Position numbers and translations under genes: made by a program. The notes beneath the pieces are model-generated. The model searched no databases and was not told the origin of the DNA. It saw only the letters and a list, made by a program, of their open reading frames with translations. DNA of 62,552 nucleotides, filler included, from Choristocarpus tenellus KU-1152 (lineage: Eukaryota; Protista; Phaeophyceae), in NCBI GenBank assembly GCA_964200185.2. It is 12 parts of 12 records of this genome, joined end to end, with 100 filler letters (N's around TTAATTAATTAA, not from the genome) between each part and the next. Parts side by side here need not be neighbours in the genome. Positions count along the whole stretch, not along the records: positions 31,459 to 34,170 come from CAXNAD020025396.1; 11 more parts are not named here. One strand, 5' to 3'. Every line of letters begins with the position of its first letter. Within the stretch, counting starts at the first letter, position 1. This document shows positions 1 through 62,552 of this stretch, piece after piece.

Positions 1-491
1 TTTTTTTTTATATATTATTTTTTTGTTGGGGTGGGATGGGCGATTCGTGTTTTTTTTTCTGGTCGGAGTGCACGATTCGGAACAATTATTTCTCAACTCC
101 AGGAAAAAAAGAAAAAGAAAAGAAGATGTGTCTAATTGTGGTCATCGTACCTGAATCCCCCTGCCCCTCCTCCTCCCCCCATCTATCATGCATTTTGACG
201 CCCCTTGACACGTGTACTCCCGAGATCGTTGATGATTGATCCTCTTTCGCATGAGACCCATGCCCCCCTCCTCAGCACATGCTGAAGAATGTCCTCCTCT
301 ACACATAAAACGATTTTTATGCTCTCAAAGACACACAGGAGTCTGTGGCTCTCACTTGCGACTTGTGTCGTGTACCCCCCTCCGATACCACTACTACCCC
401 GACCCCTCCTGCCACCGCCTACGCACTTAATTCTCAATCCCATCCTTTTGTGTGCGGTTGAACTCCCCGGTGGTCTGGCATTTTACTTCAG

Positions 492-3400
492 GTGATTTTC
501 CACTTGGCAGCACAGGTGTCTAAGTTTGTTGTAGTCGTTACCATGGTGGTCTTATCATTCGCAATGACTCTATTTGCTCTCTTTGGAGAGGGGTCGGTGT
601 TGCTCTCGGAGGATGAGGGTGATACTTCGCTCACGGGGGAGTACGAGGGCATTGATGGTTTCCGCACCTATGGGCGTTCTTGCGTTACTGTGCTTGCGGC
701 TTCAGTGGGCGATCTACAGCTCGAAAGCTACGATGGCATAAGGTGTGTTGGTGTGTCCATGACGTGTATCTTCAGGAGGAGAAAGGGAGGGGAGCGTGGA
801 TAGGTTTTGGGCTATGTAGGTGTGTATGATTTAGTGATGGAAAGGGTTAGGTAGCAGAATAATCCATGTATGTAGACTTTAGTGTAACACTGATATTATT
901 TTAGGTGTTCTAGGTGTTCGAACCGATAGAGGCTTGGAGGGAACGGTGAATGCCTGAGGTGTGCGTTTCTGTACTCTAGGTAGCAGGTCACATTTCCTTC
1001 CTTCTTAACTTGTTTTTTAGTAGCTATAGTTGTAACTGTCGTTTTTGACGTAAGTTGTTGTTCATAGCTGTAGTTGTAACTGTCGTATTTGACGTAAGTA
1101 GTTGTTAATAGCTATAGTTGTAACTGTCGTATTTGACGTAAGTTGTTGTTAATAGCTGTAGTTGTAACTGTCGTATTTGACGTAAGTTGTTGTTAATAGC
1201 TATAGTTGTAACTGTCGTATTTGATGTAAGTTGTTGTTAATAGCTGTAGTTGTAACTGTCGTATTTGACGTAAGTTGTTGTTAATAGCTGTAGTTGTAAC
1301 TGTCATATTTGATGTAAGTTGTTGTTAATAGCTGTAGTTGTAACTATCATATTTGACGTAAGTTGTTATTAATAGCTATAGTTGTAACTGTCGTATTTGA
1401 TGTAAGTTGTTGTTAATGGCTGTTGTTGTTACTGTCCTGTACTAGGATACTCCTGTGACTAATGAACCATATCACCGCCTGGCTACTGCACCCCACCCCT
1501 CTGAAGTTCATCGCATGTTTTGCTGTGATAAAGACGCACAACTGACTATGTTGATCGTACATTGTCAACCCAACCTACCTTCATGCACCACAATGATGAA
1601 TGTGAAGCATGGAGACCTACCTCCCTCTTGGTTGCACCAGTGTGTCAGTCCGACCCTGTTTGAACCAGTCGAGTACCTTTTTTTGTCACTATTTGAACCC
1701 ATGGACTGGTAGCACAGACCGTATTAACCCTCCTGGACAATGACACCTGTGAGATTGTTACTCATTTGTCTGTCTATAGATGTTGCAAGACCCTTATTCT
1801 TGCAGTCTCATGGACTGGGAACACAGACCGTATTAACCCTCCTGGGCAATGACACCTGTGAGATTGTGACTCATTCGTCTGTCTATAGATGTTGCAAGGC
1901 CCTTGTTCTCACAGTCTTATGCTGCTCATGGTGCTCTAATAGTATAAAACTGGTTGATCCGACTCTATAACTGTGTGTACCTTGGTACAAAAATTGTCAA
2001 GAGAGTGATAGAGCAGAAGGGAAAAACGGGAGGACCTGTGTCTGTCTGTGTCCATTTCTTTTGAAATGCTTATGTGGTTGAACCCAGGTCCATGTGTATA
2101 TGTATATATATATGTGTATATATGTGTATATATGTGTATATATGGTATCTAGTGTGTACCAAGGGTTAGTGCTTATGTCCATTATATATATATACATAAA
2201 TATGTGAGTTTGTATTGCAGTAGTTGCAATGGCTGAAAAGCGTAGTCTGACCTACAACTGCAGTCAGTGTCTCAGGTGTCTCATCTTTTGTAAGGAAAAA
2301 CATATCGGTAATTCCAGTTAGAGTATTTTTTGTCTAGTGATGACTCAGTATCTGTATGACACACAGTATAGGTCAGACAGCTAGAGGTGTTTGACAGATG
2401 GAGGTTTGACTGTACGTACTACAACTATATAGTGGGGTGTCTGACATATCAACCACTGGGCACTTCCAAGTCTACAGTAGAGACGAGACTTAATGCACTG
2501 GGCGGCAAAATGCTCTACTAATTGAAGTCATGAATCGTTCCTGACACCAGAGATCCGTCTTCGAGATTACTGCAATAAGGAGAAGGTAGAGTTTGGAACA
2601 TGGGCGGAGCATGCAGACCCATCTATCATCCATGAGGAGTTCATGTCTGGTGCCCAAGTGAAGAAATATTTTTGTATCTTGGTGACTCGGTGATGTTGAG
2701 GAGTTGTTCTCCTTCTGTGTATCTTTATCTCACCCTTGCCAACCGCCTCCCAACTTGTCGATGAATGTCCTTTCGTGGATAATGATTTGGTGTGTGTCAG
2801 GTTTGGAGAGGCCATGTACATACTCTTAGCTCTGTTGCCGATTTTGACTGCCGCGATGTTCGTCAACATTATTGTTGCGTCCTTGACTACCACAAAGGGG
2901 CTTTCCAAGGACCGCCTCCTGAAGGAGTTCCACCTATCCAGGGCAAGGTGGGACGCACATGAGCTGGATTGTTTTTCACTGTGACGGTTTTGGAGTAGAG
3001 ATTTTGTTGGTTTAGTATAGTCCTTCGACGTTACTGGGCCTACTATTGTCAGTTTGTAAGCACAGATCAATAGGTTTCTGAGGATTCCATTCTTTCAATG
3101 CTGTGTACTGCACGATGTCTTCCCTAGTCACAGTGACCAGTTGCAATGCAAGCATGAACTGACTTCACTATTGTGTTCATGGATTCAACAGGGTTGTGGG
3201 GAGAGGGAGATGATGTGGGTTACATGGCTGGGCTTGCTGGGGAAGGTAGAGCTGGTAGTTTTTGTGTGACCTTCCATTGGCACTGACCCAGCTGAATGCA
3301 TCACTTTTAGATTTCTTCTTATGTGCAACCCTGTATGCATCATGTAAGAAGTACACTAACCTGAACTTATGACACAACCCATACACCTAGCACGCGCAGT

Positions 3401-5158
3401 GCCTCCAAGCACCCTTGTCCCTCTATAACCCAGATGTCTCCACAACATTGATATTGAGATAACCCTAACCCTGATTCTGTAGGTATAGATTGCCGTTGTG
3501 GGTCGTTTCTGGATGGTATGTGTTGAACAGAATGCTAAACTCCTTCTGATTGCATTTTCAGGATGCTGCTGCAGTCAGCAGACTCCTGCACGAGGGATCT
3601 CCTCCCTCCTCCATTCAACCTGCTGAAGCACACCTTACAGGGATTAATAGCTTTGCTTTCTTTCCATCCATGCCGGCAGCCTACACCGGACTCTCCCTTT
3701 GAGAAGCCCAGATCTTTTGTTGGACCTATCTCCTTCTGGCTTGTGATGGGATCACTGGGACTATTGGGGGCGTTTTTGATCAACCTGCTGTCACTACCAT
3801 GGTTCATCTGGATCAGGTATGTAGAATTGACGGAGGTTCAACGTCATTGAAGATGAGGTTTGTGCTCTAAGGTTGGTTGCGTCCAATGTGAGGGATGGGT
3901 GGGGGCTGTGATACCCGGCAAGTGATCCCAAAGATGGTGCTTAGTCTCGACTGGTTTCATGGCTTGAAAGCTTCTGAGCTCAGCGAGGGATGGGAAGATC
4001 AATAACCTCAGTCACACCCAACCCCCTGTCTCTGAGCATACTCTGACTCATCTGAGGGGAACGCCTTTATGTATGGGAGAGGAGAGTGATTTCCCAGCTC
4101 TGTTACATGTTCACATTTTTGCGTTTCAACTTCTGTAGGGTCATGGAATTGAATTTCGTGGATTTGTGTCTTTGTACAAAAGAACTTTACTGCTGTCAGC
4201 AACACACACACACACACATGCACACTGATGTTGGGATTTTTTGTTTGATCATTGTTATGTGTGATTAGTATAGAGTGTGGCTAGGAGGCACCACGCATGA
4301 ACCGTGATTGTCACGTAAGCTGGACGTACGAAGGCGTGATTGCTTTTGTGTAGAACGTACGCAAATACCTTCAGGGATCGCTCCAACAAATTTACACCTA
4401 TCGGGGTATTCCTAACTTTGAATCTGTGTCACTCACAGGTGTCCAGAGTTGATTGGTCGTTCCAGAGTGCTTCCATATTATCGTGGTGCTGCCCCACCCT
4501 ATTAGTTCAGTGATCAAGCTTGTGACTCAACGTACCTCCCAACCCAACACGGACCTATATCCCTTCCCCAATACCCAATCTCTGGTTCCATGATGCACTC
4601 ACTATCCAGAGTGAGTCACCTATTAAGCCACCCGAAGGATGCATGTAATGCGTCTATGGATGTGTGCATCACGATTGTGTTGTGTGTGCTGGGCATCCCT
4701 CTGCGCCTGTTCGCCCTGTGGGTGATTGCACTGAGCAAGGTCTGGGTGGGAGATCGGGAGGGGAACACCGTTAGAAAGGCAGCAAGAGATACTGGTGAGA
4801 AATTGGGGGAGTCAGCGGACAGGAGGTTGCAAGTGTTCGTGTTTGTTCCTGAGATCTGGCGTGGGTTAAATGACGGAGATACAGAAAATGTCTGTCCTGC
4901 TTCTGTTGCCCACATCGCCACAGAGTATTGAAAATACAAAGACGATTCTTGGGAGTATTGGTAATGCTAGATTGAGAAAAATAGGGAATGGATAGTGTGA
5001 ATGGAATGCGGGTATAACTCAGAAGGGCTTGTCTGCTGTCTGTATCAATCACGTCCGTGTTTAGTCCATTTACTGGTAACAAAAAAAGGTGATTGCACAG
5101 CTGGAGCTCTCTGTGGCTCAACCTTAGAAGCAGAACACCTACTGTGATAGAATGCCTG

Positions 5159-5193
<35 letters not shown>

Positions 5194-7449
5194 GCCCATT
5201 CTCCTGCTGCCTGACTTAGCACAGGTTTTGACGTAATCTGTGTGGTAAATTGTTCTTTTTTTCTGAGTCAATTTCATTCCCACTTATTTGTGTTCGTATA
5301 CACTAGTGAAGCCCTGTGCAACTGCAATGAGTTAGAGGGGTCTCAAGTCAATGTTTGGAGGGAGTGTTTTTGCAACAAGAATGAAAAAACATTGCGCTTC
5401 CCATGAAATATAACTCAAAAGGTGGCATGCATGCAACGTAGAAGAGATAATGTGTTGCTTTAGAGTTTGGTTGCTATACTCTTCTCACTTGTTGATCATT
5501 TTCATGATCACTCAATGTTCCCAGTTTGTATATTCCCCATACTTGGCTCCTATCAAGGTCAACGTGTTACACAACCAGATATGGACCATCCCCTCGCTCA
5601 AGCAATCTGATGCCTAATTGACTCACTGCATCGGTCCTTTTTCTGTTACCAGGACTTGACTGATAACTGGTGTTATTTTGCTTGCATGCGAAAATGATAG
5701 TTACATCTCGATTCTGTTTCTTGTTTTGCCACTCAGTTTTTCAGGGGAGAGGGGGAGGCGATTTTGACCTGAGCCGTGTCTTATTTCGACACCCTCGATC
5801 TGAGGACTCTCCTGAGGGTCTGACTGTCTCACATCTCAAGCAGAGACTAGAAGATCACCCCCTGCTGGAAGGCGGAGAGGTAAAGACTGAGTATTGCAAG
5901 AACTAGGGTGTTTGTTCTCCTTCACAGCTACCCATTCAAGTGTGCTGGATCTCTTTCCCTTCCCATAGCCCTACACGATTGTCAGGATGGTACTGGTCTG
6001 TCTCGTTTCCGCCTGTGTGAGTCACAATGCAGTTGCTCTCCTTTGTTGTGGACTCCTGTTGTGGACTGCTGTGTTCATATTTGTATGCATGATTTCCCTT
6101 TTCTGATTAGGTTTTCTGAGTTACCACAAGTCATGTATCCTAAATCTATCCAAGTTTGCATCCCTCTCACTCCTCACGGCTGGTCCCTCCTGGTCATTCA
6201 GTCCCAAACTTTTGTTTTGATTCCTTCTGCCTCATTGAGACTGGGACGTTTTGCTTTGGCATGCGATTGTGACTATGGGGTGCCCGGCAATTTTGCTCTC
6301 AAGTTTGACTACCACATCAAACTTTCTATCAGTTGTGAGGCTCAAGGAGTTGTAACAGAGGGGGTAGTCAATACACTGACTGCAGCAAATAGTTTGCCTT
6401 GGTGCTGAGTATTACTTAATGAGAAGAATGATAGACCTCTATCCGTTAAAGGTACAACCAAACCATTTACTGTAGCTCCTGAGCACACACACGCCAACTA
6501 GAAACCCTAGGTTTCTAGCTGTATACCCCAGATACCTCTGAACCCTCTCGTGCTGATGTTCTCACTGTTGTGGTTCTTTCTGTGTGCGGACATTCACGTC
6601 TGCAGATGCTTCCAAGAAATCTGGACAACCCATGCACCCTCCGACATTTTCAGCTTCTGGCAAAGGTGAGCTTTTCCTAGTCCACAAAGTATGGAGTACA
6701 ACCGTACTCACATAGTTTTTAGTAATTGATGTTTGTCCCCATGCAGCGTTTGACAAACTACAAGGGTGCTGCAAAGGACATAGACCTGAACTTGAGAACT
6801 TCCTTTGATGCCTTCAACTTTCTATTGCTCCCGGGGGTTTTTTGTGTGTGTTTGGTAAGTTTGTATGGAATTAATATGGTACAAGCATGAAGTACAACAT
6901 AAGAATTGTCATTTCTATGTTGCCACCACACACCCTATATTTTCTGTAATAGTCAAAATCAATAATGTGAACAGTGGAATATAAGCTACTGACCTCTTGA
7001 AATTTGCTGTGTGATGAACACCTAATGCACTCTCAACACACCAACCAAGTGTTTGGAAAACCCACCTATTGAAGGACTTCCATGTCTGCATGTGTTATTC
7101 TAATACTTCGTATACAACAAGAACATCAATACATTCGTTGGAGGATCAGTACCTAGAGTTGTGTTCTTTATCCTGCTCCTCTGTGCTCAGTCTTTCAAAT
7201 ACCTGGATGCAGGCTATTGTAGAGTTGTATGCATTGACATGTGTGGATCTCTGTCCAATCACTATATCCAAATAGTAACCTCTGATCGTTCACCCGAATG
7301 CGTCTACGTTCCCACAGTCAACTCGTGATGCAGAATTACGGGTGGTCAAGCACCTCAATGCGCTTGAGAGGTCAATTTCTGAGACTCTTAGACATCTGGA
7401 TGAGGGTAGGGATACTCAAGAACCTGGAGTGGTGACCAGATCCGCTTGA
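492..7449 (+). CDS. TRP-family cation channel, 3' part (S5-pore-S6, TRP box, C-terminus); exons 492-742, 2801-2947, 3562-3816, 4610-4739, 5745-5879, 6606-6665, 7318-7449
   Basis: All seven exons have AG/GT borders and join in compatible phase, ending at TGA 7447-7449. Translation gives S5 (KFVVVVTMVVLSFAMTLFALF), pore helix (GFRTYGRSCVTVLAASVGD), S6 (ILTAAMFVNIIVASLTTT), TRP helix (EFHLSRAR) and LPPPFNLL, the proline motif typical of TRPC/TRPM/TRPN/TRPY. The 5' exons lie upstream of the window. Confidence 0.8.
1021..1436. repeat. 44-bp minisatellite, ~9.5 copies (TAGCTRTAGTTGTAACTGTCGTATTTGAYGTAAGTTGTTGTTAA), intronic
   Basis: Units start at 1021, 1065, 1109, 1153, 1197, 1241, 1285, 1329, 1373 and 1417. 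They are head-to-tail with no spacers. Confidence 0.95.
1699..1910. repeat. ~109-bp tandem duplication
   Basis: catggactgg..cacagaccgtattaaccctcctgg..caatgacacctgtgagattgt..tctatagatgttgcaag occurs twice in tandem. Confidence 0.9.
2450..2690 (+). mobile_element. Decayed Tc1/mariner-like transposase N-terminal remnant in a TRP intron
   Basis: Broken reading LGTSKSTVETRLNALGGK...IRLRDYC resembles the mariner HTH (LGvSkSTV..rL..lG) and following linker. It has stops and frameshifts and is out of phase with the TRP exons. Confidence 0.3.
5161..5190. repeat. (CT)n microsatellite
   Basis: Direct reading. Confidence 0.95.
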
Positions 7450-9103
7450 AGTCTTGAATGTATTGCTTGTTGTGTGTGTTTGGTGTCGATTTTTGTAAGT
7501 TTTGTGGAGAGGCAGTCCATGTTGTTTGTTTGTTTTGTGTGCGTGTGTGGGAGAGTGGCAGCTATAATGGAGTTGACCACCGCCGGTGGCATAAATCGTA
7601 TTTGCGCGTTTATTTTATTTGCCACTGTTGTTGTGCCCTCTGTGTTACGCTAGCATGCTACTGGAACCAAGTATGCTGAAGTTTATGCCCTACATGCAGG
7701 AAAGGAGATTGATTGGGTTGATGAGATGATGTCTTTGACGACATCAATTTTTTTACGTTTATTTATTGCTGTTTTAAAATCCGGAAGATGTGTATGCTTT
7801 GGATGCATCGCTCTGTTGCTTGTTGTCGATATTCGGAGTCTGTGATAGATGGCTTTGGTTTAGAAGTGTGCACATTTCTTTTTACTCATTACATGTTAAG
7901 TTAAGATTGTGGTCGTAGGTGCTCTCCCGTGTAGTTGTGGTGCGATGATAGTGATAAGAACTTTTTTATGCACATGATTACATAGACCCATCCCCATTTT
8001 GGCAGTGGAGTTAAAATAGTCCCATTTGGTTGCAATGTTCTCAACCACAGTTGCTAGATTCGTATTATGTGCCTATTTTCCAAAGTTGTTACCTTTTGTT
8101 GTGGAGTTCTTTTTCACAGACACCATTGTCCCATGGGAGCATATTGTTTGGCTCCTGTGGCAACGCTTTCTAGGGTGACGTTTTCTTCAATCTCCATTCT
8201 TTACGGCGCTGCATTCAGTAGTGTCTTGTAGGTTCCTAGTCAGCACTGAAGATAGCCTGTATTAAAACACTCGATGGGACAAGAGAGTTTGTATTGCAGC
8301 TATCCCTAGCTGTTTTGTCCCTAGTGATGATGTTGAGTCAGTTTAGCTTCACTGCATTTTTTACTGTGTGTGTAAAATACCTCCATCTTTGGGAGGAGAA
8401 GCAATCGCGATAGTAATATTATGTTAGTAAATCCTCATGGCTGCCGTGTCTATGGCAGCAATTGTAATCCAATATGGTGCTGCCGACAATGCAGGAACTG
8501 TTTTGCCCCTCTTGGTACGGAATGCTCAAAGGTGCATGTTGATACTGGGTCAATATGATTTATTGGAAGTACTGGTGGTTACAGGTACTTCGATTTATTT
8601 TGGAAGTAGGTGCCGTATGACTTGCAAAGAGCTGTAGAGCTGCAGTGAGAGGCAAGACATATGAAGGGTAGTCTGGGCAGAGCAAATATTGTCGAGACTG
8701 GTTCTTAACAGCTGATCACCAAAATCGAGGATGGAGCATACTATGGAGGTTGGGTTTGACCCAAAATGATGCGCGGAAAGTGCCCATATATATTTTTTTG
8801 TAAATATTGCGGCACTTTTTAAGGTCCCCTTTTTCAACGAGATATATTTTTGTTCAAAAATATTTTGGTGCTTGTGGAGGGCACCGTTACAATTTGGAAG
8901 CGACCTCAACCAAGCTAATGGTAAAAGGACAGACGGGCCCCCCGGGGGGGAGCCGGTAACGGATTCGGCATGCTTATATGTATGGTGCACTACATATTGT
9001 ATTATATAATACATTACATACGTCTTCTTCCACTAGTTATAAATATTTTTTAAAGGGTGATGTGGTTTGTATAAGAAAGGGATAGATAGGTCACATCCAC
9101 CAA

Positions 9104-9203
9104 NNNNNNNNNNNNNNNNNNNNNNNNNNNNNNNNNNNNNNNNNNNNTTAATTAATTAANNNNNNNNNNNNNNNNNNNNNNNNNNNNNNNNNNNNNNNNN
9201 NNN
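9104..9203. other. Artificial 100-bp contig linker (N44-TTAATTAATTAA-N44); also at 14787, 19536, 24570, 28325, 31359, 34171, 37402, 41253, 46851 and 51740
   Basis: All 11 sites have the same length and the same six-frame stop 12-mer. Confidence 0.98.
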
Positions 9204-9210
9204 CCCCCAG

Positions 9211-11323
9211 ACAAGATGTTTGTGTACAACTACTGTCCTCTAACGTTCATGACCACCAGCGGAAGTAACATCACTCCAGACCGGTGGGTTATGAAGCTCT
9301 TCTATGAACATGTGGTTCGTCCTTTCTAACCCTAACCCTTTTTATTGCCTTTCGTATTCTTTCGTGTAACCCTAACCCTAACCCTATCACCTCTCATGGA
9401 CACTGCAACACAGAGATACATAGCGTGTCACTTGAATTATCTCTGTATACAAAGACATAGATACATCCGCGGTGTGCCCTTCATCGCAGCGCTGGCCCAA
9501 AGCTCTTCATGAGAAGTCCTTGTGATAGTGCCTAACTAGTGCACCTAGTAGTGCCGTTTGATATTTACACGTAGAGCAAGCAATAATGGAGATTTAGGCT
9601 CCTGTTACCTCCCCTGCTTATCCAGTTTTTGTATGTTGTTGTTTGTGTAAACAGTGTGGAATATCCAATGTGGGTGTGTGTCCTGGAGTTGATAGTACCT
9701 TCATCTGCGTCTGCTTCTGTACCCCCTTCTCTTCCTTCAAAAGTTTGGGGTTCGCATCCTGAGCCCTGCTCATTGTTCATGTTACAAACGTACCTGTTAG
9801 CTCAGTCTATGACAGTGCATTGAAACATGGAGCATATAATACGGTCTGGTTGAGAGTGGACCTTGTGAACCAGTTATGCAACACTCATCTCTTTTTCCAG
9901 CAAAGTCGTACCAAATTCACCATCTAAAGTGATACATCTTATTTTCCTCTCTATTTATCGCTTTCTGATCTGGTAACGGATGTTTCTTATTGTAAGGCTG
10001 GCCCCTGAAGAGCGTGAGTTGCTGGACCAAGCCTGTGGGAAGGCCTTGGTGGGCATGATATCTGCCCTCGAGCCCTCAGTGGTTGTTGCTGTGGGAAACT
10101 TTAGCAGGGGAAAGTGTGAAAAGGTATCCAAGATGTGAACATACAAAAAGTCGTGGAGGTGTATGTACGACGTGATGTCTTGACGCATGAGGAGAATGTG
10201 ACAGACGCCTAATCAATGATGCACAAAAGGCCTCATCACCACCTTCGTATATCAGCTCCAACAAAAAAAAGTTCCCCTCCTAGGGTAGCTTTGCTCTCCC
10301 ACAAGAAATTTGCTGTGCCCATGTCCTACTCTGAAGTAGTATTGCACACTGCTGAGAATAGTATATACCCTCTGGATAATCAGTGCACAATTCTGCGTGG
10401 TGTCCTCTTGAGTGAGGTACGATTTGCAACTGAAATTTTCACATGAGGGACAATAGGACCAAAAGCTATAGTTCAACAGGGGATGAGGGGGGGACTGCAA
10501 GAGCTTCTGGGACACCCTGCCATTCTTGTTCCTCTGGTATAATATGTACCATACTGCTACTTAATTTGGGGTGGGATAGGGTACATGCCGACAGATGGTT
10601 TTGATTACCCACCCCTACCCCAAGCCCCTGAGGCTGTCTGTTGCCGAGGGCAAGAGGGATATGACCTGTGTTTTTAGGGAACAAGGACAACTGATGGACC
10701 TTCCTTCTTACCCATTGCACAGGTTTGGGCTAGTGCCCACCCAGGAGATTTTTGCATACCCCTGCAGGCTGTTTTTGACATATCCATCTTGCCCTCGTTT
10801 TTTTCATGCCCATGATCAGTTCACCTTGTGTTTTAATAGTATATGGTTTGCCAAATATCAGAGTATTAAACAGCGAGAGGTATTCTTCTACAAGCAAGAG
10901 TTACATGATTTTGAATTTCCTGGTTGCCACATTCATTCTTTAGGTCTGCAACCTATAGGAGAGACTTCTATACCCTCTCATTCTTGACTTGGCTCCATCC
11001 CTAGTAGTCTTCGGATATCTACCTGCCATACTTCGTGATGCTACTTTCCAACATCGATGCCCCACTTAAAGCACATAATGTTCCTCCAAAATGTTGATAC
11101 CAACCACCCTTACCCACACACTGTCTTGATTCGTATGTGCATATGTTAGGCTGTAGAGGAGCTGGGCACCTCTGTGGGGACCCTCCAGGTTGTAACCGTC
11201 AATCACCCTAGTCCTGCGAGCCCCTCTGGGTCGAGGTGGATAGAAGCAACATGCCTGAATGACCTGGTTCTGGCCAGCAGCAAAGCCAAGGAGATCGATG
11301 CTTTTCTCAACAATGAACGGTAG
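9211..11323 (+). CDS. SMUG1: SMUG1 (family 3) uracil-DNA glycosylase, 3' part; exons 9211-9283, 9997-10123, 11150-11323
   Basis: Spliced product MFVYNYCPLTFMTTSGSNITPDRLAPEERELLDQACGKALVGMISALEPSVVVAVGNFSRGKCEKAVEE...VNHPSPASPSGSRW...* carries the SMUG1 NYCPL, GxNxTP, VxVG and HPSP motifs. Exon phases are compatible. The 5' exons are cut off by the linker. Confidence 0.88.
9327..9385. repeat. Short interstitial telomere-like (CCCTAA)n runs (also 3460-3472)
   Basis: Runs of 2-3 units, e.g. taaccctaaccctaaccct. Confidence 0.6.
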
Positions 11324-11667
11324 CTGTTGGTGATGGTGATCAAAAGTGTGTTTAAGTGTGGCATTAGAACTGATATCGACAGTGCAAAGAGTTTGAGTGA
11401 AGCATTAAAGGTGGAGGATGTAGTGGACATGCCACTTGCTGGGATGGCTGGTATTGGAGTGAACAAATATCCTATTTGGCTAGTCCTAGATGTGATGCAA
11501 TAGTTGAGTTTGGCGATTATACTTGCATTTTTCACACGGGTGAGTGGTTGAAGAGATGTGCGCAACCAGCCTTTGATGCCTCTCGCGGTGTCATGCATTG
11601 TGTGGTACAGTGCGCAATTGGGTGTTCCCCCCTAAGACACACCATTACATGGAACAATATGCACTCC

Positions 11668-11924
11668 GAGTGGATGTATCTTAGAAGGTACGAGTTTTTC
11701 CCTGTTTGTCCATTTGGGACTTGGCTTCCCATGGGGTTTTTAATGACATTCACCTACTCCGAAATGTATAGGAGAAGGTAAATGTATACTTTATGAAAAG
11801 ATGTGTCCAAAACATGGATATTGACACTTACTAACAAACACGATAGTCACTATTTCATCAAAATCGCAACATTGGATTTGGCCCCCAAATGGACGCGGCT
11901 CTCCCCTCTAAGATACTTTGACTC
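11668..11924. mobile_element. MITE family A (~257 bp; TIR GAGTSAAAGTATCTTAGAGGGTA), TSD CTCC
   Basis: Terminal inverted repeats, CTCC on both flanks, and homology to copies at 19799, 23618, 35262, 36309 and 62012. Confidence 0.88.
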
Positions 11925-13454
11925 CTCCAGGGTAATCTAGTAGCAAGTAGTAGTGAGTACCGCTTTTGTTTATGTTTTATATTTGTTGCACTTGGAGCAA
12001 AAATGAGAGTATTCAAGCATTGGCCTCTTTTTGCTGTCTCCCCCCGACCAAGACAGTCCTATTTTTGTAGAGTGTAAAAGGCTCTGGGTGTGGGAGTGTT
12101 TGCATGCCCTGCTTTTGCCACTATGCAATGTGATAGAGGAGGTAAGGGAGTAACATATCATTGAACATATATGCATGTAATCAGTTAGAAATATCTTCTT
12201 TGATAGAGCTTTTTTACCCTTCAATACCTTCTATGACTAGAGCTTATGAAACTACCTAAGGGTGTATGGCATTATAGCCCGTTTGTTCTGTTGGACCTTG
12301 ACAACAAATCGCATGCCACTTCTCACCTGGCAGCTACTGGAGCTAATGTATGGTCCCTCACATATGGATTACAAATCATGGACAAGATACTACAATAGAG
12401 GACGAAGAAGGAGAGCTTCTGAGATGCACGCTTCAAATAGATAACTGTCGTGTTATAAATTTGTACATGAGAATAGTAGGCATCCCTTTTCGGATATCGG
12501 TGTAATTCAATTTAGGTTAGTAGCTCTACTTCTTATTGATACTTGCCAGCAGCAGGACATACTCTGAAGGCCCTGCTTGTGTGTGCTAACTCCGTCCCTA
12601 CCTTCAATTCTTTGGTTTGCGAAGGCTGACATGAATGTGGTAATTGTGGCTATAGATATTTACTTCTAGTCCTGCCGTGCATGAAGCAAACTAAACTATT
12701 TCTGTGATAGGATGGATGCCTCAGAGGTGTGTCTATGAGATGTTTATCGGCATTGAAACTGTCCTCTCCCTCACATATTCTCTACTCGTTGATACCATGG
12801 CCTCATGTGTAGGCTGTGAAGGGGTCCTCACCGAAACAGTCTATTGTAGTTCCCTCAAGTCTAGTCTCTCCTGCATTGTTTTGGCCAAGCATGTAGGCAG
12901 GAGGAGAGTATTGAAGTCTCAGCAATTTCAAACCAGTCCCTGCATATATTACACCTTTGCAATGGCAATACTAAGTTGCAAGCACGAAATGCTGATGTGA
13001 AATCCCCTGCTCCCAGCATTTTAAATTACTTGTAGTTTAGTTTCAAGAATTTTCAATTGCAAATTCTAGAATAGATTCATGTGATGCTCAACATAATAAT
13101 CTGTGTTGACAGTAGTAGTAGCTTTCTGCATCAAATAATAACAAATTATGATGTTCTTCTCAATCACAAAAAAGATAGACAAGAGAACCATGCGTTTGTG
13201 CCACTAGTACTCTTCAATGTTTCCATGGAAAATGATCATTCATTCTTCTTACCTTTGTAAACTTTAAAGCAGCAAATTTAGGGCTCTACAGCTGAAGGAA
13301 GATGTTATGCACCATGTGACAGTAGGGCTGCTACTGTGGTACCTACACCACTGACACATGAAGGGACACACCTCAAATTGATCATCAGTCTACCTCAAGT
13401 GAGAGCACAGGCCAGGAAAATTGCCACCAACAAAGCCTGGCACAAGTACACATT

Positions 13455-13458
<4 letters not shown>

Positions 13459-13484
<26 letters not shown>
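13459..13484. repeat. (TA)n microsatellite
   Basis: Direct reading. Confidence 0.9.
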
Positions 13485-13488
<4 letters not shown>

Positions 13489-15744
13489 CCTCTCACCTGA
13501 TGATCAAATTAGGGCTAGAGTTGGGATTTGTTTTTTGGTCCCTACTATTAGTATTGTACTGGGTATAACATAATAATAGCAGCCTTCCCAAACTCTCAAT
13601 GAATCGGAAACTCAAGGTTAGTTAAGAAAGTTGCCTCCTTGCAGTCATTGCTTCGAAGTATTGCCTCACACCTCAAGCAGGGTCCATTTTGACTTTCTTC
13701 TTGTTCCATGATGATGCCATAGCACGCTGACAAATAGGATGTGATCCTCTCGCCTTGTCTTGCACTTTACTCCAGACAGCGTTTTAGGAACATGATGGCC
13801 CATGTTGTAGATATTCCAAAAGCTCATAAGATTATCTTATGTGTGAAGACTGTTCCTTATCATCCGTTCTGTCCTGTACACAGAGACTCTTCCTACTACG
13901 AAAAAGAAAAATAGTCCTAAGTCTGAGGTCAAAACTGTTAAAACTAGCACCCTGAGTTCTCGTATATTGTGGTGGAGGTGTTGATCATCAGTGCTCAGTC
14001 TCGTCCTTGCTTGGAATGTTTGGCATATTCTTGTTCACCTCCTGAAGGATGGCTGGGGCATCACAACCACGAATTATTGAAACTACATAAGAGTCCTATT
14101 GAGTAGGCAGAGTGGGAGGAGTGGAGGGAGAGATGGGGGGAGATATAGGTTAGTCCATTGAGAAAGTTGTTAGTTTTGGGGGCTTCTCCCTTCGTCCCAT
14201 GTGTCAAGGTAGGAAAACGTACGCAAAGTGCTGAAGGAGTGCTTCATTGGGTGAGTTCTAGAGCTCGATCTGCCCGAAATGGTGAATTAAACGAGGATTG
14301 CAGGACGAGAAGTGGCATTTTTTTCCAAGTGTACATTGGTGTGTGTTACGATAAAGGTGAAATGAAGCTCACCCCACATGCCATATAATATATCATTATA
14401 TATTTACTAGTAGTACATTCAGTGTTGTATGCTGCAGAAATGACTAGATGAGGAGCAAGAACCCAACAGACAAGATAGAAGTCTGTTACAAATATGAAGG
14501 ATCATTTGTGGCACTACAAAATCAGCGGTCCCAATTACTTCTCAGCAAGAAAGAACTTATGTTGATGGAATCGTGAGAAGTAGACACTCCCCAATAGTTT
14601 GAGGTACTTCCTCCAACAGACCTCCACACCACAGCAGGCAAAAGTAATTGTAGGTTTGGAAACTAATCCAAGCCAAAATCAGCACTTAAATATGTGTTGA
14701 TGAGTGCATGTCCTGAATAATATGTGGGCATGTACAACCCATAACCTCACCCGCACAAGTAGAAAGAAGGGCATGCACCCCTGGGTNNNNNNNNNNNNNN
14801 NNNNNNNNNNNNNNNNNNNNNNNNNNNNNNTTAATTAATTAANNNNNNNNNNNNNNNNNNNNNNNNNNNNNNNNNNNNNNNNNNNNCCCCCCCAGATACT
14901 TTGGGTCTTTGCCCTGTCGTACTCACGATTTTTTAAGTCGTCCCCATCTATAACAGGAGGCCAATTGCCGTGTCATATTATACCATAATAGTCAGCAAGC
15001 TCCTCGACCTTGCCCTTACCATTTATAACATATAATCCTTGCCGCATCTCTTTTTTGGGTGATTCTGTAACTCCAAAAAGGTAAATGCGTCCAGGATGGC
15101 TACCTTACAGAATAGCCCTTATTTCTCTTTCAATCTCGTCTTTGCCACATTTCTTAGAGTTAAAGCCTTAAAGTGATACCACAACCTTGGTTACCCTTCT
15201 AGTTGAAGGTGGCACCTTGAGGTTGCATGTTTCTAGGTTCCATTGATGCCACACCTTTGCCTTCCCCCACATAGAGTCCAGAACCTTAGTTAAACCTCTA
15301 CCATGGCAGGGAATTGATGAAGTGGTTCGTAGAGTGACCAAGGATCAGGCACAGTGTGATGTGTAGTGTCATGGTTATGTGATCCTAAGGATACCTAGGT
15401 TACTTCAGCACGATAGTACCACACCACAATGGCAGACAGATCCCCTCGCAATTCAAGCAATAATAGATTGCGCAAAAAATGTAACCACATGTTCGCTGTA
15501 TGCTTTGAAAAAACACACAACCAAATCTGAATATCTCTATCAAAGGAAGTAAGAAACAAATGGCAATTTTTTGTTCAACTTCATACATTTAGAAGACAAA
15601 CTTGAACACTTGAAAAGTTATCACAAGTTGTGGTCTGTAATGTACATGAAACTATGTCATCTCCTTGTATCAGCACACACAACGTAAGTGTAACACACTA
15701 ATTGTTCGACATCTCCAAAATGTCAGAAGATAAAATAATAAAAG

Positions 15745-15985
15745 TATATTTGTACTTCTTGACTATTTCTTTATTATTTGGTTATTATGGGTTGTATATC
15801 CTTGTTTGTTCTTTGTATAGGATGATGATACTGATTCGTATATATGAAGGAAATAATCCAAGTGAGAGAGATCTAGTATAGTTGACTTGTGAATGAGGAA
15901 TGATATATGTGCATCAGCATTTTCTATATTGTGGATTGGAGCAATGTAACCTGTGGAGGTAAGTTTCTGGAGCATGTTGTAACAT
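15745..15985 (-). repeat. Repeat family C unit (~210-240 bp), copy 1
   Basis: Aligns by eye with 17656-17895 (same orientation) and with 37100-37401 (opposite orientation). Confidence 0.8.
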
Positions 15986-16741
15986 GAAGGTCCTACCTTG
16001 TCTCTTCAAACTGGAGAGAAAACTTAGCTTACCACATGGAATTGTTTTCAACTCCCTAGAATGTTTATGGACTCGTCTCCCTCTCCACTTCTCTTCAATT
16101 GGGGGAAAAGGATCTGCTTCGTCGCATCTGTGGCTCACCCTTAACGAACAACGGAATTTGCGCATCAATGGGCTTGACGGAGTGCATGGCTTGAGTGTTT
16201 CTCTTTGCGAACTTGGGGCTAGGCGATAGTGCGGATCGGTCTAGTCTGTCCATTGGAACGCACCAATGACCTATTCCCTAGACCATAATCTCGAGGTCTC
16301 GAGATTATGCATGGGGTGCTGTAAGCGTTGATGTTGTCTGTTATGCATGTCTCGATTCTCTGTAGAATAGGTTTCGCCTGGTTCACATACTCACTCTCGT
16401 CGTCCGTTGGCACCTTCGCTGCTTGTTTGTGTTATCCTTCATTGCAATCATCGCTTGCAGGTACAGAAGTAACCAGTAGTTCGATCAGTTACCATTTAAT
16501 CGCAGGTGGCTTAGGGAGCACAAGGTGTGCTTTGCCTGTGACACGTAGATACCTGTGTCAAGAAGTCTTCGATGAAAGAGAAACCAGCACTTGGTGCTCA
16601 GAAGAAGGTTATGATTTCAATTCACCGTATTGGACGGTAACTTCCAAAGAGGGAGATTGAGAGGAACTCGAAGATAGAAACTATTTGCTTATCACAAAGA
16701 TGGTCAGATTCGGAACTGGAGTCCCTTTTTGTTACATGGCA

Positions 16742-17210
16742 GATAGTTGTGAAGGGGGAGAGTCTTGCTATGACACTCCCTATTTTTATGTTATTTTGAG
16801 ACAGTCTTTTTTTGTTTATATTTTCTTAGTTCATAGGGAGGGCAAGCCTTCTTATGGCAGCACCTTATTTTTGTTTGTGACTATGATACATTATCTTGGT
16901 GTCCTATAGTTTTGTGTTTGTAGTTGTGAAGGGGGACAGTCTATTGCAGTACCCTATTTCAGTACTATTGTAATTTTGTGCCCGTATTCATTTTTGTTGA
17001 TAGTTGTGAAGAGGGAGAGACTTGCTGAGACACTCCCTATTTATTTATTTTTTAAGATGTTTTTGTTTTTTATATAGGTTCATAGTTCCTAGGGAGGGCA
17101 AGCCTTTCCATGACAGCACCCAATCTCTTTCATGACCGTGGGTCATTGCTGTGTTTTAGTTCTGAAGGGAGAATGCCTATGGCGATACCCAAGTCCAGTG
17201 CTACTATGGT
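16742..17210. repeat. Diverged tandem repeat (~257-bp period; subunits begin TAGTTGTGAAGGGGG)
   Basis: Motif starts near 16742, 16921, 16999 and 17157. agggagggcaagccttt...cagcacc recurs near 16834 and 17091. Confidence 0.75.
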
Positions 17211-17655
17211 TTTGTGTCTGTATTTGTGTTTGTTTAGCTTGGATGAGGTGGAGTCTTTTTAGACTTTACCCTACTATTGACGTGTGTATGAGACTCAGGT
17301 GTAGGAGGTTTTCTTTTGAAAGTTTAGTCAAATGCAGAGTGAGTGTGATAAGGTGCGAGTGTCACACTAACATATCTGTTGTCAGGGAAAACGTTGGTAG
17401 GGGGTTTTTCCTCCAGGTTTCCTCCTCCGCTGGATCCCCAACACTGCCTACTGATATGTTAAGACCTGGAAGTGACATTTATTTCATTTCTGCTACGTTC
17501 ATTATAGGATAAGGAGTGACATTATATTTCCTTGTCCAATCGCCTGTTTATCGCATCGAAGCAGTTATGCTTCATTCTGGGGGAGTATGTTACAGGCGAT
17601 ATGTATTGATGGCGGTTTCATAAACACCATTATGACATTGAAGTCCTAGCTTTTA

Positions 17656-17895
17656 TATATTTGTACTTCTTTGACTATTTATTTATTATTTACTTATTGT
17701 CAGGTAGTACATCATTGCCAGTTCCTTTTTATATGATGATATTGATACTTATGAAGGTAATAATCCAAGTGAAAAATCCAGCATACTTAGTGACTTGTGC
17801 ATCAGAAGTCCTATACCTGCATCAGCATTTTCTATAGACTTGTGGATTGGAGCTAAATATCCTGTGGAGGTAAGTTTCTGGATTTTGTTGTAATA
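17656..17895 (-). repeat. Repeat family C unit, copy 2
   Basis: tatatttgtacttctttgactattt...gcatcagcattttctata..tgtggattggagc...cctgtggaggtaagtttctgga is shared with 15745-15985. Confidence 0.8.
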
Positions 17896-18295
17896 AATTG
17901 CCCTGCGTCCAGGGAGCAACACGGCCTTCAACCAACTGTCGTTCAAACAACAAACCAGACTCTCTTCTACCCTAGTTTGATCCAGTAAGCCACATTCCGG
18001 AGAACTATGTGCTGCTATCACAGTCTTGGCTTGTGGAGGGATGTAATTCGCTAAATATTTGATAGACTCATCACTCACATGAATCACAAGGGTAGTCTCG
18101 ATAGAGAACAGACAGAACATATCAAACAATGCAACTTTGGTAAAACAAACAGCAGATAAATTAATGGAGTTTGCGCAACCACAAGGTGAAGTGCTGCAGA
18201 ATGGTGACCTCCAGCGTCCAGTCTCCACCTCCTGAACTCTCACCAATCAATAAAAAACTATTTCATCACAATCTCGTATCTCCATCCAAACATTA

Positions 18296-18475
18296 AGCTT
18301 ACAGTTTCTGGGGGGTGGAGGGAGGGTCTATACCAGGATGTCCATTCGGGACCTGACCAGGAAAAGTGCACTAACAATTTCCATCCAACACATGCAACCA
18401 AATCACCCAAAAAATGCGATGTGGAAAAATGTGCCCAGAATAGACAGCCGCCGCCACCCCCAGATACTTTGAGTC
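18296..18475. mobile_element. MITE family B (~160-185 bp; TIR GRCTCAAAGTATCTGGGGG), older copy
   Basis: Homologous to 20740 and 42767. Flanks ATTA/AATA are a near-match 4-bp TSD. Confidence 0.8.
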
Positions 18476-19395
18476 AATAGATGCCAACCTCACATTCCCC
18501 CTGTACCCTCGATCAGTCCAGGAGATATCATTCTATACACACACCCCAGCTCTTGGACTGAGAGCAGATATACCCTCTAGTGCTTGGGAGATATGAAGGG
18601 AAATACACAGATAACAACAAGCAAAACACCACAACTGTCTTGTCCTCATCCTTCATCAAGCATAAGATGTTGTAGCTTGGCTGCCCCGATCATAATGGGG
18701 GGTTGCAGATAGCAGGAGTTTGTCCCTTCCTCAACAGGGGGAACAAATGATCATTTGCCTCGTCAGGCAGCATCGCTCTCTCTTGGCGACAAACAAAATT
18801 CCCTTTTGCTGGTTCCAACTCTGGCCCAGCTAATTCATCCACCTCGTTAGATGACGTCGCCCTCCCCTGGAGACAAACAAACTGCAGGTGTCCTTTACTC
18901 CAACAGCTGTGTAGCACAGTCCTTGGAAAGTGCAAGGACCGGCATGCCTGACCAACCCATACCTGAAACATGTATCATGTCTTGAGATCTCACCCCTAGC
19001 ATGGGATCCTGTCGCACCAGGGTCTGTACGAAGACCAATTGTACCTTTGGCCACCTCCACTGTTGGCCTTCACTGACCTCTTCCACGAGTTCACAGTCCT
19101 AGTGACCAGAGCACTCCCAGGCTCCCCCTGGTTCCCTGCTTCACATTGCAAAGAAAATTGTCGCAAGCAGGTGGCACGATGAATCGTGTCCTTTGAACAC
19201 TCACTGTGCAATTAACCTTGGAAGGTACTGCTATTTGGTCGGTAGTGAAGACAATAAGGTGTGGAGCCTACACACGATTCCCCATTCGCTGAACGTGAAA
19301 AGAATGGATGGATGAAATTAGAAGAGTGAACTTGTGGAGTGTCTTCTTATTGCTTTTATAATATCGTTTGTGCCTCAGATGTAAGTAAACGGTTA

Positions 19396-19535
19396 GGCTC
19401 AAGGTATCTGGGGGGGGAGGTGGCTGTCCATTCGGGGTCAATTTTTTCATGTCGCGATTTTTAGTTGATTTGGTTGCATATGTCGGATGGATAATGTAAA
19501 TGCACTTTTCCTGATTTTGACACCCTGGTGTAGAC
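19396..19535. mobile_element. MITE family B, truncated by linker
   Basis: ggctcaaggtatctggggg...gtccattcggggtc...gacaccctggtgtagac. Confidence 0.85.
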
Positions 19536-19798
19536 NNNNNNNNNNNNNNNNNNNNNNNNNNNNNNNNNNNNNNNNNNNNTTAATTAATTAANNNNNNNNN
19601 NNNNNNNNNNNNNNNNNNNNNNNNNNNNNNNNNNNGTGACGGTGCTCACCCCGCTGCCCAGCTGTGTTCCCCTCGATATCCTCTTGCCTGTCCTTTTTCC
19701 ATCTCATCCTTTCAACATGCACATTCCCAACACTAACTGCTTTCTACTTCCTGGTTCTCAAAACTAGTACCCCTAAAGTACCAAACTCTCGTACCTCC

Positions 19799-20056
19799 GA
19801 GTGAAAGTATCTTAGAGGGTACGGGTTTTGCCCTGTTTGTCCATTTGGGGCTTGGCTTCCCTCAGGGTTTTTATGATATTTTCGTAGTCCAAAATATTTC
19901 GGAGTAGGTAAAATATGTATGTTACGAAAAGGTGTGTTTGGAACAAGGATATTGACATTTCCTAACAAACACGATAGCCAAATTTACATTGAAATCGCAA
20001 CACTGCATTTTGGCCCCCAAATGGACGTGGCTCTAGCCTCTAAGATACTTTGGCTC
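19799..20056. mobile_element. MITE family A
   Basis: Both TIRs present (gagtgaaagtatcttagagggta ... ctctaagatactttggctc). TSD is imperfect (CTCC/TCCG). Confidence 0.88.
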
Positions 20057-20739
20057 TCCGACATATTGTTAGTTGTTGGGACTAATGTACGATTATAGTA
20101 CTTCTACGGAACTGAAGTACGTACCACTACACGCGAACTACTATTGTGTACAATCAGTACCAAATAACAGTGTACCATTATACTGACAGAAACAAATAAC
20201 CTCTTCCTTCAACACAACCAGAATAAAAGATACCTAGATTCTCATGACCAAGATCGTAAGATGACCTTCTCATATTCAAAGTCCACCTAAACAATGCACA
20301 ATTCAGGTATTCCTTCCAAGTCGATTTTCTTTCCTTCCCCTGGACTTGACGTAACTTCCAACCAGAACAGTGTTCCTAAAGTAATAACACACCTTCAACG
20401 TGTTGATTTTGTCACGATTTCGAACCTCTTTGTGTCATGAACATGTTGTTGATGCGGACACATGGGGGTACTTGGACAGGAGACCTTTACGACCAGTGTG
20501 AAAGGGTGGAGAGAGTACCTCTTTAATTCGATACGAGTCACATCTTTGAGGATAGGAAAAGCGTCCTTGGTGTGATCTGCACATGCTTTCTCGACGCCAA
20601 ATTATAGGGACCCCCAAAGGAAATACATCGCTGTCGCTGTGTTGCCCTGTGTGTTGCCTTCATGAATTTTACGGGTGGGAACCCCATCAACGCCATCCAT
20701 ACTTGTTATCATGGAATTCACTGGTTTCCATGATAGATT

Positions 20740-20907
20740 AACCCAAAGTATCTGGGGGGGGGGGGGTTCTTCACCAGGGTGTTCATTTGGGGCAAAATCG
20801 GGAAAGTGCGTTTACCCGACGTATGCAACCAAATCACCCAAAAATTGTGATATTAAAAAAATGACCCAAAATGGACAGCCGCCACCCCCTCCCAGATACT
20901 TTGAGCC
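20740..20907. mobile_element. MITE family B
   Basis: Both TIRs and the family-B interior are present. No clean TSD. Confidence 0.85.
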
Positions 20908-20981
20908 AGTACACCATCATCCTATCATCTATCACTATACCACAAAAATATCAAATCAAGAACCAGGTGGGAAGGAAGGTT

Positions 20982-22343
20982 TCATTGCTTAGCGGGCTTG
21001 AGTATTCCGTCAAATTTGCGCATATCTTTCATTCTTTTCTTCCTATCTTCCGTAGCAGTAGCATTTTCTTCCATGATTTCTATATGTCTCCTCGTGTCTC
21101 TAGACGCATCATCCAATTTGGATATGAGGGCACTAATAATGTGGTCGTCCATCCTACTTTTTTTCCTTGGCTCTGCTTCCAACTTCAAATCCTCCTCAGC
21201 AGCCCTCTGTAACTGCTGTTGACTCCTCGATCCTGGGTTTTGCCTGAACCTCCTCATTGCCTCCACACCCTCCATTGAAGAGGACTCCACTAACCCCCCA
21301 TCCCTGCTGAAGTCATAGGATATGGACCCTTCTTGTGTGGGTCCCTCACTCATGCTCGTGTTGAAGTCTTGGAGCACATCATTGGACGGGGGTCCATGCA
21401 CTGCAAACAGTAGAAGATATGGGTTGACCCAACCATCTGGCATTTTTTTTGGAGGGGGGGAAATAGGGGAAACCTGGGGCAAAGGTCTCTCCCCCCTGAT
21501 CCAGGAGAGGGTAGTTCGTCGCTGCACCTTTCTGGGGTGGTGCTGGCAGGACTGGAAGTGGAACCTCCTGAATCAGGCCCCACCACTTCAGCCTCAGTCG
21601 CCGCTGGAGATTTGCCTTCGTCCTCCCCCCCTCCAACAAGGTCGATGGTACTCCTACTAATCCTCGATTTCTCCTTTTCCTCCCACAACAGGTCGCACAG
21701 CTTCTACAGGCAGTCCGTCTCCTGCTCCCCAGACCGCAACTTTCCTCCAGGAACAAGACTGGGAAGCAAGAAAAGTGTTGGGTGTGTGTATGTTAAGATA
21801 CTCGTCATTGAGCGTTGTGATTATGGATTCAAGGTGTGTAACGTACGAAAGTGAAATGCAATACAGCAGGAGCTCAGCAACATCTACTTTCATACTCACG
21901 TCATCCAGAGGGGGATTTACACGCTGGTGACAATCTTCTGCGCCTTAGTCCACCTGGATCATATCGAAGTGTTCGAACTTAAGAATGTCTTCGGAATGGT
22001 CCTTTTCCCGGTTCCCGACGTTGTCTGCTCCAACACTTCCTTCGTAAGAGTCGGGGGGGTCAAGTCTGGGGCTTCCTCTCCTAACCACTCCAATAATCCA
22101 GAGACCGCCACTTCCATTTATCTTTGCGTTGCCAAGACATGTCTCGAATTCCGTGAAACTAGGCTTCCGCGTTCCTTCATGGACCTCGCCGCATAGGTGA
22201 TGGGAACCACTTGGTAAGACTTCAAATAAGCAGCCGTCATATTTGAACCGCACGTTTTCTTCAGTCTCTTTAGTACCCATAACACCGCAGCATTCACCTC
22301 GAAACCTATAGCCATGACCGCATCCTGATAAGCCATGATTCAT
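20982..22343 (-). pseudogene. Disrupted long reading frame of unknown protein, probably a transposon accessory ORF with a coiled-coil C-terminus
   Basis: Consecutive protein-like minus-strand segments in shifting frames (MAYQDAVMAIGFEVNAAVL..., GWVNPYLLLFAVHGPP..., KLDDASRDTRRHIEIMEE) are broken by stops. No family motif recognised. Confidence 0.35.
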
Positions 22344-23019
22344 TGTTCCAAGAATCTCGTATTGGTATTGACTTTCGAGGGTTAGACGTTACGGTGGAGT
22401 GGTGTGATGGTGGCATTGGAAGGTCTTGTATGTACAATGCAAGGCCTCGGTATAATCGAAATGAAATCTATCATATAACTCTTTTCCGTCACATTTTTCC
22501 TGTTCTCTTTTACACGTTCAGTTTTTTACCAAAAAGAAAAAACAAACAGCAAAAAACCCCGTTCGTATAGGAGATGATCATACGTGAATTCTTTGTGTTT
22601 TCGCTGTAACTACCCAATTTTTCGTGATTATCTACGTCCAAGTCCATGCAGAAGCAGCTGCAACGTCAGCTGCTCAAGTTGAAGTCAAGAGAGAATGGGG
22701 AAAGCTGTTCTGCCTCCGATAACCTGGATTTGTCCTCATCTCTCACATTGAGACTCCATGATGTGCAAATGTGGAGTAGGGGTCACAGTGCTCACAATGT
22801 TAGCTCCCCCTGTCCTTGTACCGTGCAAGCAATGTGTGCAAATCCCAAGGGAAGACACTACCACCACATGTTCCCATAAACCTTGGACCGCCAGAGATGA
22901 TAGTAGGGCTGATTTTTGTGTGTGTGTCAGTTGTGTCAAGCTCATAAGAGACTTGATTGTGGATATTATGTCATTTCATGAACTCGACAAACTGGAGAAA
23001 CCTGTAGTCTGGGCTTGGA

Positions 23020-23913
23020 TCCGAGGAGAGGAGATACTCCACAAGGCAGCCACCAGGGTGCTCCAGCAGCACCAGGAGGGACAGGGAGGGCCTGTGACTG
23101 TCTCTAGCTATAATAATAACACATCAGCATACATTAATGAGTGCATCATAAGCCAAGGTCATGCCAGCCTTAATGAAACCAACCGCGTTCTATGGCAAAA
23201 TGAATTGGTACAGGTAGGTAGGTCCCCACAGCAGTGGGTTTGTGTGTCTGATGGCAATCACCACTATCTGCACAGCTTACCTATTTTGCGACAGCTACAA
23301 AACTTATTTTTATTTTTACTTTTACTTTTATTTTATTTGTATGACCCTCCTGCCTCAAAGGGTGCTAGGAAAGAAGACACGATTGTCTTGAAACTGAACA
23401 CCCAAACTCCTGGTCCCCTTCCTCACTCGATTTTAGTGATCCAATAATTCTCTTGGTTACACAACGTGGGTCCGCCAAAGGTGGAGGACATGAAGCAGGG
23501 GCACATGAAGGAGGTGTCACGCTGTGAGTGCTTGGCCGTGGAATCTCAGGAGGAGGTCAGCTCCCTGAGAATTGCCCTAGCAACCAAGGCAAACGAGGTC
23601 AATCAGGCCAGGGAGGAGAGTCAAAGTATCTTAGAGGGTAGCGCCGCGTCCATTTGGGGGCCAATATCCAATGTTGCGATATCGATGTAATTTTGGCTAT
23701 CGTTTTTGTCAAGAAGTGTCAATATCCTTGTTCCAGACACACCTTTTCATAACCCACACAGTTTACCTACTCCGATACATTTTGGAGTAGGAATATGTCA
23801 TGAAAAAAACATGGGAAGCTAAGCCCCAAATGGACAAGCAGGGTAAAACTCGTACCCTCTGAGATACTTTCACTCAGGAAGCAGAGAAGAAGTTGGCAGC
23901 CCTGGTGCAGGAG
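23020..23913 (+). pseudogene. Exon-like fragments of a coiled-coil protein, with the last exon interrupted by a MITE
   Basis: Exon ~23481-23913 reads VEDMKQGHMKEVSRCECLAVESQEEVSSLRIALATKANEVNQARE[MITE]EAEKKLAALVQE|GT once the MITE and one TSD copy are removed. Confidence 0.5.
23618..23875. mobile_element. MITE family A, TSD AGGA, inserted in an exon
   Basis: Termini are GAGTC...CACTC. AGGA occurs at 23614-23617 and 23876-23879. Confidence 0.92.
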
Positions 23914-24544
23914 GTGATTTACATTCCCATATATGGCAATCTCAGCAGATGTCAGATTGTGGAGATTAGAATGGTGTGCTGTTAATGGTTATCACCTTCT
24001 CACAGATCCGCAATGCCAAGGAACCTCATCTTCGTATTCAAAATGACTTTCAGACTCAACTTCAATGAGAGTGTCGCTGATGAGATCGCATGCCTTCCCC
24101 AACCTCATCTTAAGCCCCTATCGCATTGCACCAATTGGCGACAAACTCATGATAGCCTCAAACTGAGATTGCAAGTGAGGAAGGTTACTTTTTCTCGCCT
24201 CAGACACTTGGGTAACACTCAACACTAGCACTACCCTAGAGCTTTCAATCATGTTTGGCCTATTTTAAGTGTTATCCATTACAATTAGGGCTGTTTTGCT
24301 CTACAATGACCATTGTCCATGTAAGACTAGAATCCATTTGCTCCATATCGCCCTTTATCTAGAACAAGGGTTATGCCTAACGTTTATTGTTAGGCCAAAT
24401 TTTGGCACCTTTTGCTCCATAGTGTCTATTGTCTCGAACAATGTATGGTTTTGTAGCTTGATTTTCTTTCCACAAAATGACCCACTTGCATATTGTCCTT
24501 TCAGACATTGATGGGACAGTGTACAACAAACCATCACCCACTGC

Positions 24545-24739
24545 GACCCAAAGTATCTGGGAGGGGGGGNNNNNNNNNNNNNNNNNNNNNNNNNNNNNNN
24601 NNNNNNNNNNNNNTTAATTAATTAANNNNNNNNNNNNNNNNNNNNNNNNNNNNNNNNNNNNNNNNNNNNCCAAAAATCGCGACATGAAAAAATTGATCGC
24701 AAATGGACAGCCGCCACCCTCTCCCAGATACTTCGAGCC
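24545..24739. mobile_element. MITE family B ends on both sides of a linker
   Basis: gacccaaagtatctggg before the linker and cccagatacttcgagcc after it. Flanks CTGC/AGCA differ, so these are probably two different copies. Confidence 0.8.
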
Positions 24740-24818
24740 AGCATTAAAAAAAACTGTTGCTGCCGCATCTGGAAGTAGATACTCTTTAATATGGTGAAAC
24801 CCTCTACCTTGTTTATTA

Positions 24819-26554
24819 CTTCTTCCGTTCGGAATTACATGTAACGTAACTTTTGGAAGCTCTGTTCTCGTCCGGAAACGACCCACGTGATAATCCGTCC
24901 GGAGGAGGCTTAGTCCTCATATAGATTGGGAGGCGTGCAAAGTTGGAGATGGTAGACTGTCATGACTGTAGAGGATCACCAGTGCAAAGTCGACCAAGTC
25001 GCATTTGACGGGGTTCGAAAACCTCCTGAAGCTGTCAAAGTGGGAGTTACTTGAGATACCTAGGACGAAGGCCCCATTTCGTTCGAGCAGCTCACTCATC
25101 CCATTGTCGCCCGCCGGTCTCAATTCTTCATCCCAGAAGCCTGTCTGTTGTCCAGACTCTAACACCCCAACAAAGAATGGCATAGTGGCACCTTGCCTGG
25201 AGGTGAGAGGGCGCAAGATTCAGGTGCCTTAGGGGATGGTGGCAGCATTGTGAAGGCCTTCAAATTCCTGAATCACTGCGCTCTGTCGTCTGAAGGAGTA
25301 TGACAGCCAGATCGCAAGGGGTGAATGCATTGACCTTGTATGGCGTTGCAAGGGGCGATGTGGCCACCATATAAGGATCCTTGACGTTTGGGATGTCCCG
25401 TTGGTGCAACACACATCTTTCCATAAATAGGCAACCAAAGCTGAGGTCTTCCTTGCCTCGTTATGGGATCTGTGCAAGCACAAGAAGGTGAAGAAGGCCA
25501 AGCACTGGAATAAGGCAGTCCTCCCAGACCAGCAGACTGTCAGCAGGGTGGGTTTTGTTATCAGCCACATGCACAGAAGGGGGGAGCGTTAGTGGACGAT
25601 CTATATGACTGGGTGCATGTGAACGAGAAGTGGTCTTACATCCTCGAAGATGGGCAAGGTGTGTACCTACACACCCCAAATCCCCATGGACACAGAATAA
25701 GCACTACATTACGAAGGTAATGTTCCTTGCTGCCATGGCCCACCCTAGGAAGCTCTCCAATGGGGTATGGTTCGGTGGGAAAATCGGGATCTGGCCGATT
25801 GTAGACACTAAGGTCGCTCAGCGCTCAAGCCAAAACTGCCCCAAGGGCACCAAGGTCCTTGTGCCAGCCACAGTGGACGGGGAGAGGTAAAAGAGGCTCA
25901 TGATTGAGGATGTCATCCTGGCAATCAAGGCCCACATGCCTAGGGCCGGAAGGACACACCATCTTCATGCTGCAGGACGGGGCAAAGCCACACACCAAGA
26001 GGGGGATCATGGAAGTAATCGAGGAGCCAGCGGGGGACGACATTGTCGTAGAGACCCAGGCAGTCAACTCACCTGACCTCAACATCAACGACCTGGGATT
26101 CTTCATCCCATCCAGCAACTGAAGGAAGACGTGGGGGTGACCAACACAAAGGAGCTGGTTGCGGCCACAATGGAAGCATTCAGTGTGTACTCCCGGGAGA
26201 CACTAGAGCGACTCTGGCAGAGCCTCTTTGCAGTCTATGGTGAAGTGCTAGGGTCCAAGGGTGTTAATATCTTCAAACTTCCCCATGTTAGCAAGGAAAA
26301 AAGGCTGAGAAGGCGGGCAAGCTCCCCCCGAATGCCCCGGTGGATGCAGCGAAATATTGTGCTGGAATGGAATTTTGGAGGCCTTTGGGGGCAGGACCAT
26401 AGATAGGTGTAGGCTGCCCCATTTTGCTTGATGTTTTGGTGAGCGACTTTTAGTGCCAGCATAACAACTCATGAAATTGTGAACATGTGAAAAAGTCTTG
26501 CTTCTTCATGAGGGCTGCAAAATTTATTTTACGCTTAATTCCGAACGGAGGAAG
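24819..26554 (+). mobile_element. Full-length (~1.74 kb) decayed plant-mariner-like Tc1/mariner DNA transposon
   Basis: TIRs CTTCTTCCGTTCGGAATTA and TAATTCCGAACGGAGGAAG are each flanked by TA. Frameshifted transposase with VHVNEKW, KVMFLAAMAHPR, GKIGIWP, LQDGAKPH and NSPDLNINDLGFF motifs. Confidence 0.93.
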
Positions 26555-27465
26555 TACACACTAGTACATATGAAGGGTGACCTTAAGTATTTATACCTTA
26601 CGTTCAGATAACTGTTCAAATTTGAAGAACAAAGAACCATGGAGATGACAAAATCAACTACCTAAGACAAATAAGAACAACAAGAGGACTTAAGAATAGA
26701 ATTATGAATACCTAAGAACAAGAACAGAAGAATAGTAGATCTAACAATAAACAATAACGGCAACAATAATTCTACAAGTACAATGAAAGCAACCTTGTAA
26801 AAACAAAGCTTTCGAATGACAAAGCTATGACGAAAAAACGAAACCTGCCTCTTCACGCCCCAATCCATATAGGCAAAAGACCCTGTTGCAAAAGAGAGCG
26901 AAGTTGGTGAACCGGAGGTCGATGAAGGGCACGTTGATAGCGTTGGAGGAGCAGAGGCTCCTTCTAAGGAGAAAGGGGAGGCCAGAGATCCAGATAGCAT
27001 ACGTGCTAATGGTGGACGCGGCGTGTTCTATGTGGAGTCCAAACCATCCCAGGTGAACAACCGAAGGCTACAGAAGGCTACAGAAGCGATTTTTCCTTTT
27101 TCGACGAATTTTGCAGGATTTGGGTACAGTTGGATGCAACTTGCATGCTAAGCGTGATTGATGCCTCTAATTCTTCACGCATGTATTGCATATCTTTGCT
27201 TGAATTTCAACACCCCATGATGTGTAGTGTTTTTGATGTATCCCAACGGGATTGAATGTGAGATGCTCAGGTAGGCGCAAACTGGTCAATGTCATTATGG
27301 TTGTAGTTAGTTACTTGATGGTACGGTTATGGTTGCAGTTTGTTTTTTTCGGTGGGGTTTACAACAATGTGGATCCGTGGGTCTTAGTACCAGGACGAAA
27401 GTTTTAATATTGAAGATTCATCTATTGTTACAAGTACCACCGTAGGAACTAGTAACTACAATGTA

Positions 27466-28324
27466 TCTCCTCCGTTTGGAGTTAAATGTAACATAACTTT
27501 TGCAAGCTCTGTTCTCGCCCGGAAACGACCCATGAGATAAACCATCTTGACGAGGCTTAGTTCTTATATAGATTGGGAGGTGTGCAAAATTCGAGATGGT
27601 GGGCTGTAATGACTGTGGAACAACACAAATGGAGAGTCCACCTACTCGCATTTGACGAGGTTCAAAAACCTCCTGAAACTGTCAAAATGGGTGTTAATTG
27701 GGATGCCTAGGAAGAAGGCTCCATGTCGTTTGAGGAGCTCGTTCATCCCGTTGTTGCCTGCCAATCCCAATTCTTCATCCCAGAAGTCTGTCTGTTGTCC
27801 AGACTCAAACACACTGAAGAAGTATGACGTGGTGGGACAATGCCTGGAGGTGAGAGGGCACGAGACTCAGATGCCTTAGGGGATGATGGCAGCCATTGCG
27901 GAGGACTTCACATTTCCTAAATAACCATGTTCCATCATCTGAAAGAGTATGGCAGCCAGATCGCATGGGGTGAATGCGTTGACCTTGTATGATTTTGTAC
28001 GAGGTGATATGGCCACCATATAAGGATCCTTGACGTTTGGGATGTCCCGTTGGTGCAACACACATCCTTCCACAAATGGGTAACCAAAGCTGAGCTTTCC
28101 TTTGCCTCATTGTGGGATCTGTACAAGCACAAGAAGGTGAAGAAGGCCAAGCGGTGGATTATGAATGTCCTCCTAGACCAGCAGAATGTCAGCAGCAGGG
28201 TGGATTTTGTCATCAGCCACATGCACAGAAGGGGGGGGCGTTAGTGGACGATCTATATGACTGGGTGCATGTGAACGAGAAGTGGTCTTACATCCTCGAA
28301 GATGGGCAAGGTGTGTACCTACAC
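27466..28324 (+). mobile_element. Second copy of the same mariner-like family, 5' half, cut by linker
   Basis: TA followed by TIR TCTCCTCCGTTTGGAGTTA. Colinear with 24819-25672. Confidence 0.9.
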
Positions 28325-28619
28325 NNNNNNNNNNNNNNNNNNNNNNNNNNNNNNNNNNNNNNNNNNNNTTAATTAATTAANNNNNNNNNNNNNNNNNNNN
28401 NNNNNNNNNNNNNNNNNNNNNNNNGGGGGGAGAGGGGTGGCTCACAGACTCCTACACTCCCACTTGTTATCCACAATGACCCCAGCCAAGCAATGCTCCT
28501 GCACACCACCCCTCCATGTACCTGCTACAAAATCCTTTACATTCCTAAGCTCTTGCCTCCCCTTCAATACCATTTTGAGTGATGTGAACGGACAACTTGA
28601 GTTGGTAAAAAATCCTCAC

Positions 28620-30108
28620 CTCGACAATGTCCTTCATCCAAGTTGACACGCTCTCAAAAGATTGACGATTGGATACATCATACACTAGCACAAACCCCTC
28701 TGCCCGCTTGAAGAAGCTAGTTGTCAAGGAGTGAAACCGCTCCTGCCCCGCTGTGTCCCAAATCTGCAACAGTCAGTCGAGGGCATAGGTACAGTGGGAT
28801 AACACAGCAACTAATCTGATGGAAAGGCTTCAAAACGGAAATCAGGGTCTTCAAAGCTGAAGACGGGTTGGAGGAATGTTGGAGGTGCCAGTAGGGCGAC
28901 TTATGCACACACCATTATCATTACAGGTCTTCCTGTCTGACGAAGAAGCATACTTAAAGTATCTACATGATGCTTGTATGCCGTTACACTTCAGCACAAG
29001 CTCTTAACTCTATGCAGACATAATGTAGGTGCAAAAAGCCATAGGGTACACATACTTTTAACGTTCAACTGAGCAGTACAGATGACAAAACAGTCTTTGG
29101 GACCCAAGATATCACTATACCAATTCAAGTTATACACAAGAACTATCCATTGCTAACAAAAAAAAAGGCAGTGCCAAATTGAGCTCATACCTCACGAGGA
29201 GACAGGAGATGTACCCTAGATCAGCATCTGATAATCAGATGTGCAAGAAGTGGGGGATTGACTCCAAACGAATCAAAGGAATATAACAAACCATTGAAGG
29301 AAAAGTTGTGTTGCAAAAAAGGTTCACTACTTGGAAAATATGTGTTGCTGTCACAAACATGTGTTGCTGCCACATGAAAAAAATATGTGTTGTCGCACAT
29401 CATCCTAACTTCACAACTCGACCATTTTGGAGGGACTAGAAACCAAGTCGAAACGTGGGCTATAACATAGAGACGGCTAGTAGCCAGAGGGTTCATAGAT
29501 TGATTGTGGCTCCCAAATTACGCACCAACAACGCATGAAGCGAGGTTTGGCATATAAATTCAGCAATACATCCACGGGTCCTGTGATTAGAGGGTGCGGT
29601 TCGGTCTCATCCTCCAACCCATACTGCTCCACATACAAACATTGAAAACGTCGAGTGCTTCACCACCTCGGGGAATGGGACCGAACCACGTTACATCGTA
29701 TGGAAAAGTAGATGAAGAGGTCTCGAGTGTGAAAGATAAATGGAAAACAAGCGCTCCGACTAGTCCAACCCCAATTTCGGACCTCACAGAGTGGTTGGAT
29801 TGGACCAGGCCCTGGCATGTGCTCCTCAATTCCTTCCCTGACCATTCCTGTATGTTCGGAAACGACCTACGATCCCGTGACTTGTTGGGTACCTGCAGCT
29901 TGACCTGACGCCCGTCCAGTTCCAGCAAGCGATCACTGTAGTCTACTCCGATGGTGGTAGTGAACTTGAGATTGAACCCACGTTTATCGTACCGGAGCAC
30001 CAACGACGTCTTTCCTACTGAGCTGTCTCCAATCATCAGGATTCGGATAAGTAAGGGTGTTGTCCTGGGCTTATCCCCAGCCGTAGCCGATAGTGCTTGT
30101 CCATTCAT
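28620..30108 (-). CDS. RAB8: Rab GTPase (Rab8/Sec4-like), first two coding exons 30108-29893 and 28763-28620
   Basis: Motifs [25 protein letters not shown]|[17 protein letters not shown] and [11 protein letters not shown], with a phase-0 GT-AG intron. The 3' exons are lost at the linker. Subfamily is less certain than family. Confidence 0.9.
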
Positions 30109-30989
30109 AGCTTGGACCCTATATCCACGAAAGGGCACACACGGGCACGGGTCCAACTCTCACAACGACACTAGTGCTTGTACCTTCACCAGGTGAAAAG
30201 GGAGAAAGAGGGAAAAAGACAAACGATGATTAGATGAACAAAATTCTGCCACACACAAATCATGTACTATAAAGGCACAGCATAGGTAAATCCGTCTACC
30301 AATATGTTGGTTCAAGCAATATTGTGTCCGGTTCGACTCGGAATAGCTCACCTGCAAGTTCGCCCACAAAGGTACACCCCCAGCAGTGCTGGATAATCTC
30401 CCAAATTATATTGACCCTGGAGACAAGAACGCAATCTCGCGACTTCAAGGCAATCCAATAATCAAATCAAATACAATCGTGGCAGGAGGAAAAGTGGGTG
30501 ACTTGTTCAACCTCGTGGACTTTGGGGATCAGGCTTGTGCTTTGTTGCCGAAATCACCCTATCTGGCAAAGGTACCCAAAGACCACCCAAAAGAGAAACA
30601 CACCCATTAGAAGCGTCATTAAAAAAAAGCAAAACATTTCAAGGCTACAATCTTGTTACTTAATTTAAGCGTAATAGAGAGAAAAATACAAAAAATAAAG
30701 AATAAACCAATCGAAAGATCGACAGAAACAATCTGGATTTTGTAAGGAGTTGGTCCTATATCAAGAAAATTATATGTACTTTTTGGATTGGTAAACCTCC
30801 TCCCAACTACTATCAATAACATCACCTACCTCCCAAAAAGAAAAACAAACTCGAAGGTGATGAAAAGGAAATGATTGACCGTTCTTGACAACAAGAACGG
30901 ACCTCCTTGTTTGATATGGGGTCACAAAATGTAAAATATTATGACACATTTCTACATAGGAATTTCCTACATTCCTAGAGGTGTCCTGT

Positions 30990-31170
30990 AGGGTATGGCT
31001 GTTAACTTTGGAGTGGCAAGAACATGGATCTCAGTTATTCGTCAATATTCCATGATAATTTGGGATTCGTTGGCATGAATGATCGAGTATATAGATTATT
31101 GATCGAACGTTGGATAAGGCGTTCGACAAGGGTGAGTTCTTGGTCCTATCCTGTTCAACATATTCTTCAG
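30990..31170 (+). mobile_element. Non-LTR (RTE-like) reverse transcriptase remnant
   Basis: Frameshifted VIRQ(Y/F)HD and GVRQG*VLGPILFNIFF match the LINE RT GVRQGCVLSPxLFN motif. Confidence 0.7.
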
Positions 31171-31174
31171 TCCA

Positions 31175-31478
31175 GGGTCAAAGTATCTGGGGGGGGTGGC
31201 GGCTGTCCATTTGGGGCCAATTTTTTCATGTCGCGATTTTTGGGTGATTCGGTTCCATATGTTGGATAATGAAAGTGCACTTTTCCTGGTTTTGGTCCAA
31301 ATGGACACTCTGGTGTAGACCCCCCCCCCCCCCCCCCACACCCTTTAGGGCCCCACAANNNNNNNNNNNNNNNNNNNNNNNNNNNNNNNNNNNNNNNNNN
31401 NNTTAATTAATTAANNNNNNNNNNNNNNNNNNNNNNNNNNNNNNNNNNNNNNNNNNNNCCCCCCAAATACTTTGACCC
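31175..31478. mobile_element. MITE family B sequence on both sides of a linker
   Basis: gggtcaaagtatctggggg...tggtgtagacccc before the linker and ccccaaatactttgaccc after it. Flanks TCCA/AAAG differ. Confidence 0.85.
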
Positions 31479-31536
31479 AAAGCTCAAATGAGTGGACTGA
31501 CGTGTTTCTCCAACAAATGGTGTCTGTTCCATCAAG

Positions 31537-33665
31537 GTAATGTGGAGTTAGCCAAGGCGGTCGGATTCTACTACGGCAACGAGAACTACAACTGGTATTC
31601 GATGAACTCCCCAGGCATCACTGGTCTCTTCAACAAGTACTGCCTTTCGTGAGTCAAGCCCCTGACCTGAGAGGAATGATAGAAGAGTTTATTGAGAAGG
31701 CTTAAATTGAATCACCGTTTTAGACAGCAGGTTGTTTTCAATGTGAAAGAACCACTCAAAAAGAACGCACATATTTCAGACTTTTCATTACAGGTCGCAG
31801 CAATACAAGTTGCTTATCCTACTGCGCACTTCCTTCATCCATGGCAATAATCCGGTTTTATCTCAAACAGATAGTTGCAACTCCTTTCTACTTCTATGCC
31901 CGCACCCTGTGCATCTATACATGTATTTGTGCTTGACAGGAGCGGGGCCGATGCTTTGATGACATGCTACCCTGGTGACAACACCTACCTTCCTGGTGTC
32001 ACCAGTGTCTCTCTCGTCGCAGACAACCCTTTCCATCCTCTAACCACCACAGTTAGCACCAACGGTGAGAGTATTCCTTCCCATGAACGTCTTGAGAACA
32101 TTTATAGCTAGGTCTGTTTCCGTGTTTCAACCAACCTTAAAGTTGAACGAATCCTCAACAAGAAAAGAGCAGGGATACAGCATGTTGGGCATGAGGTATA
32201 CCATTGCAGCAGTTGGCACAACCTGCACTCATCCTAAGGTAGACCCTCTTACGCCCTTCCCAAATATCCCCCTGAAAAATACCGTTTCCTTAGGATATGA
32301 CGGAGTAACTATTGTGCCACGGTTTGCAACATTCATCTACTACAACTGCAAAAATGCAGATGTGAGAATTTATGTCGAAACTTGACAATGGGTGTGTCTG
32401 GAGACGAGATTTTTGACTTGTAGTAATGCCAGCCTCGTGAATGTGTTGTTCAACGTGATCATTGCACCCCTTTTCTCATCATTACTTCAAGTTTGTGTAT
32501 TGATGGATGCCTTCACTTCAAGCAAGCAAGTGGGGAAGTGAGTGAAGTGTGAGCCCGTTATGAGCTAGTCCCTCTTCTGTGAATGCTCATATATTCCTGT
32601 CACTCTTGACTCCCACAGTGCCTTGTGCAAGAGAACGAGTGGATCAGGCGTGTTGTCTGCGAGTGTGAGAATCTGGATCCCTCTGCTCCCACGGGGGTAA
32701 GTCTTTCCTATAGTGCCTATGTTTTCCCTTCCTCCTCCCCGTTCCTACTTTACTCCACAAGCGTTCTCTTGTTCCTACTTGCTCTCCTTCTGAAGTCGAA
32801 ATGCGCTGGGGAAACTGTTTCCAGCTAAAATCAATATTGATGACAAAGTACAGAGTCAAAAGCCTCACTCTACTCACGTTCCGCATCATTGCGCACTATC
32901 TCTTCTTCTTACTCAAGACCTGCGGAAAATGCGATGGTGACATTCAATCCTTTGGGTCCCTGGACAACCTTATTGCCTGGGAAAAGGAAGCCACAACAAG
33001 GCAGATCCTTGGGGGCTACCGTGATAAGTACATGTTCCACCAGGTATGCTAAATTTCCTTTGGGAAGGAAGTATGTATATCACGTTGAGGTTCAAGTGCC
33101 TTTGGAACAGAAGAATATCTTTTTTCAAGGTCCATCTGATCTCTACCGCATGTGTTTATGTTTACAACCTGCGTTAGGCTTCTTGTCAATAACTAGTAAA
33201 ATTTTCTCTCCTTTCTTTTTATCTTGCCTTGATGTTGCTGTGCCATGGCAGGTCAACGTAATCCCCACTACCATCGACGGTTCCAGCATTTCCCTCCTTG
33301 CATACTGGATTGTGCAGATGATGGAGGAAATCACTTCATCCATCAGCTTTCCTATTGAGGTGATATTGATGCACCTCTCAAGTGACGTACAAAGCAATAA
33401 TTTGACCGTAAATCTTGCCAACACAGTGCATGTTCTTGCAAGACAGAGATGCGAGCTTCATTTTTTTGACCTCACAATTGACTATTGCCTTCCCTCCATC
33501 CTCTTTCCTCCCTTCCTGACCCCCCTGACCTCCTCTGCCACGCAATTTACTACTTGTCCATGGCGTCTCAGACCCTTAAGTTTGATCATCTCTGCCACAA
33601 CTTTAACTCCCACGAGACAATGGACAATGCTGCACCTCTGCTAAGGGCCACCAAGGGCGCTGATG
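31537..33665 (+). CDS. agd3: Agd3-like (CE18) carbohydrate deacetylase, internal/C-terminal exons 31537-31648, 31940-32064, 32294-32361, 32619-32696, 32918-33043, 33252-33359, 33572-33665
   Basis: Seven phase-compatible exons with no stop give SPGITGLFN, CYPGDNT, NPFHPLTTTVSTNGYDGVTIVPRFATFIYYNC, ENEW, LIAWEKEATTRQILGGYRDKYMFHQVN and SLLAYWIVQMMEE..FPIETLKFD. These are colinear with motifs I recall from the fungal Agd3 catalytic domain (PPAITGLHN, VGDNT, PRWATRIYYNC, HDxYMFHQAN, WPxxTxxH). Recognised from memory, not by search. Confidence 0.78.
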
Positions 33666-34114
33666 GTAAGATGCTTGTGCCCATGCCCATGCCGTCCTCT
33701 CCTATTTGTTCCACCTATGATGCCCATCAGATGTGTGGTTGTACGTGTTGAACAAGTTGCAAGTCTTGTAAGTGTTGCTTGTCCTAAAGGTGTGATCGAA
33801 GCAGGGGATACTTCATCGCAGTGAAATGTCTATATCTGAGTGTGTCACCCTTTCATGCTTGCTTGCTTCTAAACTGCTCTGTGCTAAGTTGGCATTCATA
33901 CTCTAGGTACTCATATATAATGGCATTTTACCTAGGAGGTGATAGTGTGTGCGAAGCTAGCGATTCTTTCTCCCTTCAACTCATCACACACATGCCAACC
34001 CACGATCTCGATTGCTTTGAAATGAGCATCGAATCAACTAAATTGAGAACATTGATATATAGTAAATTGTTTGAACTGAGCATTGGATCAATGAGGTTGA
34101 GAATAACACATTGA

Positions 34115-34341
34115 GACTCAAAGTATCTGGGAGGGGGTGGCGGCTGTCCATTTGGGGTCAATTTTTTCATNNNNNNNNNNNNNNNNNNNNNNNNNNNNNN
34201 NNNNNNNNNNNNNNTTAATTAATTAANNNNNNNNNNNNNNNNNNNNNNNNNNNNNNNNNNNNNNNNNNNNAAAAAGGTGACATCGAAAAAAAGGGAAAAA
34301 GGGGCCACCCGTCCCCCCCCCCCCCCCAGATACTTTGACCC
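34115..34341. mobile_element. MITE family B ends on both sides of a linker (two distinct copies)
   Basis: The same end of the element appears in inverted orientation on each side. Confidence 0.8.
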
Positions 34342-34559
34342 ACTATTGTTATACTTACGTTGTTTGTGCTGGTACAAGCACATATTACAATTTAATATAC
34401 CTTTATCTTTAGTTCGTTACAACACAGAGTGGTAACGTACACAACGATAGGATGAGTCAGTCTTTGTCATGCGTCAGTGATAACGGATGGCTAGTACAAA
34501 ATGACATAGGATAATATTAATGTACGAGTGTATAGTTCACCATGTAACCCACCAGCAGC

Positions 34560-35210
34560 TTCTGGCAACAAGCCTTCCCTGGGCGAAGCTATTCAACACG
34601 CTTGAGCGCCTCAACCAATATACTCTAGCTATAGAAGGCGCATCTGGAGCTGGAGTGGCTTTGGTTGGGAACTTCACTCATGGCCTTAGACGGGCTCCAT
34701 ACCAAACCATTTCAATTGTCTAATGACAATGATGCATACTGGTTTGCCACAGCGACTGCCTTCTTGGTTGTGAGAGGTGAAACCAACGAAGTGTTGGAGG
34801 AGGTGGAGGACCCTCTTAGAGTGGGCGGCGAAAAATTTCGTCAAGGGGGGAGGATGTGAGTGAAGATGAGGCCGTCAAGGCCAAGAAGGCGTACGACGTT
34901 CTGCTAAGGAGTGCCAGCGTCTTCTACAGGTGCATTGTTCGCAATGCAGTATTACCATCAGAGGCGTGGAGGCAAATTAAGGGAGAATTTTCTTATACGC
35001 TCAGATGAGGAAATTGTCAGATTGTAGAAAATGGTAATGAATCTTTAGGTGCCTAGGGGATTTGAGCCCCAGAACACCTTTGCGTATAACATCACGGTAA
35101 TGGAGTTCATCAGATCATCCAAACAATCCAGCATAGCAATTTGCAGGACCTATTCCGACATCTCGTGTCCCATCACAGCCATCTGGTCTACCCAATCTAT
35201 CATCGCAAAC
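34560..35210 (+). mobile_element. Decayed copia-like gag remnant
   Basis: Frameshifted reading AVKAKKAYDVLLRSASVFYRCIVRNAVLPSEAWRQIKGEF resembles copia gag (UBN2-type aW..L). Many stops, and no LTR identified. Confidence 0.4.
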
Positions 35211-35261
35211 AAGTAGCGAGTTGTACATGAGGTTCTGGCCACAACCCTTTCTGTTACGTGT

Positions 35262-35372
35262 GAGTCAAATTATTTTAGAGGGTAGAGCCACGTCCGCTTA
35301 GGGGCCAAAATTCGATGTTAACACTACGATTTTGATGTTAATTTTGTCTGTCATGTTTGTTAGGTATTGTCG
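35262..35372. mobile_element. MITE family A, truncated
   Basis: One TIR (gagtcaaattattttagagggtagag) and ~110 bp of interior. Confidence 0.75.
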
Positions 35373-35589
35373 CACCAGTAGCTTTGCCCCCTGGGGTTGT
35401 CCCGCCATAACCTTTGATGTAGACATTGGATTTAAAAAATATGAGTTTGTTCGTGATGCCCGTCACAGTGCTCTCCAGAGGTTGTTTTTTTCGCCATTTT
35501 GTTTTTTTGAAGAAAGAGCGGTTATATTGGGGTTCGAACCCTGGATTGTAGGTCACCAAGAGTGGCAACAGATAGACTATTACTTGATT

Positions 35590-36000
35590 GAAGTATAGGA
35601 TTTGGACAGGAAAAAAGCCTCCCTACCCTTTCATCCTGTGTTCGCGCACATACTCTTCGACCTTGGCAAGGATGTCCTTTTCGAGGTCCAGAACGAAAGG
35701 CCTCTCGTCGCGCCCTTGCTCTAACACCTTGATGTGGCCCTTAGTTAGGAAGTCTCTCTCCCATTTACTCACAGTTTCCGACCTGACCATTGCCTATCCT
35801 GCTGCCATCTCGAGCGCTGTTTGACAGTCTTTCCCATCGTTCATGCACAAGTACAGGATCCACAGTGTTAGAACCTTTACTATCATATTTCCTTATTGAG
35901 CGCCGGAAATGGGTTACCTTCTTTCGGGATTCAGAGCCCTTGTAGCCCAACCCAAACACCTTCCTCGTTTCCTTAAGTCACTCCGGTTTGCACAGCTTCC
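35590..36000 (-). mobile_element. Decayed DNA-transposase N-terminal remnant (Tc1/IS630-like, tentative)
   Basis: Reading VRSETVSKWERDFLTKGHIKVLEQGRDERPFVLDLEKDILAKVEEYVREHR resembles the HTH + QG-linker of large Tc1-like transposases. Stops and frameshifts surround it. Confidence 0.35.
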
Positions 36001-36308
36001 AACCAGCCAGAGCCTGCTGCGACTGTCGACTACTAAGATATTCTACACCCGGGTATTCGCTTAGACATTTCCTGAGCGCAGTGGCAAGCGGTTGCACTGC
36101 TCGCTTCCCCAACTTTCCCTTCGGGCGGCCACTCTGGTTCTCCCTTTCGCCCGCCGTGACCAGGCTCCCCCATAGACTTTGTCACCATAGTGCACTCGCT
36201 GTTCTCTTCCTGTTTTCCCAAGGTGGCAGAGACTGCAACATAGTTCTCCGACGTGGTTGAAGATCCAACCATGTTTGTGTGGAAATGCTTTGAATGGATC
36301 TTCTCTCG

Positions 36309-36569
36309 GCGTCAAAGTATCTTAGAGGGTAGAGCGGCGTCCATTTGGGGGCCAAAATCCATTGTTTCCGGTTTTGATATAATTTTGACTATTGTGTTTG
36401 TTAGGAAGTGTGAATATCCTTGTCCCGTACACACCTTTTCAAAAAGCATAGATTTTACCTACTCCGAAACATTTCGGATTCGGAAAATGTCATAAAACAC
36501 CTGTGGGAAGCCAAGCCCCAAATGGACAAACAGGGAAAAATTCGTACCCTCTATAAGATACTTTCACTC
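36309..36569. mobile_element. MITE family A
   Basis: Both TIRs and the full interior are present. TSD is not conserved (CTCG/TCAG). Confidence 0.88.
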
Positions 36570-37099
36570 TCAGTGTCGTGACTGCGTGGCCCATTTCGCG
36601 ATTTTATCATGCTGCTGCGCACACTACTCGCACTTTATCGTCAGCTAATATTGCACTGAGGGTCACATGGTACTTGCTTTTCCTAGGCCTCTCAACAGAG
36701 AAGGTGCCGAGGGTAGATCCAGGGGGCAGAGTGGCCGCAGTGACTCTCCTTGTCTCACCGTCACGGTTCATGTTGCTGTGTAAGTCACGTGAGTGTGTCA
36801 TCACAGAAAGTCTGCAAAAGGCGTAAAAAGATGTTCGGAAATCTTGATTTTTTTTCGGGAACATCTCAGCAGCCATACTTGGACGGAGACCTATCCCGGA
36901 CCAGTTTTCTGCAAGGAGTTCAGCCAACCACTTCATTTTTGTATCTTTTGAAATCGTGACCTTCAATATTGGGTCGGAGATATTCCCCCGCGTTTTTTCA
37001 ATTGTGTGATCGGGACATAACTCCCGTTGCCCGAAGAATATACAAAAACCACTACAACCTTCAAAATCTCTTGCCATTCCCTTTCTTTTGATATCTATA

Positions 37100-37401
37100 T
37101 TGTTGTATACCTTTTAGAAGCTTAGCTCCACAGGATGTATAGCTCCAATCTACAGGATGATACTCAAGCACGTATAGAACTCCTGATACACAAGTCGTCA
37201 AGTATGCTGTATCTCTCACTTGTATTATCATCGATATCATTGTATAAAAAAGAAACTCTCCGTGGGACCTCCATGTTACTGGGTGGAAGTCTCGGTAGGA
37301 CCTCCATGTTACAGCGTGCCCCAGAAGCTTACCTTCACAGGATGTATAGCTCCAATCTGCAGGCCTATAGATGATACTCATGCACATATAGGACTCCTGA
37401 T
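37100..37401 (+). repeat. Repeat family C, tandem (~207-bp period), running into the linker
   Basis: agctta..cacaggatgtatagctccaatct..gatgatactca occurs at ~37119 and ~37326. Confidence 0.8.
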
Positions 37402-37501
37402 NNNNNNNNNNNNNNNNNNNNNNNNNNNNNNNNNNNNNNNNNNNNTTAATTAATTAANNNNNNNNNNNNNNNNNNNNNNNNNNNNNNNNNNNNNNNNNNN
37501 N

Positions 37502-39900
37502 CCTTTCCCCCACTCCCTCTCTCCTTCCCTCCAATTTTTCTTTGTTCTCCTCACCCCTCTCACCCCCAAACCCTAGCCCCCTTCCAAAATCACAATATCT
37601 AACACTATTGTCACCTGTACAATGATTACTGTCAAACATGTCCAAACCAGAGCCAACCAAGGAAAGACCTAGGCTTTGTGCCCTCTCACACGCAGCCTTC
37701 TGGAGTACCTTCAAGTCTTGAAACAGAGAAAATATGGGGAAGTCCATGAGTAGTGACCTCTGCTGGTGCGTTACCATTTCTGTGTCTGACTCCTGCCCCT
37801 CCCCCCCAGCACCAGGTGAGACAAAGTCCTGAGCAGGGTGCACACTAATGTCAGAAGGTGCAGGTGGTAAGGATCGCTTTATTGTACCACCCAGAGCCAA
37901 ACTGTCCTCTGCCCTCACCGCATTTGATGGCAACAGCAAGCCCGGCCATACTACTCCCCCTTTCTGTCCCATCGAGATTCCATCTCCCACTCCTGCCTTT
38001 GTACAAAATTCCCCTCGCACCATCATTCCAGCACTCCATGACATTGGTTTTTCCCTCCCGGCATCTGGTACCTTTGCTGCTGATTCCATGTATGGACCAT
38101 TCCCCATTCTAGTCCCCATCATTAATGTGGGATATAATTCAGTTTGGGGACTGCGGCGGCGGCAGCGGCGGCGGCAGTGGGCCGTGGTTGCTGCCAGCTG
38201 TGTACGTACACCCCACTCTGCCATGTGTATGAGTAAGCCATCGTAACTAGTGCACCAAGAGCAACCCTGGTCACAGTCAAAACGAGCATATCGGCCAGCA
38301 GGGGCTGACCTCTTGTTCCCTGACAGAAAGGAAGGCAAACCCTCAGCACAGTGGCACCCAGCTGTAAACGCTGTGCAGCCCACACAACGCCATGGGCACT
38401 CCAATACCTCCATGCTAAACGCAAAGGCCCCCTTATTTAGTGGGTGCACCTTCTCCTGTCCAAGTCTGTTGCTGCTGCTGCTGTTGCTTCTCTTCCTGCT
38501 GCTACTATTGGTACCAACACTACCCCCAAACTTTGCCTCACTTCTAGTCCTAACATCATCAGTGCCTTCTTCACAGATAAAATCTCCACAATCTGCTGTG
38601 GCTGCATCACCACCCCTATCCAGCCTAATTTCACCATCTGCCTCCCCAGCTGCCTGCAGTAGGCTAGCAACACCTGACCGTGTTGTTGACACTGCTAGCC
38701 CTACCATTGCCTCTGCTGGAGTTTCTGGTATAGCAACAGGTGTAGGCGATGGCAGTGGTGTCAGAGTAGCTGGCACAGGTCGAGTGGCCACCATGAGGAG
38801 TCCCCCCACAGCAGCCCTTGCTGCAGCATCTGAAGAGCTGTTGGTTGCTGTGGAGGACAGGGAAGCATCCCTTCCCTGCCCTAAACTATCCCTGTCCTTA
38901 ACAATGGGGGGATCACCTGCCAACAGATGCAGGGCAATTGCGAAGGGGTGAACACACATTGAACTGTGCTATTGGAGGGCTATGGTTTGAAGGAGAGTGG
39001 GCAATATAGTTGTTGGATCTTACTCAGGGTGGTGAAAGTTCCATACCTGTTCCGCACGAGTTTGCAAGCACCAAGGGACTTGTGGGCGTGTCCCTTTGTG
39101 GTTCCTCAGTAGCAACACTCTGGGGGGACTCCGCAGCAGGGGCAAGCTTATGTTCATCGCGAATTTCACGAAGTCGAGCAGCCCAAATCTGAAAGAGTTA
39201 GGCGGTCAACAAAACAGTGTTGCACCTAGGGATATCAAGAAGGAAAATTACAGCAGGTCTAACAAGAAGATCCAAAGCATGCCAATGCCTCGCAGCACAA
39301 AAAAAATACATTCAAAATCACCACACCCAACATTGACACAGAGGTATGCATGCTCAACAAGTCTTCATATTCCAAATCCAAGACATGAACGAACCTCTCC
39401 TGCCTTGAAATCTATTGCCCTTGGGCGTAGGACCTTTTGAACCATGCCCTCGTCAAAGTCGCGCACCTGGGAGGGGCTCACCCACTCAAAATAGTGATGT
39501 GCCTTTGAGGAGAGGGCAGAGAGGAAGAGGGTACAGAGTGTTACGAGTTTTACTACAGTCGTTAAAACGCATCAACTAACAAGACTTGAAGTGCCTGGCA
39601 TCTTTGCAGGAGTGTTAATGAGCTGCTTGTTCTTGAAATACACTCTAAACTACTACCAACTACCAAGGACTTAAAACAGAGTAAGAAGTATACCAACATG
39701 CAACTGAACGTAAAGGATGCAGGCCACATCAGACCTGGCGCATCATTCAGCCAATACCATATCTTCCTCTATATTACGATATATCCCCCGTAACTGCCTT
39801 CATCTCTTACCCCCTCAGCCAGATACACAACGAGGCAGTTTTGACTAGGATCGATACCCTCGTCCATGCTCAGCTTCATGCTAATGCGCTCCAGCACCTT
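37502..39900 (-). CDS. Spliced gene with a probable PWWP-domain tail and a large low-complexity exon; exons ~39898-39785, 39502-39434, 39190-39047, ~38964-37600
   Basis: ~1.45-kb stop-free frame with upstream AG/GT-bounded segments. NCLVVYLAEG and HHYFEWVSPSQVRDFDEG resemble the PWWP lV.ffg...yaWv....l..f pattern. Gene ends are not defined. Confidence 0.5.
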
Positions 39901-41542
39901 TGAGGAAGGAACGTTATTTGTAGGTAGATAAGCGAATTTGAACTTACCTCGTCTAGAAAGATTTTTTTTTAAGATAAGGAGGTGTAGGTCACTATAAATT
40001 ACACGTCGGTGGAGGTGTGCTTCATTTTCATTCCTAGTGTAGCCACCAGAATAGTCACCAGAAGATGGGTAAGGGCGTTTTGATCTCGGACCTCTTGGTC
40101 CCCAAGCAAGTTTAGCAAATACTCCGCAATTGAGGGGCAAGATTGAGGAGCATAGCAGGCATCGCACTTGAGAGCAAATCAATGGAATCACAAGAGCAAG
40201 TATAAGGATCGGCAGGGTTGCTGTTCCGTGGGCGATGACAATTTATCGTCAGTCCATGGTCGAGCACAAACCGTGGGGAGCAAGGAGCACACAGAGAGAA
40301 AACCCTCCTTCTCGAGTACAATCACTGCATAGAAAATATAAAACCAGAATTGAAGGAGCATTATAACCTTGAAGAGGGTTGATACAGACAGTTCTTCGAA
40401 ACCATGGACATGAGCATCAGTGCCAAGATCTTATAACGATACCTCAGCTTCTGAGCAAAGGCGGCAGGGCCAAAGGACGTTCCTCCTGCGTGGTAACGAC
40501 ACAGCCACAACAGTATCATAGGATAGTCCACCTTCTTCGTGCGTTGACCTAGCATGTTAGGGTGTCAAACCGGGCATGCAGCAGTTGTTGTGGTTGAGGA
40601 ATGATAGACATTGGAACATTCAAATCCCATGTTAACATCCGTGGAAAGGGAAACTGAGAGAAGCCAAGAAGCATCCATTCATCTCAATGGATGTCTGATA
40701 ACGTCTGGAACTAGAATTGAAACTTGCACCCAGGGTCGGAGGGGAATAGATTTTTTCATCTTTAAACCAACCTCAACCTCTTCTTGCTGCTCTTGGCAGG
40801 TGTGCTCATGGACAAAGTATGCTTTCGTTTGGGCGGCATTTTTGCCACTCAGACTCGACTTTGGGGATGACCACGTAAGAATATGTGGCGCAAAAGAAAA
40901 GGGTGCTCTTTCCTGGCACTCTCTTGCAAGGGTGGCAACACCTCCACAGATCTTGTACGAGTTGCAGGACTTTCAAGTTTGTCTGTTTGGTTTCTGTTGT
41001 TTCTCGGTTTTTCTCCAGATCGGTTTTTGGTATGAATAACTTCATTAATAATTTCTAATTTCGACTATTTGTTTCCTTCTTCAACATAGAAACAACAGAC
41101 CATCCAAGAATTGAAGACTATTCTTATGATGTACCATATTAATATATATTATATTATTATGCCCTCTGACATTTTGCAGATGTGTCAGGGGGAAACCAAT
41201 GAAAACTATATACGTGTGAATCGTGTGATTCTGTGGCGGCGTGGGCAAGGGTNNNNNNNNNNNNNNNNNNNNNNNNNNNNNNNNNNNNNNNNNNNNTTAA
41301 TTAATTAANNNNNNNNNNNNNNNNNNNNNNNNNNNNNNNNNNNNNNNNNNNNACGTGTGTACATGTGTGTTGTACATACACTCAACTGCCACCACCCTTA
41401 GGTGAGGTGTTGCCAAAATGAGTGGATTAGTATATGCTAAACTATGTTGGCAACTACAAGTGATATTTCGAACAGCAACGAGGGAGTCTGCGCACATACT
41501 TGGGGGGGAGGGGTGTGTGAGAAACGGAAAAAGTCAACGCAC

Positions 41543-43899
41543 TGTTTCAAGGTTGTCACATTCGATCCCATCATGATGAGGACATTATTAAGCCCCCCAG
41601 GGGCTTTCAAGAATCTGTTCTTTGTCTCATCACGGCGAAGCATCCGCCGCAGGCAGGATGAGGCGTCCTGCACAAAACATTGTGGACCATGAGAGGGAGA
41701 GGAAGTATTCATCAGTTACTTACTTACTTCTGGGCGATCCTGTAAGTTAGAGCATCTTCCTTAAGTCAGCGTGATCTTTCTCGTGCCATTCTTTGGGGAA
41801 AAATGCTCTCAATAAAACATGTCGTCTTCTCCACCTTAAGATATTTCCACAACCCTTCTCCGCTTGGATGGGTGGGCCAGCACTGACCGACATTCTCTAC
41901 GACAATCTATGGTATTGGTTGAGGGAGAACATTGAGCATGAGGAAACTAGTGCTTACTGCATTGAGACATGAGAGCAGACCAGAGAGCCATGCTCAGGAA
42001 TTGAGAAGCAGGATTTAAGTAACTCAAATTGCCATAAAAGCCTTCCCGTTGACATATATGTTGGTTTTCAAAATGTCACCGGTAGGTTCAATCTGTTTTG
42101 CCATCACTATTTGTAGTAGTTAGTTGACTTCCCTTTGTCTACAGGAGACTACTTGTACTGTGTCATATACCCCACAATACACACTAAACCTCTAGTGCTC
42201 AAGAGTATGCTTCGAACTACAATCCATTGCAAAGTACAGTTAGCTTTTGGAGCTTGAGTCCTATGCTTTTCTACCACAGACTCTACCACACGGAACTTGA
42301 ACCTTTAGACAATCAATACTGGCTTTGCTGAGGGGCTTCTTCACTCCAATGTCCTTGGCAATGAGAGCTAGTAGCGCCCCCAAGACCCCTGCACTGTCCA
42401 GCACCTCTATATTGCTGTCTGGTGGGAATGTAATCGGATGTTGTGGGGCGTTGTTCTTGCGGTAAAGTTGTGTGCACTACTGATTGCCCTGGCATTCTAG
42501 TGGATACTTGGTGCATGGAACTAGACCTGTGACTGTTCAAGCGTGTATACTCACTCATGCTTGATAGAAACAAATGCTATTGCTGTAGATATAGAGTGCA
42601 ATTGAAATACCCCAAAATAGAAATGTGCAAGGAATATGGACTATTTCGCACTATTTTGTTTGTTACACCATTACAACACCAGGCAAAAAGGCAAGGATTT
42701 CATTTGAACCTGCTGTGCTTCTCCAATGCCCTAGCTGTGAAGAGGGATGTGAGGTGTAGCATATCGGGCTCAAAGTATCTGGGGGGTGTCCATTCAGGCC
42801 CTGACCAGGAGATATGCATTTACTATATCCATCCGACACATGCAACCAAATCACCCAAAAAACATGACATGGAAAAATGGACCCCAAATGGATAGCCGGC
42901 ACTCCCCCTTCAGATACTTTGAGCCATCGCATTGATGCCTCAACTAGAAATGAGATTATCATGAACACCCCTCTCTCTGCACGAATTCATTAGCAATGGT
43001 TGCTGCATTAATGTTTCATCAGGAATATCCACTTCAATTACATTCCTATATTCTTTTGAACTGAACATTCCACACCCTGGCCACAAGGGATGGTGAGTGA
43101 GAGGCTGAGAGATTCTTTAAAAGAAATTTTCCATCAAGCCTGACTTGCTGAGGACTGGTTTTGACTTAAGGAGACCTTCCTGAAGGCAGAATTAGACGCT
43201 TCCCACTTTTATGTCCGCGCACATCGACCAGACTAAAGGGTAGGAGTCTAGCCCTCCTGTATTTTTTTATGGCAATATTGGAGTTTGGGGGCTAGTCCTA
43301 AACCACCCCCCTTCACGCAGGCGAAACACAGCAGAGGCCGCACAAGCAAGACACGAACAACTAACAACATATTCAGAGACATATTAATGGAGAATGGTAG
43401 ACTCACCGTTCATGCTCAACGTTGCAAAAGCGGACGCCGCATCGCTCCTTGAGGTATCGAAATCAGACCAGTAGGCCAGGTCAACCATAGTATGAATCTC
43501 TTCCTTGGAGAGGTTGGAAAGATATATTTTACTGAGTTGTCACGTGGACTGATCTTAATTTGTGTTAGTAACTGAGAATCTGGTGCCTCTTTTTTTGTTT
43601 TCTGTAAGGGGTTTCATCTAGCGAAGTTGCCACGAGGAAACGAGTTCTGGAAAAGTCGCATACAAATTGACGATCCCCCATTATTCAAAACCTTACAATG
43701 CAGAAAAGCGTTGACCAGCCCATCGAGCAAATCAATACCCCATGTGAATATATAAACGTGGTACAATGAGCTTCGTGGTTCGGATTCCCTCTTACTATTG
43801 TGCCCCAGTTCATCCTATTACTACTCGGAATTGGTAGTGTCGTACTATGTGCCCACAGAAGCTACGGTTCCGTGGCTCCTTGCTTCGAGCCTCAAGCAT
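41543..43899 (-). CDS. Armadillo-repeat (Vac8-like) protein, 5' part; exons 43531-43407, 42418-42303, 41667-41543 plus uncertain upstream exons
   Basis: Spliced LSKEEIHTMVDLAYWSDFDTSRSDAASAFATLSMNDSNIEVLDSAGVLGALLALI...IDCLKDASSCLRRMLRRDETKNRFLKAPGGLNNVLIMMGS shows two ARM-like repeats. Exon phases are compatible. Confidence 0.62.
42767..42925. mobile_element. MITE family B, complete, TSD ATCG (intronic)
   Basis: GGCTCAAAGTATCTG...CAGATACTTTGAGCC with ATCG on both flanks. Confidence 0.92.
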
Positions 43900-44342
43900 G
43901 ACCTGTATACTTGGAAAAATATCTTGTCAGGTTAGCTAGATATGGTTTGACGGACCTTTGTGAGGTCTTTAATAACATGTTGTCGCACGATGGGCTGGCA
44001 CAACATGTTGAGGCGACTTTGCTGCTGCTTCGCTATATGTCTCGAGCATGGGCGATTTGTTGAGACGGGTGTTTCATCTTCTGTCACCATCCCAACTCGC
44101 GGAGAGAAATTCGATGTCGCCATTTTGTTTTAGTGCGCTTCTCCAAAGAGAGAGAATAGGTCAAAGAGGCATCGCGAGGAGGGTTGATGTGTACCTGGAA
44201 ATGGTTGTAGAGAACCAGACAGGAAGTTGAGGAGGTCCCTTCACACGAAACGAAACTATGACGTACATACTTGAAACGACACGACAAATTTGGTCCCTCT
44301 CAAAAATCTGCCTTACTTTGTCCTTGCATCAGTGTTGTCCAG

Positions 44343-46326
44343 TGGGGATGGTAGACCTGAAAAAAAGGGAGGAGAGGAAGTACTTCAGTCTATGCCAAGT
44401 GACTTCTTCTCCAAAAGGACCGCGACATGTATGTCAAATAAAGTCGTAGGGCGAGGTTCACGAAAAGGTCGACAAAGTTAATGAGCATCTTAAACCATGC
44501 GGAGGGAGAAGAGCCGCAAGATCTGGCCAAAGGTAGACTTCAGGTATATTCGAGTGTGGGAATGTTGAAATGGAGTACGAACGTACACTCTGGTTGTTAA
44601 AATGTCCAAACAAATACCTCTCAAATCACGAAACGTCGAACTCCACTCCCAAGATTGATTGCATCCATACATTATTTTCTCAGACATGCAGTGACCCAAT
44701 TGACAGCTGACTGCCTCCTCAAGTGAACTCTTGTATTCGATTAGCAGAATACGATGGAATACTTCGAAGTAGGAACAAACGAAGATGCAGAAAATGGAAG
44801 GGGCACGCAACACTTTCCTTACGCTAATCAACGAGCCATCTTTACTACTGACAATGTCTATGTTGTATTATACGGTTTACTTTTAAGAGTAGATGATTTT
44901 ACGTTCTACGAAGTAGGTTTTTTGCACTCTGCATATTCGTATTAACTGAGACGATTTATCTCTTGTGCATAATAATAGCATGGACTACAGTCTCCCAGGG
45001 CTTGATATCGGAAGCCTTGACTGCAAACACCTCGACGAAGTGCTAGCAAATGACGCTGATCTCGGCAACGATATCTGGTATAGCAATACTAGATCGCCCT
45101 CTTGGGATATTGCAGCCCCACAGTCACAATCACTAGGGGAAGGGGAACCATCTGGGCTAAGGAGGCGATTTCAACAGCAAGAGAGCTACCAACCGGTGAG
45201 TGGGGGCACTGCTTTAAGTTGACAGCAGTGAGTAAAGAACTAGCATGATATCATAACAGGGCAAAAAAGGTCACCCTTCCACATAGATCCAACTCGAGTA
45301 CTACTGCTAGGGAAAGAAGGAGGGCGGCAAGGGCGGAGTATACATTATTAATTGCATGATACTGTCTACAACAGAGAGATGTTATGGGGTGCATATTGGA
45401 GGGTACAGATGGGCTTGGGTGACGCAATTGGGATTCCCCTCCTAAAACTCGGATAAAAAAGAACATGTATTTGTCACACCATTTGGGAATCCACTCCTCT
45501 TTGGCACTCCGTACCCCACTCCCATGAAAAAGAACATCACATTTGTATTCACTTTGCTGAAAGTAGGACTTCAAGGAGCATTTTCATGTCACATCAAACA
45601 CCAGAATGTGGACCCTACCTCTCTGTATCCTGCTCTGCACCGCGTCAGACCAGTATTGTCATGGTTTCAAAAAGGGGTGTAGATCATGGCGGTGGCAGCT
45701 CTCTTCCACAGGGAAGATCTTATAGTGACGATGAAGATGACGAAGGAGAAGTGGCATTCAGACAGGTGATTGCTGTATTCAGAGAAGGGGAAAGCAAGGG
45801 GAAAATAAGTGTTGTTACCTTGTAAAAATAGTAACAAACCATCATCAGCAATCTTCCTTAAGGTAGCACCACAATCGATGCATTATGTACGCCCAATCTG
45901 GTGCATTCATTTCACATCACATCCAGGAAATCGTAGAAGAAAAAGTTAATTCCCTGCCATTCCTCCTTTTTTCGTTTTACGCTATGCTCAGGAGTATTTT
46001 GCACTGCACTCCTTTGCGATTTTGAAATGAACATTTCTTCTATGTGCATATTATGCTCCTCACTAAACTTGATGGGGAGATGAGGAATACCCTACTTGCA
46101 CCAGTATGATATGTTACCTTTTCATATCATGAACTTCTATCCCCCATGTTTGGGCTCTGTGGCTTGTCGTCAAACGAACAAAAAGTGCCTAAAACAACGC
46201 CTTCCTTGTCAATTGGAAAGTCAATGGTGTGTCACTGACCCACCGTTTCATTATGCACCAGTTCACAGTATATATTTTGTCACAGCCAGCGATCTACCTT
46301 CTTTTGTCAAGGAAATCCATGGCAAG
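44343..46326 (+). CDS. Probable exons of an unknown protein, divergent from the ARM gene
   Basis: Protein-like segments with splice-like borders (44980-45195 MDYSLPGLDIG...YQP|GT; 45649-45765 TSIVMV...DDEDDEGEVAFRQ|GT). No family motif. Confidence 0.35.
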
Positions 46327-46623
46327 GTACAGCAGCTTGTACTTCATATCACGTGCGTTCGCTTTCTACTATAAAAAAGTAAGGGTTACGAACCAGAACC
46401 AGGGGCAGTCAATGTCTCCACGGAGGCAAGATGCCTCACACCACCATTCTTAGTTCTTGCACACAGTAATTTGTCAAAAAAGTTACGGGGAACTCCTCCT
46501 TTCCATTCAAAATGCCTTGTGTGAAACTTGTGGGAGTGTAGTTGCTCACTAATTGACGGAGATGCTGATTATGTATGTTGTTGACTTATCACTTTGGTAT
46601 TGAGGCGCTAGCTCATCACGAGA

Positions 46624-46800
46624 GACTCAAAGTACCTGGGGGGGTTGGCGGCTGCCCATTTGGGGGCCATTTTTCCATGTTGCAATATTTGGGTGATTTG
46701 GGTGCATGCATCGGATGGATAGTGTAAGCACACTTCTCTTGGTCAGGGCTTAAATGGACACCCTGACGTAGATACCCCCCTCCCCCCCCCACCCCCTACC
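46624..46800. mobile_element. MITE family B, ending in a C-rich tract before the linker
   Basis: gactcaaagtacctgggggg...aatggacaccctgacgtagatacccccc. Confidence 0.85.
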
Positions 46801-47417
46801 CCCACCCCGTACCAAACCCCCACCCCCCCACCACCACACCGCCCAACCACNNNNNNNNNNNNNNNNNNNNNNNNNNNNNNNNNNNNNNNNNNNNTTAATT
46901 AATTAANNNNNNNNNNNNNNNNNNNNNNNNNNNNNNNNNNNNNNNNNNNNAGGAGGAAGGGGGGGTGGGGGTGGTGGTGGTGGTGGCAATGCACTACTAC
47001 TATCCCAGGGTGAAGGATGGACAGGGTGGGGGGGTGCTCAGTGTTTATGGATCAATGGTATATTAGTTCGTACAACCTTACCTCTGGCTTGCTCTGAACC
47101 AAGTTTTATGGTGGCACCATTATGCCCTGTTCCATCATTGTTGAAGTACACTTGTGTAATTATGACTTGATTGAATGACAAACCTCGAGTCTTAGCCCTG
47201 TAGCCCGGTTTTCTTTGTACCTTTCTTACAGACTTCATCTGGCCCCTACCCCTTTTCCTGAAGAGCATGCTTCAGAGGCATTTGTGAGTGCTACAATGAG
47301 GTGGTGTTGCCTGCTACACTTGTGTGCATGGACCTCATTGCTTTCGTGTTTAGAAGAACACACCTCCCCCACCCCTGCATTTTTGTCTATGTTTCTTCTC
47401 ACCTGCGGATTCACCAG

Positions 47418-49641
47418 GTGAACCTTCTGAAGAGCTTGCTGAGGCCAGAACACCCTGATGTGGAAGTGCGCTCAGTGGATGGTTTCCAGGGGGGGGAGAA
47501 GGAAGCCATAGTTCTCAGTCTTGTCCGCAGCAACCCAGGTCAGATCAACCAAAAGGGTGATGCATGGTAAAACAGTAGTGAGTTAAGTTGTGGGCAAGAT
47601 GGTGTCAGCGTGGCCAGCTTGATGGTTTTAAGCTTTCCTTTGTTGTGCGTTCAGCATTTCCCTTGTGTTATAGTTTTTGCCATTGAAGTTAGTACTCGAT
47701 TTAACTACATTAGTACTAGGTCCCTAGTGCTTTTGAATGCATAGTACATCACAAGGTCATACAAGGAGGTTGAGCGGGGTTGGGCAGGCGTGAGAGGGGG
47801 AGAGGGGAGAAGGGGAGGACAGTTACACGTTTGGGAGGTTGACTAGGAAATAGTATTGTCTGGCGGTGTGAAACTTGAGTGTGCCGATTTTGCTCATTCG
47901 AATCCCTGTTGGTTACTTTTATCCTTGGTGCGTCTTTCAAAAGTGAGAAACACCAATCCCTACACTTGTGTCTACACCTGGAAAACTTGCAGATAAGAAT
48001 GTAGGCTTCCTAGCTGACACCCGGAGGCTAAACGTGGCTGTGACAAGATCCAAACGGCACGTGGCTGTCGTGTGCGATGCTGAATGCTGTGGCTCGGATC
48101 CTTTCATTGGCCGCCTGCTGAGGCACATAGAAGATCGAGGTGACTACCGTAGTGCTCTGGAGCTAACTTCAGAGCGGGATCTGGAACAGGTTGAGTCTAC
48201 CAGAGGTGTTGCAGTGGCAAGGATGGAAGGGGAGGTTGATGCCAAGAAGGAGATGGTGCCTAAAGGCCTGCGTGAGTCCCCTGCCGGAAATTGCTCAAGG
48301 AGTGAGGGGCAAGGTGTTGCGATTGGGGAGGCGGCAGGTGATGACGTGGTTATGCATGGTGAGAGTGTTGATGGATCTGGTGAAAGTGAAGGGAGCATTG
48401 TATGCCAGGGAGATGAAGTGCAGAAGGATGATGGGGGCGAGGAAGAGGCAAAAGAGAAGGGATCAAGACATGCTTTGTTGCCCCAGCAGGGGAGGCAAAA
48501 AGGAAAAGGGAGTAGTGACATGGGTGTGTCAAACCCGGGACACGGACATAACAGGAGAGGGGGGGGGAAACGGGAGGGGGGAATGGAGGATAAGGAAGTC
48601 ATTGCAATGGTGGGGGAGTTTGCCAGGGGAGAGAGAGACAATTCTCTGGTGAAGGTGGGGAAAGAGGTGGAATTGACAGGGGTGGAGGAAATTACCCTCC
48701 CTGCGGTGCTGAATGCCCGGCAAAGGCTGCTGGTGCATGAGGCAGCGGAAAGACAAGGCATTGGTCACATCAGCAGGGGGGAAGGGGATCAGCGGAGGAT
48801 TGTTCTCACACGAAAATGTGGAATGATGAGGGATGATGAGGGATGCACACACTGCCACCCCCCAAGTATCAGAAGTTGTAAGGTACAGCCTAGTGCAAAG
48901 TGTTTTGATGAAAGCGATGTGTTGGGAGGTGATGATGGGATGGCCGAGGTGACTGGGCTGGATGCCAAAGGCCCAAAAGAGGAGGAAATCCAATGCAATG
49001 ATGGTGTTGTCCAACCTGAAAATCGTCTCCTGGCTTCACTACATGCAGAGAGGAGAGCCCGAAGTCAGGAAACTTCCACTAAATCGATGACAGCATTGGG
49101 ACAAATGGTTGATGCTCAGGGGGGGGCCGGTGGTCTTGGTTTTGAGGTTCAAACTGGGGCTAATCTTAAAGGACTTGGAGGGGTGGCTTGTAAGGGAGGG
49201 CAAGGAAAGGGCTCGAAGGGTGCATCCAAGAAGAAAGGAAAGGGTAAGAAGGCAAATGCTGGCAGTGGGAAAGGGTTGGGGGGGGAGCAGGGGTGGAGCA
49301 GGGGCATGACCCACACAGTGGAACGTAAGGTGCCAGCCACAGGGGCAAGCACAGGAGGGGGGGCGAAGGGGGAGGAGGACGATGACATGTCATTTCTTGA
49401 CGCAGAGATCAAGAAGGTAAGAAAGTCTGAGCCGTGTTACTCAGACCTGCTTAGGTTAACGAATTCAGCAATGCGAGAAAGAAATCCAGGCTGGGCAGCA
49501 GAACAGGACCGCCCCAGGCCTTCAAAGTCAGTACTTTCAGGGAAAGAGAGGGAGAAGCTTAAGGGGGTGCTACAGACACGCTTGACAGAAGAAGAAAAGA
49601 GGCGATCTTCCAAGGCAGTCAAGAAAGGAGGACACATCTAG
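47418..49641 (+). CDS. IGHMBP2: SF1 (Upf1-like) helicase IGHMBP2/SMUBP-2 with R3H domain, last two exons 47418-47538 and 47993-49641
   Basis: Motif [22 protein letters not shown], motif [22 protein letters not shown], and R3[38 protein letters not shown]. Confidence 0.88.
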
Positions 49642-51383
49642 CAACAGTTGGCGGGGATTCAAAAAGGAACAATGTGGTGTACCGTTGCTCAAGCCTTCAG
49701 TATCAATTTTTCCAGCTTTTATTATAGCGTGCATACTAGAGCGCTATGTGTACAAGTCTTGAACAACCTGCTGTAGCTACATATTTCTAGCTCTATGGTG
49801 TTAGTACCGCCAGGCAGTGTTATCAAATTGTGGGGAAGGGAGGTAGTGCCATTTTATTGTCTCGCTGATGACAACCTTCTCAAACTGATAGTATTGCTGT
49901 TGCTAAGGAACTACCTTGTAGAAATATATAAGGGTAACTTTTACACTTCAATCCAACATTACACATTATAGTAGAGGTAGCCACAGCAATCAATCCTAAC
50001 TCACAACATTCTGTCTACCGTAGATCACTGTCACCACTGTATTCTATAGTCATCATGGTGCTGGTCTTAGTATCGTAACAGTGCCAATCGTTCAGGTGCA
50101 GGGTCTCATAAATATACATGTATTGACTAAAGTATCGTCCTTGCACTTATTTTCTACCACCACTACAGAACATGTCTGTTTTACACATTGAGTGTTGAGT
50201 CAATGCAGTGTATGTTTAACATGCTTTTGGTGTTCCTGTTTACTGGGTAGCCAACTTAACCTGTGCAATAGTTGCGTTATGTGTACAATAGTTTATGCGA
50301 AATAGATACTCCCCCTTTCCACACACAAAGTGACACCACAATTCAGCTAAGACTCTTTCTGCAATTGCACAAAAATGAACTATTTTTGCCCTTTCTCGGG
50401 ATGCTTAAAATACACCCCGGCCTCTTAATGAGTTTGGCTTGGTAGCAAATTGGGGCACCTCTTTATCTGCCTGTATCGCAGTGTATAGGTATGGAGAGGT
50501 TTACAGAGGAAATAGCACATGTTAGGGGTCTTACCTTCAAGATGTAATAGGTACAATGTTCCAATAGTTTATCAACGTTTTGAAGTATATCTTTTTATGT
50601 GCAGAAAACAGAGTTTTGGTTTGCTCTTTTTTTTTTTGAGGCTGCAGTACAAAGCAATTCTCGCAACCTCCCAGAGGTATTTTGTCAAGGTGAAACAAAT
50701 ACTGCTATTAATAACATTTCTTTTCCTTTCTAGGAGCAAATTACCAGGAATACAGTAGAAGACAGCATGTAAGTGGAATGCATAGTGCAACTTCTCAAAC
50801 GGCTCAATGGCACAATATTATAAAAGTTGTCGCACATCTACTGTGTCAACTCACTTTGTGTTGCTGTGATTTGGGGGGTGGGCTTACTATGTGTGGGTTG
50901 CTTTCTCGAACCTTCCATGTACTTGTATGATTTTCCTGCAATTGCGATGAGCCTACAGTCCTAAGATTAGATATTGCGGTATGTACGATGCCCTTGTCTA
51001 CTGTTCTTGGGAGATCTTGTATTGACCTTCATGTCTTGAGAATCCTGATGTAAGGGAAAATGCTAGTACTGATCAATTCTCTTTTCACGAGGTACACGGA
51101 GCTGAGCTGTGTTTGCTAGGAACTACTCAAATAGATCCGTTCCTGTACAGATGATGAGCGTTCATTGATTGATGGTAAAGACACAATCCAATTTTCTGCT
51201 CCATTCTTGGTTATAGCAGTTGACTCGGTAGTAGTATGACTACTTGCTCGGTAACACTGAAAGTAGTGTAACGTAGGACCACTAATACTGCCATAATCAA
51301 GCCAAGTCAGTGTGTCAAATGGAGTTTTGATTTAGTCGGCGGTACATTATGACCAAGAAAAAACTGCGGATGATATATGTTGA

Positions 51384-51737
51384 GGGGCACAGGTATAGGT
51401 AGATTGGAGACACAGGAAGGCAGTAGTACAACATGATAGTAGTGAAGTAATAAATAGATTAATGTCTTTCACATTTATGACATTTTATTTCTTTTTGGGA
51501 CTTATACTGACAATGTGTATATTATTATAATGCCCTCTGACATTTTGCAGATGTGTCAGGGGGGAAACCAATGAAAACTATACTATGTCGTTGTTAGCCC
51601 TAAAGAAATAAAATATCCTAAACGTAAGAACACTATAAAACCTTGTAAGTGTGGAAACCACTAATCAGTTACTTCATCACTATCAAATATTGTACTACTG
51701 TTGTCCTTTGCTTCCCATCTACCTACTCCTGTGCCCC
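51384..51737. mobile_element. Fold-back / long-TIR non-autonomous element
   Basis: 51384-51500 is an imperfect reverse complement of 51595-51737 (ggggcacagg..taggtagat..cagtagtacaa..tgatagt..tgaagtaa). The right flank is lost to the linker. Confidence 0.75.
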
Positions 51738-53196
51738 GGNNNNNNNNNNNNNNNNNNNNNNNNNNNNNNNNNNNNNNNNNNNNTTAATTAATTAANNNNN
51801 NNNNNNNNNNNNNNNNNNNNNNNNNNNNNNNNNNNNNNNACATTATCTCGACCCCACCCCCCCACCCCCCTAAGAAAACCACTCACAAAAAACGCATAAA
51901 CACAGACACCTACTTCCCAAACAAATTCCTTTTAATCCTCATAACCACTACCAGAAAGGTCAGCATCCACTCAACTCCTCACAGGAACACGCATGGAGCA
52001 GTCACCCTGCTAAGGAAGTGTACTATGTGCAAGAAGTGGCTGCCCACACAGCAATGGTGATCAATCAAGAGTTCTTAGCAGTCCACTAGGTATAAAGACA
52101 GTCGGGCATTCATATGCATTCGAGTAGAAGGATGCATGTGAAGGGGGGAAAGCAAATCAAAGGTGTGAGGATCCCATGGGGGGGAGAAGACAAAACAGGC
52201 AGGATCAAAAGCTAGGGTCAACACCTCAGAGGGCATGAAGACCTTGAGTACACAAGAGTCTGCTCAGCTCTTAATAGTGGACATGTCACACCGGCACTGC
52301 AGCATCTACTGCATGCTTAGTGACCCTGGCCTTCAACCCTTTCCCCCGTACCTCAAAAACTCCCTTCAAAACAACTCCTCATGGAGTAGATATCCATCAA
52401 CTCGACCTTCCACTCCTCCCATTCACCTCTGTTTATAGCACTACCTTCTTCTAAAGCCTCACCTCCATGACCCTGGTGGGCAGTAACTCTTAAAAGAGGA
52501 ACAAGGCTCAGGCAGAATCCCCCCCCCCCCCCCCCCCCCCTCCCAAACTCAACCCTAGTGCCTTCCCACCCTTCCTCTCCATGGCCACATCCCTCATTCC
52601 ATTGCTCCCTACACTTGTCACCCAAGCTCTTAGAGTTACATTTACAGGGTTCTCCCTCCATCTCCCTTGTCCCTCCACCTCAGCCATTGCCAGTACAACA
52701 TTACCACCCCTATCACCACTAACACTAACAACATGTGAGATACCACTTCAGAAGCAGCGTACAGGAAGGGAAAAAAAAAAAAAAGGAGAGGCTGGCAAGC
52801 AAAAACTACGTAACTGTTGCACTCTGCTTCGATATCCTCCCCTCTCATCCTCTGTCCAAATCAAGTCCTAAACGCTCCACCAGTACACCCACTCTTGTCC
52901 TCCACAGCCTGAGACCCCCTCACTCTGGTGATGATTCCGCGTAAGTGCAGACACACAACAAACGCACTGATGAGAACCGAGAACAAAGACTAGTGTGTGC
53001 AAATCATTCTTCCCTCCATACCATACACTACACACCTCACTACCTCCTTCCTACCCTTCCAGCTCTGATCAACCTATTCCCTGTTGCATTCCCCATTTGC
53101 ATCCCTTACAAGAACCCCTACATGGTGCACTGGTGTGGAGCAAAACCCACGCATCCTCCCAACTCCCTTGTACCAGCCCACATGCAATGCGTGCGG

Positions 53197-60399
<7,203 letters not shown>

Positions 60400-62011
60400 C
60401 CTGCAGCCCTTGTGCCCTCGGCTCAGTTGCGAAACGACCCTGAGATATCCCGGAGGCTTACCTGTCCTGAAAACCTCTGCTCACACGCCTTCTGGAGAGA
60501 GGCGGATGAGCAAGCTCTTTGACGCAATCTGTGACCCGAATTTCTAAGGCCCGAAATATGGAACGGGCGGCCCAGCACCTGAACCTTTTCCCCAACCCTC
60601 CTCAGGTTGTGTGTTAAATGAGGGATGAAAAGTAAGTATATCTGATAGAAAAAAAGTAGGGCTTATCACTTAGCCTCAGACTTCTTTTCTCTCTCAGACA
60701 GTTAGTCTTGACCCTGGTGTGGCTCCTCCCCAACCTCACCCTTCGAACAGCTCGAAAAAAATCAATAGAGAACTTACGTGTTCATATGGTCAATATTTCT
60801 ATAAATTCTGTCAATATAGAATTTACGGTAACTGAGACTTTATATCAGGGCTACTTACTATTGTATTAGTATATATAACAAGTTATTTTGTTTTGTTTTG
60901 TTATTTGTTTCTGGAAGGATTGCGCGCGCCTTGCCTCATCAATTCCACATAGTACATAGAATAACCCCTAGTGATATCCACCCTCCTCCTGTCAATGTCG
61001 TCCTAAGATGACAAGTGATGTCCAAGAGATCCAACCACACAACCATTGAAGAACACATTGTAAAACTTTCACAGCACTATAGAAGGCACTTGGTGAAACC
61101 ACAGATTTTTCATCAGCAGAGAGTTCATGGGCATGTAGGAAGCGAAGAGCAGGTGATGAATCGCTATCCTCTACTACTCTCTTCTACTTGTCCAATCGTC
61201 CAAAGAAGGATTCTGTCCAAGCCATTAATTAGTAAAAGCTTAGGTTTCGTATTGCTCATGCATTTCTACGTATTTTTCCGCATCATTGCTTTGCAGTTCT
61301 TGTGGGGTACAATTTATTTAAGCATGTATTTTGTGTGTTGTGTGTCTATTGGCCTCCTGATTACTATTGTTCGTAATTAGGTGGGCAGGGAACTCTCCTG
61401 GATTCACCCATCCATCAAATTTGTGACAGTGATTTGTTTGGTGTGTTATATGTGACATACCTACCTTGCTAGGTGTTTGTGGGGTTATTCAATATATTGG
61501 AATGTGCTTATAAGCTGAGGCTGACACACCTGCTTCTCATATTATAACGTCATTCAAAACAAGAGTATAGAGAATAGGCGTAACAAGCAGTCCCGGAAGC
61601 TATTTTACTAGGTGGTCTAAAACTCGATCATTTTAGCAAGTGATATACAGATTGTCACATTGATTAAAAATGTAAAAACAAATGTTCTAGAACAATCGAA
61701 AAAATTGCAAATAAAAAGTTGCCCAAGTAAAGGAGGGAAGAAGTTACATTATAGACATAGCTGTCAATATATTGTGTAACAAGTTGTGTTCACCTACCAG
61801 ATTGTATCAACTACCATATTAAAGGCCTCCCACTATTGACCAACGCTAGTGTTGTTCTTGACAGATTGTTGGCATTGAAATATCCAATAGGGCCTACTCT
61901 TCACAAATCATTGGGATTACCCCGCGCTCCCATTCATTCTGTGGCAGGATATATTTTAAGGAGTGTGCACAACGTCACTACTGTTCTGAATGACGTAAAT
62001 TTAACACTATC

Positions 62012-62267
62012 GAGCTAAAGTATCTTAGAGGGTAGAGCAGCGTCCATTTGGGGGTCAAAATCCAATGCTATGATTTTTATGTAATTTTGTCTATGGTGTT
62101 TGTTAGGAGGTATCAATGTCTATGTTTCGGACAAACCTTTTCATAACGTAAACATTTTATCTATTCCTGAATATTTTGGATAGGAAAATGTACTAAAAAA
62201 AAATGGGAAGCGAAGTCCCAAATGGACAAACATGGCAAAACCCCTACCCTCTAAGATACTTTCACTA
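62012..62267. mobile_element. MITE family A, TSD TATC
   Basis: Both TIRs present. TATC occurs at 62008-62011 and 62268-62271. Confidence 0.9.
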
Positions 62268-62552
62268 TATCCACACTGGCTATTGCCTTTCTTGGATGAC
62301 TCTGCATGATGTGCAATGATCCCCAGTCACACAAGGGTCTGTTCGATTAGACTCTTCCGACTCTATTGGACAGTTACGGTAAAATAGTATGGAGTAACAG
62401 AACAATCAATTAGTGGTTGAGTTATCAGAACCTTTTACTAGTGATTAGTTGAATGAGAAATTTTCTCATATAAAAGGAAACATTTCTGATTTTATGGGGC
62501 ATTGCATGCCCCACCTAACTTTAATCAATCACTCTACAGACACCAAGCAATC

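What the first reader, a model, noticed from the sequence alone, without database searches (positions are those of the whole stretch)
31537..33665. Intron-rich Agd3/CE18-like exopolysaccharide deacetylase in an apparently algal genome
Seen: seven short exons, invisible as a unit in the ORF track, splice in phase into a stop-free stretch of about 237 aa with PGITGLFN, GDNT, VPRFATFIYYNC and DKYMFHQ. Known: this motif order matches Agd3, the Aspergillus enzyme that de-N-acetylates the biofilm polymer galactosaminogalactan, a family described mainly from fungi and bacteria. The PR arginine and MFHQ histidine motifs are intact. Inference: the host may make or modify an amino-sugar polymer (adhesive or wall) outside the standard alginate/fucan/cellulose picture, or use the enzyme against microbial biofilm. 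Dense introns in the host style argue for long residence rather than bacterial contamination.
Basis: partly seen in the sequence, partly recalled or inferred. Interest (0 to 1): 0.8.

Follow-up and report, generated by a model that had tools for sequence, protein, structure and literature searches.

The report
Brown-algal Agd3-type amino-sugar deacetylase gene fragment
This is the middle part of a real, transcribed brown-seaweed gene from a family related to the fungal biofilm enzyme Agd3; brown algae and related giant viruses carry many copies, which hints that seaweeds make or break down an amino-sugar polymer for which I found no description.

Summary
Seven GT-AG exons give 237 stop-free codons. 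RNA-type contigs join introns 2-5. Exons 3 and 5 hit Pfam Agd3_CE and the Agd3 structure 6NWZ, and carry the equivalents of R613, M666 and H668. The metal ligands (DD, HxxxH) and the signal peptide lie 5' of the piece and could not be checked in this copy.

The host is a brown alga of the Discosporangiales, probably Choristocarpus tenellus: 72-73% identity, 8 of 8 intron sites shared, same flanking repeat. It is not a contaminant. Full-length relatives keep all four catalytic motifs and fold like whole Agd3 (Z 45.5).

The family is multi-copy across brown algae. Some members are fused to WSC or GH114-associated domains. Intronless copies sit in phaeovirus-like giant viruses, some near an Sph3-like gene. 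Databases already label Ectocarpus members 'Agd3 domain'. A published orthogroup table appears to list the family under 'WSC'. I found no paper discussing it.

Best reading: a secreted metal de-N-acetylase of an alpha-1,4-GalNAc-type polymer, working with the algal GH114 enzymes. The substrate is not shown. This particular copy may be 5'-truncated.

The parts
31537..31648 (+). Exon 1 of the piece (an internal exon; starts just after the HxxxH motif of homologues); holds PGITGLFN
   Evidence: 78% identical to Choristocarpus P0002/P0003; RNA contig match ends at the donor
31940..32064 (+). Exon 2; holds GDNT
   Evidence: 73-78% to Choristocarpus; joint 32063/32293 GT..AG
32294..32361 (+). Exon 3; catalytic motif CM3, Arg codon at 32320-32322 (Agd3 R613)
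   Evidence: PF25115 E 1.3e-5; 6NWZ chain 484-501; joints on both sides
32619..32696 (+). Exon 4; start of the cysteine-rich insert found in brown-algal and viral members but not fungal ones
   Evidence: joints 32361/32619 and 32695/32917
32918..33043 (+). Exon 5; catalytic motif CM4, Met 33032-33034 (M666) and His 33038-33040 (H668)
   Evidence: PF25115 E 5.9e-4; 6NWZ chain 517-547; joint 33040/33249
33252..33359 (+). Exon 6; late part of the deacetylase barrel
   Evidence: 58-61% to Choristocarpus; RNA coverage
33572..33665 (+). Exon 7; end of the barrel and start of the C-terminal beta domain; GT donor follows, next exon not in the piece
   Evidence: 65-68% to Choristocarpus; no exon 8 in 33666-34170
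31459..31536 (+). Tail of the upstream intron, with a CTGAC branch-like motif at 31497-31501 and the AG acceptor; also an in-frame ATG at 31488; read through by an RNA contig
   Evidence: X3 record 17 runs unbroken 31459-31648 at depth 21.8 with 0 differences
31459..31480 (-). End of a high-copy dispersed repeat at the left edge of the piece, inverted relative to the right one
   Evidence: inverted pair I2; joints to 34115-34133
34115..34170 (+). End of the same high-copy repeat at the right edge (MITE-like by inference); also found in Choristocarpus loci
   Evidence: hundreds of unrelated flanks and very high summed depth; near-matches in L001/L002, none in L009 or L101-L103

Best explanation
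The piece is the middle third of a nuclear gene of a Discosporangiales brown alga, probably Choristocarpus tenellus, and one of several paralogues. The family encodes a secreted, three-domain, metal-dependent carbohydrate de-N-acetylase built like Agd3. Shown here: gene structure, transcription, host lineage, purifying selection, CM3/CM4 in this copy, and all four motifs plus the full Agd3 fold in close relatives. Inferred from Agd3 biochemistry: a DD + HxxxH metal site activates water, the Arg positions the catalytic base, and the MFHQ His protonates the leaving amine, turning N-acetyl-hexosamine units into cationic free amines. Inferred substrate: an alpha-1,4-GalNAc-type polymer in the alga's own extracellular matrix, with the algal GH114 (Ega3-type) hydrolases cutting the deacetylated stretches. 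My odds by step: host Agd3-family gene about 0.97; family catalytically active about 0.85; alpha-1,4-GalNAc-type substrate about 0.6; own polymer rather than microbial about 0.6.
For: Gene structure and RNA joints. Pfam and PDB hits per exon. Agd3 motif definitions from PMC7229062. D377, D378, H510, H514, R613, M666 and H668 equivalents are kept in 36-40 of 40 brown-algal proteins, the misses being mostly gaps; the equivalent of CBM Trp344 is kept in 34 of 40. The model of Discosporangium P0010 matches 6NWZ over all three domains: Z 45.5, 612 residues, rmsd 2.9; the next hit is NDST1 at Z 23.6. dN/dS is 0.11-0.135 against Discosporangiales paralogues. GH114-associated domains are fused to four algal members and one viral one. 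Brown algae hold about 5 GH114 genes per genome; the cited paper reports the family's activity only from outside brown algae (PMC11468063). A viral copy lies near an Sph3-like gene.
Against: No assay exists. I found no paper reporting a GalNAc/GalN polymer in brown algae. A Gtb3-like synthase was not tested. Identity to Agd3 is only 22-26%, and the CBM87 Pfam model does not hit the algal proteins. The matching orthogroup is absent from Fucus serratus and Sargassum, which keep GH114, while Choristocarpus has no member in the GH114 orthogroup. Copy numbers correlate only weakly within brown algae (rho 0.43, p 0.06, species not independent). No partner genes lie next to the algal copies. This copy's 5' half is unseen.
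Confidence: 0.45

Rival explanations
1. Anti-fouling role. The enzyme is secreted to deacetylate galactosaminogalactan or Pel made by fungi and bacteria on the thallus, so that the alga's GH114 enzymes can cut the biofilm. The alga makes no such polymer itself.
For: Ega3 is specific for deacetylated stretches (PMC7229062). Both families are amplified and tandem. WSC fusions occur. No algal polymer or synthase was found.
Against: Phaeovirus-like viruses keep intact copies, which fits a substrate on the host cell or made during infection better (inference). In Aspergillus, deacetylation promotes adhesion.
Confidence: 0.2
2. Same chemistry, different substrate: a GlcNAc-containing or later-sulfated glycan, as with the structurally related heparan N-deacetylase/N-sulfotransferase, or a glycoprotein glycan.
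For: NDST1 is the second-best fold match over two domains (Z 20-24). The algal/viral clade sits on a long stem and has a six-cysteine insert between CM3 and CM4. Brown algae have a family labelled 'putative deacetylase sulfotransferase'. One viral copy lies next to a cellulose-synthase-like GT2.
Against: Agd3 scores twice as high as NDST1 and is the only sequence hit in the PDB. The CBM tryptophan equivalents are kept. The GH114-associated fusions and the Sph3-like neighbour point to alpha-1,4-galactosamine chemistry.
Confidence: 0.22
3. Independent of family function: this copy is a recent 5'-truncated duplicate, cut by a repeat insertion upstream of exon 1 and transcribed from that region. 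Any product (ATG 31488) would lack the signal peptide, the CBM and the metal ligands, and be inactive.
For: An RNA contig runs unbroken from the repeat through the acceptor into exon 1 at depth 21.8, close to the 19-26 of this copy's spliced contigs. A paralogue's 1643-nt contig instead leaves at the acceptor and continues about 1400 nt upstream. At least three close genomic copies share intron sequence.
Against: The branch-like motif, acceptor and phase match the conserved intron site. There are no stops or frameshifts, and dN/dS is about 0.12. Intron 1 is also partly retained (depth 10.8), so retention alone could explain it. Contigs drop rarer forms. Choristocarpus contig L001 ends in the same repeat, so the edge is probably an assembly break.
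Confidence: 0.3
4. Fungal or bacterial contaminant contig.
For: None beyond the family's best-known distribution.
Against: Identity is 72-73% to Choristocarpus against 27-35% to fungi and 22-29% to bacteria. 8 of 8 intron sites are shared with Choristocarpus. The host repeat lies at both ends.
Confidence: 0.01

Closest known systems
Aspergillus fumigatus Agd3 (CAZy CE18 + CBM87; PDB 6NWZ; Pfam PF25115)
   Same: Motif order and residues CM3 and CM4 in this copy; CM1-CM4 and the three-domain fold in full-length relatives.
   Different: Only 22-26% identical. Six-cysteine insert of about 25 residues between CM3 and CM4. PF25116/PF25117 not detected. No five-gene cluster around the algal copies. 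Multi-copy, with WSC or GH114-associated fusions. Substrate untested.
Brown-algal PF25115 proteins (UniRef 'Agd3 deacetylase domain-containing protein', Ectocarpus CBJ25807/CBJ25806; probably orthogroup OG0000186 of bioRxiv 10.1101/2024.02.19.579948)
   Same: Same subfamily; 47-73% identity exon by exon; five intron sites shared with Ectocarpales, all eight with Choristocarpus.
   Different: Labelled automatically, or as 'carbohydrate-binding WSC' with a fungal 'extracellular serine-rich protein' as best hit; not discussed as CE18 in the main text. Introns at three sites were seen only in Discosporangiales.
Intronless homologues in phaeovirus-like Nucleocytoviricota contigs (L003, L007, L010, L020, L096, L098)
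   Same: About 50% identical to the exons; same motifs and cysteine insert; one clade with the algal genes, SH-aLRT 100.
   Different: No introns; neighbours are viral core genes, hybrid histidine kinases, a protelomerase, an Sph3-like gene or a GT2.
Human NDST1 N-deacetylase domain and Pseudomonas PelA
   Same: Related barrel and N-terminal domain (Foldseek E 3e-13 and 7e-8).
   Different: 8-14% identity; no sulfotransferase or hydrolase domain in the algal proteins.

Membership tests
Agd3/CE18 | Match to the Agd3 deacetylase profile PF25115 | tested here: met
   Exons 3 and 5 at E 1.3e-5 and 5.9e-4 in the right order, each below cut-off alone; full-length relatives 154-170 bits against a cut-off of 27.6
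Agd3/CE18 | CM3 arginine (R613) | tested here: met
   Exon 3 aligned to 6NWZ; R in 40 of 40 algal relatives
Agd3/CE18 | CM4 Met666 and catalytic His668 | tested here: met
   Exon 5 aligned to 6NWZ
Agd3/CE18 | CM1 Asp-Asp and CM2 HxxxH metal ligands in this copy | not testable with these tools
   They lie 5' of the piece; present in P0002, P0003, P0010 and 36-37 of 40 algal relatives
Agd3/CE18 | Three-domain fold with N-terminal CBM87-type domain | tested here: met
   Tested on the relative P0010, not on this copy: Z 45.5, model 24-725 on chain 142-794; W344 equivalent in 34 of 40; Pfam PF25116 itself not hit
Agd3/CE18 | Secretion signal | tested here: inconclusive
   Off the piece; signal-like hydrophobic N-termini seen by eye in P0004, P0007, P0010, P0020; no predictor available
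Agd3/CE18 | Metal-dependent de-N-acetylation of alpha-1,4-GalNAc | not testable with these tools
   Needs an assay
Galactosaminogalactan five-gene system (uge3, gtb3, agd3, ega3, sph3) | Clustered partner genes | tested here: not met
   No partner within the fetched flanks of six algal copies; neighbours are other copies or unrelated genes
Galactosaminogalactan five-gene system (uge3, gtb3, agd3, ega3, sph3) | GH114 (Ega3-type) hydrolase in the genome | tested here: inconclusive
   Common in brown algae but none listed for Choristocarpus in OG0000280; that assembly is fragmented
Galactosaminogalactan five-gene system (uge3, gtb3, agd3, ega3, sph3) | Gtb3-type GT4 synthase | not tested
NDST heparan N-deacetylase/N-sulfotransferase | Fused sulfotransferase domain and HSNSD profile | tested here: not met
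   No such Pfam hit in any algal relative; fold likeness only

The most novel reading that the evidence does not exclude
Brown algae, with their sister Schizocladia, run an overlooked galactosaminogalactan/Pel-like amino-sugar pathway of their own: an expanded Agd3-type deacetylase family plus GH114. It was gained at the same node as other wall-enzyme families (GT23, ManC5-E, PL41), makes a cationic matrix or adhesive polymer, and its enzymes are exchanged with phaeovirus-like giant viruses.
Probability: 0.3. Interest if true: 0.85.

Novelty: new variant of a known kind. Interest (0 to 1): 0.58.

Why it matters
Brown-algal walls are described as alginate, fucans and cellulose. The large GH114 family in these genomes has been noted with its activity known only from other organisms (PMC11468063). 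A conserved, expressed, multi-copy Agd3-type deacetylase supplies the enzyme that would make the GH114 substrate. That turns 'do brown algae have a cationic galactosamine polymer?' into a direct test, with bearing on spore adhesion, alginate cross-linking and anti-fouling. The viral copies extend CE18 to giant viruses. The locus itself is only a fragment of one of several paralogues, and the family is already auto-annotated, which limits the score.

Tried and rejected
The joined search, fold and tree of the spliced model were left out. The exon coordinates were concatenated only inside one script to count stops. The database's own record for this locus (P0001) came back from a search and was read, but not used as a query; full-length relatives stood in for it.

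The holin hit on exon 6 (E 0.049) is chance. The big protein search was used once, on exon 5, after the word search came back empty.

Rejected: contamination; a gene-carrying transposon bounded by the inverted end repeats (the repeat is very common in this genome, the arms match over only 17-22 nt, and assembly breaks explain it); the database's longer exon 4. A direction of transfer between algae and viruses could not be fixed. The best trees nest the viruses among intron-bearing algal genes, but the AU test does not reject an all-algal clade (p 0.38), and the bootstrap tree did not finish.

Full report
Observation. The piece 31459-34170 holds seven + strand exons (31537-31648, 31940-32064, 32294-32361, 32619-32696, 32918-33043, 33252-33359, 33572-33665). 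Their phases fit. They give 711 nt = 237 codons with no stop, and all six introns are GT-AG and 208-291 nt. Three public runs from one study hold the stretch. X3 behaves like RNA and has GT..AG joints for introns 2-5 exactly as predicted. Searches were done exon by exon; the joined step was left out.

Family. Exons 3 and 5 hit Pfam Agd3_CE, and 6NWZ is their only PDB match. With a numbering offset of 122, the PR arginine is Agd3 R613 (motif CM3) and MFHQ holds M666 and H668 (CM4), all essential in Agd3 (PMC7229062). CM1 (DD) and CM2 (HxxxH) lie upstream of exon 1, outside the piece. The full search with exon 5 returned, after the locus itself, two Choristocarpus tenellus proteins and a Pylaiella protein. 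A search with one of these gave 54 proteins. Most are from Choristocarpus, Discosporangium, Sphacelaria, Undaria, Cladosiphon, Scytosiphon, Hapterophycus, Pylaiella and Ectocarpus, at 39-70% identity to that query; fungi follow at 26-31%. The seven catalytic positions are kept in 36-40 of 40 algal proteins, and the equivalent of the main CBM tryptophan in 34 of 40. An AlphaFold model of a full-length Discosporangium member (pLDDT 85) matches Agd3 over all three domains (Foldseek E 2.5e-40; Z 45.5, 612 residues, rmsd 2.9). NDST1 follows at Z 20-24 and PelA at 13. Algal and viral members share a six-cysteine insert of about 25 residues between CM3 and CM4 that fungi lack; exons 3-5 encode it.

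Host and age. Summed over exons, identity is 72-73% to Choristocarpus, 67-69% to Discosporangium, 47-58% to other brown algae, about 50% to the full-length viral copies, 27-35% to fungi and 22-29% to bacteria. All eight intron sites bordering these exons match Choristocarpus. Three were seen only in Discosporangiales; five are also in Scytosiphon, Ectocarpus and Pylaiella. So the gene already had introns in the common ancestor of these orders. The repeat at both ends of the piece has eight near-matches (one weak) in two Choristocarpus loci and none in the Discosporangium or Ectocarpales loci. The host is therefore probably C. tenellus or a close relative; this is inference, as the run names are coded. 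dN/dS against Discosporangiales paralogues is 0.11-0.135. The DNA runs show at least three close copies with alignable introns, and the RNA run shows further transcribed paralogues, one extending about 1400 nt upstream of exon 1.

Is this copy whole? No eighth exon was found in 33666-34170. The homologous intron is 291-425 nt in relatives, and here a repeat begins 450 nt after the donor, so the gene probably continues off the piece. At the 5' side, one RNA contig runs without a break from the repeat through the acceptor into exon 1 at depth 21.8, and there is an in-frame ATG at 31488. This may be intron retention or a truncated duplicate; I put truncation at about 0.3.

Partners. Four algal members carry a GH114-associated domain and many carry WSC domains. 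[quoted passage not shown] Ega3, the Aspergillus GH114, acts on deacetylated polymer. The algal genes are not in a GAG-type cluster; they sit alone or in tandem. Intronless homologues occur on giant-virus contigs with VLTF3, D5 and A22, an EsV-1-7-type domain and a CHASE histidine kinase, or a protelomerase. I read this set as phaeovirus-like, and my own knowledge. Two such contigs carry an Sph3-like gene nearby; these two show no viral core gene in the stretch held and are grouped by gene density and tree position. Another has a cellulose-synthase-like GT2 next door.

Phylogeny. Brown-algal and viral proteins form one clade on a long stem (SH-aLRT 100), apart from fungi and bacteria. In the fungus-rooted tree Discosporangiales branch first (weak support, 82), and the viruses sit among intron-bearing Ectocarpales and Laminariales genes (quick trees, no bootstrap). 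This suggests host-to-virus capture, but the AU test does not reject algal monophyly (p 0.38). The donor of the algal gene is not resolved.

What is already known. The Agd3 paper reports fungal and bacterial homologues only. UniRef names Ectocarpus members after the Agd3 domain. The held, truncated part of the Phaeoexplorer CAZyme table lists one CE18 against 67 GH114. Orthogroup OG0000186 there is labelled 'carbohydrate-binding WSC', with a fungal 'extracellular serine-rich protein' as best hit. It has 0 copies in Heterosigma, Phaeothamnion, Tribonema and Chrysoparadoxa, 5 in Schizocladia, 7 in Choristocarpus, 3-26 in most other brown algae, and 0 in Fucus serratus and Sargassum. I infer it is this family, from near-matching contig numbers, the three tandem Pylaiella copies and the labels; I could not check it by sequence. 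My literature searches found no paper linking Agd3/CE18 to algae or their viruses; the library lacks most subscription papers.

Mechanism and verdict. The most likely reading is a secreted metal-dependent de-N-acetylase that turns an alpha-1,4-GalNAc-type polymer in the algal matrix cationic and makes it cleavable by GH114 (0.45). Rivals are a different amino-sugar substrate (0.22) and use against microbial biofilm (0.2). The chemistry is inferred from conserved residues and fold; the substrate and its source are not shown, and no synthase was tested. This is a real gene fragment from a distinct algal-viral branch of a known family, auto-annotated but apparently unstudied. Interest 0.58.

Noticed in passing
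L007:8782-13261: A probably viral Agd3-like gene is split by an HNH / His-Me endonuclease ORF on the opposite strand (10490-11875); the C-terminal part resumes in another ORF and is fused to a GH114-associated domain. L098 is broken at a similar place. Possibly a mobile intron.
   Followed up: partly
L007:3473-4492 and L098:3601-4506: Spherulin-4 (Sph3/GH135-like) gene about 4 kb upstream of the Agd3-like gene; E 5e-9 to Sph3 structures.
   Followed up: partly
L003, L010, L011, L012 (match near 9700-12250 in L003): Syntenic giant-virus contigs with VLTF3, D5, A22 and a hybrid histidine kinase carry an intact 763-848 aa Agd3-like gene with a signal-like N-terminus.
   Followed up: partly
L096:545-15185: Cellulose-synthase-like GT2 next to the Agd3-like gene, with TnpB, an EsV-1-7-type domain, RING fingers and a CHASE histidine kinase further on.
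   Followed up: partly
L020:4-900: Telomere resolvase (protelomerase) next to an Agd3-like gene.
   Followed up: no
window 31459-31480 and 34115-34170: Inverted ends of a very high-copy dispersed repeat bound the piece; the same repeat recurs in Choristocarpus L001/L002 and ends contig L001. Probably a MITE; family not determined.
   Followed up: partly
window 31649-31939: Intron 1 is partly retained in the RNA-type run (depth about 11 against 26 spliced), unlike the later introns.
   Followed up: no
L102:1-31558: Three Agd3-like genes in a row in Pylaiella, two with WSC domains, in alternating orientation; Undaria has three consecutive gene numbers.
   Followed up: no
L100:7305-9428: A stand-alone Agd3-like gene on a Burkholderia stagnalis plasmid, near an integrase and outside any polysaccharide operon.
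   Followed up: no
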